In this document: positions 1 to 64,000 of the stretch, in pieces
Layout of the letters: each line of letters starts with the position of its first letter
How positions within the stretch are numbered: position 1 is the first letter of the stretch
Source: Escherichia coli
Lineage (GTDB): Bacteria; Pseudomonadota; Gammaproteobacteria; Enterobacterales; Enterobacteriaceae
NCBI RefSeq assembly: GCF_009931435.1
Contig: NZ_CP043414.1
Strand: one strand, 5' to 3'
Length of the DNA: 64,000 nucleotides
The notes under the pieces: model-generated
Told to the model about the DNA's origin: nothing
The model's input: the letters and a program-made list of their open reading frames with translations, nothing else
Database searches by the model: none
Program-made: the position numbers and the translations under genes

Positions 1-133
1 CAACCTGTGACGCAGACTGCGATATCGCGGATGACGCAACGCGGTTAATGGCCATTGCGGCGGCACCAGGCACCGCCGTTCTGCTGATACGGCTGAGGTT
101 TTCAACGGCCTGCTCAAGACCTTTTATGGCCAT
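1..133 (-). CDS. Z: Tail protein Z, N-terminal part (gene continues off-window)
   Basis: Reverse translation from the CAT at 131-133 gives MAIKGLEQ..., matching the recalled start of lambda gpZ; position immediately after FII. Confidence 0.8.
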   Translation of the reverse strand, partial: MAIKGLEQAVENLSRISRTAVPGAAAMAINRVASSAISQSASQV

Positions 134-144
134 ACATCCCCCTT

Positions 145-498
145 TCAGCGGCGACGGTTAACGGCAGGCGGCACGCCACGCCCAAGCCAGAGATGACAGC
201 TTCCGCCATCATCCGGCGAAATCCGGTCCACCCAGAAGTTTTCCTCGCCGATGGTCAGTGTGTCTCCACGCCGCAGCTGCCGCACATCATCAGTCCGGAC
301 AAACAGGGACGGGCTGGAGCCTTCAACGCGCACCCCCTGTCCGGCATAGCTGATATTTTCAGGGTCATCAAAAACACCACGTATCACAGCACCGGACAGC
401 TCACCGGATGTCATGGTGGCTGACGTTCCCATGTACCCGCGTATCGTTTCATCGGCGCGGGCAATGGCAGCATCGAACAGGTTATCGGAATCAGCCAC
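145..498 (-). CDS. FII: Head-tail connector protein FII
   Basis: 117-aa ORF near-identical to recalled lambda gpFII (MADxDNLFDAAIARADETIRGYMGTSAT...). Confidence 0.9.
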   Translation of the reverse strand: MADSDNLFDAAIARADETIRGYMGTSATMTSGELSGAVIRGVFDDPENISYAGQGVRVEGSSPSLFVRTDDVRQLRRGDTLTIGEENFWVDRISPDDGGSCHLWLGRGVPPAVNRRR

Positions 499-509
499 AG
501 CGCCTCCCG

Positions 510-905
510 TTATTGCATTCTGGCCAGGCCATGTTCTGTCATTTCGGCTGCCACACCGGCAGAGACACGAAACGCCGTTCCCGGCAGCACAAATGCCACA
601 GGCTCATCCCGCGTGGCGTGAAGTGCATCAGTATGCAGCGTCACCAGTGCCACGACCGTGACCAGAGCAGCCGTATCAGTCACGGTATCCGGCTGCGCTG
701 ATACCACCTCATTTTCATGTCCGGTCAGCGCATTTTCCGGGCTGACAGATGTGTCCTGACCGGCAGCGTCATCCGTGTCATCAAGCTCCTCTTCCAGCTC
801 TGCCACACGGAGCACCAGTTCTTCTTTCGTCCCCGTCAGGCTGACATCACGGTTCAGTTGCTCACCCAGCACCTGAAGACGGGCAATCAGTTCATCTTTC
901 GTCAT
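510..905 (-). CDS. FI: Head assembly protein FI
   Basis: ORF contains MTKDELIARL...GLARMQ matching lambda gpFI; start set at the internal Met that gives the 132-aa lambda length. Confidence 0.85.
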   Translation of the reverse strand: MTKDELIARLQVLGEQLNRDVSLTGTKEELVLRVAELEEELDDTDDAAGQDTSVSPENALTGHENEVVSAQPDTVTDTAALVTVVALVTLHTDALHATRDEPVAFVLPGTAFRVSAGVAAEMTEHGLARMQ

Positions 906-946
906 GGACTCCTCCACAGAGAGAAAATGGCCCCGAAGGGCCATGA

Positions 947-1972
947 TTACGCCAGTTGTACGGACACGAACGCATCAGGATCAGCCAGCAGCATCAGCGG
1001 TGCTGACTGAATCATGGTGAACTCACGCGCCGGATCGCCGGTGGTCACCCAGTTTTTCGGGTAGCGGGCAGAGGCGTTAATACCTTCGCGCTGTGCGTCC
1101 GCATCCTGAATGCAGCCATAGGTGCGCAGACCGCGTGCCTGAGTGTTCCCCAGCACCATCGTGTTGTCCGGCAGGAAGTTCTTTTTGACGTCGTTTTCCA
1201 CGTACTGTCCGGAATACACGACGATCGCCGTATCGCCATACATCCCCTTATAGGACACCGCTTCGCCCAGGTCTTTTACCGCTGTCTCCAGCTCGGAATT
1301 AGAGCCGCGACGGGTATCCAGCTTCTCCTTGACGGCTTTGAAGGAACGGAACAGCGCCCAGCCTTTCGGATCAAACACGATGATATTCACCACGCCGCTG
1401 GCGTTCAGCGCATAGGCTTCGATATCGTCGGTCGGGTCATACGTGGACTTGTCACGCTTGCTCCACTCCGTACCACCGGACTGTGTGATGTTGTTCGCCG
1501 CACTGCGGCCCATATCCACCTCAACCGGATCGAAGGCTTCACCGGTCATGGTGTATTTGCCCTTAAGCACGGCAGAAACGGCCTGCATCTCTTCGACCTG
1601 AGCAATGGCCAGCTCTTCGTCTCGCATGTTCTGCAGGATGATGCGACGGCGGCGGTAAGCCGGGTCCGCCAGATTCTGTGGATCTTCATCCGGCAGGCGA
1701 CGCAGGGTCATCTGCGGATTCACCTCATGCTTCGGCTTGACATATCCCGGTGTAAATTCAGAGGTGGAGCCGCCACGGGAGCGGATAACCTCACCGGAAA
1801 CAATCGGCGAAACGTACAGCGCCATGTTTACCAGTCCCGGAATTTGTGAGAGATAGACTTTCTCCGTGGTGAAGGGATAGCTCTCACGGAAAAAGAGACG
1901 CAGAAACAGCGGATCAAACTTAAATTTCTTCTCATTTGCCGCCAGCAGCTGGGCGGTTGTGTACATCGACAT
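947..1972 (-). CDS. E: Major capsid protein E
   Basis: MSMYTTAQLLAANE...FVSVQLA, near-identical to lambda gpE (341 aa). Confidence 0.95.
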   Translation of the reverse strand: MSMYTTAQLLAANEKKFKFDPLFLRLFFRESYPFTTEKVYLSQIPGLVNMALYVSPIVSGEVIRSRGGSTSEFTPGYVKPKHEVNPQMTLRRLPDEDPQNLADPAYRRRRIILQNMRDEELAIAQVEEMQAVSAVLKGKYTMTGEAFDPVEVDMGRSAANNITQSGGTEWSKRDKSTYDPTDDIEAYALNASGVVNIIVFDPKGWALFRSFKAVKEKLDTRRGSNSELETAVKDLGEAVSYKGMYGDTAIVVYSGQYVENDVKKNFLPDNTMVLGNTQARGLRTYGCIQDADAQREGINASARYPKNWVTTGDPAREFTMIQSAPLMLLADPDAFVSVQLA

Positions 1973-2027
1973 AAAAAAATCCCGTAAAAAAAGCCGCACA
2001 GGCGGCCTTTAGTGATGAAGGGTAAGG

Positions 2028-2360
2028 TTAAACGATGCTGATTGCCGTTCCGGCAAACGCGGTCCGTTTTTTCGTCTCGTCGCTGGCAGCCTCCGGCCAG
2101 AGCACATCCTCATAACGGAACGTGCCGGACTTGTAGAACGTCAGCGTGGTGCTGGTCTGGTCAGCAGCAACCGCCAGAATGCCAACGGCAGCACCGTCGG
2201 TGGTGCCATCCCACACAACCAGCTTACGGGTGGAGGTGTCCAGCATCAGCGGGGTCATTGCAGGCGCTTTCGCACTCAATCCGCCGGGCGCGGTTGCCGT
2301 ATGTGCCGGGTCACTGTTGCCCAGCGGCTGGTAATGGGTAAAGGTTTCTTTGCTCGTCAT
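2028..2360 (-). CDS. D: Capsid decoration protein D
   Basis: [12 protein letters not shown]...GTAISIV, near-identical to lambda gpD (110 aa). Confidence 0.95.
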
Positions 2361-2369
2361 AAACATCCC

Positions 2370-3669
2370 TTACACTGGTGTGTTCAGCAAATCGTTAACG
2401 GCATCAGATGCCGGGTTACCTGCAGCCAGCGGTGCCGGTGCCCCCTGCATCAGACGATCCAGCGCAGTGTCACTGCGCGCCTGTGCACTCTGTGGTGCAG
2501 CTGCCAGAATGCGGCGGGCCGTTTCCACGGTCATACCGGGGGTTTCGGCCAGCACGCGTGCCTGTTCTTCGCGTCCGTGAGCCTCCTCACAGTTGAGGAT
2601 CCCCATAATGCGGCTGTTTTCTGCCGCAACCGCAGCGGTGATCTGCGCGTTCACGTCCGGCTGCGCCGCGCTGGCGTTTTCGCCCTCCGTCGCTGGCACC
2701 ACGTCAGTAACGTCAGCCTGCGAAGCAGTGGCTGAAACAGTTGTTGATTGAGTCTCTTTGGTCATTCGCCCTCCTGAGAGACGGGATTTACGTGCATCCA
2801 GTGCATCACGCATAACGGTGATCGCATCGGTGCTGTTGACAAGTTCATCAGCCAGTCCGGCATCAATGGCCTCCTGACCGCTGTACACTGCAGCCTCGGT
2901 ATCCAGCACAGCCTGCACAGACAGGCCGGTATATGCCGACACCTTCTGCGCAAACATCTGGCGGGTTGCGTCCATCCGGGACTGCAGTGTCTCCCGGACG
3001 TCATCCGGAAGATGGCTGTAGGGATTGCCATCCACCTTATGGCTGCCGCTGTAAATCAGCGTGATTTCCACGCCCTGTTTCTCCAGGGCAGCACCGTAAT
3101 TACTGTGAGCCATCATGACGCCGATGGAGCCTGTCCGGGCGGTCTGCGTGACCAGACGCCGGGAGGCGGCGCTGGCAAGCAGCTGACCTGCACTGCAGTT
3201 CATGTCATTTGCCAGCGCCCATACCGGTTTTATGTCTCGCACACGGGCGATGATGTCAGCACAGTCAAATGCTCCCGCCACCATCCCGCCCGGTGTGTCC
3301 ATATCGAGCAGAATGCCGTCCACCATCGGGTCGCTGGCAGCCTGTTGCAGACGGGCGATAATGCCGTTGTAACCGGTCATCCCCGAATACGGCTGCAGCG
3401 CCCGTGTCCGGCTGACCAGCGTGCCGGAAACCGGCAGCACGGCGATGCCGTTCATGACCTGATAACTGCGGGCCTGTCGTGGTCCGTCATCATCACCGGA
3501 TAACGCCAGCGCCGCGGGTGCCTCTCCGGCAGTCAGGCTGTCGCCGGATACTGCATCCGTCAGGCGGCTGATCCCAAGCTGGCCTGCAAGCGCACAAAAG
3601 AAAACCCGCGCATAGGCGGATTCAAGCATCAGCGGCTCATTAAAAGCCATGCTGGCAATATGCGGGAGA

Positions 3670-3689
<20 letters not shown>
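2370..3689 (-). CDS. C: Head protease / minor capsid protein C, with the Nu3 scaffold nested in-frame at its 3' end
   Basis: Translation xTAELRNLPHIASMAF...DLLNTPV matches lambda gpC; S49/ClpP-like motif region present. Start inferred as GTG by length homology (439 aa); the ORF track extends the frame upstream. Confidence 0.85.
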
Positions 3690-7402
<3,713 letters not shown>

Positions 7403-8079
7403 ATTCCTTCATTTTTTCAGCAGACTCAACGCATTTATTAGCCCCCTTCGCAACCAGCTCTTTTAGATAAGCCAATTGTCTGCCTGTCAATTCAGGGAAT
7501 TTTCTTTGCATCGAAAGCGGAATACTGTCCAAAACAGATGCCAGTTCTCCGGATAACCGGGACAGGGCAAAAATAGAGAAAGCTGTATCAATCACCTTAT
7601 GCTCTGCAACCTGGTTTTTTAACCGCTGAGCAATAGCCTGTTCTTCCGTCAGGTTAACCCTGGCCTGAAGTAGCCTTTCCTCAAGATCATTTTCACCACC
7701 TGAAGATTTCTGGTTTTGTTGACGTCGCTCGCGATCTATCTCCAGTACAGTTTTAACGTCATAGAAAACCTCTCTCCCCCGGCGCTCAACAGGAGGAACA
7801 CCCCATTTATCAAATGCCTGTACAGAGATACCGATGGAGGAGGCCATGTCGCTTTTATTCAATAAAAAGGCCACAGCCCCTCCATAAACCACCGGCAAAA
7901 AAGCAATACAACAACCACGTTTTTTGTAAAACCCTCTGATTTTACATGCTTTTTCGTATAAGAAAGATCATCAGGTTGTTGTGTTTATTTTTCTTTCTTA
8001 TTACTTATCAAGTAGATATATCAAACGATAAAACAACAACCATCACCTCAAAAAAACTCGTAAATAGCGAAAACCCGCG

Positions 8080-8091
8080 AGGTCGCCGCCC
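8080..8091 (-). other. cos: cosN cohesive-end site (12-nt lambda-type GGGCGGCGACCT on the minus strand)
   Basis: Plus strand reads aggtcgccgccc, preceded by gcgaaaacccgcg, which is the reverse complement of the lambda left-end sequence GGGCGGCGACCTCGCGGGTTTTCGC; lies ~185 bp upstream of Nu1. Coordinates +/-2 nt. Confidence 0.65.
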
Positions 8092-8496
8092 CGTGGCAGG
8101 CCACCCCACCGGAAGGACCCGCACAAATGAGAGTGATTATCACCATTGCTGATGAATAAATTGATGAAAATCATTGAAACGCCTTTCAGCAAGATAACGG
8201 CGACGGTCGTTGTTGCACTCCGTAACTCTGCGACTAAGGTTAAAAGCATGGCCCTCTTTTGCCACCGGCAAATCTTCAATGGATTTCCCCTGCCGGTTTT
8301 TTATTTTCGTCGATGCATAACATTGCATTTACATCAATAGCGGCTATTGTCATTAGTATGTTGCATCAATGCATGGGTGGTATTGGCGGTCTTCGCCGGC
8401 CGGTTCTGTGTAGCTGGACCGGTTTTTTATTTCTCACATTACAGCAGCCCCTTAGAGTGAAGGGCTGCTGTAATGCCGCAATCTTTTTTAACATGA

Positions 8497-8520
8497 AAAA
8501 GGCCGCAGAGCGGCCTTTAT
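8497..8520 (-). terminator. Rho-independent terminator (stem aggccgc/gcggcct, T-run on the minus strand)
   Basis: GC-rich inverted repeat followed on the minus strand by TTTTTCATGTTAAAAAA. A further hairpin cluster lies at 8400-8471. Confidence 0.5.
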
Positions 8521-8537
8521 GGTTTATTGACAATTGA

Positions 8538-8753
8538 TTAAGACGTGTGGCACTTATTGGCACACCAATAGCAACCATTCACCCGGGAATATCCTTTGGC
8601 CTTTGCCTCTGTTACCGCCGAAGAACAATCACTATAGTAACCAAGGTAATCGCGGTTAGCTACAGCAGGAAGATATGAACATTCCTCAGCATGCACCTCA
8701 TGATCGCCATTGCTCTGAGCATTTTTGTTCACGTAATAGTGTTTAAAAACCAT
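8538..8753 (-). CDS. Hypothetical small Cys/Tyr-rich protein (cargo between lysis cassette and cos)
   Basis: 71-aa ORF in an AT-rich stretch; no family recognised by eye. Confidence 0.3.
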   Translation of the reverse strand: MVFKHYYVNKNAQSNGDHEVHAEECSYLPAVANRDYLGYYSDCSSAVTEAKAKGYSRVNGCYWCANKCHTS

Positions 8754-8876
8754 TGTATAACTCCATGTTGACGCTGATATTCAGCATTAACATGCTATAT
8801 CACCAATTACACAAACATAAGCTTGTTATTTCAATTAGTTGATAACGATCACCACTGAACTTTGGCCTTGCGAAAT

Positions 8877-9086
8877 TCAAATGTTTTTCTGACTATTATT
8901 GGGCCGATAAACAGATATTATTTGAGCGTTTTGGTTCATTACATAAGCAATATCTCCATCTTTCAGAATGACTTTCCCATCCTTTCCCGATACGGCAATA
9001 CTCCGCTGCTCAGGATGATAGCCAATGCTACGCCCGCAATGGATCTCTTCCCCACCATTTTGAGACATGACTTTTACAGTTAACAT
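8877..9086 (-). CDS. Hypothetical small protein
   Basis: 69-aa ORF in an AT-rich stretch; unrecognised. Confidence 0.3.
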   Translation of the reverse strand: MLTVKVMSQNGGEEIHCGRSIGYHPEQRSIAVSGKDGKVILKDGDIAYVMNQNAQIISVYRPNNSQKNI

Positions 9087-9173
9087 TTTTCTGCTCCTAT
9101 TTAGATGCCCTTTCCATCCGGGCCACTGTTCAAAGTAAATTTAGATTCAACAATATTCTGCTCTTACAGGCGA

Positions 9174-9356
9174 TCAGTTCTGCATACACTGCCGAACACC
9201 GTCGACAATTTCACAGACCTGAGAAGCTGTATCGAAAAGCTGGCGCGCCTTATCCAGGCTGACGCATCCCACCAGGAAAAAAGGCACCAGTATCGCTACC
9301 AGTGCCCATTTCGCCGCCGTTCGCGGCATTCTGTGTGTCCAGTGTTTTCGCTTCAT
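9174..9356 (-). CDS. Putative small lipoprotein (signal peptide plus LVGC lipobox); possible spanin-like or exclusion lipoprotein
   Basis: MKRKHWTHRMPRTAAKWALVAILVPFFLVGC...: hydrophobic N-terminus followed by Cys; located downstream of the endolysin. Confidence 0.35.
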   Translation of the reverse strand: MKRKHWTHRMPRTAAKWALVAILVPFFLVGCVSLDKARQLFDTASQVCEIVDGVRQCMQN

Positions 9357-9360
9357 CTCA

Positions 9361-9588
9361 CTATCCACCAATCAATCCGGATAAGCTCAATACTCGCCAG
9401 GCGGTGGAAATGAAAATGGCAACCAACATTGCTGAAAATGAAAGGCCAACAACCACACAGAGAATTCGCGCCAGTTTTATAATGCTATCTGACATATTTA
9501 CCCCTGCCCCACTTACGATTTCACAGCAATGAGCAATTTTGCCATCCCATACAGCATCGGAGACACAGCGATACCGACCGCCACCCAC
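9361..9588 (-). CDS. Putative small membrane protein (single TM)
   Basis: ORF with hydrophobic stretch ILCVVVGLSFSAMLVAIFISTAW; start unclear. A further overlapping small hydrophobic ORF is at 9513-9716. Confidence 0.25.
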   Translation of the reverse strand: MGGGRYRCVSDAVWDGKIAHCCEIVSGAGVNMSDSIIKLARILCVVVGLSFSAMLVAIFISTAWRVLSLSGLIGG

Positions 9589-9855
9589 TTAATGGCAAAA
9601 GCCACCGCTCTGCTGATGTCATCAGTTACAGGCGCTTTCAATTCAAGGCCGTTTTTCATAGTCAACCTCAACAGAATTAGTTTATACTTCCTCATGTTCT
9701 CCTTTGCCTTACCCAAGGCCAGAAACAGAAAACCCCGGACTGTTACCGCAGCCGGGGTTTTTGCTATCTGATGCTATGCCCCTTACTTTCGCTCATCGTA
9801 GCCCCAGAAAAGAGCCTGCATGAGTTGAGGGTGTTCAGCACTTCAGTGTCAGTTT

Positions 9856-10401
9856 TTAAACCACCACGCGCTCTTTCATCCAGCCATAGACAAACGACTC
9901 ATTGGCCTCGCGTTTCTCTGCCAGCTCCAGATAACGCTCGCCCTGCGTACAGTTCAGGGCTTTCACCAGTACCAGTTCACCATCCCTGCTGCGATTTTTC
10001 AGATATGCCCGTAATGCATTAAGAGTACGCGGCCCGATGCGTCCATCAGCATCCATATCCGGATAGAGTTTCCCGCGCAGGTTGAAAACGTTCAGCCAGC
10101 GCTGAAGCATTCTGGACGCCACAGTTGGCCCCATGTTCACGCCCGTATCGCACAACTCTGCGGCAATATCCGGAGACAGGTCCTCAACCTGGTCGAATCG
10201 TGGTCCGTACCAGTAGTCCGCCTCGAGTATTTCCAGCGCCTGCCCACGCGTCAGGTCACGCATATCGCCCTGATAACCGTGTGCACGGGCAACTTTTTCA
10301 GTGATGCCCCATTTAGTCGGACCACCTTTATCATCCGGGTGATTGACGTAACCGCCCTCTTTTCCCAGAATTTCGTCAAAAATTTCATCTTTCGACTTCA
10401 T
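9856..10401 (-). CDS. Endolysin, glycoside hydrolase family 108-type with C-terminal peptidoglycan-binding region
   Basis: Motif EGGYVNHPDDKGGPTKWGIT, typical of the GH108 lysozyme N-terminus; position after the holin-like genes. Confidence 0.75.
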   Translation of the reverse strand: MKSKDEIFDEILGKEGGYVNHPDDKGGPTKWGITEKVARAHGYQGDMRDLTRGQALEILEADYWYGPRFDQVEDLSPDIAAELCDTGVNMGPTVASRMLQRWLNVFNLRGKLYPDMDADGRIGPRTLNALRAYLKNRSRDGELVLVKALNCTQGERYLELAEKREANESFVYGWMKERVVV

Positions 10402-10402
10402 A

Positions 10403-10693
10403 TCAGCGCCTTCGTAATACAAGGATTTTTGATACGTTCCCGCGTGCTCGTATCACCAGCACGCAGAACACCAGGTTAATCAGGACGACCAGCCAGTTAC
10501 CGGGTGGAAAGCGACCACACAGATAACAAAGCGGCGCAAAGGCATAAAGCAGCATCAGCAGCCAGGCCAGCCACGACATCAGCGGTTTATGTCTCGACTC
10601 ACCACGACGATAAAAAAAGAGCGTCAGCACGATAACCGTGCTTAACACCACATTCAGTAATCCGGGAAGGTTACTTAACATTACCGCCTCCAC
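10403..10693 (-). CDS. Small polytopic membrane protein (holin/antiholin-like)
   Basis: 96 aa, mostly hydrophobic helices; immediately upstream of the endolysin. Confidence 0.4.
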   Translation of the reverse strand: MEAVMLSNLPGLLNVVLSTVIVLTLFFYRRGESRHKPLMSWLAWLLMLLYAFAPLCYLCGRFPPGNWLVVLINLVFCVLVIRARGNVSKILVLRRR

Positions 10694-11060
10694 CCCGCAG
10701 ACGGGAGAACAGCCCGGATACCAGCGATGCGATATCCTGCTGGTGGATGAATGAGAGAATCTTCACCGACACCACCGATACCAGTACCGCACAAAGCGCG
10801 TCGAGAGATGTGCTGTGGAGATTCAATTTTTCGACCAGCCAGGACGCAAGGACATCCGCCCCCAGCACGCCAACAATGAACGACACCAGAAAATGCGCCG
10901 CCACACGCCAGACAGAAATCACCTGTGGCATCGTGGCCACAAACAACGCCCCGGCAAACGCGCCAAACACAATCCCGAAATCCGTCCCGGTAAACAGCCC
11001 GAATACCGTCGCCCCGCCGAGCGCCACAGCAGTGCTGGAACCGGATAAGGGTTCAGACAT
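10671..11060 (-). CDS. Putative holin (multi-TM, Gly/Ala-rich helices)
   Basis: MSEPLSGSSTAVALGGATVFGLFTGTDFGIVFGAFAGALFVATMP...; first gene of the lysis cassette downstream of Q. Confidence 0.45.
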   Translation of the reverse strand: MSEPLSGSSTAVALGGATVFGLFTGTDFGIVFGAFAGALFVATMPQVISVWRVAAHFLVSFIVGVLGADVLASWLVEKLNLHSTSLDALCAVLVSVVSVKILSFIHQQDIASLVSGLFSRLRGGGGNVK

Positions 11061-11193
11061 ATTTATTCTCCTGTAAATAAAAAGGACCATCAGCGGCCCC
11101 GTAACTGACATTTTATTAACGTTTGAAGATATGGATATTTATCAGGGTTTACCGTTTTCTGAACCCTGGATATGTTAAGCATTCAGCCCGCCA

Positions 11194-11529
11194 GTGGTGG
11201 GACGCTGGCTCATCATAGAGAAAGAGGGATGGCTGATTACCTCTGATCAGGGAAATCACATGCAGTTTTTACATAAAAGAATGCATTTAAATGCAGGAGA
11301 TACGGTAGTGGTTGACTGCTCTCATCAGTGCAATATTTTGCTGATGACAGATACAAACTTTAATAACTACCGCAACGCAAGAAGCTTTCATCATCACGGT
11401 GGTGGCGGTTTTTTTCAGAGATTACCGGCCCACCTTCATGTACCGCATTCAGGTTACTGGAATATTACAATTGATTTAGGAGGCGGAAGTGCAGCTATTC
11501 GGCACTCCATTTCCGTCATCCCAGCATAG
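11194..11529 (+). CDS. Hypothetical protein on the opposite strand to phage late transcription (moron-like unit with its own terminator)
   Basis: ORF (probable start at the internal ATG giving MQFLHKRMHLNAGD...) followed by hairpins at 11557-11596 and a terminator at 11778-11815. Confidence 0.3.
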   Translation: MVGRWLIIEKEGWLITSDQGNHMQFLHKRMHLNAGDTVVVDCSHQCNILLMTDTNFNNYRNARSFHHHGGGGFFQRLPAHLHVPHSGYWNITIDLGGGSAAIRHSISVIPA

Positions 11530-11777
11530 CAACTCGCCTTTAGCCTGAGTAAATGCGTCCTCAAGGACGGCAACGAGTCGCAGTTGCGTGCCGTCCTTTA
11601 CACAGCGTGTGCAGGCAATACCTTCAGAACTTTCATTATGCCGAGCTCATACAATTTCACCATTTTGTTCAACTACAACGCTCATAATTTTCTTACACTT
11701 TTTTAATAAACCACACCAATAACAACCATCACCGATACCTTTTGTATGCTGTTATTTTGCATTACGGTGTAACGGCA

Positions 11778-11815
11778 AGAGCCCCCTCCCCGCCCTGAAA
11801 GGCTCTGTGTTTTTG
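11778..11815 (+). terminator. Rho-independent terminator (stem agagcc/ggctct followed by GTGTTTTT)
   Basis: Inverted repeat plus T-run, read directly. Confidence 0.45.
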
Positions 11816-11840
11816 ATGTGCGCCTGATGTGGCTCAGATA

Positions 11841-11864
11841 CAAAAAAGCTCGCAGTAGCGAGCT
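11841..11864 (-). terminator. Rho-independent terminator after the 92-aa minus-strand ORF (stem agctcgc/gcgagct plus T6)
   Basis: Inverted repeat followed by TTTTTT on the minus strand. Confidence 0.5.
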
Positions 11865-11887
11865 AACAGAAAATATGAAGCATGTTT

Positions 11888-12166
11888 TTATCCACGAAGT
11901 ATGACGTTGAATTCATCCATACCGACACGGCTGGCTATCTCGTTGTATTCCTCAACAAGAGCCAGCAATTCTGAATTAGCAGCCATGAACTCTTCAAAAA
12001 CCTTATGGATGGCATCACTGTTTAATAAAACAATGTTCTTTCCTGAAAGGCGATCAGGGGTAGAAAATATAACTGTCAAACGACTAAAGGCCCTGGCTCG
12101 TTCAGCATTAACATCCTCAATACGCTGCAACAAGCTGGAGCACCTGGAAATATCATCAATATTCAC
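11888..12166 (-). CDS. Hypothetical protein
   Basis: 92-aa ORF; unrecognised. Confidence 0.3.
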   Translation of the reverse strand: MNIDDISRCSSLLQRIEDVNAERARAFSRLTVIFSTPDRLSGKNIVLLNSDAIHKVFEEFMAANSELLALVEEYNEIASRVGMDEFNVILRG

Positions 12167-12684
12167 TCTACTCCTGCCATCTGGATGATAATCATTTCAC
12201 GGAGAGAAGCACTCAGAAGTACCACTGAAGTATAGCTGGTGACCAGCTACTTACACATCTATTGCCATCCTGCTGATGATAAGTCGACATTAGCCCTTCT
12301 GTCTATAAACGAAACAAAGGATAAGTTCAGGTTTTAAACACACTGCCAGGATAAAGTATTGTATACAGTATAGAAGAGCGTTATTGAATGACATAAAAAA
12401 CCAGACCTAATCCCTTATCCGGAAGATATATCAAATAAACGGGGAAAATGTATTAAGATGGCGTTCCTATTCTCTCCATCCCTGATGTCCACGTAACTCG
12501 TTATAGAATCAGAACGCCATCTGAATACACACAAAAAAGCTGGCTTCACACCCTCCAGATGTGTGAACGCAGTGCCCGACCACGTGCTTTCGCAACCAGC
12601 ACAAATCATTTTAAAGCATCGAAAAACGATCAGAATATATCAGAACTTCCTAGCATCCTGCTTGGCTTAGATATTAATCGAGGA

Positions 12685-13770
12685 TTAGCTCCTGTTCTTA
12701 TCTAATTGTGCATTTCGCAATTTATCGTTCAGCACCAATATTTCACCAACTGTTTGTTCAAAACGCCCGGACTCAAGTTCAACCCCAATCGTGCGACGCC
12801 CCAATCCCATTGCTGCTTTTATTGTTGCCCCCGATCCCATAAAAAAATCCGCAACCACATCCCCCGGACGACTGCTGGCAGAAATTATCTGACGCAACAT
12901 ATCCGCCGGTTTTTCGCAGGGATGCTTACCCGGATAATACTGCACGGGCTTATGCGTCCAGACGTCCGTATAAGGAACGGCGGCCGATACAGAAAAATAA
13001 CGCCGCAGAGATTTGTATTCCTCAAGCAGACTGGCATATTGCCGGTTCAGTTCACTGTATGTGCTGACCAGTTGCTGGTGTGGCGTTGCCAGCTCCCCAC
13101 GCTGGTGCTTTTCTTCTGCAACACACGCGAACAGCGCCTGCAGTTTTCTGTAATCAGCTTCGTTCGGTAACTGCCACTGACAGGTACCAAACCAGTGCGA
13201 CACCATGTTTTTCTTTCCGGTGGCTTCCGCTATCTGTTTGGACGTTATCCCCAGTGATTCACGCGCATCACGGAAGTAAGAAATCAGCGGGGCCATGACG
13301 TGTTGTTTAAGCTCGCGCTCCTTTGCCGCATAGCCATCATTTTTTGGCTGGTATGGCCCCTGATAATGTTCGGCAAACAGAATGCGCTCTGTTGCCGGGA
13401 AATACGCCCGCAGGCTTTCTTTGTTGCACCCGTTCCAGCGTCCGGATGGCTTCGCCCAGATAATGTGGTTCAGCACATTAAAGCGCTCACGCATCATGAT
13501 TTCGGTGTCAGATGCCAGGCGATGACCACAGAACAGGTAGAGACTTCCGGCAGGTTTCAGTACCCGCCAGAACTGAGCCAGACACTGATCCAGCCATTTC
13601 AGGTAATCATCGTCGCCCTTCCACTGGTTATCCCAGCCCTCGGGCTTCACTTTAAAGTATGGCGGGTCTGTGACTATCAGATCGACAGAGTTTTCCGGTA
13701 AGGTCTGGATAAATTCCAGGCAATCAGCGTTGATTAACTCACAACTGGATATTTTTACAGTATCAACCAT
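12685..13770 (-). CDS. Orphan DNA methyltransferase (N6-adenine/N4-cytosine type, beta class: motif IV DPPY before motif I FxGxG)
   Basis: LIVTDPPYF near the N-terminus and DFFMGSGAT near the C-terminus; no adjacent restriction endonuclease ORF. Confidence 0.8.
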   Translation of the reverse strand: MVDTVKISSCELINADCLEFIQTLPENSVDLIVTDPPYFKVKPEGWDNQWKGDDDYLKWLDQCLAQFWRVLKPAGSLYLFCGHRLASDTEIMMRERFNVLNHIIWAKPSGRWNGCNKESLRAYFPATERILFAEHYQGPYQPKNDGYAAKERELKQHVMAPLISYFRDARESLGITSKQIAEATGKKNMVSHWFGTCQWQLPNEADYRKLQALFACVAEEKHQRGELATPHQQLVSTYSELNRQYASLLEEYKSLRRYFSVSAAVPYTDVWTHKPVQYYPGKHPCEKPADMLRQIISASSRPGDVVADFFMGSGATIKAAMGLGRRTIGVELESGRFEQTVGEILVLNDKLRNAQLDKNRS

Positions 13771-13920
13771 AGATCAATAAGCACTTCTCTGATAGGCTCA
13801 TACCGCTTTTGCGCAAAGCAGATGGGCCTGAGGTTTGCTTGTGACCCTAACGCATGAGCAGATGGCTGGCAGGTGCCGCTAACACCCACCAGCCGCCCAT
13901 TACCACAAATGAAAAAACCT

Positions 13921-14118
13921 TCACTGCGGAAGGCGTCTGTAACAACCGAACTGATAATCTGCCAGACCCGCCATAACAAGCTGGGTCAGTATTAACTGAC
14001 AGCGTTCGCGTGAAAGGTAAGTATTCTGCGCAATTTCCCCAACTGTTGCCGGTTCAGTGACGCTTAATTCATTAAACACCACTCTGGCTGTTTCGGTCAT
14101 ATCCTGCTGTTTTAGCAT
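13921..14118 (-). CDS. Small protein with HTH/winged-helix-like segment
   Basis: 65 aa; TVGEIAQNTYLSRERCQLILTQLVMAGL resembles a DNA-binding recognition-helix region. Confidence 0.3.
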   Translation of the reverse strand: MLKQQDMTETARVVFNELSVTEPATVGEIAQNTYLSRERCQLILTQLVMAGLADYQFGCYRRLPQ

Positions 14119-14291
14119 GTCTTTTTCTCTTTATTGGTTAACGTGACATACCAATAACTCTTGTCGAAAAAGCCAGCAAGCTGAAAGACCGGTATTAATA
14201 ACCACCTGCACATTTTATGTACCGAACCATTTTTCTGGCATAAAAAACCTCTCAATGGCGGGCGGTAAAAATCTTTGTTACTCAAGAAATT

Positions 14292-15005
14292 TTAACGCAC
14301 TCTGACTGTATTAATTTCAAAATCATTAATATTTCCGCTATTAAATATAACGAATTTCTTACCCCCACTCCTGTATGATTTCGATAACACCAGACGATCA
14401 TCATAACGCGCAATAATGTAATACCATACATTCTCATAGTGGATCGCCTGATATTCCCTCTTAAACTGTGGTTTGTACCAACCGGCAATAAGAGAGAATG
14501 CCCAGAAATAAATCATAAACCCAGCCATCATGAACTCAATTCGGTGATGACGAATAAAAGACATTTCCGAAAAACATTTGACTGAAACAAGTCTTCTTCC
14601 AAACCTGACAAAAAGCGTGATTGTAAAGGCAGCAAGAATGCAGAAAATCAGTACATCTGGCTCAACATGCTGATGAATTACCGAAAACTCCAGAACAGGT
14701 GGAATAAAAAGCAGCAATATCGCGAGAAAAAGCCGGATAAAACTCAAATTTTGTATATTGCGCTTTTGTTTTATGCCCAAAAAGAAAACAATACCAACTC
14801 CCCATCCAATAAGGAATATAACGATAACTGTCACAGCATAAAACAAACTTCGTGCTACATCATCGACACCAGCCCCGACAACCCACCATGGAAAGCCATA
14901 GTAAAATGAAGTACCCCATCCATAGAAATAAGCGCTTCCCCATCCTAGACAGCCCATATAAGCAACAAAAAGTGAAGAGTTTCTGAGCAGAGCACTGTCA
15001 TCCAT
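14292..15005 (-). CDS. Uncharacterised polytopic inner-membrane protein (aromatic-rich, about 5-6 TM) in an AT-rich insert between Q-like gene and lysis cassette
   Basis: 237 aa with multiple hydrophobic helices (e.g. AVTVIVIFLIGWGVGIVFFLGI, LFLAILLLFIPPVL); AT-rich by inspection. Confidence 0.5.
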   Translation of the reverse strand: MDDSALLRNSSLFVAYMGCLGWGSAYFYGWGTSFYYGFPWWVVGAGVDDVARSLFYAVTVIVIFLIGWGVGIVFFLGIKQKRNIQNLSFIRLFLAILLLFIPPVLEFSVIHQHVEPDVLIFCILAAFTITLFVRFGRRLVSVKCFSEMSFIRHHRIEFMMAGFMIYFWAFSLIAGWYKPQFKREYQAIHYENVWYYIIARYDDRLVLSKSYRSGGKKFVIFNSGNINDFEINTVRVR

Positions 15006-15259
15006 AGTAACACCATTAACAACTCAAAAATATCAACACATATTACATAACAAATTGGATTCCATGCAGTCAAGGGGCGTCATTGATGGAGAAAGTATTG
15101 GCACAATCATCATCACGTTTAATGTCTATGCCATTTTTTTGGGGATAAAAAAACCCGCTCGGTCACGGGTTTTACTAGCTTTGCCATCACGTATAAAAAC
15201 GGCAAAATATCAGATTCACACGAAATATATGCCTTTTTATCTACTTTTGCAATACTTTG

Positions 15260-15931
15260 CTATGAAAATGCCGCCTTTTGTTTTGAACGTGTTCCCTCCA
15301 CCAACAATAAAGCTTCACCATCCAGCCGATGAAAAATGTGTTTCATTGCAACCCAGTGACCAGTAAATGTCTTGGACCAGTTTTTGGTTGTTACTCCCAC
15401 CAGTAACGCCAGTTCCTGGTATTCGTAACCTTCCCCACCAAAAAGCTCAGCTTTTACCGCCTGCGCCGCCAACCAGATCAACGTCTTCAGGCGCACCAGA
15501 GTTTTTCCTGCAATTTTTCTGGTACCGGATTGAGCATTAAATTCAGTCCACGCCCACTGCGTTATCGCGATCTGATGCTCCCAGCAAATGCTACCGCTGT
15601 AACACCACAGCAGCCAGGCTTTATGATGTTCTTCAAGAGACAGAACGGCGCGTCGCCATGATGATGTCGAAAACTCAACCGGACTGACCAGGGCAATTGA
15701 TGAACCTTTCGCCAGCGATTGCTTTCCCGGGATCGGTGGATTATCCAGCGTTACTATTTTTCCAGTGACCTTATCGCGGCACCGGATTTTTTTACGTCTG
15801 TAACGCCCTGTATTGAACATGGCATTCTCCTGCCAGGCTTCAAGCTGACCTTTTGTTGCTCCACTCAAATCAGCGGTGGCGATCGTGAGCTGCTCACGCA
15901 CAAACTGTAAATACTGGTTATTCATGCGCAC
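15260..15931 (-). CDS. Putative late-gene antiterminator (Q-like), assigned by position
   Basis: 223-aa ORF immediately downstream of rusA and upstream of the lysis region; sequence family not recognised with certainty. Confidence 0.4.
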   Translation of the reverse strand: MRMNNQYLQFVREQLTIATADLSGATKGQLEAWQENAMFNTGRYRRKKIRCRDKVTGKIVTLDNPPIPGKQSLAKGSSIALVSPVEFSTSSWRRAVLSLEEHHKAWLLWCYSGSICWEHQIAITQWAWTEFNAQSGTRKIAGKTLVRLKTLIWLAAQAVKAELFGGEGYEYQELALLVGVTTKNWSKTFTGHWVAMKHIFHRLDGEALLLVEGTRSKQKAAFS

Positions 15932-16281
15932 TCCAGTTCTGTGATTTTTATCCCCAGCCGACCACCGGGAATAACCTGACCGCGCATAATATTAACTTCA
16001 TCAAACTGCTCATCGTCGATAATCAGTCCCGCATGTGTCAGTGCATCCAGTGGTGCTTTCAGAATATTGTCCAGGTCACGACGGCGCTTATCCGGCGGCT
16101 CTGCAATAATTTTTATTGCCAGCCTTCCGGACAGATTTAATTTCAGTCGCTGCTGGCGAACAATAAGCGCCACATCCCGGCGATAACGCTCCCCTGCTTT
16201 TGATACAAAATATGTGCTGCCACGACGACGCCAGTAGGTATTCACCGTCGGCGGGTAAGGCAAAACAAATTCTATCCCCAT
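15922..16281 (-). CDS. rusA: Holliday-junction resolvase RusA
   Basis: 119 aa; PYPPTVNTYW...PPDKRRRDLDNILKAPLDALTHAGLIIDDEQ parallels recalled E. coli RusA (PWPPSNNRYY...[30 protein letters not shown]). Confidence 0.8.
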   Translation of the reverse strand: MGIEFVLPYPPTVNTYWRRRGSTYFVSKAGERYRRDVALIVRQQRLKLNLSGRLAIKIIAEPPDKRRRDLDNILKAPLDALTHAGLIIDDEQFDEVNIMRGQVIPGGRLGIKITELECA

Positions 16282-16293
16282 CAGTAACCTCTT

Positions 16294-17343
16294 TTATCCA
16301 AGCACGCCGGTTGCAAAGGCGTGATCAAGAAAACGAAAAATTAAATCAACCTGAGAACCATGCTTTTCTTCGAACGCCAACGGATCTGCATGAAGCTCGT
16401 TATGATGTTTACGACACAACGGTAACGTAAAAATATCGTGGGCCTTTGTTCCCATTCCACCCTGACCGTGACCAATCAGGTGATGGGGGTCGTCGGCTGG
16501 TTGACCACAACACGCACACGGCTGTGTCTTCACCCAGCGCGTATATTTCTCATTTACCCAACGGCGACGTTTAGGTCGCCTCATGAAAGATTCAGGAGAC
16601 TCCGGATCAACGGCAATGCTGACCACCGTCTTTTCCTGTGGCGGGATTTGTTGCTGGTGGACATGAGGCAACGGCGCAAGATTTTTTGTGCGCTGCTTCA
16701 GTATGCTGGTGGCGCTCTGCTCTCCCGGTACGATGTCACTTTCGCGATACACCGAGTGGATTTTTTCCGCACGTAATCCCAGAGAGCGACGTAATACTGC
16801 CTCCGGTAGCGCGTCCGCCACCTGATTGCAGACCGCCCACCAGGATAATTCAGCCAGCGATAATTCCCGCTCTTGTGTGCCATTCATTGCGTGACGTATG
16901 ACGTCAATCATCCAGGCAGCCAGATTCTGCTGAGCAAGTTGCTCCAGTGAATCAGATGTCTGCTCCCGCAGCTGGTTGTCGCAGTGCCAGCACAACACCA
17001 TCGCGCCAGTACCGTAACGATGTATGACGGTTTCGCTGTGATGATAATCGCCGTGTGGCCACTGGCAGGATTTCACGTGACGTAATAGCCAGTCAGACAG
17101 TGCGCCTGCACCACCTACAGCACGGATCACCCGCTCATCGCTGAAAAATGGCAGTAACGATTTGTCTTGCGCCAGCGGCTGGCGAACAGCGGGAACCTCT
17201 CCTGATGGCAGCGCCCGCATGTTTTTCGGTTCCGGCTCCACCAACACCCGGGTATTGTAAAATACCGGCATGGATTCACGGCCCGGATTAAGGACCACCA
17301 GCCCGAGTTCCGGTACCAGAACAGGTCGAAGTAATACCCGCAC
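16294..17343 (-). CDS. Prophage nin-region protein with C-terminal HNH-type motif (DUF968/YdfU-like)
   Basis: 349 aa; C-terminal CACCGQPADDPHHLIGHGQGG...CRKHHNELH (Cys/His HNH-like cluster); synteny with Qin-type ydfU recalled. Confidence 0.55.
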   Translation of the reverse strand: MRVLLRPVLVPELGLVVLNPGRESMPVFYNTRVLVEPEPKNMRALPSGEVPAVRQPLAQDKSLLPFFSDERVIRAVGGAGALSDWLLRHVKSCQWPHGDYHHSETVIHRYGTGAMVLCWHCDNQLREQTSDSLEQLAQQNLAAWMIDVIRHAMNGTQERELSLAELSWWAVCNQVADALPEAVLRRSLGLRAEKIHSVYRESDIVPGEQSATSILKQRTKNLAPLPHVHQQQIPPQEKTVVSIAVDPESPESFMRRPKRRRWVNEKYTRWVKTQPCACCGQPADDPHHLIGHGQGGMGTKAHDIFTLPLCRKHHNELHADPLAFEEKHGSQVDLIFRFLDHAFATGVLG

Positions 17344-17344
17344 G

Positions 17345-17623
17345 TTACCTCCAGATACGTTGCTGGTATGTGCGGGATGGACGCGGTGGACGTTCGGAAT
17401 AAGGGAGCCTGACAGAGATTATCCAGTGACGATAATCGAGGCTGAGGGCTTTCTTAACCTCGTATCCGCGCCTGCCGTAACACTGAATCAGCCATTCGGC
17501 CTGTTCTTCAGTGCATGGGGGATGCTGGTACCAGTCAGATTTGAATACATGAGAACGCCGCCCGTGCCTGCTGGCAAAAGCGGCTGAATTATCAGAATTG
17601 TGTAATTTGGTCTTGTGCGCCAT
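17345..17623 (-). CDS. Hypothetical small protein (rem-position ORF)
   Basis: ORF downstream of the doc terminator; start set at internal Met (MAHKTKL...). Confidence 0.3.
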   Translation of the reverse strand: MAHKTKLHNSDNSAAFASRHGRRSHVFKSDWYQHPPCTEEQAEWLIQCYGRRGYEVKKALSLDYRHWIISVRLPYSERPPRPSRTYQQRIWR

Positions 17624-17702
17624 CTGTTTTCTCTGCTGGCGCAGCAGGTGCCAGTTGTTCAGGCTGGCGTGCAGATTGTAAACCAGAATGCCCGGAAAAA
17701 AC

Positions 17703-17724
17703 AAAACCCGCCGAAGCGGGTTTT
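17703..17724 (-). terminator. Rho-independent terminator after doc (AAAACCCGCCGAAGCGGGTTTT)
   Basis: 5-bp GC stem with CGAA loop flanked by A- and T-runs; identical core repeated at 18548-18569. Confidence 0.6.
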
Positions 17725-17738
17725 CATTGGAAGCGCCT

Positions 17739-18233
17739 TTAGTTTTGCTGTTCTATTCTAAGCTTGATAGTTTCATACAAAACAATAGTTGCGCCTGTTT
17801 TACATAATTCCCGGCTGTCATACGCGCGAGACCAATAACACAACCAGTTCTCGAGATCTTCTCGAGTATAGGTTTTGCAGGCCAGTCCCTCTGCCATTTC
17901 CACGATTTCATCGCCTGGTGCTGTTAACTCATAGCCATTCAACAACAAGAAGACGTAACCAGCCATCATAGCTGTTCGTTTGTTCGCATTAGCAAACGGA
18001 TGATTCTGAATCAGACTTTCAATCAATACCGATGCCAGTACAAACATGTCATTAGTCTGTTCATACCATCGAACCATGCTGGGACGGGCCTGAGAAGAAC
18101 TTAAGTTATCTGGACTCAGAACACCAACGGGCTCATCTGGCGTCTGTAATTCAATTAGGGAACGATTGATTTCAACAAGATCATCAACCGTAAGGTAATG
18201 CACTCCTTCAACAATCTCAGCCATAGAGCACAA
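17739..18233 (-). CDS. doc: Doc/Fic-family toxin (death-on-curing-like)
   Basis: Motif HPFANANKRTA matches the Fic/Doc signature HxFx(D/N)(A/G)NKR. Confidence 0.8.
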   Translation of the reverse strand: MCSMAEIVEGVHYLTVDDLVEINRSLIELQTPDEPVGVLSPDNLSSSQARPSMVRWYEQTNDMFVLASVLIESLIQNHPFANANKRTAMMAGYVFLLLNGYELTAPGDEIVEMAEGLACKTYTREDLENWLCYWSRAYDSRELCKTGATIVLYETIKLRIEQQN

Positions 18234-18242
18234 TACCCATCA

Positions 18243-18470
18243 TTACACTTTTGAAAGTTCTTCCATGGCTTTCTCATAACGAGAAAAACCGAAATCAAAA
18301 GCATTTTTCACTTGTTCACGATGTGCGCAGTTTTCATCAATCGCTGGGCGAGGGACTGCCACAACGCTTTTATCGCGAGGCGGAATACTCAACCGCGTGT
18401 GTTTTTTGAGTGGGCAGCTCATACTAATGAGTCCTTTTGTTTTCCGATTATTGGCAAAGCCATGCACCAA
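18243..18470 (-). CDS. Putative antitoxin for Doc (not obviously Phd-like); start uncertain
   Basis: Small ORF immediately upstream of doc with a 9-nt gap; typical antitoxin-toxin gene order. Confidence 0.45.
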   Translation of the reverse strand: MVHGFANNRKTKGLISMSCPLKKHTRLSIPPRDKSVVAVPRPAIDENCAHREQVKNAFDFGFSRYEKAMEELSKV

Positions 18471-18547
18471 ATTTGATGCAAAATAGATCTGTTTGAGATC
18501 CTTAGGATAGTCTAATGGTAGCTAAAATTACAACCTCATAATGCGAC

Positions 18548-18569
18548 GAAAAACCCGCCGAAGCGGGTT
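18548..18569 (-). terminator. Rho-independent terminator after hok (same stem-loop as 17703-17724)
   Basis: AAAACCCGCCGAAGCGGGTT, followed by a T-run on the minus strand. Confidence 0.55.
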
Positions 18570-18637
18570 AAGTGCGGGTGCGTTGAGGATGCCTGACACA
18601 TCAGAGGTGGCGAGGGATTTCTCCCCCGCCAGGTCTC

Positions 18638-18793
18638 TTACTCCTCAGGTTCGTAAGCTGTGAAGACAGCGACCTCCGTCTGGCCGGTTCGGATTCGTAC
18701 CTCGCAGAGGTCTTTCCTCGTTACCAGTGCCGTCACAATGACGGTTAAACAGATGACGATCAGGGCGATTAACATCGCCTTTTGCTGCTTCAT
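18638..18793 (-). CDS. hok: Hok/Gef-family type I toxin (HokD/RelF-like, 51 aa)
   Basis: MKQQKAMLIALIVICLTVIVTALVTRKDLCEVRIRTGQTEVAVFTAYEPEE matches recalled HokD/RelF; the ORF track extends the frame upstream. The sok antisense RNA is expected around 18.8-18.95 kb but is not mapped. Confidence 0.85.
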   Translation of the reverse strand: MKQQKAMLIALIVICLTVIVTALVTRKDLCEVRIRTGQTEVAVFTAYEPEE

Positions 18794-19640
18794 AGCCTGC
18801 TTCTCCTTGCCTTTCGGCACGTAAGAGGCTAACCTAGATTTGCCGTTCATAGATTGAGCCTCAGATTAATGTTAAGCGTCTTGCAGGACGCGTAATGTTA
18901 ACTGGGGCTTTTCTATATCTGCCTTTGGTGTTCATGCCTGAGACAGATAGCCTCAAGCACCCGCAGCCATTGTACTTAACTCCCGTTACCTCGCCAATAT
19001 AAAATCAATCAGAAAGGCGATCCATAAGGACAATAGCAAGACAATAAATTGCCATTACCCGCAATAGCCAGCGCACATTTGAGGACCAGCACGACAACTT
19101 TCTGTATCGGACGTACACCAGTCCTGATAAATACAAGGCGGTCTCATCAGTGATGAAATGCAACTATTGAGTACAGTTTCTCTGATTTTTCTGTAAAACA
19201 TGGAACACAACAACTAAATATAACTAGCACTTCTTAAGATGTACAAATTCAGAGTTAAGATAACGTAAGCAGTTTTCTCAAAACTAAGTGTAAATTTTTA
19301 ATGAAGAGCAGTGCTATGCTCCTGATCATATATTCATTGTTTGGAACTGGAGGAATATTTAGGTTGCTGGAGTGGTTGATTGAATTTAAATCAACTAAGA
19401 CAAAAACCAACAATTAAAGATATGTGGTATATCAGAAAACAACTATCCGTATATTACTACAGAATTAAATACTAGCAACAAAGCTGTCTTTATTGATTTT
19501 TTATCTGATATCGAAATAAATAAACATAAAATAACCAACTAATTAAAACAGAGACTCGACAATGAGCCTCTATCTATTGTAACAGCACTTCCAAATTTAT
19601 TTTAGTAAGATAATAGCATGGGGCATACTAGCCCCATCTT

Positions 19641-21143
19641 TTAAACCGTTTCATCAAGGAAATACTTAGACGAATCATCCTGTTTCGGTTGATATGTTTT
19701 TTTTGCAGAATTAAGAACTCTTCTTAGTTCTTTTCTTAACTCAGGTAAACGCTCCTGAAGAGGGTTAGAACACCATTGTGAAGGCAACCCTCTTATAATA
19801 GCTTCGGAACAAAGCGGTGAAATAAGTTTTTCCATTTGATAATAGAAAGTTTTTGCTCGACTTACACGCATTGTGATCCTTTTTATTACATCTCTTTCAG
19901 ACTCAATTCTAGCACTCAGATCTCTTAATCTACTCCATACCTTAGCATCAGCAATATATGTATCATAAAGCATACACTCTATAAACGTGAAATTACTAAT
20001 AAGTTCTTTTGCAATATACCCCCCCAGCCGAGAAGGAATGAAACTTGATGAAGCTGTTGGATCTCCGTGATTTACGGTGAACAAAAACCTTTTATTGCAT
20101 AAATCAACGAGAACTCGATGCGTGAAAGAGTCACCTATACCAATTAACCTTAACTTTTCAGTTATTACCGAACCATCGATTTGTCTGAATCCGGGATCGC
20201 TTGCATACGAAACGATAACATTAAGAATGTACAGCCTCAATAATTGCATTTGTGTCACAGCTAAATTCGAATCAAACGGGTTCGCAATAGTCGACGTTGA
20301 CTCGCTATAAGTCAACTCAGTACCCAGTAATATAGCTCTAAATGCCTCATGACGTGGAAGAAGATATCTTCCTTGTTCTCTGAAAATTTGTACTGCTTTA
20401 CCTGGACTCGTATACCCTCTTTCTAAGAACTCACGAGTCATACGTAATGCTAATCGAACATCATCCGTAGCAAGAACTTCAATACGTGTTCCAATCTCAC
20501 TTCCCAGCACAGACCCACTAATAATATCGACTAATTGTGATATATCATCCAATACAACTTTAGCGCCATTTTCTGCAATAAAATTTCCACTTTTATTACT
20601 TGTCATATACTTTACTAGTGCAAAGCGTTTTGCAATCACACTACTTATTCTCGGTGGATCTATTTGTATAACTTCAAAATCGAAAGCATCTATAGCAGGT
20701 GAGTTTTTATGTTTGATAAATGTAGACTGCCTCAATGAAAGTACTAAATTTAATGAAAGCGCTCTGGAAATTGAAAATGACTCGGTAAATATCCGGGACT
20801 GGATATCATCAAACTCGATCTGATCAACGTTATCAATAACAAGAAAAAAAGATGTCTCTTTTGTAACACGACTTATTATTTTATCAACATAAGGTTTTAT
20901 CTTTTTATATTGTTCATATAAAAAATCCGAGATTCTGGTATTTTTTTGATCCTCACTCAATAAAAAAAGAGGTCCTGATTTTATCGCCTCAATATCTTCT
21001 CGAAATGCATCAAATACAAAATCCTTATTACTCAAAACAGGATGCTTATTGATATATTCCAGAATTGATTTATAAATAAAATCGACTATTGAACTTTCTG
21101 ATGGATTATCTAGAAAGTCTATATGAACCCAATGCGGCGTCAA
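19641..21143 (-). CDS. 3' ORF of split nuclease-NTPase gene: Walker B-like FFLVIDNVD plus ~400-aa C-terminal region; track start is TTG and the frame is open further upstream
   Basis: Same strand as, and overlapping frame with, the upstream ORF across an A8 tract; hhhhDxxD motif ~100 aa into the ORF; AT-rich. Confidence 0.6.
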   Translation of the reverse strand: MTPHWVHIDFLDNPSESSIVDFIYKSILEYINKHPVLSNKDFVFDAFREDIEAIKSGPLFLLSEDQKNTRISDFLYEQYKKIKPYVDKIISRVTKETSFFLVIDNVDQIEFDDIQSRIFTESFSISRALSLNLVLSLRQSTFIKHKNSPAIDAFDFEVIQIDPPRISSVIAKRFALVKYMTSNKSGNFIAENGAKVVLDDISQLVDIISGSVLGSEIGTRIEVLATDDVRLALRMTREFLERGYTSPGKAVQIFREQGRYLLPRHEAFRAILLGTELTYSESTSTIANPFDSNLAVTQMQLLRLYILNVIVSYASDPGFRQIDGSVITEKLRLIGIGDSFTHRVLVDLCNKRFLFTVNHGDPTASSSFIPSRLGGYIAKELISNFTFIECMLYDTYIADAKVWSRLRDLSARIESERDVIKRITMRVSRAKTFYYQMEKLISPLCSEAIIRGLPSQWCSNPLQERLPELRKELRRVLNSAKKTYQPKQDDSSKYFLDETV

Positions 21144-21147
21144 GATA

Positions 21148-22146
21148 TCACATTGATTTGAAAAAAAACTCTTTTATTCTAACCTTTCTCATGTAATGAA
21201 GAAATGTTGTTTTACCTGCACCTACAGTCCCAAGTAACAAGATCGCGAGAGGTTTGTCATTCCTGACTTTTATTTTTTTCTTCCCTTTAACCTGAAACTT
21301 ATCAACTATTCTTTTTGTATCTTTATCATTAAGCCCTTTTAGTACTTCACCATTCAGCACACTTGAACGCCTACCTATATTCATTCTAATTTTACTATCG
21401 AATCTCATAGTTTCTGGTGTTGAAACATAACATTTATCAAAGGAGTCTTCATCCAAGTAAAGTATAGAATCAGAAAAAGCCAACCTTAATTCATCAGCAA
21501 TCAAATGATATATTGGATTATTTGTCTGTGTTCTGTTTTGTTGCGAATAAAAATTTCTTAATTTTCTAAATTCTATTTGATTTTCGACGCGACCTAAAAG
21601 TGCTGTTTCTAGACTTCCTGATATAACATTTTCACGACTAAGTAAATCATAGAATTCTTGATAATTATCATTTAAGCAATCTTCTAACGACCAGAACACA
21701 AGCGCTATTGAATCATTAAATTTGACATTGTCATGCCTCTGAGCTGCAAAACATGCCCATACATTTCCATTCGTAGCGACAGCATAATCTATACCAAATT
21801 TCCTGGCGTAATCTCTAGCTTGTATTATCGCTTCACCAAGATCACTTTGTAAAAAACTATTACTTAGCTTTATTTTTCTTTTTCCTGGAATTGTACTAAA
21901 GCTTGGCCCTGCCTTTTTAGCTTCAACAACAAGAGCAATATTAGCTGTTTTTAGTATATAATCAGCATAAGTTGTCAAACCATCTTCAGTCACATGCTCT
22001 TCTGGTTTTATATCACTATCAGTCCACATCAAGACTTCCTTTAATACCCGATCTATCACTTTTAGTCTTGTGGCTGCTTCATTTGCATTTTCTAATTGTA
22101 AATGATGATAAGCTGATAATATTTCCGAAATAAATGTTTTCTCCAT
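21148..22146 (-). CDS. 5' ORF of split nuclease-NTPase gene: N-terminal PD-(D/E)xK (HsdR-N/Mrr-like) nuclease domain plus Walker A P-loop
   Basis: N-terminus ANEAATRLKVIDRVL...YADYILKT...ALVVEAKK...QARDYA...YAVATNG (restriction-endonuclease-like fold); C-terminus LAILLLGTVGAGKTTFLHYM (GxxGxGKT), then a stop 22 codons later inside the homopolymer. Confidence 0.65.
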   Translation of the reverse strand: MEKTFISEILSAYHHLQLENANEAATRLKVIDRVLKEVLMWTDSDIKPEEHVTEDGLTTYADYILKTANIALVVEAKKAGPSFSTIPGKRKIKLSNSFLQSDLGEAIIQARDYARKFGIDYAVATNGNVWACFAAQRHDNVKFNDSIALVFWSLEDCLNDNYQEFYDLLSRENVISGSLETALLGRVENQIEFRKLRNFYSQQNRTQTNNPIYHLIADELRLAFSDSILYLDEDSFDKCYVSTPETMRFDSKIRMNIGRRSSVLNGEVLKGLNDKDTKRIVDKFQVKGKKKIKVRNDKPLAILLLGTVGAGKTTFLHYMRKVRIKEFFFKSM

Positions 22147-22856
22147 AGATTATTCTCTCTATAAAAAATAACGAAAATTTTTCTGATTAGTTTTACCGCA
22201 TTTAGTTACAATAACCTAGCTATGTCAAGTCTGATGTTATCCTAAATTTCATTTTTGTTATATTATCCTCTAATTCTTAAGGCACACGTTTGAAAAGCGT
22301 CGACTTTCTCCTGTATGCTCTGAAGGTATCATTTACTCTGATTTTTCACGCAGTGTGCCGGATAGTTTTCTGTCAGGATAGAGCCCTAGATGACACGGAT
22401 GACCGCTGATGACCTGAATATGATCATGTCGCTAACATTCGCCATGGGTAATATTATTAGCCAATCCCGCCCCATCTGTTCATTCTGCTCCTGAATGCCC
22501 CCCCCCCGAAGTCAGCAGACTATGGCCTCGTTGCTGACATGCTCAGAGCCAACTCCTTACCCCCTTACGTAGAAGCAATCTCAGGCACCATTAGTGATTA
22601 CGGTAACCGAGCAGTTGTATTACACCGAACCGACTACCGCTATCATCAACACCTATCTTTGGGGCATAAAAGCGTGGCATAAAGGAAGCAACTAGGCAGT
22701 GATTATGTAAGTACATCTGTAAAACGGACCATCCATTTTAAATATCCTCTGATCCCCCTCAATATCCACCTCTAGCACAAAGCGGACAACCACGCTAGCT
22801 CTCCCCTGTACCATGAAAATTTCAATTCACATATGTATTAATGCTCTTTAGTCTCT

Positions 22857-23279
22857 TCACTTCAATAAATACTGAGAATCCCCCTGATAAAACGACAATA
22901 TGCGCTGCATAACTTCGCTTTTACGGCACTCACTACAAATTATATTATGATGCCTGTCGTAGCGACGTATTTCTCCATCAGGTAATGACCAGATAAGGTC
23001 CGGATCAACCGCAGATGGTTTCTTCAGCTTTGCCCTTGAGAGCTTTTTACGGGCATTTTGCCAGTCCTTACGCGCCTGTTCAGACGGGAATAACCCGTAA
23101 CCAGAGTTGTATACATCGCCACTGGCAACCAGCTCTCTGGCCAGAACGCTCATCAGATATCTTGTTGCCCCAGTTTTAGCTTCCAGTTGTCGTAACGTCT
23201 CTCGCCCGCTCTGGCGTACGAGATCAACAATCTGCCCTTTAATTTTTTCCCGCTCTTCCTGTGTAAATACTTTTGCCAT
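22857..23279 (-). CDS. Hypothetical protein (nin-region)
   Basis: ORF with start set at internal Met (MAKVFTQEE...); unrecognised. Confidence 0.35.
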   Translation of the reverse strand: MAKVFTQEEREKIKGQIVDLVRQSGRETLRQLEAKTGATRYLMSVLARELVASGDVYNSGYGLFPSEQARKDWQNARKKLSRAKLKKPSAVDPDLIWSLPDGEIRRYDRHHNIICSECRKSEVMQRILSFYQGDSQYLLK

Positions 23280-23295
23280 AAGCCCTCCCCTGGAA

Positions 23296-24114
23296 TCACT
23301 TTTCCGACACAATACGACTGGAGGAATCGACAATCTGTCGGACAATATCCCGGTGCTTGTTCAGCTCCCGCAGCGCGGCGCAGACTCGCTCCCACTTCTG
23401 GACATGACTTTTCGCCCGGCGAAGTTCGCGGCTTGCCATATGCAGCGATGGTAAAATCAGGCCATTCGCTCGCGTTTCGGTGAACGATGGCAACGACTGC
23501 ACAATGTCCCCCACAGTATCTGTTTTAATTTCTTCCTGTGTTGCCGCTTCCTGTACTGGTAACGCAACACCGGCTGACTGAGAAAAGGCTTTACCAGGTG
23601 TTTTCGCTACCGATACAACTTTCGGCTCTGCTGGTAAATTTTCCCCGGTTTCTTTTACCAGCATCCACTTACACCCCTTCCCCTGTCCCAGCTTAATCGC
23701 CATGCCATCGCGGCAAAGCTTTTCCATCGCAGAAACCAGCGACCTGACGCAATCAGCACGCCCCACAGCAATTGCAATCTCAGCGGTGGTCATTGCCCCA
23801 CTATGAGCAAGTGTGGACAGGATTTCGCAGCGTTTCAGTGGCTCACGCTCTTTTCTACTGACCACCGGATGGGATTTTCTTTCCACTTTACACACCGTTA
23901 CTTTTTTTTCTTTCACGCCCGTTTGTCGTTCTGAAACAGACCAGTAACCATTAACCGACACAACTTCTCCCAGCTCTTCGTACTCCCTCAGCATTTTAAT
24001 CGCCTCTGCAGGTTCAATGCCCAAACTGGCAGCAAGCTCGGTGCACGTCACCTTTTGCATCGCTTTTAACGTATCAATCAACGTTTCCATCAAAATTTCT
24101 CCCGTTAAAATCAT
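23296..24114 (-). CDS. Hypothetical early protein in the P/helicase-loader position (no Walker A; winged-helix-like repeats)
   Basis: 272-aa ORF downstream of the replication-initiator-like gene; no P-loop seen, so not DnaC-like. Confidence 0.35.
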   Translation of the reverse strand: MILTGEILMETLIDTLKAMQKVTCTELAASLGIEPAEAIKMLREYEELGEVVSVNGYWSVSERQTGVKEKKVTVCKVERKSHPVVSRKEREPLKRCEILSTLAHSGAMTTAEIAIAVGRADCVRSLVSAMEKLCRDGMAIKLGQGKGCKWMLVKETGENLPAEPKVVSVAKTPGKAFSQSAGVALPVQEAATQEEIKTDTVGDIVQSLPSFTETRANGLILPSLHMASRELRRAKSHVQKWERVCAALRELNKHRDIVRQIVDSSSRIVSEK

Positions 24115-24134
24115 TTACCAATCTCAAACCAAAC

Positions 24135-25097
24135 TTATCCCCTGAACCCTGGCGGAATTTCGGTGTCCGGTTCAGAAATATGATTCACACAACGCTGTAC
24201 AGGCGAACGCCCCAGACGGATAACCAGCTCATCCCATTTATCGCGAAGTTTTGACGGACTCATGATGTTTTTTACCCAGAATGGATCCCGCTGTACCCGA
24301 CCAAACATTTCGCAGATTTGTCTGTGAGTTCTGCCATCCAGCATCCGCATTATGCGCACGTCATTGGCCCATGCTGTCCAGTTGGGTTCTTTCGGTCGGG
24401 TGATCTCGCCATCATCGCTGGCGGCCTGTTCGTAAAGACTCACGATTCGCCCCCAGATCCACTGTGCGCATGCCAAATCCTCCTGATTTCCCCACTGACG
24501 TTTTTTTGCACTAAACACAATCGCATCAGGATGTCGGGTTAAAAAGTCCTGTTCAGCCGTCTGCGGGTCCGGTTGCGAAGCTTCCGGACGAAAAGATCTT
24601 TTATCTGACGGATCAGGTTTTAATACTGACGGATCGGGGCCAACCATCGCCCCCCTAACCGGCTGTTTTTTACAAACGGTTGATCCATCAAAATTTGACG
24701 GGTCAATCGTTGAGGGGGCAATATTTGACTGGTCAACTGTTAACGGGTCATTTTTTGCCGGGCTAATTTTTCTTTTCGGTTTATATGCCTCACGCGCCGC
24801 CTCAGCTGCTGCTTCGAGTTTTTCCACATTAAGGCGGTAGATATTGCTTTCATTACGCCCACCGACCTTACGCTCCTCCTTCGTCAGCCAGCCGTTCTTT
24901 TCCAGTTCCGCTATCGCCGCTTTAACCGTTGATTCACTCTTTGCCCCAATCTGACGACGAATGGTCTCCACTGCAGGCCATGACACACCTTCGTCATTGC
25001 TGTAGTCTGCAAGGCGAGCCATTACTGCCACCCTGGATAAGATCATGCCGGTGAAGGCGCACCCTTCCCAGACAAGACCATGAAGCTTGCTGCTCAT
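24135..25097 (-). CDS. Putative replication initiation protein (O-like position, N-terminal HTH/winged-helix)
   Basis: 320 aa; N-terminal ...LADYSNDEGVSWPAVETIRRQIGAKSESTVKAAIAELEKNGWL... resembles replisome-organiser HTH domains; position after the cro/cII-like genes. Confidence 0.5.
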   Translation of the reverse strand: MSSKLHGLVWEGCAFTGMILSRVAVMARLADYSNDEGVSWPAVETIRRQIGAKSESTVKAAIAELEKNGWLTKEERKVGGRNESNIYRLNVEKLEAAAEAAREAYKPKRKISPAKNDPLTVDQSNIAPSTIDPSNFDGSTVCKKQPVRGAMVGPDPSVLKPDPSDKRSFRPEASQPDPQTAEQDFLTRHPDAIVFSAKKRQWGNQEDLACAQWIWGRIVSLYEQAASDDGEITRPKEPNWTAWANDVRIMRMLDGRTHRQICEMFGRVQRDPFWVKNIMSPSKLRDKWDELVIRLGRSPVQRCVNHISEPDTEIPPGFRG

Positions 25098-25120
25098 AAA
25101 AAACCCCGAACACCGTGCTT

Positions 25121-25546
25121 TTAGTGCATCACCACAGCATTTCCTGCCGGGCCACCACGATTCATCTGATTGAAACCGGCGATTGCCACTGCGACAAAAT
25201 CATCAGCGTCTCTCACCAGTCGTTCCCGCGTCTCCACCAACTCCCGAAAATAGACTGAACTGTGGCTGCGCATCCGGGCCACCAGCAGAGGTGGCATTGC
25301 TTTTTCGATCGCTGGTAACAACGCCTGAATTTTTTCAACCGCATCAGTAGTGTCTTTCTCCACCCAGCGGAAAATTTTCTGGGTATTACGAGCCAGGGCT
25401 TCTGGATGGCTGTCGTCGTACAGTTCCGGGGACGTCATTCCCAGTTCGAAATAAGCCCTGGTTATCTTGGCCGCCGGAACTTTTTCACCATCCGGACGCG
25501 CCCAAGCATTCATAGCCATGCGGATGTGTTCATGCTTGATTTTCAT
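25121..25546 (-). CDS. ydaT: YdaT-like protein (Rac-type, CII-position)
   Basis: 141 aa starting MKIKHEHI..., as recalled for Rac YdaT; follows the cro-like gene. Confidence 0.55.
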   Translation of the reverse strand: MKIKHEHIRMAMNAWARPDGEKVPAAKITRAYFELGMTSPELYDDSHPEALARNTQKIFRWVEKDTTDAVEKIQALLPAIEKAMPPLLVARMRSHSSVYFRELVETRERLVRDADDFVAVAIAGFNQMNRGGPAGNAVVMH

Positions 25547-25770
25547 GAATCATTCTTTCCTTCGTTCAAGGTGTTATCCTTCTTTTTGTAAAGTTCTGGG
25601 TTCAAAGATAATTTTCCCTTGGAGTATGCGGCAGCTTCCGCGGCCCTCCCCTTGGGAACTATTTCACCAGGACGTTTGCGCCACATGTATATAGCTTCAC
25701 GGGTTATCCCATAAAAATCGGCAACTCTCTGAACAGAGCCAAAAAACTGGACAAGTTCATCAACTCGCAT
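25543..25770 (-). CDS. Cro/YdaS-like HTH regulator
   Basis: 75-aa ORF divergent from the CI-like repressor across an operator-containing spacer. Confidence 0.6.
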   Translation of the reverse strand: MRVDELVQFFGSVQRVADFYGITREAIYMWRKRPGEIVPKGRAAEAAAYSKGKLSLNPELYKKKDNTLNEGKNDS

Positions 25771-25779
25771 TTCACCCTC

Positions 25780-25830
25780 CTAAAACTAAGTATTTTTAGA
25801 TTAAAGGATAATTTTTTTTAGGTCAATGCA
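25780..25830. promoter_or_regulatory. Right operator/promoter region between cro-like and cI-like genes (palindromes built on CTAAAA/TTTTAG)
   Basis: CTAAAACTAAGTATTTTTAG and TTTTAGgtcaatgcaatCTAAAA in a 92-bp divergent intergenic spacer. Confidence 0.5.
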
Positions 25831-25862
25831 ATCTAAAATAATTTATATTCAATTCACGGGAG

Positions 25863-26513
25863 ATGATGATGGAAAGCCTTGGCATTAGGCTTAAGAGACT
25901 CAGAAAAGACAAGGGACTGACCCAAGTCGAACTGGGCAAGCTTTCTGGCGTAACAGGGGTAACTATAGGGTACTGGGAGAAAGACCTAAACGAACCCGGT
26001 AGCAAAGCTCTTAGTAAATTAGCCCAAGCACTAGGAACTACTGAGTCCTATCTCCTATATGGAGTATCGTCTACTGAACCTACCCTTGTGCAGAACAATT
26101 CAGGCACCCAAATCCCCTATCTTTCATGGGGGGAAGCAATTTCTTTCCTAATTTTAGAAGGAGAGAAAACTATGGGAAATGCCGACAGAATCACCACATT
26201 CTTTGACGTCAAGGAGGGGGATTTTGCCGTTTCAATGCCTGATGACACTATGCACAACCCATCAGGGTCGCCAAGCATTCCGGTTGGTGCCACAGTGATC
26301 ATGAGGCCTAGAGAAAAATATAAAAATGGTAGTATCGTCGCTGTAATAGTCCCAGATCCGCTTACAAACGAACCATCTATGACTATAAAAAAATTAGTCA
26401 TCGACGGAAAACTCGTGTATTTAAGCCCCCTCAATCCTCGCTATCAATCGTCCTTACTGACACCTGAATGTAAAATTGTTGCTGTAGCAAAAGGTGTGCA
26501 GTTCAGCCTATAG
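25863..26513 (+). CDS. cI: CI-like repressor (N-terminal HTH plus C-terminal S24 LexA-like autopeptidase domain)
   Basis: 216 aa; LTQVELGKLSGVTGVTIGYWEK (HTH) and C-terminal VIMRP...GSIVAVIV...KKLVIDGKLVYLSPLNP; divergent from the cro-like gene. Confidence 0.85.
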   Translation: MMMESLGIRLKRLRKDKGLTQVELGKLSGVTGVTIGYWEKDLNEPGSKALSKLAQALGTTESYLLYGVSSTEPTLVQNNSGTQIPYLSWGEAISFLILEGEKTMGNADRITTFFDVKEGDFAVSMPDDTMHNPSGSPSIPVGATVIMRPREKYKNGSIVAVIVPDPLTNEPSMTIKKLVIDGKLVYLSPLNPRYQSSLLTPECKIVAVAKGVQFSL

Positions 26514-26536
26514 CTTCCACTTTGTTTTTCAATCAG

Positions 26537-26560
26537 AGGTCGGCTTTGTCGACCTTTTTT
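26537..26560 (+). terminator. Rho-independent terminator after cI-like gene (aggtcg...cgacct plus T6)
   Basis: Inverted repeat followed by TTTTTT. Confidence 0.55.
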
Positions 26561-26577
26561 AAATATATCTAGATCAC

Positions 26578-26611
26578 ACTTGACTATAAAACTAAATAGA
26601 TTTAGTTTTAT
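26578..26611 (+). promoter_or_regulatory. Putative left operator/promoter (pL/oL-like): -35 TTGACT overlapping the palindrome ATAAAACTAAAT-AG-ATTTAGTTTTAT
   Basis: 12-bp perfect inverted arms sharing the TAAAACTAA half-site with the right operator. Confidence 0.5.
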
Positions 26612-26786
26612 GGTATACCACCTCACCCCGCCCCACAGAACGCAGGGCAATACTTCGAGTTACCAGGCAGTGGTCAGGGGTTAAGTAGCCAGCCCGAGGC
26701 GTAAGAACATGACGGCAGGGTTCAACTTTAACTATGCAGCAGGTTTTTGTTCCGCTCCCCCGGCGTTAAGGGGAAATGAGGTCAAC

Positions 26787-26939
26787 ATGGATACTATCGA
26801 TCTTGGCAACAGTGAATCTCTGGTATGCGGCGTGTTTCCCAACCAGGACGGTACGTTCACCGCGATAACGTATACCAAAAGCAAAACGTTTAAAACCGAA
26901 ACTGGCGCGCATCGCTGGTTAGCCAGAAACACTGACTGA
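26787..26939 (+). CDS. Small early-left protein (hypothetical)
   Basis: ATG preceded by GAGG RBS (MDTIDLGNSESLV...); first ORF after the putative pL. Confidence 0.3.
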   Translation: MDTIDLGNSESLVCGVFPNQDGTFTAITYTKSKTFKTETGAHRWLARNTD

Positions 26940-26950
26940 TGAGGTTGACT

Positions 26951-27340
26951 ATGGAATTTAAAGAGTTACCAAAAGAAATCCAAGAAATTGCAGCACATAC
27001 ACTTCGTCAACGTCTGAACGAAGTTGCATTAGAAGCTGAAACGAAAAAAGACATTGATAATATGGCTCGTAATGTGCGCGATGCGTTTACCGGACTGTAT
27101 TCTGTTTCTGTTGAGGACAATAACATTCCTGACGAACAGGAAGAGAGTACAGACCCCCACAAATTCTGGAAATCTGTAGAGGTCATTGCAAAAGCCAAAC
27201 TACTGGAACTTAACAACTTATATCATCGTGAGAATGATGGTCGTCAATCTTTGCATCATCAGGGAGTCGCCACCCTGATAGCTCTAACGAAAGAGCAAGG
27301 CGAATATCATCCAGTGGCATTAAACGACACTGTGAAATAG
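26951..27340 (+). CDS. Hypothetical early-left protein
   Basis: 130-aa acidic ORF; unrecognised. Overlapped by a minus-strand ORF (27210-27587) that I consider less likely. Confidence 0.35.
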   Translation: MEFKELPKEIQEIAAHTLRQRLNEVALEAETKKDIDNMARNVRDAFTGLYSVSVEDNNIPDEQEESTDPHKFWKSVEVIAKAKLLELNNLYHRENDGRQSLHHQGVATLIALTKEQGEYHPVALNDTVK

Positions 27341-27906
27341 TCCATCCATGTTTACGGGATAGATAAAGATATATCGCTTCGAAACCATCGACATGGTTTG
27401 GATAGCCTTCCTCAGCAGCAAGGTTATCCCCAAAACATTCAAGAATATAATTTAAACGCGCTGTTTCATAATGAATCTTCCAGCGAGTCTGATTTAGTTT
27501 GCTGACCATTTTAATTTTATCCTCCATTGAGGTTACTGGTTGAGAATGGAGACCACACGTGACAGCGCGTGGTCGTGCGCCGGACACGGATAAGAATCCG
27601 GCACAAACAGTTTACTGAAAGGATATATCCCTGAAAAGTCAGGGCATAACGCGAAAGCGCACGGCGAAGTCATTCCTCCCTTTGTTGTGTACCACTGACA
27701 TCTTCGTCTGTGCGCTTCCGGTTGTGGCAATCCGCGAAATGGCGCGGCGGTAAGTATGGCGGGGTTATTCCTTCCCCGTTGAGGACACCGGGTTGTCAGG
27801 TTGACCATACGCTTAAGTGACAACCCCGCTGCAACAACCCATGTTGATTACCTTTTGGCGGGTATCCGTTTTTTGTTTTCCCTTGTGATACCCGCCCTTT
27901 TTAAAG

Positions 27907-28068
27907 TGAATTTTGTGATGCGGTGAATGCGGCTCAGCGCACGCGGAACAGTTAAAAAGGCCAGTTGACTTCCGTATTGGTTCTTATGGGTGGGTTCTCT
28001 GTATCCGGCGTTAATTATTAACTGGTTAACGTCACCTGGAGGCACCAGGCACCGCATCACAAAATTCA
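27907..28068. repeat. 19-bp perfect inverted repeat pair (TGAATTTTGTGATGCGGTG / CACCGCATCACAAAATTCA) flanking ~125 bp
   Basis: Arms at 27907-27925 and 28050-28068, read directly; the right arm ends ~18 bp before the next ORF start. Confidence 0.6.
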
Positions 28069-28085
28069 TTGTTGAGGATGCGATA

Positions 28086-28268
28086 ATGGAAACGTTATTA
28101 CCAAACGTCAATACGTCTGAAGGTTGTTTTGAAATTGGTGTCAGAATCAGTAACCCTGTATTTACTGAAGATGCCATTAATAAGAGAAAACACGAACGGG
28201 AGCTATTAAATCAAATATGCATTGTTTCAATGCTGGCCCGTTTACGCCTGATGCAAAAAGGACGATGA
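28086..28268 (+). CDS. Small hypothetical early protein
   Basis: METLLPNVNTSEGCFEIG...; 60 aa. Confidence 0.3.
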   Translation: METLLPNVNTSEGCFEIGVRISNPVFTEDAINKRKHERELLNQICIVSMLARLRLMQKGR

Positions 28269-28474
28269 CAATGAATACAGTATTTGCACTCGTTCTGACG
28301 GTTTTTCTTAATACAGGCGAGCCAGTCGATCTTGTTATTGGTATACATGACTCAATGAAAGAATGCATGGCTGCCGCAGCGGAACAGAAAATTCCCGGCA
28401 ACTGTTATCCGGTTGATAAAGTTATTCGCATGGACAATAACGAAATCCCGGCAGGACTTAAAACAGCGCCGTAA
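28265..28474 (+). CDS. Small hypothetical protein with hydrophobic N-terminus (possible secreted/membrane)
   Basis: MTMNTVFALVLTVFLNTGEP...; RBS-like AAGGA upstream. Confidence 0.35.
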   Translation: MTMNTVFALVLTVFLNTGEPVDLVIGIHDSMKECMAAAAEQKIPGNCYPVDKVIRMDNNEIPAGLKTAP

Positions 28475-28554
28475 TTAATATCCGGTTTCATTTTTATATG
28501 CCAGCAATGGCAGGGATTTGTTCACCCTTAAATCTGTAATGAGGTTAAAACAAA

Positions 28555-31026
28555 ATGAGTAAAGTCTTTATTTGCGCCGCCATTCCGGACGAACAGGCAA
28601 TAAAGGAAGAAGGTGCAGTCGCTGTAGCCACTGCCATTGAAGCCGGCGACGAACGCCGCGCCCGAGCCAAATTTACCTGGCAATTCCTGGAGCAATATCC
28701 GGCTGCTCAGGACTGCGCTTATAAATTTCTTGTTTGCGAGGATAAACCCGGCATGCCCCGCCCTGCCATCGACTCCTGGGATACCGAATATATGCAGGAA
28801 AACTGCTGGGATGAGGAATCCGCTTCCTTTATTCCGGTCGAACCAGAATCCGATCCGATGAACGTCAATTTTGACAAGCTGTCCCCTGAAGTACAGAACG
28901 CGGTCCTGGTTAAGTTCGACACATGTGAAAACATCACCGTTGATATGGTTATTAGCGCACAGGAATTGTTGCAGGAAGACATGGCAACATTCGACGGACA
29001 TATCGTTGAAGCGTTGATGAAAATGCCAGAAGTTAACGCCATGTATCCGGAGCTTAAGTTGCACGCCATTGGGTGGGTTAAGCATAAATGTATTCCTGGT
29101 GCTAAATGGCCCGAAATTCAGGCAGAGATGCGCATCTGGAAAAAACGTCGCGAAGGTGAACGCAAGGAAACCGGAAAATACACGTCTGTTGTTGATCTCG
29201 CCCGCGCCAGAGCCAATCAACAGTACACTGACAATTCAACAGGAAAAATCAGCCCGGTCATTGCTGCCACTCATCGCGAATACAAGCAGACATGGAAAAC
29301 ACTGGATGACGAACTGGCCTACGCTCTCTGGCCTGGTGATGTGGATGCCGGAAACATTGACGGCAGCATCCATCGCTGGGCAAAAAATGAAGTTATCGAC
29401 AACGACCGCGAAGACTGGAAGCGTATCTCGGCATCAATGCGCAAACAGCCTGATGCCCTTCGCTACGACCGCCAGACTATTTTTGGCCTTGTCCGTGAAC
29501 GTCCGATCGACATTCACAAAGACCCTGTGGCACTGAACAAATACATTACTGAATACCTGACTACAAAGGGCGTGTTTGAAGATGAAGGAAGAAATCAGAG
29601 CGCAACTGATACTCTCTCGTCACCAGTACCAGAAACTGATGCAGTGGAAACGGCAATTCCGGACAACGAAAAAACCGAATGCAAAGTGGAAGTCGAACCA
29701 TCTGTAGAGCGTGAGGGGCCGTTCTACTTCCTCTTCACCGACAAGGATGGCGAAAAATATGGTCGCGCAAACAAACTTTCTGGTCTGAATAAGGCGCTGA
29801 CTGCAGGGGCTACTGAAATCACGAAAGAAGAATATTTTGCCCGTAAAAACGGTACATACTCAGGTTCACAACAAAATACTGGTGCATCTGACACGACCGC
29901 ACAACCAGAGCCGGTAAAAGTTACCGCTGACGAAGTAAACAAAATTATGCAGGCAGCCAATATCACCCAGCCTGACGCCGATAAGTTGCTTGCTGTATCA
30001 CGTGGTGAATTTGTTGAAGGGATTAGCGACCCGAATGATCCGAAATGGGTGAAGGGGATTGAAACCCGCGATTCAGTGAATCAGAACCAGCAAGAAACGG
30101 AACAGAACGACCAGAAAGCGGAACAAAACAGCCCAAATGCGTTACAAAACGAGCCAGAAACGAAACAACCTGAGCCAGTAGCGCAACAGGAAGCGGAAAA
30201 AGTCTGCACCGCCTGCGGTCAGACCGGCGGCGGCAACTGCCCTGATTGTGGTGCGGTGATGGGCGACGCAACATACCAAGAAACATTCGATGACAAGAAC
30301 CAGGTTGAAGTTCAGGAAGACGATTCGGAGAAAATGGAAGGCGCTGAACATCCACACAAAGAGAATGCTGGCAGCGCTCAGGATCACGCCAGCGATAGTG
30401 AAACTGGCGAGACGGCAGATCCCTTAATTACGGTGAACGGTCATCACGTTATCACATCCACCAGCAGGACGTGTGACCATCTAATGATCGACCTTGAAAC
30501 CATGGGAAAAAATCCTGATGCCCCGATTATCTCAATAGGTGCAATATTTTTCGATCCGCAAACCGGAGATATGGGACCGGAATTTAGTAAGACTATCGAT
30601 CTGGAAACTGCTGGCGGAGTCATTGATCGGGACACCATTAAATGGTGGCTTAAACAATCACGCGAAGCGCAATCTGCCATTATGACCGATGAAATCCCGT
30701 TAGATGATGCACTGTTACAATTGCGGGAATTTATCGACGAAAACTCCGGTGAATTTTTTGTTCAGGTCTGGGGAAATGGAGCCAACTTCGACAACACGAT
30801 TTTGCGCCGTTCATACGAACGGCAGGGGATCCCCTGCCCGTGGCGTTACTACAACGATCGCGATGTACGCACAATCGTTGAGCTGGGGAAAGCCATAGAC
30901 TTCGATGCCAGAACGGCTATTCCATTCGAAGGTGAGCGCCATAATGCACTTGATGACGCCCGTTACCAGGCAAAATACGTTTCAGCAATCTGGCAAAAAC
31001 TGATCCCGAATCCGGTTGATTTTTAA
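28555..31026 (+). CDS. Large prophage exonuclease: RecE-like N-terminal/central region fused to a C-terminal DEDDh (DnaQ-like) 3'-5' exonuclease domain
   Basis: 823 aa; central DADKLLAVSRGEFVEGISDPNDPKWVKGIETRD resembles recalled Rac RecE; C-terminal motifs MIDLETMG, NGANFD, HNALDDARY = DEDDh exo I-III; Cys cluster CTACGQ...CPDCG. Confidence 0.65.
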   Translation: MSKVFICAAIPDEQAIKEEGAVAVATAIEAGDERRARAKFTWQFLEQYPAAQDCAYKFLVCEDKPGMPRPAIDSWDTEYMQENCWDEESASFIPVEPESDPMNVNFDKLSPEVQNAVLVKFDTCENITVDMVISAQELLQEDMATFDGHIVEALMKMPEVNAMYPELKLHAIGWVKHKCIPGAKWPEIQAEMRIWKKRREGERKETGKYTSVVDLARARANQQYTDNSTGKISPVIAATHREYKQTWKTLDDELAYALWPGDVDAGNIDGSIHRWAKNEVIDNDREDWKRISASMRKQPDALRYDRQTIFGLVRERPIDIHKDPVALNKYITEYLTTKGVFEDEGRNQSATDTLSSPVPETDAVETAIPDNEKTECKVEVEPSVEREGPFYFLFTDKDGEKYGRANKLSGLNKALTAGATEITKEEYFARKNGTYSGSQQNTGASDTTAQPEPVKVTADEVNKIMQAANITQPDADKLLAVSRGEFVEGISDPNDPKWVKGIETRDSVNQNQQETEQNDQKAEQNSPNALQNEPETKQPEPVAQQEAEKVCTACGQTGGGNCPDCGAVMGDATYQETFDDKNQVEVQEDDSEKMEGAEHPHKENAGSAQDHASDSETGETADPLITVNGHHVITSTSRTCDHLMIDLETMGKNPDAPIISIGAIFFDPQTGDMGPEFSKTIDLETAGGVIDRDTIKWWLKQSREAQSAIMTDEIPLDDALLQLREFIDENSGEFFVQVWGNGANFDNTILRRSYERQGIPCPWRYYNDRDVRTIVELGKAIDFDARTAIPFEGERHNALDDARYQAKYVSAIWQKLIPNPVDF

Positions 31027-31092
31027 TGTTCAACCCTGATCGCCGTCCCCGAATTATATTGGCGGCGGTCATGCTGTAAGGCACGTGACCAC

Positions 31093-31344
31093 ATGTACGA
31101 ATTAACTCTATCGCCAGCAGAGATTCAAGAGATCACGAAATACGAGCGATACACAAAACAGCAACACCAGTTAAGGCTGCACGGTATCCCATTTGTAATC
31201 GGTCCTAAAAACGAACCAATAGTTCTTCGCAGGGATATTCCACACGGACTGACTACGATGCCAAAAGCACCTGAACTGGTTTCCGCTGAACCCGATTTTG
31301 AGGCGCTGAACAATGGGAAGACCAAGAAAAAACAAAAAAGATAA
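31093..31344 (+). CDS. xis: Putative excisionase/recombination directionality factor (by position and size)
   Basis: 83-aa basic ORF immediately upstream of, and overlapping, int. Confidence 0.45.
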   Translation: MYELTLSPAEIQEITKYERYTKQQHQLRLHGIPFVIGPKNEPIVLRRDIPHGLTTMPKAPELVSAEPDFEALNNGKTKKKQKR

Positions 31345-32332
31345 TGCACTACCACCGCGTGTTAGATCGAATGGTTACAGTTACGTATGGAAACCCAAAG
31401 GAAGCACAAGAACTATAGGGCTCGGAAGAGTGCGGGAAACCAGCGTAGCTAAAGTCTGGCAAAATTATGAGCTGGAAAAAGCAAAACTCCACAACATAAT
31501 GACAGTAGCTAAATTATGGCACATGTTTATGGACTCCCCTGCATTTACAGAACTGGCCCCCCGAACCCAAAAAGATTATCGGCAACATCAAAGGGCATTG
31601 TTGGCAGTATTCGGAAAAGTGCTTGCTGATAATGTAAAAATTGAACAGGTAAGAATTTTCATGGATAAGCGAGGACTTGAGAGCAAGACCCAAGCAAACC
31701 ATGAACTGGCAAGTCTGAGCCGTGTATACGGATGGGGATATGAGCGTGGGTATGTGAAAAATAATCCATGCAAAGGAGTCAGAAAATTCACACTTAAAGC
31801 CCGTACTGTTTACATCACCGATGAACAGTATGCTGCAATATATGCGGAAGCAATTCCACAGTTACGTATTGCAATGGAGATATCCTATCTTTGTGCGGCA
31901 AGGCTCGGTGATGTACTCGAGCTGAAATGGCAGGATATTATGGAGAAAGGGATTTACATTGAGCAAAACAAGACCGGCACTAAACAAATCAAGGAATGGT
32001 CTCCGCGATTACGTACGGCGATCCAGTTAGCCCGAAATGTATCTTCCGGCACATGCGAGTATGTGATCAACACAACCAAAGGCGGGAAGGTAATAGCCAA
32101 GACGCTGAACAACTGGTGGAATCAGGCTAAACGTGCAGCCGAGCAAAAAGCCGGCGTTCCGTTTGGGTGCAACTTCCATGACATAAAAGCCAAAGGGATT
32201 TCAGATTACGAAGGCAGCAGTCGCGACAAACAAATTTTCAGTGGACACAAAACAGAAAATCAGGTGTTGATTTACGATCGTAAAACCAAAATAACACCAA
32301 CACTGGATTTGCCGCTTGTGGTCAGTAAGTAG
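31313..32332 (+). CDS. int: Tyrosine site-specific integrase
   Basis: 339 aa; C-terminal catalytic region with R...HDIKAKG...GHKTENQVLIYDR (H-x-x-R and Tyr nucleophile context); adjacent to the att/tRNA fragment. Confidence 0.9.
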   Translation: MGRPRKNKKDNALPPRVRSNGYSYVWKPKGSTRTIGLGRVRETSVAKVWQNYELEKAKLHNIMTVAKLWHMFMDSPAFTELAPRTQKDYRQHQRALLAVFGKVLADNVKIEQVRIFMDKRGLESKTQANHELASLSRVYGWGYERGYVKNNPCKGVRKFTLKARTVYITDEQYAAIYAEAIPQLRIAMEISYLCAARLGDVLELKWQDIMEKGIYIEQNKTGTKQIKEWSPRLRTAIQLARNVSSGTCEYVINTTKGGKVIAKTLNNWWNQAKRAAEQKAGVPFGCNFHDIKAKGISDYEGSSRDKQIFSGHKTENQVLIYDRKTKITPTLDLPLVVSK

Positions 32333-32473
32333 GCAATACAGAAAATTTTCTGGCAAAAAGACTTGGTATATTAACTCTGAATAACTCCCTAATATATTGA
32401 TTTTTCTTGGTGTCAAGTCTGATTAACTTTTCGGCCATTTTCCGTATTATACTGATTTTTCTTTATTTTTCTT

Positions 32474-32533
32474 CGGTCTTGAAAACCGGCGACCCGAAAG
32501 GGTTCCAGAGTTCGAATCTCTGCGCTTCCGCCA
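32474..32533 (+). tRNA. serT: Partial tRNA-Ser(UGA): 3' 60 nt of serT (anticodon arm to CCA), prophage attachment-site core at the junction with host DNA
   Basis: CGGTCTTGAAAACCGGCGACCCGAAAGGGTTCCAGAGTTCGAATCTCTGCGCTTCCGCCA matches the recalled 3' portion of E. coli serT; the 5' ~28 nt are absent, replaced by phage DNA. Confidence 0.8.
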
Positions 32534-32541
32534 AATAAGAT

Positions 32542-32576
32542 AAGGGGTTAGCTAAATGCTAACCCCTTTTTCTTTT
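32542..32576 (+). terminator. Native serT rho-independent terminator
   Basis: AAGGGGTTAGC-taaat-GCTAACCCCTT followed by a T-rich run. Confidence 0.65.
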
Positions 32577-32739
32577 GCCTGTCGAAATTCTCAGGGCGTT
32601 ATATTTGCTTAATGACCTGATAATCCGCTGTTAAACCTGTTCCAGATCAAATGCGTAAAGATGGGTAAAACTTCTGGGTACCCTTGCGCATTATTATTAT
32701 GCTGCTTAATTAATTACATCTGTCATAGAGAGTGACTCA

Positions 32740-33399
32740 ATGGATCGTATTGTTAGTTCTTCACATGACCGTACATCGCTGCTTAGCACCCATAAGGTGC
32801 TGCGTAATACCTATTTTCTGCTGAGCCTGACGCTGGCCTTTTCGGCGATTACCGCAACTGCCAGTACGGTGCTGATGCTGCCATCTCCGGGTCTGATTCT
32901 GACGCTGGTGGGTATGTATGGTTTGATGTTCCTGACCTATAAAACGGCGAATAAGCCGACCGGAATTATCTCCGCATTCGCCTTTACCGGTTTTCTGGGT
33001 TATATCCTCGGACCAATTCTGAATACCTATCTGTCTGCCGGAATGGGTGACGTAATCGCTATGGCACTGGGTGGAACGGCGTTAGTGTTCTTCTGCTGCT
33101 CTGCGTATGTGCTGACCACCCGCAAAGATATGTCGTTCCTTGGCGGTATGCTGATGGCGGGTATTGTGGTGGTGCTGATTGGTATGGTTGCTAATATCTT
33201 CCTGCAGCTGCCTGCCCTGCATCTGGCGATCAGCGCGGTCTTCATTCTGATCTCCTCTGGCGCTATCTTGTTTGAAACCAGCAACATCATTCATGGCGGT
33301 GAAACGAACTATATTCGTGCCACGGTTAGCCTGTATGTTTCGCTGTACAACATCTTCGTCAGCCTGCTGAGCATTCTGGGCTTCGCCAGCCGCGATTAA
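32740..33399 (+). CDS. yccA: Inner-membrane FtsH modulator YccA (BAX inhibitor-1 family)
   Basis: 219 aa, 7-TM profile, matches recalled YccA; conserved K-12 neighbourhood. Confidence 0.95.
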
Positions 33400-33489
33400 T
33401 CTCACCCGCTAACACTTTCATAGCCTCGCTTTATGCGGGGCTTTGTTTTTTGTTACACTGCCGCCAGTCTGATTAAGGTAGTAATAATT

Positions 33490-33819
33490 ATGCTGATCTT
33501 CGAAGGTAAAGAGATAGAAACGGATACCGAAGGCTATCTCAAAGAAAGCAGCCAGTGGAGTGAGCCGCTGGCAGTGGTGATTGCAGAGAACGAAGGGATT
33601 ACTCTGTCACCAGAACACTGGGAAGTGGTGCGTTTTGTGCGTGATTTCTATCTGGAATTCAATACTTCTCCGGCGATTCGTATGCTGGTAAAAGCGATGG
33701 CGAATAAATTTGGCGAAGAAAAAGGTAACAGCCGCTATTTATACCGACTGTTTCCGAAAGGTCCGGCTAAGCAAGCCACCAAAATTGCTGGCCTGCCAAA
33801 ACCGGTAAAATGTATTTAA
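33490..33819 (+). CDS. tusE: Sulfur relay protein TusE
   Basis: [30 protein letters not shown]...; 109 aa from the internal Met of the ORF. Confidence 0.9.
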
Positions 33820-34094
33820 TGGATACGAAAATCGGTTAATTCCCCCGAGGGATGATGCGGCTCGCTGAGCACCCGTTCTACACGCGCAGAACGCGGGCCG
33901 CCACTCTTTAACCACTGCATTAATTTTTCTACCTGCCCTTCTTCACCGCAGGCAACCACTTCCACGCTGCCATCGTCAAGATTTTTGGCGTACCCGGCTA
34001 ATCCCAGCTTTTTCGCTTCATACTGCGTGGTATAGCGAAATCCAACGCCCTGAACTCGCCCGTAAACCCAGGCAATTATGCAGACTTTCGACAT
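33816..34094 (-). CDS. yccX: Acylphosphatase
   Basis: [32 protein letters not shown]... (92 aa). Confidence 0.9.
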
Positions 34095-34188
34095 TGCTGC
34101 TCTCCTTATCCTTAATGGACGCGTTGCAAATCCATGGAAAACTCCGGACAATGACGCCCATTTCTTTGCATCGACAGAAAAGTAAATT

Positions 34189-35379
34189 ATGAGTGTACGT
34201 TTAGTGTTAGCCAAAGGGCGCGAAAAATCATTACTTCGTCGCCATCCGTGGGTCTTTTCCGGGGCCGTTGCCCGCATGGAAGGTAAAGCCAACCTCGGTG
34301 AAACCATCGATATTGTTGATCATCAGGGAAAATGGTTAGCACGCGGCGCTTATTCGCCAGCTTCGCAAATCCGGGCGCGCGTCTGGACGTTTGACCCGAA
34401 TGAATCTATCGACATTGCTTTTTTTACCCGCCGTTTGCAACAAGCACAAAAATGGCGTGACTGGCTGGCGCAAAAAGATGGCCTCGACAGTTATCGTTTA
34501 ATCGCCGGTGAATCTGATGGCCTGCCGGGAATTACTATCGATCGTTTCGGTAATTTTCTGGTGCTGCAGCTGCTAAGCGCTGGCGCGGAATACCAGCGTG
34601 CGGCATTAATTAGTGCCCTGCAAACGCTCTACCCGGAATGTGCAATTTACGATCGCAGCGACGTTGCGGTACGTAAAAAAGAAGGGATGGAACTGACCCA
34701 GGGCCCCGTTACCGGAGAGCTACCGCCTGCCCTGCTGCCGATTGAAGAACACGGCATGAAGCTGCTGGTGGACATACAGCACGGGCACAAAACGGGCTAC
34801 TACCTGGACCAGCGTGACAGCCGCCTGGCTACCCGCCGCTACGTTGAAAATAAACGCGTACTTAACTGTTTCTCCTATACCGGTGGTTTCGCCGTATCGG
34901 CATTGATGGGCGGTTGTAGCCAGGTTGTCAGCGTTGATACCTCCCAGGAAGCGCTGGATATTGCACGGCAGAATGTTGAGCTGAACAAACTGGATCTGAG
35001 CAAGGCTGAGTTTGTCCGTGATGATGTCTTTAAATTGCTGCGTACTTATCGCGATCGCGGTGAAAAATTTGACGTTATCGTGATGGACCCACCGAAGTTT
35101 GTTGAGAATAAAAGCCAGTTGATGGGCGCGTGTCGTGGCTATAAAGACATCAACATGCTGGCGATTCAGTTGCTGAATGAAGGCGGAGTTCTCCTGACTT
35201 TCTCCTGTTCCGGTCTGATGACCAGCGATTTATTTCAGAAAATCATCGCGGATGCCGCAATTGATGCCGGTCGTGATGTACAATTTATAGAGCAGTTCCG
35301 TCAGGCAGCCGATCATCCGGTGATCGCTACCTACCCGGAAGGGCTATATCTGAAAGGGTTTGCCTGTCGCGTCATGTAA
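34189..35379 (+). CDS. rlmI: 23S rRNA m5C1962 methyltransferase RlmI
   Basis: 396-aa ORF with PUA plus SAM-MTase architecture, matching RlmI/YccW. Confidence 0.95.
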
Positions 35380-35754
<375 letters not shown>

Positions 35755-35798
35755 TCCCTGAACAAATCCCCGGAAGGTTTTGGCCTTCCGGGGATTTT

Positions 35799-36212
35799 TT
35801 ATTTGGCCAGGCCCAGGCGAGGGATCTCAATAGCCGGGCAGCGATCCATCACCACATTTAACCCGGCATCCCGTGCCAGTACTGCCGCTTGCTCATTAAT
35901 CACCCCCAGTTGCATCCAGAGGGTTTTCGCGCCAATGGCGATCGCTTCCTGCGCCACGCCCCACGCCGCTTCTGAATTACGGAAAACATCGACCATATCG
36001 ACTTTTTCCGGAACTTCTGCCAGCGTGCCATACCCCTGCTGGCCCAGCAGCGTTTTGCCGGCAACTTTTGGTGAAACCGGAATGACGTGATACCCCTGGT
36101 CGAGTAGATATTTCATCACGCGATAGCTGGGACGATCGGGTTTGTCGCTTGCCCCCACCAGCGCAATGGTATGAGTGGACGTTAAAATGCCTGCAATATC
36201 GGTTTCTTTCAT
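35799..36212 (-). CDS. yccU: CoA-binding protein YccU
   Basis: [32 protein letters not shown]...; 137 aa. Confidence 0.9.
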
Positions 36213-36384
36213 TATTTCCTCCAGACTGTTTAACAAAGTGTACGACAAAGCCGACATGCCAACCATGCAGCTAATACGAATGAATGAGAGCAAAAGCGGG
36301 AATTATGTCTATATGTTAGTAAGTATGATTAAAGAAAAATTTTGACACATTATTATTCGGGCGGTCTTTTGACAGGAGCTACCT

Positions 36385-37047
36385 ATGAAAACCGGCATCG
36401 TGACCACCTTGATTGCATTATGTTTGCCGGTATCCGTTTTTGCCACCACGCTGCGGCTTTCAACCGATGTCGATCTTCTGGTACTCGACGGCAAGAAGGT
36501 TTCCAGCTCTCTGCTGCGCGGTGCGGACAGCATTGAACTGGATAATGGACCACATCAGTTAGTGTTTCGCGTTGAGAAGACGATTCATCTTTCCAATAGT
36601 GAAGAACGGCTGTATATCTCCCCACCACTAGTGGTCAGTTTTAATACCCAGCTCATCAACCAGGTCAATTTTCGCCTGCCTCGCCTGGAGAATGAGCGGG
36701 AAGCTAACCATTTTGATGCCGCGCCGCGCCTTGAATTGTTGGATGGCGATGCGACGCCGATTCCGGTAAAGCTGGATATTCTCGCCATTACCTCAACGGC
36801 AAAAACGATTGATTATGAGGTCGAGGTTGAACGCTATAACAAATCCGCGAAACGCGCTTCACTACCGCAATTTGCCACGATGATGGCAGATGACAGTACG
36901 CTGCTTTCGGGTGTTTCCGAGCTGGATGCTATTCCACCGCAGTCTCAGGTGCTCACAGAACAACGGCTGAAGTATTGGTTTAAACTGGCTGACCCACAAA
37001 CGCGAAATACTTTTCTGCAATGGGCGGAAAAACAACCATCTTCCTGA
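36385..37047 (+). CDS. yccT: Periplasmic protein YccT (signal peptide present)
   Basis: 220 aa, N-terminal signal sequence; conserved position. Confidence 0.9.
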
Positions 37048-37142
37048 GATTTTTGTGCCTGTGCGCAGGCTTTTTCGGTCTTTCTCTTGCAGCGATAAGT
37101 GCTTACAGTAATCTGTAGGAAAGTTAACTACGGATGTACATT

Positions 37143-37601
37143 ATGGAACTGACGACACGTACTTTACCTGCGCGGAAACATATTGCGCTGGTGGCACACG
37201 ATCACTGCAAACAAATGCTGATGAGCTGGGTGGAACGGCATCAACCGTTACTGGAACAACACGTACTGTATGCAACAGGCACTACCGGTAACTTAATTTC
37301 CCGCGCGACCGGCATGAACGTCAACGCGATGTTGAGTGGCCCAATGGGGGGGGACCAGCAGGTTGGCGCATTGATCTCAGAAGGTAAAATTGATGTATTG
37401 ATTTTCTTCTGGGACCCACTAAATGCCGTGCCGCACGATCCTGACGTGAAAGCCTTGCTGCGTCTGGCGACGGTATGGAACATTCCGGTTGCCACCAACG
37501 TGGCAACGGCAGACTTCATTATCCAGTCACCGCATTTCAACGACGCGGTCGATATTCTGATCCCCGATTATCAGCGTTATCTCGCGGACCGTCTGAAGTA
37601 A
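37143..37601 (+). CDS. mgsA: Methylglyoxal synthase
   Basis: [24 protein letters not shown]...; 152 aa. Confidence 0.95.
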
Positions 37602-37632
37602 TATTACACAGGTGGCAAACGCCACCTGTTTC

Positions 37633-39687
37633 CTACGGTTTTCTCGCCACCGGCACATCCAGATTTTTCAGTATTTCGACAAAGGGAGAGGGATTCTCTT
37701 TGTTAAACAATGCCCATACCCGATGGCGTGCCCGGGTCAGCGCCACGTACATTAACCGCCGTTCTTCAGCGTCCGGAAAATCCTCAACCGGGGGTAGTAG
37801 CGCCTCTTCCATAATCGACTCCCGCGCCGCAGCCGGAAAACCATCACTCCCCTCCTGCAAGCCAACGATGATGACGTAATCCGCCTGTTGCCCTTTGCTG
37901 GCATGAATGGTCATAAAATCGATTTGCAACTTCGGCCAGCGTGTTGCCGCTTTTTCCAGGCTGGCAGGCCTCATGTGATGGTAACGCGCCAGGATCAGAA
38001 TGCGCTCTTCCGGTTTGGCATAACCAGAGAGCTTATCCAGCAAAGCATCAAGTTGACTCTCATCCAATAACGTGACGGCTTTTTTGTCTCCATTGGTTAA
38101 GCTGTTTAGCGGCTTTTTCAGCTGGCCAGGGTTCTGCTGAATAAAACGGTTTGCCACCTCACCGATACGACTGTTAAAACGGTAAGTCGTGTCTAAATCA
38201 CAGCGATCGCCTTCACCAAAGTTTTCATGGAAAGCGGTGGTGAGCGACATTTGCGCACCGCTGAAACGGTAAATCGCCTGCCAGTCATCGCCAACGGCGA
38301 ACAACGTCGTTTGACTGTTTTGCTTGCGTAATGCCGCTAACAACGCTGCACGCTGCGGCGAGATATCCTGAAATTCATCAACCAGAATATGCTTCCACGG
38401 GCTGATAAAGCGACCTTTCTCCAGAATCACAATCGCCTGGTGAATAAGGCCGGAAAAATCGACAGCGTTTTCTGCCTTCAGCGCACCTTTCCAGGCTTTT
38501 AATAACGGGGCCATCAACTTGATACGTTTACTGAACAAGTCGCGAATCTCTTCAGGTGCATTGGCAATCATTTCTGCCTGTGCACCGCCGTGCATTCGCA
38601 TCAGACTTACCCAGCGATCGAGGCGAGAAGCAAGACGATGCTGTAATTTCTCATCATCCCAGAAGTTACCTTCTGGCACTGACCACTGCATTTCTTCCGT
38701 CAGCCATTGCCGCCAGCCCTTCGCCTGCGCTTTCTTTTCGCTGCATTGCTTACGCCACTCAGCAATAAAGAGTTCATGACGGGCAGCGGTATCATTTTCT
38801 AGTTTGCTGACTGTCGGAACTTTTTTGCTGCCCTGCTGAATAATATGCAGCGCCAGCGCATGAAATGTGCGTGCGGTAATGTCTTCGGTATGTAGTCGTT
38901 CTCGGATACGCTCGTCCATCTCTTCAGCTGCTTTGCGACCAAACGCCAGCAATAAAATTTGCTCAGGGGACGCTTCACCACGCGCCAGCAACCAGCCTGC
39001 ACGGGCCACCAGCACCGACGTTTTTCCGCTTCCTGCACCGGCCAGCACTAACAGAGAATGCTCGCCGTTAACGACTGCCCGGGCCTGCGCCGGATTCAGC
39101 GGTGAAGACTCAACCTGACGGAAAAAATCCACATACTCGGTAAGCATAGCTTCGGTATACGCCTGATTATGCTGCAACCGAGCGCCTTCAATATCTTTTA
39201 ACCAGGCCTGACATTTACGCCACGCCTCACGGCAGTTATCGAATTCTTCCAGTCGGTTGACCGGCAACGGCAACGCCAACAAAGCCTGGCGGATTTGTTG
39301 CTGCACGCCAGAAGTTTGCTCACGCGTCAGCCATTTATTTTCTCCGGTGCGCGTGGCAATCAAATCCAGTTGCTGGCGTAAAACACCAGCCGCAATTTCG
39401 CTCATCTCAGCACTCCACCGCCGCCAGTGAGCATCAAGATGATGGTAAAAACGCTGCGTCTCGCCCCATTCGGTGCCGTGCAGACGCACCACTTTTTCGT
39501 CCGGCAGTACAAATTCCAGCTCGCCCCATACCAGACCGCGCTTACAGTGAATTGCCAGTAATTGATTGAAAGGAATAAGGTATTCGTGGCGATCGCCGGA
39601 GACTTTAATCCCGGCATTGAGGATCACCGCCCGATCGTAAGGGTGCTGTGCCAGACGTTTTCCAAGCGTTGTCGCTTTCAGTTCCAT
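37633..39687 (-). CDS. helD: DNA helicase IV
   Basis: UvrD-like motifs (GxGKT Walker A etc.); 684 aa from MELKATTLGKRL.... Confidence 0.95.
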   Translation of the reverse strand: MELKATTLGKRLAQHPYDRAVILNAGIKVSGDRHEYLIPFNQLLAIHCKRGLVWGELEFVLPDEKVVRLHGTEWGETQRFYHHLDAHWRRWSAEMSEIAAGVLRQQLDLIATRTGENKWLTREQTSGVQQQIRQALLALPLPVNRLEEFDNCREAWRKCQAWLKDIEGARLQHNQAYTEAMLTEYVDFFRQVESSPLNPAQARAVVNGEHSLLVLAGAGSGKTSVLVARAGWLLARGEASPEQILLLAFGRKAAEEMDERIRERLHTEDITARTFHALALHIIQQGSKKVPTVSKLENDTAARHELFIAEWRKQCSEKKAQAKGWRQWLTEEMQWSVPEGNFWDDEKLQHRLASRLDRWVSLMRMHGGAQAEMIANAPEEIRDLFSKRIKLMAPLLKAWKGALKAENAVDFSGLIHQAIVILEKGRFISPWKHILVDEFQDISPQRAALLAALRKQNSQTTLFAVGDDWQAIYRFSGAQMSLTTAFHENFGEGDRCDLDTTYRFNSRIGEVANRFIQQNPGQLKKPLNSLTNGDKKAVTLLDESQLDALLDKLSGYAKPEERILILARYHHMRPASLEKAATRWPKLQIDFMTIHASKGQQADYVIIVGLQEGSDGFPAAARESIMEEALLPPVEDFPDAEERRLMYVALTRARHRVWALFNKENPSPFVEILKNLDVPVARKP

Positions 39688-39809
39688 GACTCTGTAGATC
39701 CACACGAAATGATTTCTTATCAGTGTAACCGTCAGAGAAAACGTGCTCCAGCCCAAAAAAACGTTACAATTGCCGCCCATTACTGAAAACCACAGTAAAG
39801 CGAGGTTTT

Positions 39810-40256
39810 ATGCGTACCGTTTTGAACATTCTGAACTTTGTGCTTGGCGGATTTGCCACCACTCTGGGCTGGCTGTTGGCGACTCTGGTCAGTATTGTGC
39901 TAATTTTTACCTTACCGCTGACACGATCCTGCTGGGAGATCACTAAACTGTCTCTGGTGCCTTATGGCAATGAAGCTATTCATGTCGATGAACTGAACCC
40001 GGCTGGCAAAAATGTGCTGCTGAATACTGGCGGTACGGTATTGAATATTTTCTGGCTGATTTTCTTTGGCTGGTGGTTATGCCTGATGCACATTGCAACG
40101 GGCATCGCACAATGTATTTCCATCATTGGCATTCCTGTCGGCATTGCGAACTTTAAAATTGCCGCTATTGCACTATGGCCGGTCGGTCGTCGCGTGGTAT
40201 CGGTAGAAACAGCGCAAGCTGCGCGTGAAGCCAATGCACGTCGTCGTTTTGAATAA
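39810..40256 (+). CDS. yccF: Inner membrane protein YccF
   Basis: 148 aa, hydrophobic; conserved position. Confidence 0.9.
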   Translation: MRTVLNILNFVLGGFATTLGWLLATLVSIVLIFTLPLTRSCWEITKLSLVPYGNEAIHVDELNPAGKNVLLNTGGTVLNIFWLIFFGWWLCLMHIATGIAQCISIIGIPVGIANFKIAAIALWPVGRRVVSVETAQAAREANARRRFE

Positions 40257-40265
40257 TCCACTAAT

Positions 40266-42428
40266 ATGGCCTTTATGCTAAGTCCTTTGCTCAAACGCTA
40301 TACCTGGAACAGCGCCTGGCTGTATTACGCGCGTATTTTTATTGCGCTTTGTGGAACCACAGCGTTTCCGTGGTGGCTGGGTGATGTAAAACTGACGATT
40401 CCGCTGACGCTGGGGATGGTGGCAGCGGCGCTGACCGATCTCGATGACCGGCTGGCGGGACGTTTGCGTAACCTCATCATTACGCTGTTCTGCTTTTTTA
40501 TCGCCTCGGCCTCAGTAGAATTGCTGTTTCCCTGGCCCTGGCTATTTGCAATTGGTTTAACGCTCTCTACCAGCGGCTTCATTTTGCTCGGCGGTCTGGG
40601 TCAACGCTATGCAACAATTGCCTTCGGTGCGTTACTGATCGCCATTTACACTATGTTGGGGACGTCACTGTATGAGCACTGGTATCAGCAGCCGATGTAT
40701 CTGCTGGCCGGTGCCGTCTGGTACAACGTCCTGACACTTATTGGTCATCTGCTGTTCCCGGTCCGCCCGTTACAGGACAACCTGGCGCGTTGCTATGAAC
40801 AACTGGCGCGTTATCTTGAGCTCAAGTCGCGCATGTTTGATCCTGATATTGAAGATGAAAGCCAGGCACCGCTGTACGATTTGGCTCTCGCCAACGGTCA
40901 GCTGATGGCGACATTGAATCAGACGAAACTCTCGCTGCTGACCCGCTTACGTGGCGATCGTGGTCAACGGGGAACGCGTCGCACGCTGCATTATTACTTT
41001 GTCGCGCAGGATATTCACGAGCGTGCCAGTTCTTCTCATATTCAGTATCAAACATTGCGTGAACATTTTCGCCACAGCGACGTGCTGTTCCGTTTTCAGC
41101 GACTGATGTCGATGCAGGGCCAGGCGTGCCAGCAACTGTCACGTTGTATTTTGCTGCGTCAGCCTTATCAACATGATCCGCATTTTGAGCGCGCTTTTAC
41201 GCATATTGATGCTGCGCTGGAGCGGATGCGCGATAACGGCGCGCCTGCCGATTTACTCAAAACACTGGGATTTTTGCTGAACAATTTACGCGCTATTGAT
41301 GCCCAACTGGCAACAATTGAATCAGAACAGGCCCAGGCACTGCCCCATAATAATGACGAAAATGAGCTCGCTGATGACAGCCCGCACGGATTGAGTGATA
41401 TCTGGCTGCGTCTTAGCCGTCACTTCACACCGGAATCCGCCCTCTTCCGTCATGCGGTAAGAATGTCGCTGGTGTTGTGCTTCGGCTACGCCATCATTCA
41501 GATAACCGGAATGCATCACGGGTATTGGATATTGCTGACAAGTTTGTTTGTCTGCCAGCCAAACTATAACGCCACGCGCCACCGCCTGAAGTTAAGGATT
41601 ATTGGTACGCTGGTAGGTATCGCCATTGGCATTCCTGTGCTGTGGTTTGTGCCGTCACTGGAAGGGCAGCTGGTGCTGCTGGTTATTACCGGCGTGCTCT
41701 TTTTTGCCTTCCGTAACGTGCAATATGCCCATGCAACGATGTTCATCACACTTTTGGTGCTACTTTGTTTTAACTTGCTGGGTGAAGGTTTTGAAGTGGC
41801 GTTACCTCGCGTAATCGATACGCTGATTGGTTGTGCCATTGCGTGGGCGGCGGTGAGCTACATCTGGCCTGACTGGAAGTTTCGCAATCTGCCGCGCATG
41901 CTCGAACGTGCCACCGAGGCCAACTGTCGCTATCTCGATGCCATACTGGAGCAATACCATCAGGGGCGTGATAACCGTCTGGCGTATCGTATTGCCCGCC
42001 GCGATGCACACAACCGTGATGCTGAACTGGCGTCGGTGGTATCAAATATGTCCAGCGAGCCGAACGTTACCCCGCAAATTCGCGAGGCCGCGTTTCGGTT
42101 GCTGTGCCTTAACCATACGTTTACCAGCTATATCTCAGCCCTCGGTGCTCACCGGGAGCAGTTAACTAATCCTGAAATTCTGGCGTTTCTTGATGACGCA
42201 GTTTGCTATGTTGATGACGCGCTACATCATCAACCTGCTGATGAAGAACGCGTCAATCAGGCATTAGCTGACCTGAAACAGCGGATGCAGCAACTTGAAC
42301 CACGGGCAGACAGCAAAGAACCTCTGGTCGTACAACAAGTCGGGTTATTGATTGCATTACTGCCAGAGATTGGTCGTCTGCAACGCCAGATTACTCAAGT
42401 TCCGCAGGAAACTCCTGTTTCGGCGTAA
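40266..42428 (+). CDS. yccS: Inner membrane protein YccS (FUSC-like)
   Basis: 720-aa polytopic membrane protein; conserved position; start +/- a few codons. Confidence 0.9.
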   Translation: MAFMLSPLLKRYTWNSAWLYYARIFIALCGTTAFPWWLGDVKLTIPLTLGMVAAALTDLDDRLAGRLRNLIITLFCFFIASASVELLFPWPWLFAIGLTLSTSGFILLGGLGQRYATIAFGALLIAIYTMLGTSLYEHWYQQPMYLLAGAVWYNVLTLIGHLLFPVRPLQDNLARCYEQLARYLELKSRMFDPDIEDESQAPLYDLALANGQLMATLNQTKLSLLTRLRGDRGQRGTRRTLHYYFVAQDIHERASSSHIQYQTLREHFRHSDVLFRFQRLMSMQGQACQQLSRCILLRQPYQHDPHFERAFTHIDAALERMRDNGAPADLLKTLGFLLNNLRAIDAQLATIESEQAQALPHNNDENELADDSPHGLSDIWLRLSRHFTPESALFRHAVRMSLVLCFGYAIIQITGMHHGYWILLTSLFVCQPNYNATRHRLKLRIIGTLVGIAIGIPVLWFVPSLEGQLVLLVITGVLFFAFRNVQYAHATMFITLLVLLCFNLLGEGFEVALPRVIDTLIGCAIAWAAVSYIWPDWKFRNLPRMLERATEANCRYLDAILEQYHQGRDNRLAYRIARRDAHNRDAELASVVSNMSSEPNVTPQIREAAFRLLCLNHTFTSYISALGAHREQLTNPEILAFLDDAVCYVDDALHHQPADEERVNQALADLKQRMQQLEPRADSKEPLVVQQVGLLIALLPEIGRLQRQITQVPQETPVSA

Positions 42429-43020
42429 GAGAGTCAGCCCATTCTGCAAGCTCCTGGCGGCGTGCCACCGGGAGCGCAGCTTCATGAATGCCGATAATGG
42501 CCCCTTCAAGCATAAACAGAATCTTTTCTGTCACCAGACTGTTTTGCTGCCGCAGTCGCAACCAACACATTTTTGCCCCAAGTATACGTAACGCCCGTAC
42601 ATCCTTAATCCCCACCTCCCCGAGTATCGCTTCCAGATGAAAAGACATATTGGGCAAATCTTTCAGTCTTTCCCGGGTATTGCGCGTGCTTTTCTCTTTC
42701 AGCGCTGCATCGAGAGAATATTTCGACAGACGCACCAGCTTCAGTTGATTTCGCCATAGACTTTCATCAACCCGATAGTAATTGAGGGTAACGGATCGGC
42801 CACACTTTTTATATGTCAGCCAGACAGGCGGATGTTTTACACAGTACTGTGCACTTTGCTCACAAGCCCGAAGATACAACTCACCATCAGAAACCATCGC
42901 AAACACCGTGTCGTCAACGGTCAGGCTGTAACTACCAAACAATGATCGGTATTCAATTGTGCCCAACGTTGCCAGGTATTCTTGTGATTTATAGATCCGC
43001 TTATAGGAGAGGCTTTTCAT
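42391..43020 (-). CDS. sxy: Competence regulator Sxy/TfoX
   Basis: 209 aa; divergent from sulA as in K-12. Confidence 0.9.
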   Translation of the reverse strand: MKSLSYKRIYKSQEYLATLGTIEYRSLFGSYSLTVDDTVFAMVSDGELYLRACEQSAQYCVKHPPVWLTYKKCGRSVTLNYYRVDESLWRNQLKLVRLSKYSLDAALKEKSTRNTRERLKDLPNMSFHLEAILGEVGIKDVRALRILGAKMCWLRLRQQNSLVTEKILFMLEGAIIGIHEAALPVARRQELAEWADSLTPKQEFPAELE

Positions 43021-43196
43021 AAAATTCCTTTTAAAATCATAACATAAAAGAATTATTCACATTAACGGATCCGTTAACTACGAAAATAGGCAACTTATTC
43101 TTAAGGGGCAAGATTAATTTATGTTTTCCCGTCACTAACGACAAAATTTGCGAGGCTCTTTCCGAAAATAGGGTTGATCTTTGTCGTCACTGGATG

Positions 43197-43216
43197 TACT
43201 GTACATCCATACAGTA
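43197..43216 (+). promoter_or_regulatory. LexA box (SOS operator) of sulA
   Basis: TACTGTACATCCATACAGTA fits CTGT-N8-ACAG, ~22 bp upstream of the sulA ATG. Confidence 0.85.
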
Positions 43217-43238
43217 ACTCACAGGGGCTGGATTGATT

Positions 43239-43748
43239 ATGTACACTTCAGGCTATGCACATCGTTCTTCGTCGTTCTCATCCGCAGCAAGTAAAATTGC
43301 GCGTGTCTCTACGGAAAACACTACAGCCGGGCTTATCAGTGAAGTTGTCTATCGCGAAGATCAGCCCATGATGACGCAACTTCTACTGTTGCCATTGTTA
43401 CAGCAACTCGGTCAGCAATCGCGCTGGCAACTCTGGTTAACACCGCAACAAAAACTGAGTCGGGAATGGGTTCAGGCATCTGGGCTACCCTTAACGAAAG
43501 TGATGCAGATTAGCCAGCTCTCCCCTTGCCACACTGTGGAGTCAATGGTTCGCGCTTTACGCACGGGCAATTACAGTGTGGTGATCGGTTGGTTGGCAGA
43601 TGATTTGACTGAAGAAGAGCATGCTGAACTTGTTGATGCGGCAAATGAAGGTAACGCTATGGGGTTTATTATGCGTCCGGTAAGCGCATCCTCTCACGCA
43701 ACGAGACAACTTTCCGGGCTAAAAATTCACTCTAATTTGTATCATTAA
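43239..43748 (+). CDS. sulA: SOS cell-division inhibitor SulA
   Basis: [36 protein letters not shown]...; 169 aa. Confidence 0.95.
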
Positions 43749-44104
43749 GTAAATTTAGGAGTAATCCTGGAACTTTTTTTGTCGCCCAGCCAATGCTTTC
43801 AGTCGTGACTAATATTCCTTGCGAAGTCTTGTCTGAAGCGGTTTCCGCGATTTTCTTCTGTAAATTGTCGCTGACAAAAAAGATTAAACGTACCTTATAC
43901 AAGACTTTTTTTTCATATGCCTGACGGAGTTCACACTTGTAAGTTTTCAACTACGTTGTAGACTTTACATCGCCAGGGGTGCTCGGCATAAGCCGAAGAT
44001 ATCGGTAGAGTTAATATTGAGCAGATCCCCCGGTGAAGGATTTAACCGTGTTATCTCGTTGGAGATATTCATGGCGTATTTTGGATGATAACGAGGCGCA
44101 AAAA

Positions 44105-45157
44105 ATGAAAAAGACAGCTATCGCGATTGCAGTGGCACTGGCTGGTTTCGCTACCGTAGCGCAGGCCGCTCCGAAAGATAACACCTGGTACACTGGTGCT
44201 AAACTGGGCTGGTCCCAGTACCATGACACTGGTTTCATCAACAACAATGGTCCGACCCACGAAAACCAACTGGGTGCAGGTGCTTTTGGTGGTTACCAGG
44301 TTAACCCGTATGTTGGCTTTGAAATGGGTTACGACTGGTTAGGTCGTATGCCGTACAAAGGCGACAACATCAATGGCGCATATAAAGCTCAGGGCGTTCA
44401 ACTGACCGCCAAACTGGGTTACCCAATCACTGACGATCTGGACATCTACACTCGTCTGGGTGGTATGGTATGGCGTGCAGACACCAAGGCTAACGTACCT
44501 GGTGGCGCATCCTTTAAAGACCACGATACCGGTGTTTCTCCGGTCTTCGCTGGCGGTGTTGAGTACGCGATCACTCCTGAAATCGCTACCCGTCTGGAAT
44601 ACCAGTGGACCAACAACATCGGTGACGCACACACCATCGGTACTCGTCCGGACAACGGCCTGCTGAGCCTGGGTGTTTCCTACCGTTTCGGTCAGGGCGA
44701 AGCAGCTCCAGTAGTTGCTCCGGCACCAGCTCCGGCACCGGAAGTACAGACCAAGCACTTCACTCTGAAGTCTGACGTTCTGTTCAACTTCAACAAAGCA
44801 ACCCTGAAACCGGAAGGTCAGGCTGCTCTGGATCAGCTGTACAGCCAGCTGAGCAACCTGGATCCGAAAGATGGTTCCGTAGTTGTTCTGGGTTACACTG
44901 ACCGCATCGGTTCTGACGCTTACAACCAGGGTCTGTCCGAGCGTCGTGCTCAGTCCGTTGTTGATTACCTGATCTCTAAAGGTATCCCGGCAGACAAAAT
45001 CTCTGCACGTGGTATGGGTGAATCCAACCCGGTTACTGGCAACACCTGTGACAACGTGAAACAGCGTGCTGCGCTGATCGACTGCCTGGCTCCGGATCGT
45101 CGCGTAGAGATCGAAGTTAAAGGCATCAAAGACGTTGTAACTCAGCCGCAGGCTTAA
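44105..45157 (+). CDS. ompA: Outer membrane protein A (loop-variant allele)
   Basis: [21 protein letters not shown] signal peptide, beta-barrel, APAPAPAP hinge, OmpA-C domain; long 5' UTR upstream. Confidence 0.95.
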
Positions 45158-45173
45158 GTTATCGTCTGATAGA

Positions 45174-45200
45174 AAAACCCCGCAGCTGCGGGGTTTTTTT
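45174..45200 (+). terminator. ompA rho-independent terminator
   Basis: AAAAACCCCGCAGCTGCGGGGTTTTTTT. Confidence 0.8.
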
Positions 45201-45232
45201 CGCCTTGCGTAAATTGAACTGACTCTCGACAG

Positions 45233-45685
45233 TTATTCCTTACCCAGTAATGCCTGCAGATCCTGCTTTAAAGAAGACATTTTATTCGCGTATTTCTCTT
45301 TGTTTTCCGCATCTTCAATCAGCTGAACAATCGTTTCGGAAAGTGTTTTACCGCGACGCTGCGCCAGACCAGCCAGACGTTGCCAGACAATAAATTCCAG
45401 ATCGATCGATTTTTTGCGCGTATGCTGGTGTTCCGCATTAAAATGGCGCTTTCGTCTGGCCCGAATGGTCTGCTTCATGCGATTGACCAGTTCCGGATTC
45501 ATATGCTTGTCAATCCAGCCATTTACCAGCACGGGTTCATTTTCCAGCGAGAGCAACACATCGACGGCTTCCTGGGCGGCACTGGCTTCTATGTAACGGG
45601 TGATTAACTCCCCTTCGCGGTGCTTCTTCACCAGATACTTCCATTTCCAACCGCTTTCAAGATTTTCAAGTTGTTGATATTTCAT
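45233..45685 (-). CDS. matP: Ter macrodomain organiser MatP
   Basis: 150 aa, [26 protein letters not shown].... Confidence 0.9.
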
Positions 45686-45870
45686 AGCGATCTCAATGTT
45701 ACCGTGTAACTCTTTACAGAATATCAGCTTTTTAGGCCAGTGAAGAAAAGAATCTCCATCCTGTGAGCTTTAACGCCCATGCCAGGAGTATTGTCGGTGC
45801 TTTCTACGTGTGCTGCAGTGCCGGTTACGGTATAATCGCGGCTTTGACAACAGACTAAAAAACATCAACT

Positions 45871-47631
45871 TTGACCATTACGAAACTTGCATGGCGTGAC
45901 CTGGTTCCTGATACCGATAGCTATCAGGAAATATTTGCTCAGCCACATTTGATTGACGAAAACGATCCTTTATTCAGTGATACTCAACCGCGACTGCAAT
46001 TTGCGCTGGAGCAGTTGCTGCATACGCGAGCATCCTCCTCTTTTATGCTGGCGAAGGCCCCGGAAGAGTCTGAGTATCTGAATCTTATTGCCGATGCCGC
46101 GCGTGCGCTACAAAGCGATGCAGGCCAACTGGTGGGCGGTCACTATGAGGTTTCCGGCCACACCATCCGCTTACGTAACGCAGTGAGTGCAGATGATAAT
46201 TTTGCGACTTTAACGCAAGTTGTCGCTGCCGACTGGGTAGAAGCGGAACAACTCTTTGGCTGCCTGCGCCAGTTTAATGGTGACATTACCCTGCAGCCAG
46301 GTCTGGTGCATCAGGCAAATGGCGGTATTCTCATCATCTCTTTGCGTACACTGCTGGCGCAACCTCTGCTGTGGATGCGGCTGAAAAATATCGTTAACCG
46401 CGAGCGTTTTGACTGGGTTGCGTTTGATGAGTCCCGCCCTCTCCCCGTCTCTGTGCCTTCGATGCCATTGAAGCTGAAAGTCATTCTGGTAGGCGAACGC
46501 GAATCATTAGCTGATTTCCAGGAGATGGAACCAGAGCTTTCAGAGCAGGCTATTTATAGCGAATTTGAAGACACTCTGCAGATTGTCGATGCGGAGTCAG
46601 TAAGCCAGTGGTGTCGCTGGGTGACATTGGCCGCCAGACATAATCACTTACCTGCACCGGGAGCGGATGCCTGGCCGGTACTTATCCGCGAAGCAGCACG
46701 CTACACCGGTGAACAAGAAACACTTCCGCTTAGCCCGCAGTGGATCCTCCGCCAGTGTAAAGAGGTCGCCTCCCTGTGCGATGGCGACACCTTCTCCGGC
46801 GAGCAGCTAAACTTAATGCTGCAGCAGCGTGAATGGCGTGAAGGTTTCCTCGCTGAACGCATGCAGGATGAGATCCTTCAGGAGCAAATCCTGATTGAAA
46901 CCGAAGGCGAACGCATCGGGCAAATTAACGCCCTTTCGGTCATTGAATTTCCGGGTCATCCGCGCGCTTTTGGCGAACCTTCTCGCATTAGCTGCGTTGT
47001 ACATATTGGCGATGGTGAATTCACTGACATCGAACGCAAAGCGGAGCTTGGCGGCAATATCCATGCGAAAGGGATGATGATCATGCAGGCGTTCCTGATG
47101 TCGGAACTTCAGCTTGAGCAACAGATCCCCTTCTCAGCATCGCTGACATTTGAGCAGTCATATAGCGAAGTGGATGGCGATAGTGCCTCAATGGCTGAAC
47201 TCTGCGCCCTGATAAGCGCCCTCGCCGATGTGCCGGTGAATCAGAGTATTGCTATCACAGGTTCAGTCGATCAATTCGGTCGCGCCCAGCCAGTCGGTGG
47301 TTTAAATGAGAAAATCGAAGGCTTCTTTGCTATTTGCCAGCAACGTGAGTTAACGGGGAAACAAGGTGTCATTATCCCCACTGCTAACGTTCGCCATTTA
47401 AGTCTTCACAGTGAACTGGTGAAAGCGGTAGAAGAAGGCAAATTCACCATCTGGGCAGTAGACGATGTGACTGACGCACTGCCGTTATTATTAAATCTGG
47501 TGTGGGATGGCGAAGGCCAAACGACGCTGATGCAAACCATCCAGGAACGTATCGCGCAAGCATCGCAACAGGAAGGACGTCACCGTTTTCCATGGCCATT
47601 ACGTTGGCTGAACTGGTTTATTCCGAACTGA
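45871..47631 (+). CDS. ycbZ: Lon-like protease homologue YcbZ (LonH)
   Basis: 586 aa; conserved position between matP and fabA. Confidence 0.9.
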
Positions 47632-47643
47632 TCGGACTTGTTC

Positions 47644-47661
47644 AGCGTACACGTGTTAGCT
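47644..47661 (+). promoter_or_regulatory. fabA operator palindrome (FabR/FadR-type site)
   Basis: AGCGTACACGTGTTAGCT, with central ACACGTGT palindrome, ~40 bp upstream of the fabA ATG. Confidence 0.6.
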
Positions 47662-47699
47662 ATCCTGCGTGCTTCAATAAAATAAGGCTTACAGAGAAC

Positions 47700-48218
47700 A
47701 TGGTAGATAAACGCGAATCCTATACAAAAGAAGACCTTCTTGCCTCTGGTCGCGGTGAACTGTTTGGCGCTAAAGGCCCGCAATTGCCAGCACCGAACAT
47801 GCTGATGATGGACCGTGTCGTCAAAATGACCGAAACGGGGGGGAACTTCGACAAAGGGTATGTTGAAGCAGAACTGGATATCAATCCGGATCTGTGGTTC
47901 TTCGGATGCCACTTCATTGGCGATCCGGTTATGCCGGGATGCCTGGGCCTGGACGCAATGTGGCAGCTGGTAGGGTTCTACCTCGGCTGGCTGGGCGGCG
48001 AAGGTAAAGGCCGCGCACTGGGTGTTGGCGAAGTGAAATTCACTGGTCAGGTTCTGCCGACAGCGAAAAAAGTGACCTACCGTATTCACTTTAAACGCAT
48101 TGTTAATCGTCGTCTGATTATGGGTCTGGCAGATGGCGAAGTGCTGGTTGATGGTCGTCTGATCTATACCGCCAGCGACCTGAAAGTCGGTCTGTTCCAG
48201 GATACGTCTGCCTTCTGA
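47700..48218 (+). CDS. fabA: 3-hydroxydecanoyl-ACP dehydratase/isomerase
   Basis: [30 protein letters not shown]...; 172 aa. Confidence 0.95.
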
Positions 48219-48244
48219 TTGAAATCAGACAGAGTATAAAAAGG

Positions 48245-48275
48245 CGAAACCTCCGCATTGCGGAGGTTTCTTTTT
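48245..48275. terminator. Bidirectional rho-independent terminator between fabA and rmf
   Basis: AAACCTCCGCATTGCGGAGGTTTCTTTTT, with an A-run upstream and T-run downstream. Confidence 0.75.
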
Positions 48276-48287
48276 AAAGAGACAGAA

Positions 48288-48455
48288 TCAGGCCATTACT
48301 ACCCTGTCCGCCATGGCTTCTCGCCAGCCTCCCAGCCATTGTGACCTTTGATTCAGCGTCTGATAGGGACACATTTCTTTTGAGCGTCCGGCGATGCCGG
48401 CCTGATAACCACGTTGATGTGCCCGTTCCAGGCGATCTCGTTTTTGTCTCTTCAT
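48288..48455 (-). CDS. rmf: Ribosome modulation factor
   Basis: Manual reverse translation gives MKRQKRDRLERAHQRGYQAGIAGRSKEMCPYQTLNQRSQWLGGWREAMADRVVMA (55 aa); below the ORF-track length cutoff. Confidence 0.9.
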   Translation of the reverse strand: MKRQKRDRLERAHQRGYQAGIAGRSKEMCPYQTLNQRSQWLGGWREAMADRVVMA

Positions 48456-48710
48456 GCCTCGTTTCCCTCATACTGGTTTCTGGTGGAAAAGAAAACAGTG
48501 ATTACTAAATGTGCAATCACAGTTAAGCAATACCGCGAATCATAACTGCCGTCAATGCGCAAAATTCACGCCACTGTCATATTTGTGAGCTACACGGGCA
48601 TGTCGGTTGTACAAAAAATGTGAAGAGGAACAACTTTTTCCGCACGTTAGAAACAAAAAAACCGCCTCAGGCTACATACCGGAGACGGTCATATTTACAA
48701 ATCTTTATAA

Positions 48711-49274
48711 TTAAGGTAGACGCTTTATCTCTTGCGCAATAGAAGCGGCTTCCTGACTCCAGACACTGGCCAGCACCTTAACCATCTCATCGTAACCATC
48801 CTGAGTTTGCACCCCTTCCAGACGGAACGGACGTTTGATCAGTTGTCCCTGGTGGTTCAACAGCCACTCACCACTGACAATGACCTTGCCATCATAGCGC
48901 CCGTTAAACTCCGTTACGGTAACATTGAGCGTATCCTGGGCGCTTCCCAGAGGCTGGGAGGCAACCACCCAGCCGGGCAGTTGCGTGCTCAGGTTGGCAA
49001 CCAGAGTGTTGCGCAACTGTTGATCCAACGGGCTGGCCCACAAGTTGTTGTTGGCAATCACATACTTCACATCACTGGTTTGATAAACCACACCATTTCC
49101 GGCCAGATAGTCAGGAACAGCGACCTGCTCTACCCATAACAGGCGATTACCCTGGCTGGCGGTACTTTGTGTACCGCTCTGCACCACAGGTAACTGGTAA
49201 TAGTTTTTATTGATCTCGCCGGAGCTGCATCCGGCCAGCCACAGTGCCGCAATCGTCACTAGCCACTTTTTCAT
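48711..49274 (-). CDS. pqiC: Paraquat-inducible lipoprotein PqiC (YmbA)
   Basis: 187 aa, lipoprotein signal (LAGCSSG); last gene of pqiABC. Confidence 0.9.
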   Translation of the reverse strand: MKKWLVTIAALWLAGCSSGEINKNYYQLPVVQSGTQSTASQGNRLLWVEQVAVPDYLAGNGVVYQTSDVKYVIANNNLWASPLDQQLRNTLVANLSTQLPGWVVASQPLGSAQDTLNVTVTEFNGRYDGKVIVSGEWLLNHQGQLIKRPFRLEGVQTQDGYDEMVKVLASVWSQEAASIAQEIKRLP

Positions 49275-50911
49275 TGTTTCGCCCTCTTCGGCTCTGGATC
49301 TTTTTTGTCCTTCGCTTCAAATACCAGCGCGTTACTCTTCTCGTTGAGCGTTTTCAGCACCGGCTGCAGTTCACGCAACACCTGATCAAGGCGCTGCATA
49401 TCCGCCACCATCTTGTTGTAGGCTGCGGAGCCAGGCTGGAAGCCCTGCATACTGCGATTCAACTCACGTAATGTAGACTGCATATCGGTCGGCAACTGCT
49501 GCATCGACTGGCTGGCGAGGATCTTGTTCATGCTATCCAGCGTCGTTTGCAGGTTTTTCATGGTGCGCTGACTTTCAGAAAGCGTACTGGTCGCCTGCTC
49601 AATCATCGGATTCAATGGCAGTTTGTTGATCTTATCCAACGCTTCCATCAGACGCTGCTGGATTTGCGCCAGGCCACCGCTAACGGTCGGGATAATCTGA
49701 TAACCATTAAACTCACGAATACCGGTAATAGCAGGGCTATTTGGATAGAAATCGAGATCAACATACAGTGCGCCAGTGACCAGATTTCCGGTCTTCAGCG
49801 ATCCGCGTAAACCACGTTTCAACAATTCGCCAAGGTGCTCAACAACATCCGCATTTTCACCAAGCTGCATTTTCAGCCGCTCTGGTTCGATACGAATCAG
49901 TACCGGAATACGGTAATCATCGTTAAATGTCTGCCGCATATTCGGCGCAAAGAACGGTACTTTGCTTACGGTACCCAGGCGAATACCCCGGAATTCTACC
50001 GGAGCTCCCGGTTGCAGACCGCGTACCGAATCTTTAAAGAACATCAGATAATCAATGTGATCGGTGTACAACGAATCCTGAATGCTCTTCTGATCATCAT
50101 ACAAAACGAAAGCTGTTTTCGGTGCCACTGGCTGCCCTAAATCCAGACCTTCCGGCACATCAAAGCTGACACCGCCACTAAGCAGCGTTGTCAATGAGCC
50201 CATCTCCACACGCATTCCCGCTGACGTCAAATCAACCGCAATGCCACTATCTTTCCAGAAGCGAACATTGCTGGTCACCAGTCGGTCATAAGGTGCATTG
50301 ATGAACAGTTGATAGCTGATATTGCGTTTTTGCGTATCGAAGGTGCTGGTTTCAACCGAACCTACCCGATAGCCACGGAACAGCACCGGATCTCCTGGCG
50401 AGAGCTGCCCGGCTTTTTTACTATCGAGAATCACACGGATACCTTTTGCATCAGGCGGGGCCAACGGTGGAGAATCCAGCAAATCGTATTTATCCATTTT
50501 GCTGCCTTTCGCACCTGGTTGCAGTTCGATATATACCCCAGACAGCAGCGTACCCAGACCGCTAATCCCTTCTCGACCAATCTGCGGTTTTACCACCCAA
50601 AAGACGGTATCTTTATGCAGCAATTTTTCCATACCGGAATTCAGCCGCGCTTTGATTTCAACGTGCGTCAAATCATCAGCCAGTGTGGCGCTTTCAACCA
50701 CGCCGACGTCAACGCTACGGCTTTTAATGGTGGTTTTACCACCTTCTATTCCTTCCGCATTCGCGGTGATCAGGGTCACTTCCGGCCCCTGATGGCTGTA
50801 ATGATAAAAAAGAACCCAGGCCCCAATGAGCGCCGTGACGATAGGAAATATCCACACGGGAGACCAGTTCTTCACTTTCTGGATTTTGGCTTCCCCATTA
50901 TTAGATTCCAT
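49271..50911 (-). CDS. pqiB: MCE-domain intermembrane transport protein PqiB
   Basis: 546 aa from MESNNGEAKIQKVKNWSPVWIF.... Confidence 0.95.
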   Translation of the reverse strand: MESNNGEAKIQKVKNWSPVWIFPIVTALIGAWVLFYHYSHQGPEVTLITANAEGIEGGKTTIKSRSVDVGVVESATLADDLTHVEIKARLNSGMEKLLHKDTVFWVVKPQIGREGISGLGTLLSGVYIELQPGAKGSKMDKYDLLDSPPLAPPDAKGIRVILDSKKAGQLSPGDPVLFRGYRVGSVETSTFDTQKRNISYQLFINAPYDRLVTSNVRFWKDSGIAVDLTSAGMRVEMGSLTTLLSGGVSFDVPEGLDLGQPVAPKTAFVLYDDQKSIQDSLYTDHIDYLMFFKDSVRGLQPGAPVEFRGIRLGTVSKVPFFAPNMRQTFNDDYRIPVLIRIEPERLKMQLGENADVVEHLGELLKRGLRGSLKTGNLVTGALYVDLDFYPNSPAITGIREFNGYQIIPTVSGGLAQIQQRLMEALDKINKLPLNPMIEQATSTLSESQRTMKNLQTTLDSMNKILASQSMQQLPTDMQSTLRELNRSMQGFQPGSAAYNKMVADMQRLDQVLRELQPVLKTLNEKSNALVFEAKDKKDPEPKRAKQ

Positions 50912-50915
50912 ACTG

Positions 50916-52169
50916 TCAGGACTCCTCATGCTCTGATTCAGGTTGACGATCCCACGACAAACGCGGGTCAAACGTCATAGCAGAAAACATTGTCATTATG
51001 ACGACTAAAGCAAACATTAATGCACCCATTGCCGGATAAATACTCATTAAACCTCCCATACGCACCAGCGCCGAGAGCACCGCGATGACGAAAACGTCAA
51101 TCATCGACCAGCGGCCTACAAACTCAACAACTTCATAAATCAAATGCATTCTTTCACTGTCGCGCTTGCCATGTCCTTTAGCATCCCAACACAGCCACGC
51201 GATGGCGATCATCTTTAACGTTGGCACCATAATACTGGCCAGAAAGATAACCGCAGCGACGGGATAAGAGCCTTCGCTCCATAACAGAATAACCCCGGCG
51301 AGAATCGTCGACGGCATCTTCGAGCCTAATAAATCCGTCACCATGATGGGCAAAATATTCGCCGGCAGATACAACATGATGGACGTAACAAGCAGTGCGA
51401 GTGTCCACTGCAGGCTGTTTCTACGACGAACATACCCTTTGGTACTACAGCGCGGGCACACAGGTTCATCAGCAGGAAGGATTGCCGTGCAACAGGAGCA
51501 CGAACGCAGCCCCTGGCGTATCCCCGTGACGCCCGGTTTTAGCGGCTGGCGCAGTTCTGGCATTGGGGCGATATCGTCCCATAACCAGCGACGATCAACG
51601 CACTGAAAGGCGCGCAGTTGCAGGACACAAAATAAACACCAGGGGAGAAAGCTACTGCCGACACCAATGCTGCCGTAAGCCATCAGTTTAACGAAACTCA
51701 CCAGCACACCCGCGAGGAAAATCTCCGCCATTCCCCAGGTTTTGAGTTGAAAAAGCACCCGTGCCAGTTGCTCTTTTAAACGGACCGGTAATTCCGCGCG
51801 ATTCACCAGTAACAGAATGGTTATCAGACAAAACGCGGGAACCAGTTGCACAAACAACAGGAAAAAGGTGCCGAGGCTGGCGTAGTCCTCAGAAAAAAGC
51901 ACGCCGGGAATTTCCAGTAATGTAATTTCACTGGTAACTCCTGCAACGTTCATATTCACAAAAGGAAACAAGTTGGACAGCAACAGCATGAACAGTGCAG
52001 CCAACGCATAGGCGGTAGGACGCTGCCGAGGGGCATCCCACGCCACGGTTAACGTTGTGCCACACCGGGGACATGCCGCTTTCTGACCATGCTCAAGGCG
52101 CGGTAACGCCACCAGCATGTCACACTGCGAGCACAGGATGTGCTTCGCGGCATGATGATGTTCGCACAT
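50916..52169 (-). CDS. pqiA: Inner membrane protein PqiA
   Basis: 417 aa, polytopic with Cys-rich N-terminus. Confidence 0.95.
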   Translation of the reverse strand: MCEHHHAAKHILCSQCDMLVALPRLEHGQKAACPRCGTTLTVAWDAPRQRPTAYALAALFMLLLSNLFPFVNMNVAGVTSEITLLEIPGVLFSEDYASLGTFFLLFVQLVPAFCLITILLLVNRAELPVRLKEQLARVLFQLKTWGMAEIFLAGVLVSFVKLMAYGSIGVGSSFLPWCLFCVLQLRAFQCVDRRWLWDDIAPMPELRQPLKPGVTGIRQGLRSCSCCTAILPADEPVCPRCSTKGYVRRRNSLQWTLALLVTSIMLYLPANILPIMVTDLLGSKMPSTILAGVILLWSEGSYPVAAVIFLASIMVPTLKMIAIAWLCWDAKGHGKRDSERMHLIYEVVEFVGRWSMIDVFVIAVLSALVRMGGLMSIYPAMGALMFALVVIMTMFSAMTFDPRLSWDRQPESEHEES

Positions 52170-52298
52170 TGGTACTCCTTAATGATGCGCTATTTTACAG
52201 ATGACGAACAAAGTGTTGGTTTTCATGCCTGATAAACCCAGTGCATCAGGCAATTTTACCGTTGTCAGCTGTCTCTGTTTAAATCGACTATTTTGCGA

Positions 52299-54206
52299 TC
52301 AGCCACCATTTTTTAACGCTTCAAGATACTCCCAGCGTTCAAAGGCTTGCTCCAGCTCCTGCTCTGCAGCAGCCATATCGGCGAGCACTTTTTGTGTCTG
52401 CTCATGGGGCTGACTGAAGAAGGAAGCATCCGCCACCTGCGTCTGTAGGGCTTCCAGCTTCGCCTCCAGATCTTCGAGCAATTGCGGTAGCTGCTCCAGT
52501 TCGCGCTGCAATTTATAGCTTAGTTTGCTACTGCTGCGTTTTACAGTTTCTGCTTTTGGCACGGCGGTTTCTTCGGTTTTTTTCACCGCAGGCTGTTTAA
52601 GCGCCACATACTGTTCTTGCTGACCACGGGCATCATGATAACCGCCGACATAACGACCAATTTTACCGCCGCCTTCGAAGATCCAGCATTCTGTAACCGT
52701 GTTATCGACAAACTGACGATCGTGGCTCACCAGCAATACCGTGCCCTGGTAGCTGTCGATCAGTTCTTCCAGCAATTCCAGCGTTTCGACATCAAGGTCG
52801 TTGGTCGGTTCGTCAAGAATCAATAAATTGCTTGGTTTGAGGAACAAACGCGCCAGCAGCAAGCGGTTACGCTCACCGCCAGATAGCGCACGTACCGGCG
52901 TCATCGCCCGTTTCGGATGGAACAGGAAGTCCTGCAAATAACCCAGTACATGGCGTGGTTTGCCGTTAACCATCACTTCTTGTTTGCCTTCGGCCAGGTT
53001 ATCCATCACCGTTTTATCGGGATCCAGTTCCGCGCGGTGCTGATCGAAATAAGCCACTTCCAGTTTGGTGCCAACGTGAATACGCCCGCTGTCCGCCTGA
53101 AGCTGACCGAGCATCAGTTTCAGCAGCGTGGTTTTGCCGCACCCATTCGGGCCAATCAGGGCAATTTTGTCGCCACGTAGAACCTGGGCAGAAAAATCTT
53201 TTACCAGTTGCTTACCGTCAACCTGGTAGCAAACGTCTTCCATTTCGAAAACGATCTTTCCGGAGCGGCTGGCTTCTTCCACCTGCATCTTTGCGGTACC
53301 CATCACTTCGCGACGCTCGCCACGCTCGCGACGCATTGCTTTCAGGGCGCGTACGCGGCCTTCATTACGGGTACGGCGTGCTTTGATCCCCTGGCGGATC
53401 CACACCTCTTCCTGCGCCAGTTTGCGATCGAACTCGGCATTTTGTAGTTCTTCCACGCGCAGGGCTTCTTCTTTTTCCAGCAGGTACTGGTCGTAATTCC
53501 CAGGATAGGTCACCAACTTGCCGCGATCGAGATCAACAATGCGCGTCGCCATATTGCGGATAAACGAACGGTCGTGGGAGATGAAAATTATCGTCCCATT
53601 GAAGGTTTTAAGGAATCCTTCCAGCCAGTCGATGGTTTCGATATCCAGGTGGTTAGTCGGTTCGTCGAGCAGCAATACGCGCGGATTGCTCACCAGCGCG
53701 CGTCCTAATGCCGCTTTACGCAACCAGCCGCCGGAAAGCGACGACAGCGCAACGTTAGGATCTAACCCCAGTTGCGCCAGCACTTCGTTAATGCGGTTTT
53801 CCAGCTGCCACAGGTTGTGGTGATCCAACTGTTCCTGAACCTTCGCCAGTTCGTTGAGATTTTTCTCGCTCGGGTCGTTCATCACCAGGCGCGAAATATC
53901 GTGATAGCGTTTCAGGTATTCCGCTTGTTCTTCAATGCCTTCGGCAACGAAATCATAAACGCTACCCTCAACGTTACGCGGCGGATCCTGTTGCAGACGA
54001 GCGACAATCAAATCTTGCTCGTAAATAATGCGACCGTCATCCAGCCCTTGTTCACGGTTGAGGATTTTCATTAACGTCGATTTGCCTGCGCCGTTACGGC
54101 CTACCAGACAAACACGTTCGTTATCTTCGATATGCAGTTCTGCGTTATCGAGAAGCGGCGCGTCGCTGAACGACAGCCATGCGCCATGCATACTGATTAA
54201 TGACAT
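52299..54206 (-). CDS. uup: ABC-F family ATPase Uup
   Basis: 635 aa with two ABC cassettes (GRNGAGKST, GPNGCGKTT; LSGG signature motifs). Confidence 0.95.
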   Translation of the reverse strand: MSLISMHGAWLSFSDAPLLDNAELHIEDNERVCLVGRNGAGKSTLMKILNREQGLDDGRIIYEQDLIVARLQQDPPRNVEGSVYDFVAEGIEEQAEYLKRYHDISRLVMNDPSEKNLNELAKVQEQLDHHNLWQLENRINEVLAQLGLDPNVALSSLSGGWLRKAALGRALVSNPRVLLLDEPTNHLDIETIDWLEGFLKTFNGTIIFISHDRSFIRNMATRIVDLDRGKLVTYPGNYDQYLLEKEEALRVEELQNAEFDRKLAQEEVWIRQGIKARRTRNEGRVRALKAMRRERGERREVMGTAKMQVEEASRSGKIVFEMEDVCYQVDGKQLVKDFSAQVLRGDKIALIGPNGCGKTTLLKLMLGQLQADSGRIHVGTKLEVAYFDQHRAELDPDKTVMDNLAEGKQEVMVNGKPRHVLGYLQDFLFHPKRAMTPVRALSGGERNRLLLARLFLKPSNLLILDEPTNDLDVETLELLEELIDSYQGTVLLVSHDRQFVDNTVTECWIFEGGGKIGRYVGGYHDARGQQEQYVALKQPAVKKTEETAVPKAETVKRSSSKLSYKLQRELEQLPQLLEDLEAKLEALQTQVADASFFSQPHEQTQKVLADMAAAEQELEQAFERWEYLEALKNGG

Positions 54207-54217
54207 TACTATTCCTT

Positions 54218-56326
54218 TCAGGCTGCGGTAATCAGCCAGCAGTTGTGGATCTGGCGGTTACGGGCGAAATCCTGGGAGAGCGTTTTTTGCGTAATTTCTT
54301 GTGCTTTCAGTCCCAGTTTTGCCAGTCCGTCAAGATCCATACGGAAGCCACGTTTGTTGTTCGAGAACATGATCGTCCCACCAGCACGCAGCAGACGTTT
54401 CAAATCTTTCATCAGCGCCAGATGATCGCGCTGAACATCAAACGCATCTTCCATTCGTTTTGAGTTAGAGAAGGTTGGCGGATCGATAAAGATCAGATCG
54501 AACTGTTCATTTGCCTCACGCAGCCACGCCAGGCAATCGGCCTGAATCAGGCGATGCGCACGCCCGGTTAGGCCATTCAGACGCAGGTTGCGTTCTGCCC
54601 ACTCCAGATAAGTACGCGACATATCCACGGTGGTAGTGCTGCGTGCACCGCCTAATCCCGCGTGCACGGTGGCGCTGCCGGTATAAGAGAACAGGTTGAG
54701 GAAATCTTTGCCTTTGCTCATCTGACCGAGCATACGACGGGCGATACGGTGATCGAGGAACAGACCGGTATCGAGGTAATCCGTCAGGTTCACCCACAAG
54801 TGAGCGTTATATTCGGTGACTTCGAGAAACTCGCCCTTCTCGCCCAGTTTCTGGTACTGATTTTTGCCCTTCTGGCGTTCACGGGTTTTCAGCACCAGTT
54901 TGTTTGGCGCAATCCCCAGTACCGAAATGGTTGCAGCGATAATATCGAACAGACGCTGACGCGCTTTGTGCGCATCAATAGTTTTTGGCGGCGCATACTC
55001 CTGCACCACCACCCAGTCGGCATAACGATCAACGGCAACGTTATATTCCGGCAGATCGGCGTCATACAGGCGGTAACATTCAATCCCTTCCTGGCGAGCC
55101 CACTTCTCGAATTTTTTGAGGTTCTTACGCAGGCGGTTAGCGTAGTCTTCCGCTACCATCGCCGGTTTGCTGTCTGGAGTGCTTTCGGCAACGTGGTAAT
55201 TTTTCTGTACGCAGTCCAGCGGGCCGTTTTTTGCCTTGTACTGTTTGTCTGCACGCAGCTGCAAGCAGCTGAGTAGATCCGGCGAGGCACTAAACAAAGA
55301 GAGATTCCAGCCACCGAACTGGTTTTTCATGATTCGGCCCAGCAGACTATGCAGCGCAATCAGCGCCGGTTCGCTGTCCAGACGTTCACCGTATGGCGGG
55401 TTGCTCAACACTGTACCGTACGGCCCTTTCGGCAGCGGATTGGTCAGTTGCGCAACATCTTTCACCTCAAAGGTAATCAGTTCACCAATCCCCGCAAGAC
55501 GTGCGTTAGTGCGCGCACGTTGAATCACCCGGGCGTCGCTGTCCGAACCGTAAAAATGAGAGCTATACTCAGCCAGGCCTTTACGGGCGCGAGTTTGCGC
55601 TTCCGCTTTCACTTCCTGCCAGATAGCTTCATCATGCTGCGCCCAGCCGCTAAAGCCCCAACGCCCACGGTGCAAACCTGGTGCGCGATCGGTCGCCAGC
55701 ATCGCAGCTTCAATCAGCAACGTACCAGAACCACACATTGGATCGAGCAGCGGTGTTCCCGGCTGCCAGCCGGATCGCATCACAATCGCGGCTGCCAGGG
55801 TTTCTTTGATCGGCGCAATACCAGCACGATCGCGATAGCCACGCAGATGTAAACCATCACCACTGAGATCAAGGGCGATACTGGCAGTTTCTTTATGCAG
55901 CCAGACGTTAACGCGGATATCCGGCGCATCGCGATCAACATTTGGACGCGGCAAATTTTTCCGCGTGAAAGCATCGACGATCGCGTCTTTCACTTTCATC
56001 GCGCCGTACTGGCTGTTGCGAATGGTGTCATTTAAACCACTGAAATGGACAGCGAAGGTCGCGCCAGGATTAAACATCTCTGTCCAGTTGATCGCCTGAA
56101 CGCCGAGATAGAGGTCTAAATCACTGTAAACCTTACACTCGCCCAGCGGCAACATAATACGCGAGGCCAGGCGGCTCCACATCAGGCTCTGGTAAACAAG
56201 CCGTGTGTCGCCCTTAAAATGGACCCCACCCTGAACCACCTGGCATTCAACGGCCCCCAGGTTTTCCAGTTCAGTTTTTAACAGCTCTTCCAGCCCACGG
56301 GCCGTACTGGCAAACAGAGAATTCAT
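54218..56326 (-). CDS. rlmL: Bifunctional 23S rRNA methyltransferase RlmKL (RlmL)
   Basis: 702 aa; THUMP plus two SAM-MTase domains. Confidence 0.95.
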
Positions 56327-56423
56327 ATCGTCACTTTTACTCTAAGAAAATTGTTGCGCATTATAGCTAATAAGCGCGTCATGTCATAAAGTTGAGGGCT
56401 TATTTTCATTTGAGGACCGCACC

Positions 56424-57533
56424 GTGGCGACATTAACCCGGCTTTTTATTCATCCTGTTAAATCGATGCGCGGCATTGGTCTTACACATGCTCTGGCAGA
56501 TGTCAGTGGTCTGGCCTTCGATCGCATCTTTATGATCACGGAACCTGACGGTACGTTTATTACCGCTCGCCAGTTTCCCCAGATGGTACGGTTTACTCCT
56601 TCACCTGTGCATGATGGCTTGCATCTCACCGCACCAGATGGCAGTAGCGCATATGTTCGTTTTGCTGATTTCGCAACACAAGACGCACCAACCGAAGTTT
56701 GGGGCACACATTTTACCGCGCGAATTGCGCCAGACGCGATCAACAAATGGTTAAGTGGATTTTTCTCCCGCGAAGTGCAATTGCGCTGGGTGGGGCCACA
56801 AATGACCCGGCGCGTGAAACGCCACAACACTGTACCTCTGTCATTTGCTGATGGCTATCCTTACCTTCTTGCTAACGAAGCCTCGTTACGTGATCTCCAA
56901 CACCGTTGTCCGGCCAGTGTAAAAATGGAGCAATTCCGCCCCAATCTGGTGGTTTCCGGCGCGTCAGCCTGGGAAGAAGATAGCTGGAAAGTGCTTCGTA
57001 TTGGTGATGTGGTGTTTGATGTGGTTAAACCTTGTAGCCGCTGTATTTTCACCACCGTCAGCCCAGAAAAAGGGCAAAAACATCCGGCAGGCGAACCATT
57101 AAAAACATTGCAATCTTTCCGAACAGCCCAGGATAACGGCGATGTCGATTTTGGTCAGAATTTAATTGCCCGTAATAGTGGCGTGATTCGCGTTGGCGAC
57201 GAGGTGGAAATTCTTGCAACGGCTCCGGCGAAAGTTTACGGCGCAGCTGCCGTGGACGATACCGTCGACGCCGCGCAGCAACCGGACGCAAATGTAGATA
57301 TTGACTGGCAAGGGCAGGCATTTCGTGGAAATAACCAACAGGTTCTGCTGGAGCAATTAGAAAATCGGGGAATTCGTATCCCTTATTCTTGCCGCGCGGG
57401 CATTTGTGGAAGCTGCCGTGTTCAGCTTTTAGAAGGCGAAGTCACCCCGCTCAAAAAATCAGCAATCAGCAATGATGGCACCATTCTTTGCTGTAGTTGT
57501 GTGCCGAAGACTGCGCTTAAACTAGCGCGTTAA
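56424..57533 (+). CDS. ycbX: MOSC-domain plus 2Fe-2S ferredoxin protein YcbX
   Basis: 369 aa; C-terminal [10 protein letters not shown] ferredoxin motif. Confidence 0.9.
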
Positions 57534-58072
57534 ACTGCCTGTTCGAGGCTGAAACTGTCAACATTAACCTGCGGTTTCAGCCTGTCATTCATGATTTTGA
57601 TGGCGTCCCCCAACTGCATCGCGCGACCCGCAATAACAACGCAGGGTTGTGCCAGCAGGCACAGTGCGGCATTTTCGCCAGATTCAACGACCAGCAAATT
57701 GACCTGCTCGTAAGTGTCGCTCAACCAAACGCAGGCCGCATCGCCCGGCATGGGCACCCACATTTCACCATGGGAAACAAAATGCCAGCTTTTCGGCATT
57801 TGCGGTTTGAGATAACGAATTGCTACCAGCGCATTAAGCACCAGTTCGGCTTTTTGTTCTTTAGATAAATTAAAATCGCGGCATTTTTCTTCAAATGAGA
57901 AATAGAGCGCGGCGTCGTCAACGCAAAAGCCTGCGGGAGAAAAGGCATCTGGAGTCAACATTTTGCGCGCAAAACGTGAGCGAAATAGCATACCATTGGC
58001 TAAATCGAGCATCATTCGATCGTGCTCTTCATCGTAATACCAACGCCAGTTATCGTCTGGTTTAATTCGCAT
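57530..58072 (-). CDS. zapC: Cell division protein ZapC
   Basis: [24 protein letters not shown]...; 180 aa. Confidence 0.9.
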
Positions 58073-58245
58073 TTGCCTCTCCCCTACCCTATAAAACCGC
58101 AGCAACACAATCCATTGTCGCTTCGCTTAATAACCTCAACAATAAAAGTACAAAATGTCTAAATAAGCAACAGCGATGAATATAAAACAACCAGGGCTTA
58201 AAATAAAGCCCTGATTATCTTATAAAGAGGAATTCGAAGAAATAA

Positions 58246-59256
58246 TTAGATATGGGTAACGATTTCTTTAATCAGCGGCGGTCCTTTAAAAATAAAACCA
58301 GAATAAATTTGCACCAGTGAGGCCCCCGCAGCAATCTTTTCACGCGCAGCGATAACCGAGTCAATGCCGCCAACACCGATGATCGGTAAGCGACCGTTTA
58401 ATTCCTGAGACAAACGGCGAATAATTTCGGTGCTTTTTAACTGTAGCGGACGACCACTTAAGCCACCGGTTTGATCACAATTTTTCATTCCCTGAACCAG
58501 AGAACGATCGAGCGTGGTATTGGTTGCAATAACGCCATCAATATTATGGCGAACTAAACTATCGGCAACCTGGATCAATTCTTCTTCAGAAAGATCCGGC
58601 GCGATCTTCACGGCGATCGGCACATATTTATGGTGCATCGCTTGCAAATCATTTTGCTTATTTTTAATCGCGGTTAAGAGATCATCCAGCGCTTCGCCAT
58701 ATTGCAGTGTGCGTAATCCTGGGGTATTCGGCGATGAAATATTGATGGCGATATATCCCGCATAGGCATAGATTTTTTCCATACAAATCAGATAGTCATC
58801 TTTACCCTGCTCCACCGGCGTATCTTTATTTTTGCCGATATTAATCCCCAGAACACCATCGTAATGAGCTTTTTTTACGTTCTCAACGAGGTTATCAACG
58901 CCGAGATTATTAAAGCCCATACGGTTGATCAAACCTTCGGCATCTACCAGACGAAAGAGACGCGGCTTGTCATTACCTGGCTGTGGACGTGGCGTGACGG
59001 TACCGATCTCGATAGATCCAAACCCCATCGCGCCTAACGCGTCAATGCACTCCCCGTCTTTATCAAGACCGGCTGCCAGACCAAGCGGATTTTTAAACGT
59101 CAGGCCCATGCAGTTAACAGGTTTCGCAGGCACTTTCTGCCGCACCAGTGCTTCAAACGGTGTTCCTGTAATACGGCGTAATTGCTGAAAAGTAAACTCA
59201 TGAGCGCGCTCTGGATCGAGCTGGAAAAGGGCTTTACGAACGAAGGGGTAGTACAT
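58246..59256 (-). CDS. pyrD: Dihydroorotate dehydrogenase (quinone)
   Basis: [21 protein letters not shown]...; 336 aa. Confidence 0.95.
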
Positions 59257-59492
59257 GAACTCTCCTGGATTCCCGGTGTGCAAACCGGGGGCGTATTATG
59301 TGCGAGTTCGGACCAAAAGGGAATTGACCTACGGCAATAAATAGCAAACGTTTTCTTATTGCGCTTTTTTTATGCTTTTTTTGGCTTTGCTTCGTCAGAT
59401 AAATCATTTCGACTCGCGGACGCCCTCTGTCAGACTGACCAAATTGTTATCAATTTTAACAAAACAAGAACAATTGGTTATAAGGAGAGAGT

Positions 59493-60068
59493 ATGCGTGT
59501 CATCACCCTGGCGGGGAGTCCTCGCTTTCCTTCTCGCTCCAGCTCCTTGCTGGAATATGCGCGGGAAAAACTGAATGGCCTGGATGTAGAGGTTTATCAC
59601 TGGAATCTGCAAAACTTCGCCCCGGAAGATCTGCTTTATGCTCGTTTCGATAGTCCGGCACTCAAGACCTTCACCGAACAGCTGCAACAGGCTGATGGAC
59701 TGATAGTCGCTACACCTGTGTATAAAGCCGCCTATTCCGGTGCGCTGAAAACCCTGCTCGACCTGCTGCCAGAGCGCGCTTTGCAAGGCAAAGTGGTGCT
59801 GCCGCTGGCGACGGGCGGCACGGTGGCTCACCTTTTGGCGGTCGATTACGCCCTTAAACCGGTTTTAAGCGCACTGAAAGCCCAGGAGATCCTGCACGGC
59901 GTGTATGCCGATGACTCACAGGTGATTGATTACCACCACAAACCCCAATTCACGCCAAATCTGCAAACCCGTCTTGATACCGCGCTAGAAACTTTCTGGC
60001 AGGCACTTCACCGCCGTGATGTTCAGGTTCCTGACCTTCTGTCTCTGCGAGGTAATGCCCATGCGTAA
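59493..60068 (+). CDS. ssuE: NADPH-dependent FMN reductase SsuE
   Basis: 191 aa; first gene of ssuEADCB. Confidence 0.9.
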   Translation: MRVITLAGSPRFPSRSSSLLEYAREKLNGLDVEVYHWNLQNFAPEDLLYARFDSPALKTFTEQLQQADGLIVATPVYKAAYSGALKTLLDLLPERALQGKVVLPLATGGTVAHLLAVDYALKPVLSALKAQEILHGVYADDSQVIDYHHKPQFTPNLQTRLDTALETFWQALHRRDVQVPDLLSLRGNAHA

Positions 60069-61020
60069 GATCATTAAACTGGCGCTGGCGGGATTGCTTA
60101 GCGTCTCTACACTCGCGATTGCCGCAGAGTCGTCTCCAGATGCGTTACGTATTGGCTATCAGAAAGGCAGTATTGGTATGGTGCTGGCAAAAAGCCACCA
60201 ATTATTGGAAAAACGCTATCCGCAAACAAAAATCTCGTGGGTGGAGTTCCCCGCTGGCCCACAGATGCTGGAGGCGTTAAACGTTGGCAGTATCGATCTC
60301 GGCAGTACCGGGGATATTCCACCAATCTTTGCCCAGGCTGCCGGGGCTGATTTGGTGTACGTGGGCGTCGAGCCGCCGAAGCCCAAAGCCGAAGTGATTC
60401 TGGTGGCAGATAACAGTCCGATCAAAACCGTAGCCGATCTTAAAGGTCACAAAGTTGCCTTTCAGAAAGGTTCCAGCTCGCACAATCTTTTACTACGCGC
60501 ACTACGCCAGGCCGGGCTTAAATTCACGGATATCCAGCCCACTTACCTGACGCCTGCCGATGCCCGCGCCGCGTTCCAGCAAGGTAACGTCGACGCATGG
60601 GCTATCTGGGATCCCTACTACTCCGCTGCGTTATTACAGGGCGGCGTGCGGGTGCTGAAAGACGGCACCGATCTTAATCAAACCGGCTCGTTTTACCTGG
60701 CAGCTCGTCCCTATGCAGAAAAAAACGGCGCATTTATTCAGGGTGTACTGGCAACCTTTAGTGAGGCCGATGCGTTAACCCGCAGCCAGCGCGAGCAAAG
60801 CATCGCTTTACTGGCAAAAACGATGGGCTTACCAACGCCGGTGATTGCCTCTTATTTAGATCATCGCCCCCCTACCACCATCAAACCGGTTAACGCCGAG
60901 GTTGCCGCCTTACAGCAGCAAACGGCAGATCTGTTTTATGAAAACCGTCTGGTACCGAAAAAAGTCGATATCCGCCAGCGCATCTGGCAGCCCACTCAAC
61001 TGGAAGGAAAACAATTATGA
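60061..61020 (+). CDS. ssuA: Aliphatic sulfonate-binding periplasmic protein SsuA
   Basis: [21 protein letters not shown]... signal peptide; 319 aa. Confidence 0.9.
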
Positions 61021-62162
61021 GTCTGTATATGTTCTGGTTTTTACCGACCCACGGAGACGGACATTACCTGGGAACGGAAGAAGGTTCACGCCCGGTTGAT
61101 CACGGTTATCTGCAACAAATTGCGCAAGCGGCGGATCGTCTGGGCTATACCGGTGTGCTAATTCCCACAGGGCGCTCGTGTGAAGATGCGTGGCTGGTGG
61201 CAGCGTCGATGATCCCTGTGACGCAACGGTTGAAGTTTCTTGTTGCCCTGCGCCCCAGCGTAACCTCACCTACCGTTGCTGCCCGCCAGGCCGCCACGCT
61301 GGATCGTCTCTCTAACGGACGCGCGTTGTTTAATCTGGTCACAGGCAGCGATCCGCAAGAGCTGGCAGGCGACGGCGTATTCCTCGATCATTGCGAGCGT
61401 TACGAAGCCTCGTCTGAATTTACACAGGTCTGGCGGCGCTTATTGCAGGGCGAAACCGTCGATTTTAACGGTAAACATATACATGTACGCGGAGCAAAAC
61501 TGCTCTTCCCGCCAATTCAACAGCCCTATCCTCCGCTTTACTTTGGCGGCTCGTCAGACGTCGCCCAGGATCTGGCCGCTGAACAGGTTGATCTCTACCT
61601 CACCTGGGGCGAACCACCGGAGCTGGTAAAAGAGAAGATCGCGCAAGTGCGGGCGAAAGCTGCCGCGCATGGACGCAAAATTCGTTTCGGTATTCGTCTG
61701 CATGTGATTGTTCGTGAAACTAACGACGAAGCGTGGCAGGCCGCCGAGCGGTTAATCTCGCATCTTGATGATGAGACCATCGCCAAAGCACAAGCCGCGT
61801 TTGCCCGCACCGATTCCGTGGGGCAACAGCGAATGGCGGCGCTACATAACGGCAAGCGCGACAATCTGGAAATCAGCCCCAATTTATGGGCGGGCGTTGG
61901 CTTAGTGCGCGGCGGTGCCGGGACGGCGTTGGTGGGCGATGGTCCGACGGTCGCCGCGCGAATCAACGAATACGCTGCGCTTGGCATCGACAGCTTTGTG
62001 CTTTCTGGTTATCCGCATCTGGAAGAAGCGTATCGGGTCGGCGAGTTGTTGTTCCCACATCTGGATATTGCCATTCCGGAAATTCCCCAGCCACAACCGC
62101 TGAATCCGCAAGGCGAAGCGGTGGCGAATGATTTTATCCCCCGTAACGTCGCGCAAAGCTAA
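61017..62162 (+). CDS. ssuD: Alkanesulfonate monooxygenase SsuD
   Basis: 381 aa, [19 protein letters not shown].... Confidence 0.95.
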
Positions 62163-62172
62163 GGAAGAAATA

Positions 62173-62964
62173 ATGGCAACGCCAGTGAAGAAGTGGTTAT
62201 TGCGCGTTGCCCCCTGGTTTTTACCGGTGGGCATCGTGGCGGTGTGGCAACTGGCCTCCTCGGTTGGCTGGCTGTCGACGCGTATTTTGCCCTCTCCGGA
62301 AGGGGTGGTAATGGCGTTCTGGTCGCTCTCAGCCAGCGGCGAATTGTGGCAGCATCTGGCGATCAGCTCCTGGCGGGCGTTGATTGGTTTTTCAATTGGC
62401 GGATCGCTGGGGTTGATTCTGGGACTGATAAGCGGACTGTCGCGCTGGGGAGAAAGGCTGCTGGATACCTCAATTCAGATGTTGCGCAACGTGCCGCATC
62501 TGGCGCTGATCCCGCTGGTGATTTTGTGGTTTGGTATTGATGAATCCGCAAAAATCTTTCTGGTGGCGCTCGGCACGCTATTCCCCATTTATATCAACAC
62601 CTGGCACGGCATCCGTAATATCGATCGCGGTCTGGTGGAAATGGCGCGTAGCTATGGATTATCCGGCATACCGCTGTTTATCCATGTGATCCTGCCTGGT
62701 GCCCTGCCCTCAATTATGGTCGGCGTACGTTTTGCGTTGGGCCTGATGTGGCTGACGCTGATTGTTGCCGAAACCATTTCTGCCAATTCCGGCATTGGTT
62801 ATCTGGCGATGAATGCGCGGGAGTTTTTGCAAACGGATGTGGTGGTAGTCGCCATTATTCTCTACGCCCTGCTCGGCAAACTTGCTGACGTCAGCGCGCA
62901 GCTGTTAGAGCACCTCTGGCTGCGCTGGAATCCGGCTTATCATTTGAAGGAGGCCACGGTATGA
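62173..62964 (+). CDS. ssuC: Sulfonate ABC transporter permease SsuC
   Basis: [20 protein letters not shown]...; 263 aa. Confidence 0.9.
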
Positions 62965-63728
62965 ATACTGCTCGTCTGAACCAGGGCACACCCTTGTTAC
63001 TCAATGCAGTAAGCAAACATTACGCAGAAAATATCGTTCTGAACCAACTGGATTTACATATTCCGGCAGGTCAGTTTGTGGCGGTGGTGGGCCGCAGCGG
63101 TGGTGGCAAAAGTACCCTGCTGCGCCTGCTGGCAGGTCTGGAAACGCCAACCGCAGGCGATGTGTTAGCGGGTACCACGCCGCTAGCTGAGATTCAGGAA
63201 GACACGCGAATGATGTTTCAGGATGCGCGTCTGCTACCGTGGAAATCGGTGATTGATAACGTTGGGCTGGGCCTTAAAGGCCAGTGGCGCGATGCCGCGC
63301 GTCGGGCGCTGGCTGCGGTAGGGCTGGAGAATCGCGCGCGGGAATGGCCTGCCGCACTTTCTGGCGGGCAGAAACAGCGTGTGGCGCTGGCAAGAGCGTT
63401 GATTCATCGACCGGGTTTATTATTGCTTGATGAACCGCTCGGGGCGCTGGACGCCCTGACTCGGCTCGAGATGCAGGATTTGATTGTGTCACTTTGGCAG
63501 GAGCACGGCTTTACCGTACTGTTGGTGACGCATGATGTGAGCGAAGCGGTAGCAATGGCGGACCGGGTGTTGTTAATTGAAGAGGGAAAAATTGGTCTGG
63601 ATTTGACGGTGGATATCCCCCGTCCGCGCCGGTTAGGGTCGGTGAGATTAGCAGAGCTGGAAGCGGAAGTGTTGCAACGGGTGATGCAGCGTGGGCACTC
63701 TGAACAACCGATTCGGCGTCATGGTTAA
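62961..63728 (+). CDS. ssuB: Sulfonate ABC transporter ATPase SsuB
   Basis: 255 aa; Walker [10 protein letters not shown], signature LSGGQKQR. Confidence 0.95.
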
Positions 63729-63730
63729 TA

Positions 63731-63920
63731 TGCCGGATGTGGCGCACAAAAACAGCGGTTTCAACGGATTGTAGGCCTGATAAGACGCGTCAAGCGTCGC
63801 ATCAGGCATTTGGGCACGGCTGCCGGATGCGGCGTGAACGCCTTATCCAGCCTACAAAACCAGCATTTTCAACGGACTTGTAGGCCTGATAAGACGCGTC
63901 AAGCGTCGCATCCGGCATTT
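63731..63920. repeat. REP/BIME cluster (two copies of GCCTGATAAGACGCGTCAAGCGTCGCATC(A/C)GGC plus companion palindromes)
   Basis: Near-identical ~33-bp palindromic units at ~63774-63806 and ~63883-63915, typical of E. coli REP elements. Confidence 0.75.
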
Positions 63921-64000
63921 GGGCTCAAAAGTATCAAGCCAGTGCTTTAGTTATCTTCTCGTACAGATCGCCAGAGAGATTTTCCAGCCCTTTCAACTGC

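Follow-up and report, generated by a model that had tools for sequence, protein, structure and literature searches.

The closest described relative of the locus considered here is the E. coli protein DS-14 (working name RMOR; WP_040091717.1, 816 aa), which was reported in the DefensePredictor study (PMC13092281; bioRxiv 10.1101/2025.01.08.631726) and is recorded there as 'defensive TRUE, replicated TRUE' (PMC13092281, Tables S6-S8). Carried on a low-copy plasmid in MG1655, DS-14 was active on 3 of 24 phages, with −log10 EOP values of 4.7 for Bas50, 3.7 for Candy, and 1.15 for RB69 (PMC13092281). According to the main text of that study, units were cloned with their predicted native promoter, whereas Table S6 flags RMOR as pBAD=TRUE, so that the construct behind the EOP rows is uncertain (PMC13092281). 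The authors' HHpred searches linked DS-14 both to ORC1 (7MCA_A, over residues 270-569, probability 0.99) and to bNACHT09 (probability 99, query coverage 0.54; PMC13092281).

The window (i. e., the whole 64,000-nucleotide stretch of E. coli DNA that was analyzed) carries on its minus strand what is very probably a frameshifted defense gene of the DS-14 family (19641-22146; 2506 nt here as compared to 2505 nt, or 834 codons, when intact). Once repaired, its product can be aligned end to end with the protein P0089 (BLASTP, 47 % identity over 820 of 834 residues, E=0), which has the same length as DS-14 (816 aa) and differs from it by one residue in the approximately 400 residues printed. Domain order, the invariant nuclease and NTPase motifs, and the organization as a single-gene unit are all shared with DS-14. 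In addition, the gene for the near-identical P0089 occupies the corresponding slot of a lambdoid prophage (Rac-like), with DUF977 on one side and the nin/Q genes on the other. By contrast, the window copy is frameshifted and runs co-directionally with the prophage operon, while the L003 copy is inverted. The link to DS-14 was found by searching the DefensePredictor supplements with the Walker A peptide; the accession numbers of the present allele are absent from these supplements. Judged by its 47 % identity, the window gene represents a subfamily distinct from DS-14. The original prediction had suggested an antiviral role and had placed the locus in no named family. For the intact gene, the putative antiviral role is now backed by the experiment on the full-length homologue (PMC13092281), and membership of an already validated family removes most of the novelty that had been claimed.

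That two same-strand ORFs of 332 and 500 aa had once been one gene, split at an A8 tract, was likewise proposed at the outset. Both are found on the minus strand, and together they make up one prophage gene of 834 codons that one additional base (T7 to T8) has disrupted. ORF1 (21148-22146, ATG start; WP_250696197.1) encodes the nuclease domain with the expected motifs ATRLKVIDRVL, ALVVEAKK, QARDYA, and YAVATNG, followed by the helical linker and, at its C-terminal end, the Walker A sequence GTVGAGKTT. The frameshift site lies at 21161-21168 (T8 on the coding strand, A8 on the plus strand, T7 in intact alleles), and the junction reads GAG-TTTTTTTT-CAAATCAATG-TGA-TATC-TTG on the coding strand, such that ORF1 closes with three out-of-frame codons and a TGA stop at 21148-21150 and ORF2 (19641-21143; WP_250696198.1) is called from a TTG at 21143. 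The latter spans residues 335-834 of the intact product and comprises the rest of the AAA+ domain including the Walker B box (FFLVIDNVDQ, beginning about 98 residues into ORF2), the lid, the winged helix, and the C-terminal helices; its TTG is not preceded by any visible Shine-Dalgarno-like sequence. As Walker A and Walker B thus reside on separate polypeptides and the second one has no evident ribosome-binding site, the window copy is most likely non-functional. Nuclease and AAA+ NTPase are united in one polypeptide in the intact allele L001 (834 aa) but not in the window copy (332+500 aa), which we accordingly regard as a young pseudogene, that is, a recently inactivated allele of a divergent DS-14-family member.

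The 3-kb region around the gene is matched at 99.6-99.9 % identity in seven complete E. coli genomes, the only ones among 5426 in which the allele is present, and in six of these seven it contains a single 2505-nt gene (the seventh, strain H7, is interrupted by IS1). Base-by-base alignment of the window with L001 and L002, each annotated with one 2505-nt CDS, revealed the extra T as the sole indel; apart from this base, the copy in the window departs from L001 only in a synonymous C>T change at window position 20868. Consequently, removal of one base (one A on the plus strand), the fusion originally suggested, yields a protein identical to WP_001349602.1. This intact protein occurs on 335 contigs, as compared to 2-8 contigs for the split products, both of which are deposited NCBI proteins. 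Because the repaired ORF equals a protein found on 335 contigs and belongs to a family of 1280 representatives (at 50 % identity), the one-gene finding is far beyond chance. Each full-length homologue is, moreover, one polypeptide of some 800-850 aa (all of the best 120 matches as well as the full-length representatives) rather than the product of a gene pair with separate starts. A 398-aa cluster member (P0275, 58 contigs) was considered as a common truncated allele but dismissed as a gene-calling artefact at contig ends, as its contigs begin at differing points within the intact gene.

With regard to its surroundings, the gene fits the expected picture of AT-rich accessory cargo in a nin-equivalent region. 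Between 19000 and 22500, the G+C content ranges from 0.31 to 0.40, as compared to 0.45-0.56 on either side, and the gene sits between replication genes on one side (an O-like gene at 24135-25097, phrog_630, and a Ren-like/DUF977 gene at 22857-23345) and DUF968/HNH, RusA, and Q (15260-15931) on the other. Upstream, an ORF-free AT-rich spacer of 710 bp (22147-22856) presumably harbors the promoter; a promoter scan of the spacers gave 17 matches, which is not above the 16.1 expected from shuffled sequences. A terminator-like GC hairpin (19618-19637, minus strand, a consensus match only) begins 4 nt past the stop codon. Neither a tRNA nor an Rfam element was detected inside the locus, and megablast against a phage collection returned no match. 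WP_001349602.1 corresponds to PHROG 14719, a 'hypothetical protein' of enterobacterial prophages. Family members are stand-alone cargo whose neighbors differ between contexts, which comprise lambdoid prophages (Qin/Rac-like), the vicinity of a Pf prophage, and a mobile element of the ParB/PRTRC type.

The AlphaFold model of the intact protein (pLDDT 90) predicts a nuclease, a helical linker, an AAA+ domain of the ORC/Cdc6-STAND type, a winged helix, and a helical tail of about 105 residues, and all of these segments map to the minus strand. The N-terminal PD-(D/E)xK nuclease of the HsdR-N/RecB type (21622-22146, residues 1-175) has invariant D62, E75-A-K77, and Q109, and Y113 of its QxxxY motif is found in 99 % of the family sequences. 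It is followed by the helical linker (21265-21621, residues 176-294), which together with one other segment shows the lowest conservation in the protein, and by the AAA+ nucleotide-binding domain (20646-21264, residues 295-500). A P-loop NTPase behind the nuclease had been foreseen, and indeed Walker A (GxxGxGK(T), 21205-21231) and Walker B (hhhhD438-N439-x-D441-Q, 20820-20849) belong to one fold, into which the frameshift falls between β1/α1 and β2. Between β2 and β3, some 80 residues (353-430) form a helical insertion, and R472 lies at the end of β4. Across an alignment of 80 sequences with 20-71 % identity to the query, the catalytic residues of nuclease and NTPase are invariant, including D438-N439 of Walker B, where the catalytic Glu is missing. 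The lid (20286-20645, residues 501-620) has conserved R507, R564, and H599-E600, with R564 lying in a motif of the consensus GNxRxAL (DDVRLAL in this protein) that resembles the 'GDAR' sensor-2 motif of Cdc6. Next come a winged helix of the MarR/ORC type (20001-20285, residues 621-715) and the C-terminal helical tail (19644-20000, residues 716-834) with conserved D728-T729, R760, R763, and F767, the last ten or so residues of which are predicted to be disordered (pLDDT below 50). What had been taken for a possible sensor region of about 400 aa therefore consists mostly of the AAA+ remainder (β4-β5 and lid), the winged helix, and this tail.

How does this architecture relate to known systems? 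With Avs proteins (Avs1-5, Avs7-24; PMC12803255) and bNACHT, the window protein shares the succession of N-terminal nuclease effector, NTPase, and winged helix of the ORC/STAND assemblage, an Arg at sensor-1, a D-x-x-D Walker B, and, as far as DS-14 is concerned, a narrow phage range. Of the Avs/bNACHT architecture put forward in the original prediction, the nuclease effector followed by a P-loop NTPase is borne out, but the Avs-type sensor is not: Only about 105 residues follow the winged helix in the AlphaFold model, which contains neither a large Avs-type nor a repeat sensor, as compared to at least 400 aa for the sensors clustered in the census of PMC12803255. Furthermore, the PADLOC profile HMMs for Avs1-5/NLR are unmatched at E≤1. 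The Pfam NACHT profile scores the repaired protein at E 0.76 and reaches significance for 4 out of 80 members of the family, as against the bNACHT09 match at probability 99 that was reported for DS-14. Replication initiators of the Orc1/Cdc6 type have the AAA+ base, lid, and C-terminal winged-helix fold in common with the window protein, and ORC/Cdc6 is structurally closer than any STAND structure; the protein nevertheless differs from Orc1/Cdc6, TnsC, and MuB by its fused nuclease, a DN instead of DE in Walker B, and the β2-β3 insertion, and its gene is sporadic mobile cargo with natural null alleles instead of a core replication gene. HsdR (PDB 3h1t; Pfam HSDR_N / HSDR_N_2) shares the N-terminal PD-(D/E)xK nuclease with QxxxY, yet its SF2 helicase motor is missing here according to Pfam and fold searches, HsdM/HsdS neighbors are lacking, and no methyltransferase or specificity gene is conserved across four contexts. 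RADAR RdrA/KAP-type NTPases and BREX BrxC likewise differ, since the window gene is accompanied by neither an RdrB deaminase nor a BREX partner gene and has its nuclease fused in cis. General searches with the repaired protein were uninformative: PADLOC 2.0 reported no significant family (at E≤1 only mREase_II with 2.9e-4 over 48 residues and PbeC with 0.03), a single-sequence Pfam search nothing significant (best match G-alpha, 0.002), NCBIfam P-loop noise only, and PDB searches by sequence and by profile P-loop matches only. No mention of WP_001349602 was found in the literature, and the family is not mentioned in the NAR 2026 domain-centric screen.

As to the nature of the split, the T tract itself is a recurrent loss-of-function site, as is evident from T6 alleles (L012/L013, L014/L017, and L018, on at least two SNP backgrounds) and an allele lacking the C after the tract (delta-C, L015), six assemblies in all, that arose on different SNP backgrounds; together with T8, at least four independent events are apparent. 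These alleles also bear on whether the extra base is a mere homopolymer error of sequencing or assembly, with the gene intact in the organism. Long-read assemblies commonly err in homopolymer length, and the 2.5-kb allele bears no further damage, its one other change being synonymous; however, T8 and the linked C>T SNP recur in an assembly from a separate read set (L016, SRR7527707; possibly the same strain), the deposited split products are present on 2-5 contigs, and the T6 and delta-C alleles imply real variation at the tract, which makes an error quite improbable. Slightly better, though still improbable, is the notion that the tract is a phase-variation (contingency) switch in an 'OFF or low' state or that slippage of RNA polymerase or the ribosome on U8 restores the frame and keeps the T8 allele partly active. 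Slippage at A/T runs is known in E. coli, the repeated hits at one tract and the absence of other damage would fit, and one assembly (L019) combines the window's SNP with an intact T7; as a lesser addition, the T7 tract could even allow a costly nuclease to be switched ON and OFF reversibly. On the other hand, seven to eight T are short for a contingency tract, which is also not conserved, since the Phe-Phe codons forming it are absent from a Klebsiella allele (KEIFSN) and from DS-14; plain loss by IS1 insertion occurs as well (strain H7), and the allele look-up was keyed on the 500-aa product and is hence biased toward this site. Finally, a genuine two-subunit system with a nuclease/Walker A subunit and a Walker B/winged-helix subunit is scarcely credible: The 4-nt gap between stop and TTG could permit translational coupling, but the break lies inside the AAA+ core, split alleles are rare and mutually different, and this reading is rejected because homologues are uniformly single genes. 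A frameshifted, recently inactivated single gene hence remains the preferred interpretation.

For the intact protein, the invariant D-N-x-D Walker B without catalytic Glu and the Arg at the sensor-1 position would be in line with an NTPase acting as nucleotide-dependent switch instead of a motor. A phage-specific cue (a protein or a DNA structure) might trigger oligomerization through the AAA+/winged-helix module, which would bring the N-terminal nucleases together for DNA cleavage and thereby halt the infection. This tentative scheme, drawn from the analogy to STAND/Avs proteins, the DNxD Walker B, and the narrow range of DS-14, has in our view slightly less than an even chance of being correct. 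Alternatively, and somewhat unlikely, the protein could be a DNA-directed restriction-like enzyme whose ORC/Cdc6-like AAA+ and winged helix load directly on phage DNA (as in Orc1/Cdc6, TnsC, and MuB), with a particular structure, modification state, or replication intermediate as the possible target, whereupon the HsdR-type nuclease cuts, with no abortive infection. The MarR/ORC-type winged helix, the missing repeat sensor, and the ORC1 match obtained for DS-14 speak for such a function, but the same authors' searches also yielded bNACHT09 at probability 99, invariant N439 in a Walker B without catalytic Glu is ill-suited to a motor, only 3 of 24 phages are affected by DS-14, and no conserved methyltransferase or specificity partner next to the gene provides evident self/non-self discrimination. 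The ORC/Cdc6-like fold and the position directly downstream of the replication module might also evoke a phage replication or recombination factor, i. e., an ORC-like initiator with a nuclease, beside an O-like gene and not serving defense. This is very improbable given that the gene is variable AT-rich cargo present in so few complete genomes, that homologues have a filamentous Pf prophage as neighbor or are carried by a ParB/PRTRC element, that the L003 copy is inverted relative to the phage operon, that null alleles exist in natural isolates, and that DS-14 is protective when cloned alone. Apart from the preferred switch-and-oligomerize scheme, a more speculative idea, which we consider rather unlikely, is that the DS-14 family represents an immune sensor derived from replication initiators, whose ORC/Cdc6-like AAA+ and winged helix would assemble directly on phage DNA, for example at the origins of large lytic myoviruses or at their replication intermediates, and then set off the fused HsdR-type nuclease. 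As a point against the switch-and-oligomerize scheme, the best structural neighbors (ORC/Cdc6 and TnsC) are DNA binders, which favors direct DNA recognition over an Avs-like protein trigger.

Summed up, a widespread 'hypothetical protein' (PHROG 14719, WP_001349602.1) is now assigned to an experimentally validated defense family, and the DS-14 family gains a domain map that runs from an HsdR-type nuclease via an ORC/Cdc6-STAND AAA+ to a winged helix, without a large sensor. The junction between DUF977/Ren-like and hok/nin genes of lambdoid prophages emerges as a slot for defense and toxin-antitoxin cargo. Recurrent null alleles (T8, T6, delta-C, and IS1) suggest that the gene is often lost, which matters for the genome-based prediction of phage susceptibility, as a defense annotation at this locus would be a false positive. 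Real discovery value lies only in the mechanism of the family: If the initiator-derived sensor were true, it would represent a methylation-independent recognition of foreign DNA that differs from restriction-modification as well as from the protein-sensing Avs/NLR systems.

The two adjoining minus-strand ORFs, ORF1 (22146..21148, 332 aa) and ORF2 (21143..19641, 500 aa), had been predicted to be halves of one gene split at an A8 tract, which is borne out by intact alleles. On the coding strand, their junction reads GAG-T8-CAAATCAATG-TGA-TATC-TTG, with the T8 tract (A8 on the plus strand) at 21161–21168. A megablast search of 19400–22400 against 5426 complete E. coli genomes recovered the same 3 kb in seven chromosomes (99.6–99.9 % identity), and in six of these the match spans 3000 nt as compared to 3001 nt in the window. 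Two of the six intact chromosomes (L001 and L002) were aligned base by base to the window; both carry the gene as a single 2505-nt CDS encoding a "hypothetical protein" (WP_001349602.1 or WP_112869014.1), with the extra T as the sole indel in either comparison. Beyond this base, the window differs from L001 only by a synonymous C>T at 20868, and the proposed removal of one A from A8 thus yields a product identical to WP_001349602.1. In the seventh chromosome, strain H7 (NZ_CP010171.1), an IS1A element (L023, 2330–3027) splits the gene after ~525 nt and represents another independent inactivation of it. Every sequence motif quoted in the original prediction was found in the two ORFs, and the AT-rich nature of the island (G+C 0.31–0.40 vs. 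0.45–0.56 in the flanks) as well as its location between the replication module and Q were likewise confirmed in the window.

Single-sequence searches with the repaired protein were uninformative, except for a full-length match to PHROG 14719, a family without assigned function. Searching the DefensePredictor supplements with the Walker A peptide led to WP_040091717.1, an 816-aa E. coli protein with the working name RMOR that corresponds to DS-14 (PMC13092281). The homologue P0089 deviates by one residue from the printed DS-14 sequence (~400 residues) and shares 47 % identity with the repaired window protein over 820 residues; judged by this comparison, the window gene is a divergent member of the DS-14 family. 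DS-14 is listed as "defensive TRUE" and "replicated TRUE" and classed as a "remote defense homolog", and HHpred analysis by its authors returned bNACHT09 (probability 99, query coverage 0.54) and, for residues 270–569, an AAA+ domain like ORC1 7MCA_A (PMC13092281). Cloned alone, it defends against phage: in MG1655 carrying a low-copy plasmid, a 24-phage panel gave −log10 EOP values of 4.70 for Bas50, 3.70 for Candy, and 1.15 for RB69 (PMC13092281). The main text describes cloning of each unit with its predicted native promoter and Table S6 gives pBAD=TRUE for RMOR, so that the EOP construct may be either; the text mentions DS-14 solely as a PD-(D/E)xK protein that bears sizeable further domains, and gives neither mutants nor a mechanism (PMC13092281).

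Homologues of the repaired protein comprise 396 matches among the scored candidates and 1280 representatives at 50 % identity, the shorter of which look like metagenome fragments; the best 120 of the 396 measure 697–878 aa and cover 80–100 % of the query. Named sources include Escherichia, Klebsiella, Serratia, Aeromonas, Vibrio, Pseudomonas, Cupriavidus, Bordetella, Thauera, Sphingobium, and a Melainabacteria MAG. An alignment of 80 sequences (20–71 % identity to the query) shows strong conservation of both predicted catalytic centers, that is, the nuclease D...ExK...QxxxY signature (D62, E75, K77, and Q109 invariant, Y113 in 99 %) and the Walker A (G306, G311, and K312) and Walker B (D438, N439, and D441) motifs, all invariant, with R472, R507, R564, H599, R760, and R763 nearly so. 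Pfam scans of each of the 80 members (E ≤0.001) returned AAA_16 in 48, AAA_22 in 23, KAP_NTPase in 13, and NACHT and HSDR_N in four each.

The domain map comprises a nuclease (residues 1–175), a helical linker (176–294), an AAA+ base (295–500) with a helical insertion of ~80 residues between β2 and β3, a lid (501–620), a winged helix (621–715), and a helical tail (716–820). According to this map, the ~400 aa originally considered a possible sensor consist for the most part of the rest of the ATPase module, and no TPR, LRR, or WD40-type sensor is present in the repaired protein. The structural-neighbor table is headed by Cdc6/Orc1 (12.1–12.9), followed by the HsdR N-terminal nuclease 3h1t (11.5; 23 % identity over 150 residues), TnsC (11.4), BrxC (11.1), plant and animal NLRs (~10), Avs5 (9.6), RdrA (9.5), and Avs4 (8.9). 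Foldseek agreed (Orc1/Cdc6, E ~7e-6; Apaf-1, 1e-5; RdrA, 2e-4); the ATPase falls in the ORC/Cdc6-STAND assemblage and carries a winged helix. Of the proposed Avs/bNACHT-like architecture, the nuclease and NTPase largely stand and the sensor does not, and membership in Avs or bNACHT is not established: PADLOC profiles gave no Avs match to the repaired protein, which differs from Avs in lacking the sensor and shares individual domains, but no more, with HsdR, ORC/Cdc6, and RADAR. The correct label for the gene is "DS-14 family".

The Walker B motif reads D-N-x-D, with an invariant Asn at the position of the motors' Glu, and an Arg ends β4. Such an Asn-bearing Walker B and terminal β4 Arg recall STAND switches. 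Because of these two features, the N-terminal effector, and the narrow phage range of DS-14, we favor a model in which the NTPase would serve as a nucleotide-dependent switch that oligomerizes upon a phage cue and thereby activates the nuclease. As the main rival, the protein would load directly onto phage DNA, as Orc1/Cdc6 or TnsC do; the matching fold, the winged helix, and the lack of any sensor domain speak for this reading, which is a serious if rather unlikely possibility next to the switch model.

In the window, the gene is flanked by an O-like initiator, phrog_630, and a Ren-like/DUF977 gene on one side and by hok/sok, a Doc-like toxin pair, DUF968/HNH, RusA, and Q on the other, with a GC hairpin 4 nt past its stop codon. 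The complete hok/sok-type type I toxin-antitoxin locus (18638–18962, minus strand) lies ~680 bp downstream of the gene and consists of sok RNA (18788–18962; Rfam RF01794, 105 bits) and a Mok/Hok ORF (18638–18850; phrog_251). At 17739–18470 (minus strand), a small ORF (listed as 75 aa; its C-terminal 59 residues match phrog_2208) precedes a Doc-like toxin (listed as 164 aa; phrog_577) that carries an HxFx(D/N)ANKR-like motif, and the pair probably forms a module of the Phd/Doc type. The same slot between modules therefore holds three consecutive accessory cassettes: defense pseudogene, hok/sok, and doc. Elsewhere in the window, a minus-strand 361-aa ORF (12685–13770) equals in length a "DNA-methyltransferase" downstream of Q in the L001 prophage (16075–17160) and, by this likeness in length, may be an orphan phage methyltransferase. 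A PyrD leader (RF02373, 59251–59324) and naRNA4 (RF02564, 63774–63852) mark the right end of the window as host chromosome.

P0089 is located at the corresponding position (DUF977 to DUF1367/YbcO/Q) in a Rac-like prophage (L003, 8001–10451; L004, 4487–6937), in opposite orientation to the phage genes, which suggests that the DUF977-to-nin junction is a hotspot for defense cargo in lambdoid prophages. In P. aeruginosa (L005–L008), the 836-aa homologue P0037 borders a Pf-type filamentous prophage with genes for Zot and coat B; it is preceded on the same strand by two short ORFs (97 and 231 aa) without assigned function, which might form a unit with it. In Cupriavidus (L009 and L010), P0022 has as neighbors a gene for ParB and a cluster of PRTRC genes (ThiF, JAB, E2, and Prok_Ub) and hence resides on a non-phage mobile element. 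The neighbors of the three homologues are unrelated to one another, and no conserved methyltransferase or other partner was found beside them or the window gene. Such a context is what a stand-alone cargo ("moron") gene shows.

Both products of the split gene are deposited at NCBI (332 aa, WP_250696197.1, 2 contigs; 500 aa, WP_250696198.1, 5 contigs), and the intact 834-aa protein occurs in 335 contigs. A 398-aa cluster member (58 contigs) was rejected as a separate allele, being a gene-calling artefact of contig edges. A look-up keyed on the 500-aa product, which favors lesions near the tract, gave seven loci (L012–L018) with three kinds of allele: T8 as in the window (L016, SRR7527707), T6 (L012, L013, L014, L017, and L018), and T7 followed by loss of a C that creates TAA (L015). 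The tract lies ~24 nt past the ATGAGAAAGGT anchor in these contigs, and the T6, T8, and ΔC alleles were seen on at least three SNP backgrounds, in isolates and metagenome assemblies. The window and L016 have the 20868 SNP in common, L012 and L013 share another, L018 has an L002-like background, and L019 combines an intact T7 with the linked SNP seen in the window. Since allele kinds and SNP backgrounds differ, at least four independent inactivating events have occurred at this one tract.

The T8 frameshift is most probably real and of recent origin, as the allele is otherwise undamaged. An evolved phase-variation device appears unlikely because the Klebsiella allele and DS-14 do not preserve the Phe-Phe codons that form the tract. 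The break falls within the AAA+ core and no ribosome-binding site is visible before ORF2 in the junction sequence; function of the window copy has most likely been lost, and slippage on the U8 run could yield traces of full-length protein. Summed up, the window gene is a pseudogenized member of an already known defense family and less novel than first supposed, and the T7/T8 tract is a recurrent loss-of-function site; what remains of interest is the mechanism of the family and its repeated inactivation at one homopolymer.

Follow-up and report, generated by a model that had tools for sequence, protein, structure and literature searches.

The gene considered here lies in a window of 64,000 nucleotides of Escherichia coli DNA (the whole stretch that was analysed) and is carried by a lambdoid prophage inserted at yccA, within a variable cargo segment (18979..22774, minus strand) situated between the DUF977/replication genes and hok/sok. 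The disrupted gene as a whole extends over 19641..22146 on the minus strand and is 2506 nt long here, as opposed to 2505 nt when intact. A terminator-like GC hairpin (19618..19637, minus strand), recognised by a consensus match only, is found 4 nt past its stop codon, and the sok antitoxin RNA of the adjoining hokD/sok module (18788..18962, minus strand; Rfam) marks the edge of the conserved prophage backbone. Apart from sok, the Rfam search returned only a weak isrK-like match downstream of the gene and nothing in the region upstream of it, and sigma-70 promoter-like sites were not in excess between positions 19300 and 22900 (13, versus 14.5 in shuffled sequences). The same cargo segment contains, 352 nt upstream of the ATG, a C10 run (22498..22507; G10 in the gene sense) which is hypervariable, ranging from 7 to 11 nt among near-identical copies. 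In strain JCKP02 a near-identical prophage is present at yccA, with other genes in its cargo segment.

Plus-strand positions 21160-21169 read G-AAAAAAAA-C, which places a run of eight A (T8 in the coding sense) at 21161..21168, one nucleotide longer than the in-frame T7 of intact alleles. In the 834-aa protein the run corresponds to codons E326-F327-F328-S329, and it is the repeat length that sets the reading frame, T7 being in frame and T6 and T8 out of frame. A preliminary description of this DNA had placed the junction between two open reading frames exactly on the run, and this is where it was found: a 332-aa ORF with an ATG start (21148..22146, minus strand; WP_250696197.1 at NCBI) ends there in VRIKEFFFKSM and a stop codon, and a frame of 500 aa continues. 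The N-terminal fragment contains the nuclease core (D62/E75/K77) and Walker A (G306-T314), followed by five out-of-frame residues and the stop, and the C-terminal open frame (19641..21173, minus strand) holds Walker B (D438-Q442) and the remainder of the protein, the break at codons 327-329 thus separating invariant Walker A (306-314) from Walker B (438-442). The downstream frame is open from a TAA at 21176-21174 to 19641, begins with KSFFSNQCDILTPHWVHIDF directly after that stop, and overlaps the upstream frame across the A8 run by about 26 nt, in good agreement with the approximately 25 nt reported previously. Deleting one base from A8 does give the read-through that had been predicted, in the form of an uninterrupted 834-aa ORF (...KEFFSNQCDILTPHW...). 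The downstream ORF also proved, as described, to start with a TTG and to lack an ATG or ribosome-binding site of its own: its first start codon is the TTG at 21143, from which the gene caller obtains 500 aa (WP_250696198.1), no Shine-Dalgarno-like purine run is present in the preceding sequence TTTCAAATCAATGTGATATC, and the first ATG is found 190 codons further in.

The intact product (834 aa) joins an N-terminal PD-(D/E)xK (HsdR_N-like) nuclease to a central AAA_16/KAP/STAND-like P-loop NTPase, has a helical/winged-helix region at its C-terminus, and corresponds in PHROGs to phrog_14719, annotated as 'unknown function'. About 400 homologs were obtained at E<=1e-3, all of them single ORFs, and the best 120 are mostly 810-880 aa long. 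Across 37 diverse members of the family there is no variation at D62/E75/K77, in the GxxGxGKTT motif (306-314) or at D438/N439/D441/Q442, and D62, E75 and K77 sit in a beta-strand core of the N-terminal PD-(D/E)xK effector domain. Matches to HSDR_N and HSDR_N_2 were seen in homologs and were weak in the query, and Pfam searches identified AAA_16 and KAP_NTPase in 12 of the 37 members at E<=1e-3, with NACHT and nSTAND5 remaining sub-threshold. Structural matches found with Foldseek include ORC/Cdc6, plant NLR (NRC) resistosomes, Apaf-1 and RdrA, with E-values from 1e-5 to 1e-3 and low TM-scores, and a sequence search of the PDB gave generic P-loop matches only. PADLOC has no family for the protein, its sole match being a weak one to mREase_II (E=2.9e-4, 48 residues), and the NCBIfam profile search returned nothing meaningful for it. 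A full-text literature search for WP_001349602 found no mention of this accession, and a search for literature on a single-gene defence system made of HsdR_N and a P-loop yielded nothing specific.

Relatives of the gene were found in a Rac-like prophage (in the equivalent cargo slot), in a Pf-like filamentous prophage (at its end), in a Vibrio phage-like island, next to an nSTAND3 gene in a Klebsiella island, and on conjugative plasmids, and the neighbours of family members include nSTAND3, Abi_2 and HepT/MNT; in the INPHARED phage collection no copy of the gene was found. The family resembles STAND/NLR-like antiviral ATPases with nuclease effectors (the Avs family and bNACHT) and KAP-type defence NTPases in its N-terminal PD-(D/E)xK nuclease followed by a P-loop NTPase, in the likely fold of that NTPase (judging by the ORC/Cdc6, NLR and Apaf-1 matches) and its C-terminal helical region, and in its low GC content and carriage by prophages, plasmids and islands. 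It differs from Avs and bNACHT in that the protein is only about 830 aa long, lacks a recognisable repeat sensor such as TPR, and matches neither a PADLOC nor an NCBIfam model. We know of no defence phenotype reported for any member of phrog_14719. Because the layout is that of single-protein, NTPase-gated nuclease immune sensors, an anti-phage or superinfection-exclusion role is plausible for the nuclease-NTPase, which may be regarded as a candidate on the strength of its domains.

A comparison of tract length in related strains, proposed in the preliminary description, gave a uniform result for complete genomes: in all seven E. coli genomes carrying the gene (at an identity of >=99.6%) the tract is A7 and a single CDS of 2505 nt encodes the intact 834-aa protein (WP_001349602.1 and its variants). 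Both metagenome contigs containing the tract that were returned by a JGI/ENA scan are T7 and intact, and the exact T7 translation of the window gene is present on 335 contigs. On this evidence the functional form of the tract is A7, and the copy in the window, one nucleotide longer, is a +1 slippage allele. The Klebsiella/plasmid ortholog reads GAG ATT TTT TCA at this site (A followed by T6, in frame), and residue 327 is variable across the 37 diverse family members compared.

Disrupted alleles at the focal tract (T6, T8 and a C deletion) were found on eight contigs, a count that is inflated by the fact that these alleles were found through a shared 500-aa C-terminal fragment. T6 occurs on at least three SNP backgrounds (alleles L009/L010, L011 and L015), in allele L012 T7 is kept and the following C is deleted, and alleles with T5, T9 or T10 were not found among the contig alleles. 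Such OFF alleles make up about 2% of contigs (8 versus 335 with the exact intact protein), are present in none of the seven complete genomes, and appear to be stably inherited in small lineages, one comprising the window and allele L013 and another L009 and L010. When counted like for like, using exact N-terminal fragments, the focal tract accounts for four contigs as against 2, 1, 1, 2 and 0 at others. The status of the focal tract as a statistically special hotspot is therefore unproven, its higher count stemming from ascertainment via the shared C-terminal fragment. Several short cluster members (P0006, with 398 aa on 58 contigs, P0013, P0015 and P0010) were considered as further truncation alleles and rejected as contig-end artefacts, T7 being intact wherever it was covered.

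The gene is also disrupted at other places. Alleles differing by one base were found at four other 7-mers (-1 at T7@1178, +1 at A7@1199, -1 at T7@1296 and +1 at G7@2121), and the gene is interrupted by IS1 in E. coli H7 and by IS903B on Serratia plasmids. At its longest run, an A8 at gene position 2442 that lies 20 codons from the C-terminus, no +/-1 alleles occur among the contig alleles. With a GC content of 34%, the gene is unusually rich in runs of 7-8 nt: the E. coli allele has seven runs of at least 7 nt, compared with 3.5 expected from synonymous-codon shuffles (P about 0.006-0.01), whereas the same test showed no such enrichment in four other members of the family.

Taken as a whole, the locus is probably (with a probability of roughly 0.75) an ordinary +1 slippage pseudogene of a rare gene, acquired horizontally as prophage cargo, and not a dedicated device for phase variation. 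Among the options raised by the preliminary description, permanent inactivation fits best; the gene is normally intact and has A7 in all seven complete genomes. Replication slippage from T7 to T8 (coding sense) in the prophage cargo gene would have introduced the extra T, which shifts the frame 13 codons past Walker A, brings a stop after five aberrant residues and leaves the downstream two-thirds, from Walker B onward, without a usable start. Because the frame breaks after Walker A and the part containing Walker B has no start, the truncated product is presumably unable to act as an NTPase, which would make the gene a pseudogene in the lineage of the window. T8 would then be one of many independent loss-of-function alleles, attributable to homopolymer instability in a run-rich gene of 34% GC together with selection that, for an accessory gene, is likely to be weak or negative. 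The best reading is therefore that an accessory gene is being lost repeatedly by mutation. Slipped-strand frameshift pseudogenes of enterobacteria such as the AT 8+mer loci in Salmonella (PMC8538453) are alike in that a +/-1 change in a run splits the ORF, sister strains are intact and the tract is hit repeatedly; no essential difference from them is apparent, and what is unusual here is the excess of runs and the independent lesions at five of them.

The preliminary description had also allowed for a reversible ON/OFF switch. The gene would then be a phase-variable contingency locus in which the T tract, perhaps aided by other runs and by the G tract upstream, allows lysogen populations to hedge between bearing the burden of a costly or autoimmune defence gene and losing it, and some of the variation is of the kind such a locus would show: T6, T7 and T8 are all natural at the site, T6 having arisen on several haplotypes, the E. 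coli allele exceeds its synonymous shuffles in long runs, as a contingency model would predict, and the upstream tract is hypervariable (G7-G11). The lack of +/-1 alleles at the C-terminal A8, where a frameshift is least likely to destroy function, is likewise a hint that frameshifts survive where they inactivate the protein. Classical simple-sequence phase-variable genes of Neisseria, Haemophilus, Campylobacter and Bordetella (PMC5084427, PMC1891110) share with this gene a frame-setting homopolymer in the 5' third of the ORF and natural length polymorphism, but the focal tract is short (merely 7 nt when ON), is not conserved in orthologs and is rarely found OFF. Indel rates grow exponentially with run length (PMC8510543), and a 7-nt ON tract is accordingly a point against a switch. 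Further arguments against it are that the tract is missing from the Klebsiella ortholog and includes a variable residue, that the enrichment in runs is not shared by other members of the family, that OFF alleles seem stable within lineages and do not extend to T5, T9 or T10, that variation is not specific to the tract but also affects the four other 7-mers, and that insertion sequences inactivate the gene as well, which amounts to one-way decay. Classical A/T phase switches have tracts longer than 7 nt, and E. coli is, to our knowledge, not a species known for homopolymer-based switching. With an ON state of T7, an unconserved tract and variation at other 7-mers, an evolved reversible device is unsupported and we consider it unlikely, whereas reversion of T8 by slippage is physically possible.

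A related proposal is that the E. coli allele has evolved mutational fragility, in which a twofold excess of 7-8 nt runs and the hypervariable G7-G11 tract upstream would continually produce, in lysogen populations, OFF variants of a costly or autoimmune immune gene that occasionally revert. We regard this as unlikely; if true, a defence gene carried by a prophage would be under contingency-style control in E. coli, for which homopolymer switching is not known.

It is also conceivable that the strain is truly A7, with an intact gene, and that T8 is an error of sequencing or assembly, which was the third option of the preliminary description. Homopolymer length is the commonest consensus error in long-read assemblies. 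Over 4071 nt, a contig that Logan assembled from SRR7527707 shows no difference from the window, shares its private SNP 20868T, and likewise has T8, so that a k-mer assembly made from reads gives the same length on an identical background. At the nearby G run this contig has G8 and the window G10, which implies either that a homopolymer in the region was miscalled in at least one of the two assemblies or that the strains differ. The reads of SRR7527707 may be the same as those underlying the deposited assembly, so that an artefact common to both is conceivable, as is heterogeneity in tract length within the culture. Elsewhere in the window, which contains 40 long homopolymers (A/T of at least 7 nt, among them five 8-mers and 26 7-mers, and G/C of at least 6 nt), the other 39 bear no frameshift signature, and when a one-base correction was tried at each of the 40 runs, only that at the focal tract joined two ORFs and so gave a far longer frame (from 1530 to 2505 nt). 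Over 34 kb of core chromosome, alignment with a 98.3% identical relative revealed two single-base gaps, neither of which is in a long run. Because the SRR7527707 assembly agrees, the 39 other runs are unshifted and the core alignment is clean, an assembly error is unlikely.

Another alternative accepts T8 as real and supposes the allele to be leaky, with slippage on U8, either transcriptional or ribosomal (+1), yielding small amounts of full-length protein, so that the gene would be attenuated and not null. Slippage of RNA polymerase does occur on A/T runs, and runs of 8-9 nt are documented as being put to productive use (PMC1088944); the sequence also indicates that tRNA-Phe could re-pair perfectly on the U-run after a +1 shift. 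However, transcription errors in A/T runs of E. coli are overwhelmingly +1, deletions starting in runs accounting for less than 1% of deletions (PMC5574713), whereas T8 requires -1 or +2 to restore the frame. In addition, selection against slippage becomes evident in many bacteria at about 9 nt (PMC1088944), the A site offers neither a stimulatory stop nor a rare codon, the next codon being UUC, and the frameshift is conserved in no homolog and is thus not programmed. A leaky allele is therefore highly improbable. Programmed recoding or programmed transcriptional slippage was rejected, since none of the homologs listed is split: in known cases such as the A9 runs of IS elements, Thermus dnaX and Shigella mxiE (PMC1088944, PMC5009743), two overlapping frames likewise meet at an A/T run, but there the split is a conserved functional state, whereas here it is confined to one lineage.

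For annotation, the preferred reading of a slippage pseudogene means that WP_250696197.1 and WP_250696198.1, currently 'hypothetical proteins', represent two parts of a single broken gene, for which a pseudogene flag is appropriate. There is nothing out of the ordinary in the frameshift, and the value of the locus is that it points to phrog_14719, an uncharacterised protein family, widespread on mobile elements, that is missing from current catalogues of defence systems. The natural T6, T7 and T8 alleles constitute ready isogenic controls for an anti-phage test. Temperate phages of very different kinds carry the family in their cargo slots, it is also found on conjugative plasmids, and it is repeatedly lost in E. 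coli; because of this combination of mobile carriage and repeated loss its members may reasonably be considered candidates for a costly anti-phage gene.

The gene (19641..22146, minus strand) is interrupted at a run of eight A on the plus strand, where positions 21160-21169 read G-A8-C and two open frames share about 26 nt. The first of these is an N-terminal ORF of 332 aa (21148..22146, minus strand) with an ATG start and the C-terminal end ...VRIKEFFFKSM, and the second, on the same strand, extends from a TAA at 21176-21174 to its stop at 19641, with the sequence KSFFSNQCDILTPHWVHIDF... after that TAA; removing one base from the run yields a single ORF of 834 aa. The earliest possible start of the downstream frame is a TTG at 21143, upstream of which no Shine-Dalgarno sequence was found, and its first ATG lies 190 codons beyond. 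The preliminary description, which had placed two overlapping frames on the A8 run, proposed read-through upon deletion of one A and noted a TTG start with neither an obvious ribosome-binding site nor an ATG of its own, was correct in all of its elements. There are five A/T 8-mers and 26 A/T 7-mers in the window, and out of 40 long homopolymers tested by ±1 correction only the focal run produced an ORF fusion (from 1530 to 2505 nt). The public annotation treats the halves (21148-22146 and 19641-21143) as two hypothetical proteins, WP_250696197.1 and WP_250696198.1, and does not join them into a single frameshifted pseudogene; both are recorded on a 5.13-Mb contig in a collection of 15 billion proteins.

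The comparison of tract length in related strains, suggested as a check, was carried out with megablast, by which the gene was found in seven of 5,426 complete E. coli genomes at an identity of at least 99.6%. It spans 2505 nt in all seven, is annotated there as one 834-aa hypothetical protein, and its tract is A7 in 7/7, as it also is in two metagenome contigs; T7 in the coding sense is therefore the ancestral, functional state and the window carries a +1 expansion. The exact T7 translation of the window gene occurs in 335 contigs of the protein collection. A short member of the protein cluster (P0006, 398 aa, 58 contigs; loci L016-L019) is an artefact, because the contigs of draft assemblies often end within this AT-rich gene or shortly before it, whereupon callers take an internal start; its tract is T7 wherever covered.

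Over its full length the repaired protein corresponds to phrog_14719 ("unknown function"; E = 2.9e-301), and no family was matched in PADLOC or NCBIfam. The homologs number about 400, and most of the best 120 among them are single ORFs of 810-880 aa, from Aeromonas, Cupriavidus, Pseudomonas, Vibrio, Sphingobium and other hosts. In a 37-member alignment the PD-(D/E)xK nuclease signature (D62, E75, K77), Walker A (G306/G309/G311-K312-T313-T314) and Walker B (D438/N439/D441/Q442) are invariant; Pfam AAA_16 and KAP_NTPase were matched in 12 of the 37 members (E<=1e-3), and HSDR_N, NACHT and nSTAND5 gave weak matches only. An AlphaFold2 model (mean pLDDT 78.7) resembles ORC/Cdc6, plant NRC resistosomes, Apaf-1, RdrA and TnsC (E 1e-5 to 1e-3); the TM-scores are low, which is normal for a multi-domain query. 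Motifs, Pfam and fold matches therefore indicate the order nuclease effector, STAND/KAP-like NTPase, helical/winged-helix C-terminal region. Codons 327-329, where the reading frame shifts, lie between Walker A and Walker B, and the predicted 332-aa product retains the nuclease and P-loop and cannot be a working NTPase.

Further focal-tract alleles were sought by lookup of the 500-aa C-terminal fragment, which occurred in seven places: T6 in five contigs (L009, GCA_053469045.1; L010; L011; L014; L015), T8 in L013, a Logan contig of SRR7527707, and, in L012, a T7 that has lost the C next to it. The T6 alleles lie on at least three SNP backgrounds (21682C shared by L009 and L010, 22421T in L011, an L002/L007-type haplotype in L015), and the tract has therefore been struck independently several times. 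As a control, ±1 N-terminal fragments were predicted for every other run (T6 at gene position 291, A7 at 868, T7 at 1178, A7 at 1199, T6 at 1221, T7 at 1296, G7 at 2121, A8 at 2442) and each was looked up by exact sequence. Present were -1 at 1178 (WP_251990794.1), +1 at 1199, -1 at 1296 and +1 at 2121 (WP_250313626.1); this lookup found neither +1 nor -1 at 868, 2442, 291 or 1221, nor focal T5, T9 or T10. With like-for-like contig counts of 4 versus 2, 1, 1, 2 and 0 at others, the focal tract is the most often struck run in the gene, yet not unique. In E. coli strain H7, one of the seven genomes, an IS1 insertion (L007, 5009-5706) independently disrupts the same gene, and its ortholog was independently split by IS903B on Serratia marcescens plasmids NZ_CP011641.1 and NZ_CP029448.1. 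The longest run, A8 at 2442 (window 19697-19704, codon 814/834), lies 20 codons from the C-terminus, and the protein collection contains no ±1 alleles of it, whereas five shorter upstream runs have them; possibly persistence is confined to inactivating frameshifts, the counts being too small for a conclusion.

Among the three options originally offered, we favour a pseudogene allele, with a probability of about 0.75, over phase variation and assembly error. The mechanism is probably the repeated, one-way loss of an accessory gene at the sites where it mutates most readily, rather than a dedicated switch, because the ON tract is short (T7) and unconserved (the Klebsiella/Serratia/Enterobacter ortholog, 87% identical in nucleotides, reads GAG ATT TTT TCA, i.e. 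A+T6, in frame), OFF alleles are rare (about 2%) and appear to be inherited within small lineages, and they occur alongside similar lesions at other runs and IS insertions. These points make it unlikely that the tract serves as a reversible ON/OFF switch; reversion of T8 is possible in principle. Indel rates grow exponentially as runs lengthen (PMC8510543), and the E. coli allele has seven runs of at least 7 nt (positions 868, 979, 1178, 1199, 1296, 2121 and 2442) versus 3.5 ± 1.2 expected from synonymous-codon shuffles (P about 0.006-0.01), an excess absent by the same procedure in the Klebsiella, second E. coli prophage, P. aeruginosa and Vibrio genes. Given protein sequence and codon usage, T>=7 at E-F-F-S arises in 32% of shuffles.

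A sequencing or consensus error, the strain truly having A7 and an intact gene, is slightly less probable still. The independently assembled L013 is window-identical over 4071 nt and carries both T8 and the window's private synonymous SNP at 20868, although the deposited assembly may itself derive from SRR7527707; no other homopolymer of the window looks frameshifted, and 34 kb of core chromosome align to the nearest complete genome with only two gaps, each of one base and outside any long run. Even the nearest of the 5,426 genomes shares only 98.3-98.4% identity with that core (30000-64000, yccA to ssuB/pepN), and the source lineage is therefore not closely represented among them. In favour of an error is a mismatch at a nearby G run, G10 in the window versus G8 in the otherwise identical contig. 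This run, which is C10 at 22498-22507 and lies within the gene's own cargo segment 352 nt ahead of the ATG, varies far more than the T tract does, with lengths of 7, 7, 8 (x6), 9 (x4), 10 (x3) and 11 over 17 near-identical copies, and could be a true hypermutable tract with a possible regulatory effect or a sequencing difficulty. Least probable is partial restoration of frame by slippage, which would take an RNA-level -1 or +2 or a +1 ribosomal shift, whereas in E. coli the errors of transcription in A/T runs consist almost entirely of +1 insertions, with deletions beginning in runs below 1% of deletions (PMC5574713), and the codon after the run is an ordinary UUC; selection against slippery runs is evident from about 9 nt (PMC1088944), and any leakiness should be small.

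The frameshifted allele lies in a lambdoid prophage that makes up the window's first ~33 kb beside yccA, between DUF977/replisome-organizer/YdaT and hokD-sok, DUF968, RusA and Q. Strain JCKP02 carries a near-identical prophage at this site, in which unrelated genes replace 18979-22774, a stretch that is therefore a variable cargo slot. The hokD/sok module (18548-18962; sok RNA 105 bits) directly flanks it, adjoined by a weak isrK-like match (26 bits, below gathering). A terminator-like hairpin follows the gene's stop codon, and no promoter for the gene can be claimed. Relatives occupy the same slot of a Rac-like prophage in opposite orientation (47%-identical, E. coli), the end of a Pf-like filamentous prophage (P. 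aeruginosa), a phage-like island (Vibrio), an island adjoining an nSTAND3 gene, Abi_2 and HepT/MNT (Klebsiella), and conjugative plasmids of Klebsiella, Serratia and Enterobacter; loci of the family include L025 8001-10451, L027 8001-10511, L029 8001-10457 and L020-L023 6001-8505. GC is low (34-36% in enterobacterial and Vibrio copies, 43% in Pseudomonas). The literature searched gave no phenotype, and the mobile-element distribution is as expected for a candidate anti-phage or exclusion gene. The frameshift itself is an ordinary phenomenon; its by-products are modestly interesting, namely an uncatalogued candidate defence family that is borne by mobile elements and repeatedly lost in E. coli, and the hypervariable G tract upstream of the gene.

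Follow-up and report, generated by a model that had tools for sequence, protein, structure and literature searches.

Organization of the segment

The window, which is the whole 64-kb stretch of Escherichia coli DNA that was analyzed here, contains an ORF-free segment at 22147-22856. It is bounded by the start of a minus-strand gene at 22146 (21148..22146) and by the stop of a DUF977 gene at 22857, also on the minus strand. RefSeq has no annotation within this segment in the seven genomes that carry it. The features that were identified in and around it are listed in Table 1.

Table 1. Features in and around the segment at 22147-22856 of the window
Feature	Position	Strand	Basis
Variable cargo of the prophage hotspot, from the DUF977 gene to hokD/sok	19236..22761		flanking backbone arms
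Candidate defence gene	19641..22146	-	HsdR_N-like nuclease domain and P-loop NTPase; 834 aa in relatives
AT-rich 5' spacer of the defence gene, presumed promoter site	22147..22268	-	GC 26%; similarity to the L010 spacer
Decayed copy of a conserved 34-bp palindromic block	22269..22303	+	comparison with 8 intact recombinase loci
Promoter-like site and recombinase 5' leader	22290..22389	+	promoter scan; blastn matches on plasmids
XerC-type tyrosine recombinase pseudogene remnant	22390..22689	+	tblastn; collinear nucleotide alignment
C10 homopolymer	22498..22507	+	alignment to C6 of intact recombinase genes
72-bp junction, source unmatched	22690..22761		no match to plasmid loci or other prophages
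Prophage backbone directly 3' of the DUF977 gene	22762..22856	-	common to about 876 further E. coli genomes

The initial annotation had reported no ORF of 60 aa or more in the segment and an AT-rich proximal part. Both were borne out. The longest ORF that begins with a start codon encodes 47 aa (22539..22682, plus strand). Read from stop to stop, the longest open frame has 73 aa, as against 77 ± 19 aa in dinucleotide shuffles, and the segment thus resembles non-coding DNA. The GC content is 26% in the first 138 bp (22147-22284), 50% in 22390-22689, and 37% in 22690-22761. It had been proposed that the AT-rich part is a promoter. This is plausible and the spacer is conserved with a plasmid locus, being 65-88% identical to the equivalent spacer of plasmid L010, although the minus strand shows no strong sigma-70 match. 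No site above the scan threshold was found on the minus strand of 22147-22268, so we infer the promoter function of the spacer for the defence gene.

The candidate defence gene

An intact coding sequence of 2505 bp (834 aa, WP_001349602.1) is present in six E. coli genomes. In the window, the gene consists of two ORFs of 332 and 500 aa, which are separated by a frameshift from A7 to A8 at 21161-21168. This frameshift was seen in the window only, and the run is A7 in all 13 of the other copies in which it could be read. The copies that were sequenced in full all have the 834-aa ORF intact, except for one IS1 insertion. This insertion splits the gene in strain H7 (L003), and IS903B knocks the gene out in two Serratia plasmids. 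It therefore seems that the gene has been inactivated repeatedly.

Domain matches of the protein are weak. They include Pfam AAA_16, NACHT, and HSDR_N_2, as well as KAP, and the PADLOC match to mREase_II reaches only 2.9e-4. Neither PADLOC nor NCBIfam gave a usable classification of the 834-aa protein. Its homologues number in the hundreds (a set that includes P0001-P0120), with 45-63% identity in Aeromonas, Cupriavidus, Pseudomonas, Thauera, Vibrio, and others. The neighbours of the gene in related loci include a CAP12-PCTIR TIR gene (L010-L012) and SIR2 with DUF87 (L014 and L015), which is consistent with a role in defence. Directly after the stop of the defence gene lies a GC-rich hairpin, AGATGGGGCTAGTATGCCCCAT, at 19618-19640. 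It is conserved with the plasmid loci, whose homology stops at 19618, and is probably the terminator of the gene.

A remnant of a recombinase gene

In a sensitive blastn search, 22286-22432 matched 487 plasmid records at about 76% identity (Klebsiella, Enterobacter, and Escherichia plasmids). The match spans about 100 bp of upstream DNA and the first 43 nt of annotated genes for 330-aa tyrosine recombinases. With tblastn, aa 1-108 of the recombinase align in the plus-strand frame that starts from the ATG at 22390. Examples are PRSQQTMAS in the remnant opposite PRSRQTMAS in the recombinase, and VITVTEQL...AIINTYL opposite VMAVTELL...ATVNTYL. Nucleotide homology is collinear up to 22689, which corresponds to nt 341 of the 990-nt recombinase gene. 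The part beyond the BLAST block (22502-22689 against gene nt 140-341) gave a local score of 51, as compared to 19.6 ± 2.1 for 500 dinucleotide shuffles (z = 14.9). The reverse-complement control scored 19, which is background level.

The remnant covers aa 1-113, that is, the N-terminal extension and the SAM-like domain. In the intact recombinase, Pfam places Phage_int_SAM_1 at aa 43-112 and Phage_integrase (PF00589), the catalytic domain with the R-H-R-Y residues, at aa 145-313. The catalytic domain is absent from the window; homology stops at about aa 113, and tblastn over the whole window yields nothing beyond. By these alignments, 22390-22689 is what is left of a plasmid XerC-type recombinase gene, a dead fragment of its 5' third that cannot encode a recombinase. 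The initial annotation had offered a decayed gene remnant as one of its possibilities. This was correct, and it can now be added that the gene was that of a plasmid recombinase and not a phage gene, that it is read on the plus strand, and that it appears to have arrived with the defence gene as one plasmid piece.

The intact plasmid recombinase scores well below the NCBIfam cut-offs for XerC (145 bits against 335), XerD (128 against 330), and integron integrase (68 against 265). The protein is Xer-like and is neither a chromosomal XerC or XerD nor an IntI. An integron-like arrangement, with an integrase divergent from its cassettes, was also considered and was rejected, as the integron-integrase model is far below its cut-off. 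A distant-mode search of E. coli genomes found no closer intact recombinase, only the plasmid xerC genes at about 76% identity. The frame-repaired translation of the remnant had no match among 5.8 billion proteins in a word index that requires shared 5-mers.

Lambdoid phages carry nin-type genes downstream of their replication genes, and the location of the segment would suit a remnant of such a gene, which the initial annotation had named as the outcome that would go against its reading. However, 50,697 phage records searched in distant mode match only 22759-22856, the backbone end. Elsewhere the segment shows homology to plasmid DNA, on the strand opposite to that of the phage genes. A nin-region origin can be given next to no probability.

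Plasmid context of the recombinase and the defence gene

Three plasmid lineages have an intact recombinase gene in divergent orientation to a defence-gene homologue, with 241-244 bp between the two. The spacing in the window is 243 bp (22147-22389). The three are an IncFII plasmid contig (L010; 93% identity of the defence protein, spacer of 244 bp), a second plasmid contig (L013; 72%, 243 bp), and a Kosakonia plasmid (L028; 71%, 241 bp). Positions 22412-19618 of the window are 86% identical to 4734-7527 of L010, and a more sensitive alignment extends the homology to 22689. Thus, 19618-22689 is collinear with IncF-type plasmid DNA. A closer donor was not found, the best plasmid match being the 86% in the defence gene, and for this reason we infer the direction of the transfer, and when it and the decay took place.

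Other plasmids have retained the defence gene and lost the recombinase. In a Klebsiella pneumoniae plasmid that lacks xerC (L027), homology includes the spacer of the defence gene and ends at window position 22264. In L029, the defence gene is preceded at about 60 bp by an IS3 element, and homology stops at window position 22178. These K. pneumoniae and Enterobacter plasmids (L029 and L027) retain the defence gene with just 32-118 bp of upstream DNA, so the remainder is dispensable for the maintenance of the gene.

Decay of the remnant

In the frame from the ATG at 22390, stop codons are found at 22492-22494, 22570-22572, and 22693-22695. Against the intact gene of L010, the remnant shows 59% identity, at least five frameshifting indels, and deletions of 33 and 13 nt. 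The linked defence gene encodes a protein that is 93% identical to that of L010, and its 4-fold sites are 63% identical. Since the 59% of the remnant is close to this 63%, the remnant appears to have diverged at about the neutral rate.

Substitutions in the window lineage are strongly biased. At the positions where two intact genes agree, 62 changes from GC to AT were counted, as against 14 from AT to GC. The GC content of the remnant fell from 67% to 50%, which accounts for its backbone-like composition. The initial annotation had recorded this composition; it is seen as the 50% GC, and it is explained by GC-to-AT decay of a recombinase gene.

The same lesions are present in all 14 prophage copies that were compared, which include the window and six further copies from viral and metagenome collections. 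The decay is therefore older than the common ancestor of these copies, and it may have taken place outside the phage.

Leader, promoter-like site, and palindromic block

A promoter-like site, TTGAAA-18 nt-TATGCT, lies on the plus strand at 22290-22319, with 9 of 12 matches in the promoter scan. The region from 22285 to 22389 is about 74-78% identical to the plasmid leaders, as compared to 59% for the coding remnant at 22390-22689. The higher identity may reflect a lower exposure of this AT-richer DNA to GC-to-AT decay, or it may reflect residual constraint. Twelve of the 54 leader positions that are invariant among the intact loci are changed in the window.

The most conserved element of the leader is a 34-bp block, TCTACTTATTAAAATGTACCTTTGAAAAAGTAGA. 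It consists of TCTACTTATTAAAA-TGTACC-TTTGAAAAAGTAGA and forms a 14-6-14 imperfect palindrome, whose arms agree at 12 of 14 positions. In the intact loci, the block lies about 95-128 bp upstream of the recombinase ATG and overlaps the -35 element. It is invariant or nearly so in eight intact loci (L008-L010, L013, L028, and L030-L032), which encode recombinases that are 69-93% identical. The palindrome is a candidate recombination site or operator. In the window copy, nine invariant positions are altered. The flanks of the plasmids diverge at the left edge of the block, and the homology of L027 with the window is lost at 22264.

It was considered that the recombinase promoter and leader, or the whole upstream region, could function as a cis-regulatory region for the defence gene or for the early operon of the phage. 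A possible route would be an antisense transcript that starts near 22326 and opposes read-through of the early operon. The promoter-like site is retained, and its -10 element (TATGCT) is nearer to the consensus than that of the plasmids (TACGCT). The leader is better preserved than the coding remnant, and no terminator-like site was found on either strand within 22147-22856. However, the 34-bp block, the very element that is most conserved among intact loci, is the one with the nine altered positions. The gap in identity between leader and remnant is expected from GC-biased decay, and the L029 and L027 plasmids keep the defence gene with so little upstream DNA. Such regulation is unlikely.

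The initial annotation had drawn attention to an inverted repeat and had suggested a structured non-coding RNA or a regulatory leader. The repeat exists one base away from where it had been placed (GGCACAC at 22281-22287 and GTGTGCC at 22353-22359). It is present at chance frequency, since two perfect 7-nt inverted repeats within 100 nt were seen and 4.6 ± 2.7 were expected. The GGCACAC arm sits inside the 34-bp block, is specific to the window lineage, and is a product of the changes in the block. No conservation of the outer arms was found in related loci. A structured non-coding RNA in the 50%-GC part (22285-22760) would agree with an ORF-free stretch that has local inverted repeats. However, an Rfam 15 scan of 18000-27000 had no match in 22147-22856 even at E <= 1, and the folding z-scores against shuffles were -0.04 for the minus strand and +0.84 for the plus strand. 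The 7-nt repeats are neither more frequent than chance nor conserved, and the sequence is fully explained as decayed coding sequence. As material for base-pair covariation, the 14 prophage copies offer five SNP sites, and the homologues on plasmids are coding. A structured RNA is thus highly improbable here, and the same results leave the regulatory leader without support.

The C10 tract

The run of ten C that the initial annotation had placed at about 22498-22507, and had called unusual, lies at exactly this position. It is the only G/C run of at least nine in the 64-kb window, and about 0.09 runs of ten or more are expected from the base composition of the window. In the intact genes of L010, L008, and L009, the tract aligns to TCCCCCCG, a C6 run within the codons AAC/AAT TCC CCC CGC (Asn-Ser-Pro-Arg). 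Its counterpart in L013 is TCGCCCCG, with C4.

The length of the tract varies among the 14 prophage copies. There are three copies with C7, eight with C8, and one each with C9, C10 (the window), and C11. Outside the tract, the copies are more than 99% identical, with no more than five SNP sites in the remaining 700 bp. Two SNPs are common to the three C7 copies; tract length thus follows haplotype, and at least that difference is inherited and not an assembly error. Some of the other differences in length could be assembly errors in the other genomes. With five length alleles, the description of the tract as slippage-prone stands.

For the window itself, sequencing errors were assessed on the core chromosome, because prophages are mosaic, as was seen in a comparison with CH4793, which has the closest prophage copy. 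Over 24 kb of core chromosome (36000-60000), the alignment to a genome of 98.8% identity shows no indel. Hence the assembly is not prone to indels, and the C10 and A8 runs are probably real. Over this same region, from yccU to ssuE, identity is at most 98.8% to any of 5426 complete E. coli genomes. The lineage of the host is thus poorly represented among complete genomes.

The tract lies 352 bp upstream of the defence-gene start codon, and neither of the two promoter-like sites includes it. It has the variable length of a phase-variable locus, and it lies neither in the 5' part of an intact gene nor in a promoter spacing. In all likelihood the C10 run is a neutral, slippage-prone expansion of the C6 in the Ser-Pro-Arg codons, within a dead gene. 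The initial annotation had also considered it notable that a second such tract lies beside the gene interrupted at A8. For a tract in a dead gene, at this distance from the start codon, the nearness needs no functional explanation.

A phase-variable small protein was also considered. ORF modelling for each tract length shows that C8 or C11 opens an ORF of 61-62 aa (MPPPKSADYG...) at an ATG before the tract, and that C7, C9, and C10 do not. C8 is the commonest allele. However, this ORF is pieced together from stretches of recombinase sequence that are partly in frame and partly out of frame. There is no Shine-Dalgarno sequence before its ATG (CTCCTGA-ATG), the ATG overlaps a TGA that has arisen within the decayed frame, and RefSeq annotates no such gene in the seven genomes. 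The existence of the protein carries a very slight probability. It is improbable as well, though slightly less so, that the retained xerC promoter drives an antisense RNA into the 3' end of the DUF977 gene and dampens read-through, with the C tract altering this transcript or the 61-62-aa ORF. If this were true, there would be heritable variation between strains in the expression of the defence gene.

The prophage hotspot

The full 710 bp were found in seven of 5426 complete E. coli genomes, with more than 99% identity and always with the 2505-bp gene. For the last approximately 90 bp (22762-22856), about 876 further E. coli genomes and four phage records have matches of 83-86% identity. The backbone arms are common to Rac/Qin-like prophages. 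In a comparison with three such prophages, they end at 19235 and resume at 22762-22765. No match was found among the compared plasmid loci and prophages for 22690-22761 or for the left flank of the cargo at 19236-19617 (382 bp, 29% GC). The 72 bp at 22690-22761 form the junction at which the truncated remnant of the recombinase gene meets the phage backbone.

The initial annotation had suggested a comparison with other prophages to see if they have an intact gene at this position. The slot between the DUF977 gene and hokD instead holds other cargo (L016-L018), which is either SMODS and SLATT with a recombinase pseudogene or NUDIX and HAD hydrolases. The pseudogene annotated as a recombinase in this hotspot (L016 and L018) was tried as a relative and is unrelated to the recombinase of the window by tblastn.

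Two RNA matches were seen near the left end of the hotspot, both on the minus strand. A full-length match to the sok antitoxin RNA lies beside hokD at 18788-18962 (105 bits, E 1e-23). A sub-threshold isrK-like match is present at 18548-18629 (26 bits, E 0.017), with a terminator hairpin at its end.

Proposed origin of the segment

The ORF-free segment is a composite without a dedicated function, and it is an ordinary, unannotated gene fossil. It very probably consists of a hitchhiking, decayed fragment of an xerC-type gene, the spacer of the defence gene, and phage backbone, with the C tract as a neutral leftover. A Rac/Qin-like lambdoid prophage would have captured a 3.1-kb piece of an IncF-type plasmid at its hotspot, which lies between hokD and the DUF977 gene. 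With this piece would have come the defence candidate, the 243-bp spacer, and, from the divergent XerC-type recombinase gene, the first 341 nt with their promoter and leader. Homology and synteny are observed, as are the lesions, the bias in substitutions, and the length polymorphism of the tract; the transfer would have run from plasmid to phage, and the neutrality of the decay and the promoter assignments are likewise putative.

The recombinase fragment, without its catalytic domain, would then have drifted neutrally and gained frameshifts, deletions, stops, and GC-to-AT changes. Without selection on its frame, replication slippage could have stretched the C6 run, which is now C7 to C11 between strains. 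Expression of the defence gene most likely has two sources, a promoter of its own in the adjacent AT-rich 120 bp and, during induction, read-through from the phage early operon. The remnant would be no more than a spacer in the read-through transcript. Two features that one might take for regulatory signals are thus explained by the fossil, and no function needs to be invoked for them. One is the resemblance of the composition to backbone DNA, and the other is a poly-C tract of a length that is rare in E. coli.

Comparison with known systems

Homopolymeric contingency tracts underlie phase variation in Neisseria, Haemophilus, and Campylobacter. The C10 tract resembles them in being a poly-C run of at least seven whose length differs between near-identical copies. 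Unlike them, it is neither in the 5' end of an intact ORF nor between -35 and -10 elements, and no ON/OFF coupling was seen.

Xer core sites of the dif/cer type have 11-bp arms that flank a central region of 6-8 bp. The 34-bp block is comparable as an imperfect palindrome (14-6-14, 12/14, with TGTACC at its centre) that lies upstream of intact xerC and at whose edge the plasmid flanks diverge. It differs in that the window copy is degenerate, with nine changes, and the junctions of the prophage are not at the block. It is a putative site only.

The name xerC has been given to a XerC-type tyrosine recombinase gene beside mcr-10 on IncF-type plasmids of Enterobacteriaceae (Wang et al., 2020, PMC7067168). 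The recombinase of L010 is 90.5% identical in amino acids to the xerC product beside mcr-10.1 in pEC81-mcr10. On plasmids, the defence gene thus adjoins the same XerC-type recombinase that accompanies mcr-10. The window shares with the mcr-10-linked gene a promoter and leader of about 76% nucleotide identity and collinear coding homology over nt 1-341. It differs in having only the first third of the gene, with at least five frameshifts, two deletions, and stops, and in being located in a prophage and not on a plasmid. The recombination site of the mcr-10-associated xerC was not identified (PMC7067168). The dif-like palindrome of 34 bp is a testable candidate for this missing site, and it may matter more to plasmid biologists than the fossil itself.

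Temperate phages possess hotspots for moron and defence cargo, such as those of P2 and P4 (Rousset et al., 2022, PMC9122126). The hotspot described here is similar in that conserved backbone arms surround interchangeable cargo. What sets it apart is its location, in lambdoid prophages of the Rac/Qin-like type between hokD and the DUF977 gene, and its cargo, which appears to retain a fragment of a former plasmid neighbour that reveals the context of the donor. The fossil can thus serve as a modest marker of provenance, and it shows that a single-gene defence candidate has moved, in a single block of DNA, between a locus on IncF-type plasmids and a hotspot of lambdoid prophages.

Follow-up and report, generated by a model that had tools for sequence, protein, structure and literature searches.

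Predicted CTAA-N6-TTAG operators on both sides of the repressor gene in an Escherichia coli lambdoid prophage immunity module

The region described here, part of a 64 kb stretch of E. coli DNA (the window), constitutes the immunity module of a lambdoid prophage of this species. From its sequence and from that of its relatives we consider it very probable that an HTH_3/S24 repressor and a P22_Cro-family Cro protein form an immunity switch in which the dimers of both read a common dyad, CTAA-N6-TTAG, at three sites between their genes (OR1–OR3) and at two sites on the far side of the repressor gene (OL1 and OL2).

Gene order and domain content match a cI/cro module. The cro and repressor genes are divergent and separated by a 98-bp spacer, and a terminator hairpin lies directly 3′ of the repressor stop codon:

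25543–25770, minus strand: cro-like gene, 75 aa (Pfam P22_Cro, E = 1.2e-9)
25869–26513, plus strand: repressor gene, 214 aa counted from the third ATG of an ORF that opens at 25863 (Pfam HTH_3, 2e-12, and Peptidase_S24, 1e-10)
26535–26560, plus strand: intrinsic terminator of the repressor transcript, a 10-bp stem followed by a T-run (−13 kcal/mol, z = −2.8)

PGAP also calls the repressor as 214 aa in relatives, where the terminator stem is kept. In six homologous loci recovered by a protein-based contig search the repressor gene is likewise divergent from a P22_Cro gene, and a similar small divergent ORF lies opposite the repressor in two distant loci, L051 and L052. The first-pass annotation had called this gene a repressor, and the presence of an HTH_3 plus Peptidase_S24 gene between the sites and divergent from a P22_Cro-family gene bears that call out.

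The putative binding unit, as supported by the comparisons below, spans 14 bp: the dyad CTAA-N6-TTAG, flanked by A/T-rich sequence (extended consensus approximately aaaaCTAArtN4TTAGattt). In the 64 kb the exact dyad occurs at only two places, OR1 and OL1, with the repressor gene between them, and the OR1-side and OL1-side sites align as a 27-nt direct repeat with 78% identity. The sequence TAAAACTAA occurs four times in the window against 0.43 expected, and three of the four copies are at operator sites; the fourth, at 22187, has no partner half-site and is treated as chance. The predicted operators and the promoters with which they interleave are as follows:

25786–25799: predicted OR1 core CTAAGTATTTTTAG, an exact CTAA-N6-TTAG, 22 bp with its flanks (25782–25803)
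25798–25803, minus strand: predicted PR −10, TAATCT, read from the sequence at 17 nt from the −35
25808–25821: predicted OR2 core ATAATTTTTTTTAG, a weak site in the PR spacer, sixth in the window (score 14.6)
25821–25826, minus strand: predicted PR −35, TTGACC, invariant in 38 unique E. coli variants
25833–25846: predicted OR3 core CTAAAATAATTTAT, overlapping the PRM −10 and third-best in the window
25844–25849, plus strand: predicted PRM −10, TATATT, read from the sequence and invariant
26559–26572: predicted OL2 (TTAAATATATCTAG), degenerate here, 33 bp upstream of OL1 and homologous to a site in relatives
26580–26585, plus strand: PL −35, TTGACT, read from the sequence
26592–26605: predicted OL1 core CTAAATAGATTTAG, the second exact CTAA-N6-TTAG, 22 bp with its flanks (26588–26609)
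26603–26608, plus strand: predicted PL −10, TAGTTT, after a 17-nt spacer and made by the right half-site of OL1

A weight matrix trained on nine sites from L051 and L052 only (46% and 52% repressor identity) ranks OR1 (27.4), OL1 (25.6) and OR3 (21.9) as the top three sites of the window, all above the maximum of 200 shuffles (19.4), in a test that is partly dependent because the core used for picking the training sites was first seen in the window itself. OL2 scores below 9 in the window and is outside the matrix top 20; the homologous site in relatives scores 15–28 and lies 33–35 bp upstream of OL1. One further match, at 21566 (17.7), is inside an ORF in a block of 33–36% GC, falls below the shuffle maximum and is treated as chance. 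The operator pattern as a whole is not due to chance.

The first-pass annotation proposed related sites on both flanks of the repressor gene in an oR/oL arrangement, and this is what we find: dyads in the divergent spacer, and a second set past the terminator at an early promoter, with OL1 lying within TTGACT-17-TAGTTT. The OR sites are centred at 25792.5, 25814.5 and 25839.5. OR1 spans the predicted PR −10 element and predicted start site, and its equivalent adjoins the cro start codon in all relatives; the centre of OR2 is at about −41.5 relative to the predicted PRM start. We infer these promoter overlaps of the OR sites from the hexamers. The plus strand of the PR −35 bases reads GGTCAA, where the PRM −35 would sit. 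The TTGA of the PR −35 is retained in all distant loci, the PR −10 position reads TAATAT in the homologous locus L058, and the PL −10 position in relatives reads TAGATT or TATATT. The −10 hexamers assigned to PR (TAATCT) and PL (TAGTTT) each match three of six consensus positions. Neither promoter was called by a promoter scan of the window, whose two matches are probably chance.

The motif, the site positions and the recognition helix are kept in homologous modules of Escherichia through Morganella and Xenorhabdus whose repressors are 42–100% identical. The first-pass annotation had suggested a motif search in related phages, and in homologous immunity regions the motif is indeed present at the corresponding positions. 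L051 has three perfect CTAA-N6-TTAG dyads in its cro–repressor spacer and one at PL; L052 has sites at the same positions with zero or one core mismatch; and same-position sites are also found in loci from Salmonella (68%), Symbiopectobacterium (54%), Yersinia (50%) and Morganella (42%), as well as in two metagenome contigs. The distance from OR1 to OR3 is 47–49 bp in every relative and that from OL2 to OL1 33–35 bp, OL1 keeps its position in all relatives, most have a site 22–24 bp from OR1 at the OR2 position (a few carry 7 or 9 T instead of 8 in the OR2 spacer, which alters the half-site spacing), and the order −35 hexamer, 6 nt, CTAA is found at PL in 49 of 51 variants. Among the 38 unique E. 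coli variants, OR3 with the PRM −10 is, like the PR −35, 100% invariant, and OR1 and OR2 are more conserved than the surrounding spacers and than coding sequence. The HTH segment GV(S/T)GV(T/A)(I/V)GYWEKDLNEP is nearly invariant in the family, whose whole proteins average 63% column identity. The motif accompanies the repressor/Cro pair even in loci with other neighbours: next to the pair, E. coli and Salmonella have a CII-type gene of the YdaT kind, Yersinia and Morganella one of the Phage_CP76 kind.

This comparison also bears on the binding unit itself. The first-pass annotation had singled out three larger palindromes: a 20-bp CTAAAA-N8-TTTTAG (CTAAAACTAAGTATTTTTAG, 25780–25799), TTTTAG-N11-CTAAAA (25816–25838) and, at oL, a 26-bp perfect palindrome (26586–26611) with 12-bp arms ATAAAACTAAAT and ATTTAGTTTTAT (26586–26597 and 26600–26611) on either side of AG. 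All three are indeed present in the window, but we think it unlikely that they are what the proteins bind. The dyads are related, as had been proposed, but the conserved unit is CTAA-N6-TTAG, and the 20-bp palindrome is centred 3 bp too far left; its left arm is broken by one-base indels and substitutions that leave CTAA-N6-TTAG intact, and it survives in only 8 of 51 variants. The perfect oL arms are likewise confined to this subtype (8/51), and other subtypes read ATAAAACTAAATACTTTTAGATTTAT at oL. On the strength of the 51-variant comparison these two were rejected as binding units. TTTTAG-N11-CTAAAA is kept in 45 of the 51 variants, which would favor it as a unit, but the right half of OR2 and the left half of OR3, on either side of a shared −35, account for it fully, and it has no oL counterpart (the equivalent gap there is 19 nt). 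In addition, the three palindromes differ in spacing and have half-sites in opposite orientations, so that no single symmetric dimer could recognise all of them. The oL arms had also been described as overlapping the TTGACT −35: the element is present, but the perfect arms abut it. A repeat search extends the arms to 15 nt at 93% complementarity, and only in this imperfect form do they enter it, by 3 nt.

Slightly less probable still is the reading that these conserved A/T-rich repeats are promoter architecture, that is, −10-like hexamers and UP-like tracts, with TTAGATT kept as a −10. The region is A/T-rich, and predicted −10 hexamers do coincide with the flank of OR1 and, at OL1 and OR3, with the right half-site. 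However, the CTAA left half-sites, which have no promoter role, are also kept, at exactly 6 bp from TTAG, at five sites per genome and across genera; OR2 sits within the spacer of a promoter; dyad symmetry is no feature of promoters; and an A/T-rich block at 19–22 kb in the window gives sub-threshold matrix matches only. It is very improbable that the dyads are targets not of the repressor and Cro but of a different regulator, for example a nucleoid protein of the host or the CII-like YdaT: the YdaT of Rac does also bind the racR–ydaS intergenic region (PMC11879457), but in CP-933P YdaT does not bind the repressor–cro spacer (PMC11879457), its recognition sequence TTGATT-N6-AATCAA is found here only at 25536–25553 and not in the spacer, and loci with a Phage_CP76-type gene in place of YdaT keep their CTAA-N6-TTAG sites.

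The sequence shows the genes and the sites, with their statistics and conservation; on the preferred reading, that the repressor and Cro read CTAA-N6-TTAG, we infer binding, promoter start points, activation and cooperativity as follows. In the lysogen, repressor at OR1 and OR2 would block the leftward PR, which is predicted to drive cro, the CII-like ydaT and replication genes, while repressor at OR2 probably assists a weak PRM. Repressor at OL1 would block the rightward PL (ydfA, dicB, exonuclease and int), and repressor at OR3, or Cro, would shut PRM. Because the repressor and Cro always co-occur, sequence alone cannot assign site preference to either protein.

The genes and elements that would come under these two promoters are the following:

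25121–25546, minus strand: ydaT-like gene, second in the PR operon, a functional CII analogue (Pfam YdaT_toxin, E = 3e-10)
25536–25553, minus strand: YdaT-box ATGATTCATGAAAATCAA, overlapping the cro stop and ydaT start codons
26615–26720, plus strand: conserved PL leader, a hairpin with loop CAATACTTCGAGTTA followed by TAAGTAGCCAGCCCGAGGCGTAAGAACATGACGGC; its core is in more than 120 IMG/VR contigs
26787–26939, plus strand: ydfA-like gene, first after PL (Pfam DUF1391, 2.5e-27)
28086–28268: dicB (Pfam DicB, 1.6e-37)
Also downstream of the ydfA-like gene: DUF1482 gene (Pfam DUF1482, 1.2e-22)
28555–31026: exonuclease gene (Pfam Rv2179c-like exonuclease, 1.6e-67)

The YdaT-box is the best match in the 64 kb to TTGATT-N6-AATCAA and is identical to the DNase-footprinted YdaT-box of Rac (PMC11879457). 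In strain A35 PGAP annotates the ydaT-like gene as a ‘toxin YdaT family protein’. The core of the PL leader is found in IMG/VR behind different immunity modules. Its stem pairs covary, for the first hairpin by a loop-anchored, ungapped count only, and RNAalifold on MAFFT alignments of the leader gave two inconsistent, weak consensus folds. It has no Rfam match at gathering or E-value thresholds, and a distant blastn search gave no match to HK022 or HK639. An identity as the put RNA of HK022 was considered and set aside, there being no sequence similarity to the HK022 immunity/put region, and the window holds a single copy of the leader and no putL/putR-like pair. Separately, an A/T-rich two-gene insert gave weak restriction-endonuclease-like matches only (PADLOC, Pfam).

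The first-pass annotation described the repressor as CI-like. This holds for its HTH_3/S24 composition (its N-terminal domain has matches among P22 c2 structures, its C-terminal domain in lambda cI), but the S24 domain has neither the canonical Ser nucleophile nor the Ala-Gly cleavage site. In a HMMER alignment (DDTM facing GNSM of lambda cI) and in the family alignment alike, the Ser of the G(D/N)SM motif is replaced by Thr; distant family members keep GDSM or NDSM. The scissile bond is missing as well: SWGEAISF aligns with SHVQAGMF of lambda and VQAG of distant members, and the scissile Gly is Ile here and Met, Thr or Lys in relatives. The Lys general base is kept, in a KKL that is invariant in the family and aligned with the lambda FKKL containing K192. 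PGAP annotates no antirepressor in the 99.9%-identical module of strain A35. We tentatively suggest, as a possibility we hold at well under even odds, that prophages with a repressor of this widespread CI-like clade (an S24 fold with Lys, Thr for Ser and no Ala-Gly) are not induced by RecA-stimulated self-cleavage and instead use an antirepressor or other route, or that Thr-Lys cleavage takes place at a non-canonical site, and that the strongly conserved, structured leader with which the N-less PL operon begins could act in cis, with no need for a protein, as an antitermination or processing RNA.

In overall design the module resembles that of lambda. Both have divergent repressor and cro genes with three spacer dyads over back-to-back promoters, a second operator set at a PL downstream of and codirectional with the repressor gene, a middle operator beside a weak maintenance promoter, and a repressor composed of an HTH and a C-terminal domain that is S24-like and related to lambda cI. 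In contrast, the operators here bear no sequence relation to those of lambda and have a unit of 14 bp (about 22 bp including the flanks) rather than 17 bp, just two OL sites are recognisable, OL and OR are 0.8 kb apart rather than 2.4 kb, there are no rex genes and no N gene, Cro is of the P22_Cro family, the CII role is held by a YdaT-type protein and the S24 domain lacks the Ser and Ala-Gly. Phage 434 operators have the form ACAA-N6-TTGT. Their geometry of tetranucleotide, six central bases and inverted tetranucleotide is thus like that seen here, with a different tetranucleotide; 434 is absent among the phage-collection protein matches listed.

The closest characterised and solved relatives among the matches listed are P22 c2 and phage 21 cI, at 31–32% identity. 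They share the Cro family and the half-site register, with [T/C]TAA 4–7 bp from the dyad axis and a non-contacted centre; the P22 repressor site is 18 bp with its central 4 bp uncontacted (PMC4267663). Unlike the CTAA-N6-TTAG sites here, their operators are of the type TTAAG-N4-CTTAA (ATTTAAG-N4-CTTAAAT), and no TTAAG-N4-CTTAA site is present in our cro–repressor spacer. The recognition helix of P22 c2 reads SNVAISQ against TGVTIGY here, and in both phages PL is followed by nutL and an N-like gene, whereas here a different leader follows and there is no N gene. The earlier proposal that the specificity differs from that of lambda extends to P22 and phage 21, whose annotated operators score at most 12 with the weight matrix, against 22–27 for OR1, OL1 and OR3.

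In the DicA/DicC region of the Qin prophage of E. coli K-12, too, a repressed promoter that drives a ydfA...dicB operon comes after the repressor gene and a cro-like gene is divergent from it, and the N-terminal HTH domain here is about 43% identical to a phage DicA. The maintenance promoter of Qin is a weak one that depends on an activator (PMC3441716; bioRxiv 10.1101/2023.04.14.536235). DicA differs in being 135 aa without an S24-like domain, against 214 aa with one here. Its proven operator, Oc, is TTGTTAG-TCATAA-CTAACAA (PMC3441716), with TTAG in the same register where CTAA stands here. We found no match to DicF in the window. Rac (RacR-YdaS-YdaT) and CP-933P (PaaR2-YdaS-YdaT) are alike in having a YdaT-type CII analogue after cro and an identical YdaT-box over the ydaT start; their operators differ because RacR and PaaR2 are unrelated in type to the HTH/S24 protein.

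The design of the switch is ordinary, that of a textbook lambdoid phage. Its recognition sequence, CTAA-N6-TTAG, was not found described in the literature, nor were the repressor's sites in work on DicA operators, P22 operators or two related phage isolates, and we found no published binding, footprint or transcript-start data on the repressor. For a family of repressors common in E. coli prophages, whose annotation is the generic ‘LexA family protein’, the analysis provides a testable operator consensus together with a map of the sites. The exact repressor protein is on at least 999 contigs, the module is present in 470 of 5426 complete E. coli genomes (about 9%), O157:H7 included, and relatives occur in Salmonella, Yersinia, Sodalis and Arsenophonus. 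The promoter predicted to be silenced drives recombination and excision genes as well as dicB, which encodes a cell-division inhibitor, so that the map tells which bases to mutate for derepressing or locking such prophages. Finally, a recognition helix and motif common across genera predict a broad cross-immunity group.

An E. coli lambdoid prophage has its early-control region at 25.1–28.3 kb of the window, with the following genes:

25121–25546, minus strand, YdaT-family gene (replication-type genes are also on the minus strand)
25543–25770, minus strand, cro-like gene, 75 aa, P22_Cro family
25869–26513, plus strand, repressor, 214 aa, HTH_3 and Peptidase_S24
after the repressor, plus strand, DUF1391/ydfA, then dicB, a DUF1482 gene and a large exonuclease gene

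The 1.9-kb immunity module is present (coverage at least 80%) in 470 of 5426 complete E. coli genomes, O157:H7 among them, and in two induced-phage records; strain A35 has a 99.9% identical copy in a prophage integrated beside yccA. Databases give the exact repressor protein generic names only. The dicB gene (28086–28268) matches Pfam DicB at 1.6e-37. In Qin, dicF is located ahead of dicB; at Rfam gathering thresholds DicF sRNA had no match in the whole window, including 27340–28086 before dicB. Elsewhere in the prophage, 18638–18962 is a hok/sok-type toxin-antitoxin cassette: a 70-aa hok-like ORF is overlain there by a match to the Rfam sok antitoxin RNA (105 bits). An insert of 33–36% GC at 19641–22146 (minus strand) contains two ORFs side by side (332 and 500 aa); the first has a P-loop-like GTVGAGKTT close to its end and weak restriction-endonuclease-like matches. 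This insert may be defence cargo, and the A35 relative has other genes at its position.

The first-pass annotation had proposed that related palindromic operators flank the repressor in an oR/oL arrangement. That reading is supported, but with corrected site boundaries. Every string it quoted is present where it was placed, and the far-side site does follow the repressor terminator, whose hairpin and T-run end at 26560; TTGACT (26580–26585), said to overlap the perfect 12-bp arms, instead abuts them. Four copies of TAAAACTAA are present in 64 kb, where 0.43 would be expected, and three of them fall in the immunity region. A repeat search aligned the cro-side site with the far-side one as a direct repeat (27 nt, 78% identity) and found three spacer stretches to be imperfect inverted repeats of each other. 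When the window was aligned with three relatives (86–89% DNA identity), and afterwards with 50 IMG/VR loci, the constant element was CTAA-N6-TTAG and not the longer palindromes. On the far side it reads ATAAAACTAAATACTTTTAGATTTAT in most subtypes and CAAAACTAAATATTCTTATATTCAT in one; on the cro side the proposed left arm (CTAAAA) is lost through substitutions or a single-base indel, while CTAAGTATTTTTAG stays intact. The window has only two exact matches, and together with mismatched ones these give three sites in the cro–repressor spacer and two on the far side:

25786–25799, OR1, exact CTAA-N6-TTAG
25808–25821, OR2, ATAA-N6-TTAG, one core mismatch
25833–25846, OR3, CTAA-N6-TTAT, one core mismatch
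26559–26572, OL2, TTAA-N6-CTAG, two core mismatches
26592–26605, OL1, exact CTAA-N6-TTAG

Spacer site centres are 22 and 25 bp apart, and the far-side sites 33 bp apart.

Patterns counted over 51 distinct oR+oL combinations
CTAA-N6-TTAG in oR, 48/51
CTAA-N6-TTA(G/T) in oL, 49/51
-35 hexamer, 6 nt, CTAA in oL, 49/51
TTTTAG-N11-CTAAAA in oR, 45/51
CTAAAA-N8-TTTTAG in oR, 8/51
perfect 12-bp arms in oL, 8/51

CTAAAA-N8-TTTTAG and the 12-bp arms, each surviving in only 8/51, were rejected as binding units. TTTTAG-N11-CTAAAA is conserved; it is not one site, being composed of the right half of OR2 and the left half of OR3. No variation was seen across 38 unique E. coli variants in the TTGACC hexamer or in OR3 and its adjoining TATATT (100% invariant), and OR1 and OR2 are conserved above both the surrounding short spacers and coding sequence. 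Five E. coli relatives (L013, L023, L028, L031, L036) have 7 or 9 T, not 8, in the OR2 T-run, changing the half-site spacing of the weakest operator; this could be true variation or homopolymer sequencing error.

Dyads also stand at matching places in homologous immunity regions, as a motif search of the prophage and its relatives revealed. Two distant IMG/VR loci, L051 and L052, encode repressors 46% and 52% identical to that of the window. The spacer of L051 contains three perfect CTAA-N6-TTAG sites at intervals of 24 and 25 bp, with another perfect copy downstream inside TTGCAT-17-TAGATT; L052 has the same layout with 0–1 core mismatches. A weight matrix built from the nine sites of these two loci only, scanned over the window, ranked OR1 (27.4), OL1 (25.6) and OR3 (21.9) first to third, each exceeding the best of 200 shuffles (19.4), with OR2 sixth (14.6). 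A protein search extended the repressor family to Salmonella (68%), Symbiopectobacterium (54%), Yersinia (50%), Arsenophonus, Sodalis, Xenorhabdus (46%) and Morganella (42%), and its helix-turn-helix segment GV(S/T)GV(T/A)(I/V)GYWEKDLNEP is nearly invariant. In all six loci examined from these members the motif adjoins the cro start codon, recurs 47–49 bp beyond, and is found once more past the repressor gene, 6 nt after a -35 hexamer. Since some of these loci have YdaT and others Phage_CP76 as the adjacent CII-type gene, the motif goes with the repressor/Cro pair.

From the positions of these sites we derived a promoter–operator scheme with the following predicted elements:

25826–25798, minus strand, PR: TTGACC (25826–25821), 17 nt, TAATCT (25803–25798)
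25844–25849, plus strand, PRM -10 element TATATT
after the repressor terminator, PL: TTGACT-17-TAGTTT

OR1 would cover the PR -10 element and start site, OR2 would lie within the PR spacer, OR3 would overlap the PRM -10 element and OL1 would occupy the PL spacer and -10 element. The right half-site TTAG(A/T)TT would double as the -10 hexamer at PL and PRM alike. The PRM -35 position reads GGTCAA, a poor match, so PRM probably depends on an activator. In lambda, repressor at OR2 activates PRM from about -41.5, and the centre of OR2 here would likewise lie about -41.5 from the predicted PRM start. With repressor at OR1, OR2 and OL1, both cro-ydaT-replication and ydfA-dicB-exonuclease-int would be silent, and Cro would act at the same sites. 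The PR and PL -10 elements match consensus at only 3/6 positions and were not reported by a promoter scan; relatives have better versions (TAGATT, TATATT, TAATAT). At 25536–25553 (minus strand), overlapping the cro stop and ydaT start codons, is an exact Rac YdaT-box, ATGATTCATGAAAATCAA; in Rac, a reverse promoter pointing at the repressor gene is switched on by YdaT bound there (PMC11879457).

In the repressor's S24 domain, the catalytic-Ser motif GNSM of lambda cI aligns to DDTM (Thr for Ser) and the cleavage site VQAG to GEAI (Ala-Ile for Ala-Gly); the residues concerned are ~88–93 and ~124–128. LexA-type relatives, like lambda cI, carry both the catalytic Ser and the Ala-Gly bond. Across the family alignment the S24 Lys is invariant; Morganella-type members keep VQAG and GDSM, and those of the Xenorhabdus clade retain NDSM but show DDAL. 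Throughout the Escherichia/Salmonella/Yersinia/Sodalis clade the motif is DDTM and Ala-Gly is absent, and the Thr form is also found in Arsenophonus members. Because DDTM replaces the Ser motif and Ala-Gly is absent, canonical RecA-stimulated self-cleavage of this repressor is doubtful. The annotated genes of the related A35 prophage include no antirepressor.

More than 120 viral contigs carry the PL leader (26615–26720), placed after many differing immunity modules, and its conservation begins almost exactly at the predicted PL transcript start (~26615). It comprises a hairpin with a conserved 15-nt loop, CAATACYTCGAGTTA, followed by a near-invariant 35-mer, TAAGTAGCCAGCCYGAGGCRTAYGAACATGAMGGC. 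The stem covaries, its closing pair going from G:C to A:T, with tandem G·A or Watson–Crick pairs inside. The leader matched nothing in Rfam and does not resemble the HK022 immunity/put region in sequence, and downstream of it there is no N gene. At a mosaic boundary near 26610–26620, immunity types differ upstream of 'ATACCA(A/C)CC' and share the sequence downstream (loci L062–L181); judged by this boundary, the immunity module appears to have been swapped exactly where PL is predicted to start. An ATG (26709) preceded by GAGG lies in the invariant leader segment and opens an ORF of 6 to ~20 codons in relatives; in the window (26709–26786) it joins ydfA in frame as a 76-aa ORF. Conservation covers its first four codons only, so it is not a conserved protein. 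L052 has two PL-type leader copies on the same strand (408–531 and 2244–2367), each followed by a similar small ORF, which suggests that the early-left region is duplicated or tandem. A boxA-like CGCTCTTTAA follows the leader core in L052 (~2375–2395) and in another relative, L056 (~2400–2415), and is absent from the window's E. coli leader version.

The proposal of an immunity specificity unlike lambda's is supported, although the design is lambda's. The closest characterised proteins, P22 c2 and phage 21 cI, are 31–32% identical to the repressor, and the operators annotated for them follow the TTAAG-N4-CTTAA pattern, with matrix scores of at most 12. These operators share a register with the window's sites, (T/C)TAA at 4–7 bp from the dyad and an uncontacted centre; the central 4 bp of the operator are uncontacted by P22 repressor (PMC4267663). 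DicA of Qin governs an equivalent ydfA-dicB operon from a proven operator, TTGTTAGTCATAACTAACAA (PMC3441716), which has TTAG in place of this family's CTAA, and unlike the repressor here DicA is without an S24 domain. We found no description of this repressor's operators in the literature, and the switch is of the ordinary lambdoid kind, its operator sequence apparently undescribed. These comparisons place the repressor as a new specificity within a well-known type of lambdoid switch.

Follow-up and report, generated by a model that had tools for sequence, protein, structure and literature searches.

By sequence comparison, the inverted repeat analysed here is located in the early-left, dicBF-type operon of a lambdoid prophage, where it is flanked on its 5' side by the terminator of the small RNA (sRNA) in the dicF slot and on its 3' side by the dicB ribosome-binding site. 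We use "the window" for the whole 64-kb stretch of Escherichia coli DNA in which the repeat was found. E. coli O121 RM8352 matches the 501 bases around the repeat with 100% identity, and its plus strand carries at this locus a repressor and two small ORFs, then dicB, a ydfD-like gene (DUF1482), an exonuclease and an integrase. The gene order is of the Qin type, with small ORFs, an sRNA and its terminator, dicB and ydfD placed 3' of the immunity region, and alignment to the K-12 Qin prophage spans ydfC-dicF-dicB, the repeat falling in the spacer between the dicF terminator and dicB. This spacer carries no annotation in the RefSeq records examined. An earlier interpretation made from the letters alone (the sequence-only reading) had placed the repeat in an early-left region, and the plus-strand order of CI-like repressor, dicB, exonuclease and integrase bears this out. 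The features of the locus are listed below.

27645 to 27726, plus strand: long imperfect hairpin (predicted fold), likely the RNase III site for the 5' end of the 190-nt DicF-type species
27838 to 27902, plus strand: sRNA cassette in the dicF slot; in the alignment to K-12 the flanks are conserved and the sRNA between them is replaced
27857 to 27866 with 27887 to 27896, plus strand: dicF-slot terminator hairpin, GGCGGGTATC paired with GATACCCGCC, with a U-rich 20-nt loop and then TTTTT at 27898 to 27902
28074 to 28078, plus strand: dicB Shine-Dalgarno sequence GAGGA, 4 nt beyond the base of helix P1 (see below)
28086 to 28268, plus strand: dicB, encoding a 60-aa cell-division inhibitor (Pfam PF05358, 127.5 bits; RefSeq annotation of the identical locus)
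28271 to 28474, plus strand: ydfD-like gene (DUF1482), from annotation of the identical locus and a profile match

Within the element bounded by the repeat no promoter-like site was found, the sole match in the scanned region lying on the minus strand in the dicB start region just 3' of it. No terminator was found inside the element either, the only one being that of the dicF slot, which lies upstream, and ARAGORN returned no tRNA-like element between 26500 and 29000.

Other features of the window were recorded alongside. At 25863-26513 there is a 216-aa CI-like repressor ORF, and over the corresponding coordinates the RM8352 record annotates a 158-aa racR; the window may come from a different mosaic, or RM8352 may differ in this segment. 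Rfam identified a hok/sok-type sok RNA at 18788-18962 (minus strand, 105 bits), a PyrD leader at 59251-59324 (minus strand, 97.9 bits) and a REP-type naRNA4 element at 63774-63852, the last two presumably marking the host chromosome beside the prophage.

An apparently exchangeable sRNA precedes the repeat

DicF (RF00039) gave no Rfam match in the window even at E ≤ 10, while the K-12 sequence scores 76.7 bits, and on this comparison the sRNA allele in the dicF slot of the window is not DicF. Across 120 related loci, collected as described below, at least 8 loop alleles occupy the slot on a shared GGCGG...CCGCC terminator scaffold, as though the sRNA "seed" could be swapped while the processing stems around it were conserved. 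In K-12, a 190-nt DicF species is RNase III-dependent (PMC10448788), and counting 190 nt back from the end of the window terminator (27902) leads to approximately 27713-27715, in the 3' strand of the 27645-27726 hairpin.

Positions 27700-27838 are 100% identical to K-12 Qin while both flanking sequences diverge; several hairpins are predicted in this segment, which returned no Rfam match.

The repeat closes a stable multi-hairpin RNA

The sequence TGAATTTTGTGATGCGGTG occupies 27907-27925 and its exact reverse complement occupies 28050-28068, giving two arms of 19 nt that are 100% complementary and separated by 124 nt. Among perfect inverted repeats whose loop is at most 300 nt, it is the longest in the 64-kb window, and the longest found in 100 dinucleotide-preserving shuffles of the window was 15 nt, so that the repeat noticed in the sequence-only reading is both exact and beyond anything in the shuffles. 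The 19-mer has no further match in the window even with up to three mismatches (0.02 expected by chance). A plus-strand ORF does follow closely, as that reading had it, and this is dicB; the gap between the end of the 3' arm and the dicB ATG (28086) is 17 nt rather than the approximately 18 bp given there.

Folded as plus-strand RNA, the segment 27900-28075 has a minimum free energy (MFE) of -71.5 kcal/mol (z = -6.2), which none of 200 shuffles equalled, against -56.9 kcal/mol for the minus strand. Folding of the transcribed orientation had been put forward in the sequence-only reading as a check on an RNA structure, and its outcome speaks for one. The arms are lengthened by the pairs A27905-U28070 and G27906.U28069 to a helix of 21 uninterrupted bp, termed P1 (27905-27925 with 28050-28070; duplex energy -32.1 kcal/mol), which closes four hairpins, H2-H5, in a structure of approximately 165 nt.

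27905 to 27925, plus strand: 5' strand of P1, made up of the 19-nt arm (27907-27925) plus A27905 and G27906
27929 to 27944, plus strand: H2, a small hairpin (GCGGC...GC-A-CGC), nearly invariant in close homologues
27945 to 28006, plus strand: H3, a hairpin whose base (GGAACAG/CUGUAUCC) is conserved and whose top is hypervariable and rich in indels
28007 to 28033, plus strand: H4, a hairpin with four conserved G.U pairs, which can form in plus-strand RNA only
28035 to 28049, plus strand: H5, a hairpin (CCUGG-AGGCA-CCAGG) with an invariant AGGCA loop
28050 to 28070, plus strand: 3' strand of P1, made up of the 19-nt arm (28050-28068) plus U28069 and U28070

The inner symmetries that had been pointed out between the arms are likewise real. 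The pair CGTTAA...TTAACG corresponds to H4, and GGCACCAGGCACCG (28041-28054) consists of the 3' side of H5 together with the beginning of the 3' arm.

A further complementarity was spotted by eye: the conserved single-stranded segment CAGUUAA (27950-27956) is complementary to the H4 loop UUAACUG (28018-28024), which is invariant. A 7-bp pseudoknot between these two segments, neither of which varies, is possible.

Covariation supports the fold and the plus strand

Loci were collected from IMG/VR with a 22-mer taken from H4-H5, yielding the 120 loci mentioned above, and to these we added the K-12 copy and copies found by BLAST in phages P7, D6 and one Klebsiella phage; the alignment used for covariation comprised 80 distinct sequences. 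Across these 80 homologues, 94.8% of cells are paired, and 15 pairs change on both sides, as compared to 4.8 in column shuffles (0 of 500 as high) and 3-9 when the partners were slid. In the Klebsiella phage copy, the long outer stem differs in sequence and still pairs (G-C to A-U, U-A to C-G), with compensatory changes in H4 and H5 too. Compensatory changes in H4 are also seen in the sRNA STnc100, discussed below, and a U-A to G-C change in H5 is shared by P7, the Klebsiella phage and STnc100.

Because the four G.U pairs of H4, which on the opposite strand would be A.C mismatches, are conserved, the functional RNA is read as that of the plus strand. This assignment, which rests also on the direction of the operon and on a plus-strand Rfam match, is the one used throughout. 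P1 itself contains a constitutive G.U pair (G27906.U28069), and its polymorphisms in close relatives, at 47 G.U against 27 A.C cells with approximately equal numbers of distinct sites, favour the same strand only weakly.

Part of the H4-H5 conservation seen in the IMG/VR set is imposed by the collecting 22-mer, which lies there; the same conservation appears in the BLAST-anchored P7, D6 and Klebsiella copies and in protein-anchored copies from E. albertii. The latter came from a DicB-anchored scan of 100,044 species genomes, which returned four loci, two in E. albertii and two on MAG contigs that are probably contaminants; as an unbiased check it served well, though it brought in little further diversity. 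In both of the protein-anchored E. albertii loci the element lies directly upstream of dicB.

P1 probably coincides with a reported RNase III-dependent RNA end in K-12

In K-12, the 53-nt form of DicF ends at the terminator (PMC5069750, PMC9438474, summarising Faubladier et al. 1990), and a 72-nt form has an RNase III-dependent 3' end 19 nt past that of the 53-nt form (PMC5069750, PMC9438474); two RNase III mapping papers cite DicF in passing. On our copy of the K-12 locus (L002), 53-nt DicF occupies positions 3053-3105, which brings the 72-nt end to 3124. The K-12 5' arm occupies 3115-3133, and position 3124 is thus the tenth base of the 19-nt arm and lies in the central part of P1, a helix predicted to form in K-12 as well. 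Because the 72-nt end falls on this base, we read P1 as an RNase III site that parts the sRNA from the dicB mRNA. The corresponding cuts in the window are the following.

27916 to 27917, plus strand: predicted RNase III cut in the 5' arm, by alignment equivalent to the 3' end of K-12 72-nt DicF
28060 to 28061, plus strand: predicted staggered RNase III cut in the 3' arm, placed by the 2-nt 3'-overhang rule (PMC6212723) on the assumption of double cleavage

Within the 5' arm, the predicted cut separates UGAAUUUUGU from GAUG..., a placement obtained by arithmetic from two reviews and the annotated end of 53-nt DicF, which may be off by a few nt. Substrates of RNase III are described as duplexes of approximately 22 bp in which the two cuts are offset by 2 nt and enclose a G-C pair (PMC6212723). 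P1 offers 21 uninterrupted bp on the transcribed strand, within the range of approximately 20-22 bp, and the pairs lying between the predicted cuts are G27915-C28060 and U27916-A28059, the first of which is a G-C pair.

Taken together, this analysis suggests, with a probability that we put at roughly 0.75, that P1 is an RNase III stem separating the sRNA of the dicF slot from the dicB mRNA, as part of a structure of approximately 165 nt whose interior resembles the sRNAs STnc100 and PasD. Of the three readings offered from the letters alone, namely a long-range RNA structure in the early-left transcript (for antitermination or processing), a pair of protein-binding sites and the ends of a miniature inserted element, it is the processing structure that stands, on account of the stable fold in the transcribed orientation, the covariation and the K-12 end that maps to the middle of the 5' arm; the other readings are unsupported or rejected, as detailed below.

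We posit the following course of events. Transcripts that read through the dicF-slot terminator would fold P1, and RNase III would cut it between 27916 and 27917 and, if both strands are cut, also between 28060 and 28061. Judging from the coordinates and the aligned sequences, the K-12 72-nt end would lie in P1 and the same cut would apply to the window allele, and the second P1 strand may be cut as well. The 5'-arm cut would give the upstream sRNA an alternative 3' end, as with 72-nt DicF in K-12, and the dicB-ydfD mRNA would be detached with a short leader, of approximately 25 nt if the 3' arm is cut. Double cleavage would in addition release a core of 144 nt (27917-28060). Since the cut for the 190-nt species maps to the 27645-27726 hairpin and the other cut maps to P1, the sRNA slot appears bracketed by two RNase III-type stems. 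An exchangeable sRNA between two such stems suggests a way in which prophages may replace the sRNA "seed" and retain the machinery that processes it.

Cleavage is predicted to expose the dicB Shine-Dalgarno sequence

In the read-through precursor, stacking on P1 is possible for the terminator U-tract and the AA after it (27898-27904), which would pair with UUGAGGA (28072-28078), a segment that includes the Shine-Dalgarno sequence. For the Shine-Dalgarno sequence, the predicted mean unpaired probability rises from 0.18 in the precursor to 0.78-0.80 after the P1 cut, and in this model cleavage would free it. The pairs that would mask it are weak, rich in G.U and invariant, and the dicB AUG stays in a small local hairpin in every predicted form.

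The interior appears to be a diverged relative of STnc100

A permissive Rfam scan of 701 nt around the repeat gave a single match, to STnc100 (RF02076), on the plus strand at 27909-28063, with 33.5 bits and E = 1.6e-5 (E = 0.0015 when the whole window was searched). This score is below the STnc100 gathering score of 47 bits, as are those of P7 (43 bits), D6 (39.6 bits), the Klebsiella phage (35.6 bits) and K-12 (34.4 bits), while the canonical STnc100 located 3' of stxB2 in phage 933W reaches 207.7 bits. The alignment covers model positions 21-154 and the window match ends at 154; the intrinsic terminator that makes up model positions 155-206 is absent from the window, where the dicB Shine-Dalgarno sequence and ATG come directly. 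When the element is aligned directly with canonical STnc100, the motif GGUGAAU is common to both and the helices correspond in place though not in sequence: the position of H2 is taken by a helix of another sequence, and the inner part of P1 shows compensatory G-C to A-U and C-G to U-A changes. On these alignments, the element appears to be a sub-threshold, diverged relative of STnc100/PasD and not a member of the family. STnc100 and the EPEC sRNA PasD, both prophage sRNAs, are reported to share an ancestor, and Hfq RIL-seq picked up PasD (Zhu, Shabalina and Storz, bioRxiv 2026); that preprint makes no mention of dicF or dicB.

The gene 3' of the element is not constant. DicB is encoded there in most loci and small ORFs of unknown function in a few, whilst in Rac-like prophages (L019, L011, L026 and others) the core lies directly upstream of a KilR-type FtsZ inhibitor (NF008465, 160.6 bits; phrog_294). 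In P7 (L123 2001-2116) and D6 (L124 2001-2121) the core is found in the ban operon, after tRNA genes and upstream of tciA/TerB. In these P1-like phages the closing stem of the retained core is just 8 bp long, which implies a function of the core that is independent of a long RNase III stem.

Approximately 110 nt upstream of the core, P7 and D6 also carry an 85-nt tRNA-Sec-like sequence (L123 and L124, 1804-1888), whose scores, 46.6 and 43.1 bits, fall just short of the Rfam gathering score of 47; the D6 record annotates tRNAs on the strand opposite to that given by Rfam.

These observations bear on an alternative in which the conserved interior has the main role, either as a free sRNA of approximately 144 nt belonging to the STnc100/PasD superfamily or as a cis-acting gate on translation of dicB, kilR or tciA, with P1 only releasing or holding it. 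Such an account overlaps with that of a processing stem and does not exclude it. It draws on the sub-threshold STnc100 matches in five independent variants, on helices positioned as in the 933W sRNA with compensatory changes at the level of the family, on a core kept upstream of three unrelated genes (dicB, the kilR-type FtsZ inhibitor and TerB/tciA) and on the invariant H4 and H5 loops, the near-invariance of inner loops being unexplained by a pure "cut here" role. The excised core is itself predicted to be stable (-55 kcal/mol), related prophage sRNAs have been reported, PasD among them in Hfq RIL-seq data, and the precursor is predicted to hide the Shine-Dalgarno sequence. Against this, no RNA species from the spacer is reported in the DicF papers examined (PMC10448788, PMC5069750, PMC9438474), the match lies below the gathering score in an element without a terminator of its own, the way in which the IMG/VR loci were collected accounts for part of their H4-H5 conservation, and the masking depends on weak G.U-rich pairs that never vary. 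We consider an interior with the main role doubtful, if a possibility to be reckoned with. It is in the same tentative spirit that we suggest a second RNA encoded by dicBF-type operons, in the form of a 144-nt core that may be released by a double cut in P1, or else a cis gate that may couple processing to translation of the division inhibitor; the odds are against it, and were it true, the locus would be a modular unit of sRNA, processed RNA and division toxin common to lambdoid and P1-like phages.

Antitermination, DNA sites and a mobile element explain the repeat poorly

Antitermination had been named together with processing as a use for the RNA structure, and a put- or nut-like element that enables expression of dicB and distal genes would accord with the structured nature of the RNA, its early-left operon and the absence of a recognisable N gene from the part of the phage that was examined. 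The element, however, lies downstream and not upstream of the dicF-slot terminator, the sole one nearby, with no U-run after its 3' arm. It matches none of the Rfam antiterminator families, and the core is also present in late operons (3' of stxB) and in the P1 ban operon. We regard an antitermination role as very improbable.

Hardly any weight is left for the arms acting as DNA, whether as inverted protein-binding sites (for looping or as an operator) or as a cruciform. The symmetry is exact in DNA, and compensatory changes preserve a DNA palindrome as well as an RNA helix; yet common variants with G.U pairs or a bulged base keep the RNA helix at the expense of the symmetry in DNA, and the inner helices depend on G.U pairs, which are present only in plus-strand RNA. 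The arms taken singly are not palindromic, the element has no promoter-like site and the locus is inside a transcribed operon, far from operators. For the pair of protein-binding sites suggested in the sequence-only reading we found nothing in favour.

The remaining suggestion, that a miniature inverted-repeat transposable element (MITE) has inserted upstream of dicB with the arms as its terminal inverted repeats, predicts a multi-copy unit. In 5,426 E. coli genomes, the 166-bp unit was found at 10,299 places, as compared to 10,425 for a 501-bp query that includes dicB; it is present in 4,602 of these genomes, with a median of 2 and a maximum of 9 per genome. Because these place counts match those of the dicB-containing query and copies per genome are few, the unit is taken to occur only with dicB-type loci. 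A perfect 19-bp inverted repeat does bound a non-coding unit of approximately 160 bp, and homology ends at or near the arms in some relatives, but a MITE is ruled out (it keeps the smallest residual chance of the readings considered) by the copy number, with one copy in the window, by the bordering sequences AAAG and TTGT, which form no target-site duplication, by Klebsiella arms that differ in sequence and keep their pairing, and by P1-like phages that have the interior without the long arms, the opposite of the pattern expected of such an element.

Comparison with known systems

The preferred reading, a processing stem between the sRNA and dicB, makes the repeat an ordinary and essentially known element, the K-12 event having been reported since 1990. 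The spacer of K-12 Qin is orthologous, with the same position between terminator and dicB and the same inner hairpins, and its arms equal those of the window save for two transitions, which give G.U pairs in K-12. The window differs in its perfect stem, in a 14-nt insertion in the variable top of H3 and in its sRNA, another allele, to which the Rfam DicF model gives no match. The repeat itself consequently adds little, being the local copy of a stem that approximately 85% of complete E. coli genomes carry; the apparent kinship of the spacer with STnc100/PasD, the core in front of unrelated division-inhibitor genes and the exchangeable sRNA are modestly useful side results.

With STnc100 and PasD the element shares a closing helix after GGUGAAU, the positions of the helices, an identical H5 (of the CCGGG-AGGCA-CCCGG type) and a prophage setting. 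It differs in its closing stem, which is 21 bp in the dicBF version and 8 bp in canonical STnc100, in lacking the 3' terminator that both canonical STnc100 and PasD possess, and in its location in an early-left operon, whereas STnc100 and PasD lie 3' of stx or near Q and lysis genes.

Some type I toxins, tisB and zorO among them, have mRNAs that can be translated only once they are processed at the 5' end. The dicB arrangement is similar in that a small toxic protein is encoded behind a structured leader, with translation predicted to follow processing, and it differs in the processing enzyme and in architecture; we know of no antisense RNA partner for the dicB-leader element.

The lambda N-leader site and the R sites of T7 early mRNA are long RNase III stems in polycistronic early phage transcripts, placed just upstream of the ribosome-binding site of a gene, and their cleavage separates RNAs and can raise translation of the downstream gene. 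The element described here has no sequence kinship with them, and it differs further in that its upstream product is an sRNA and its stem encloses a conserved multi-hairpin core.
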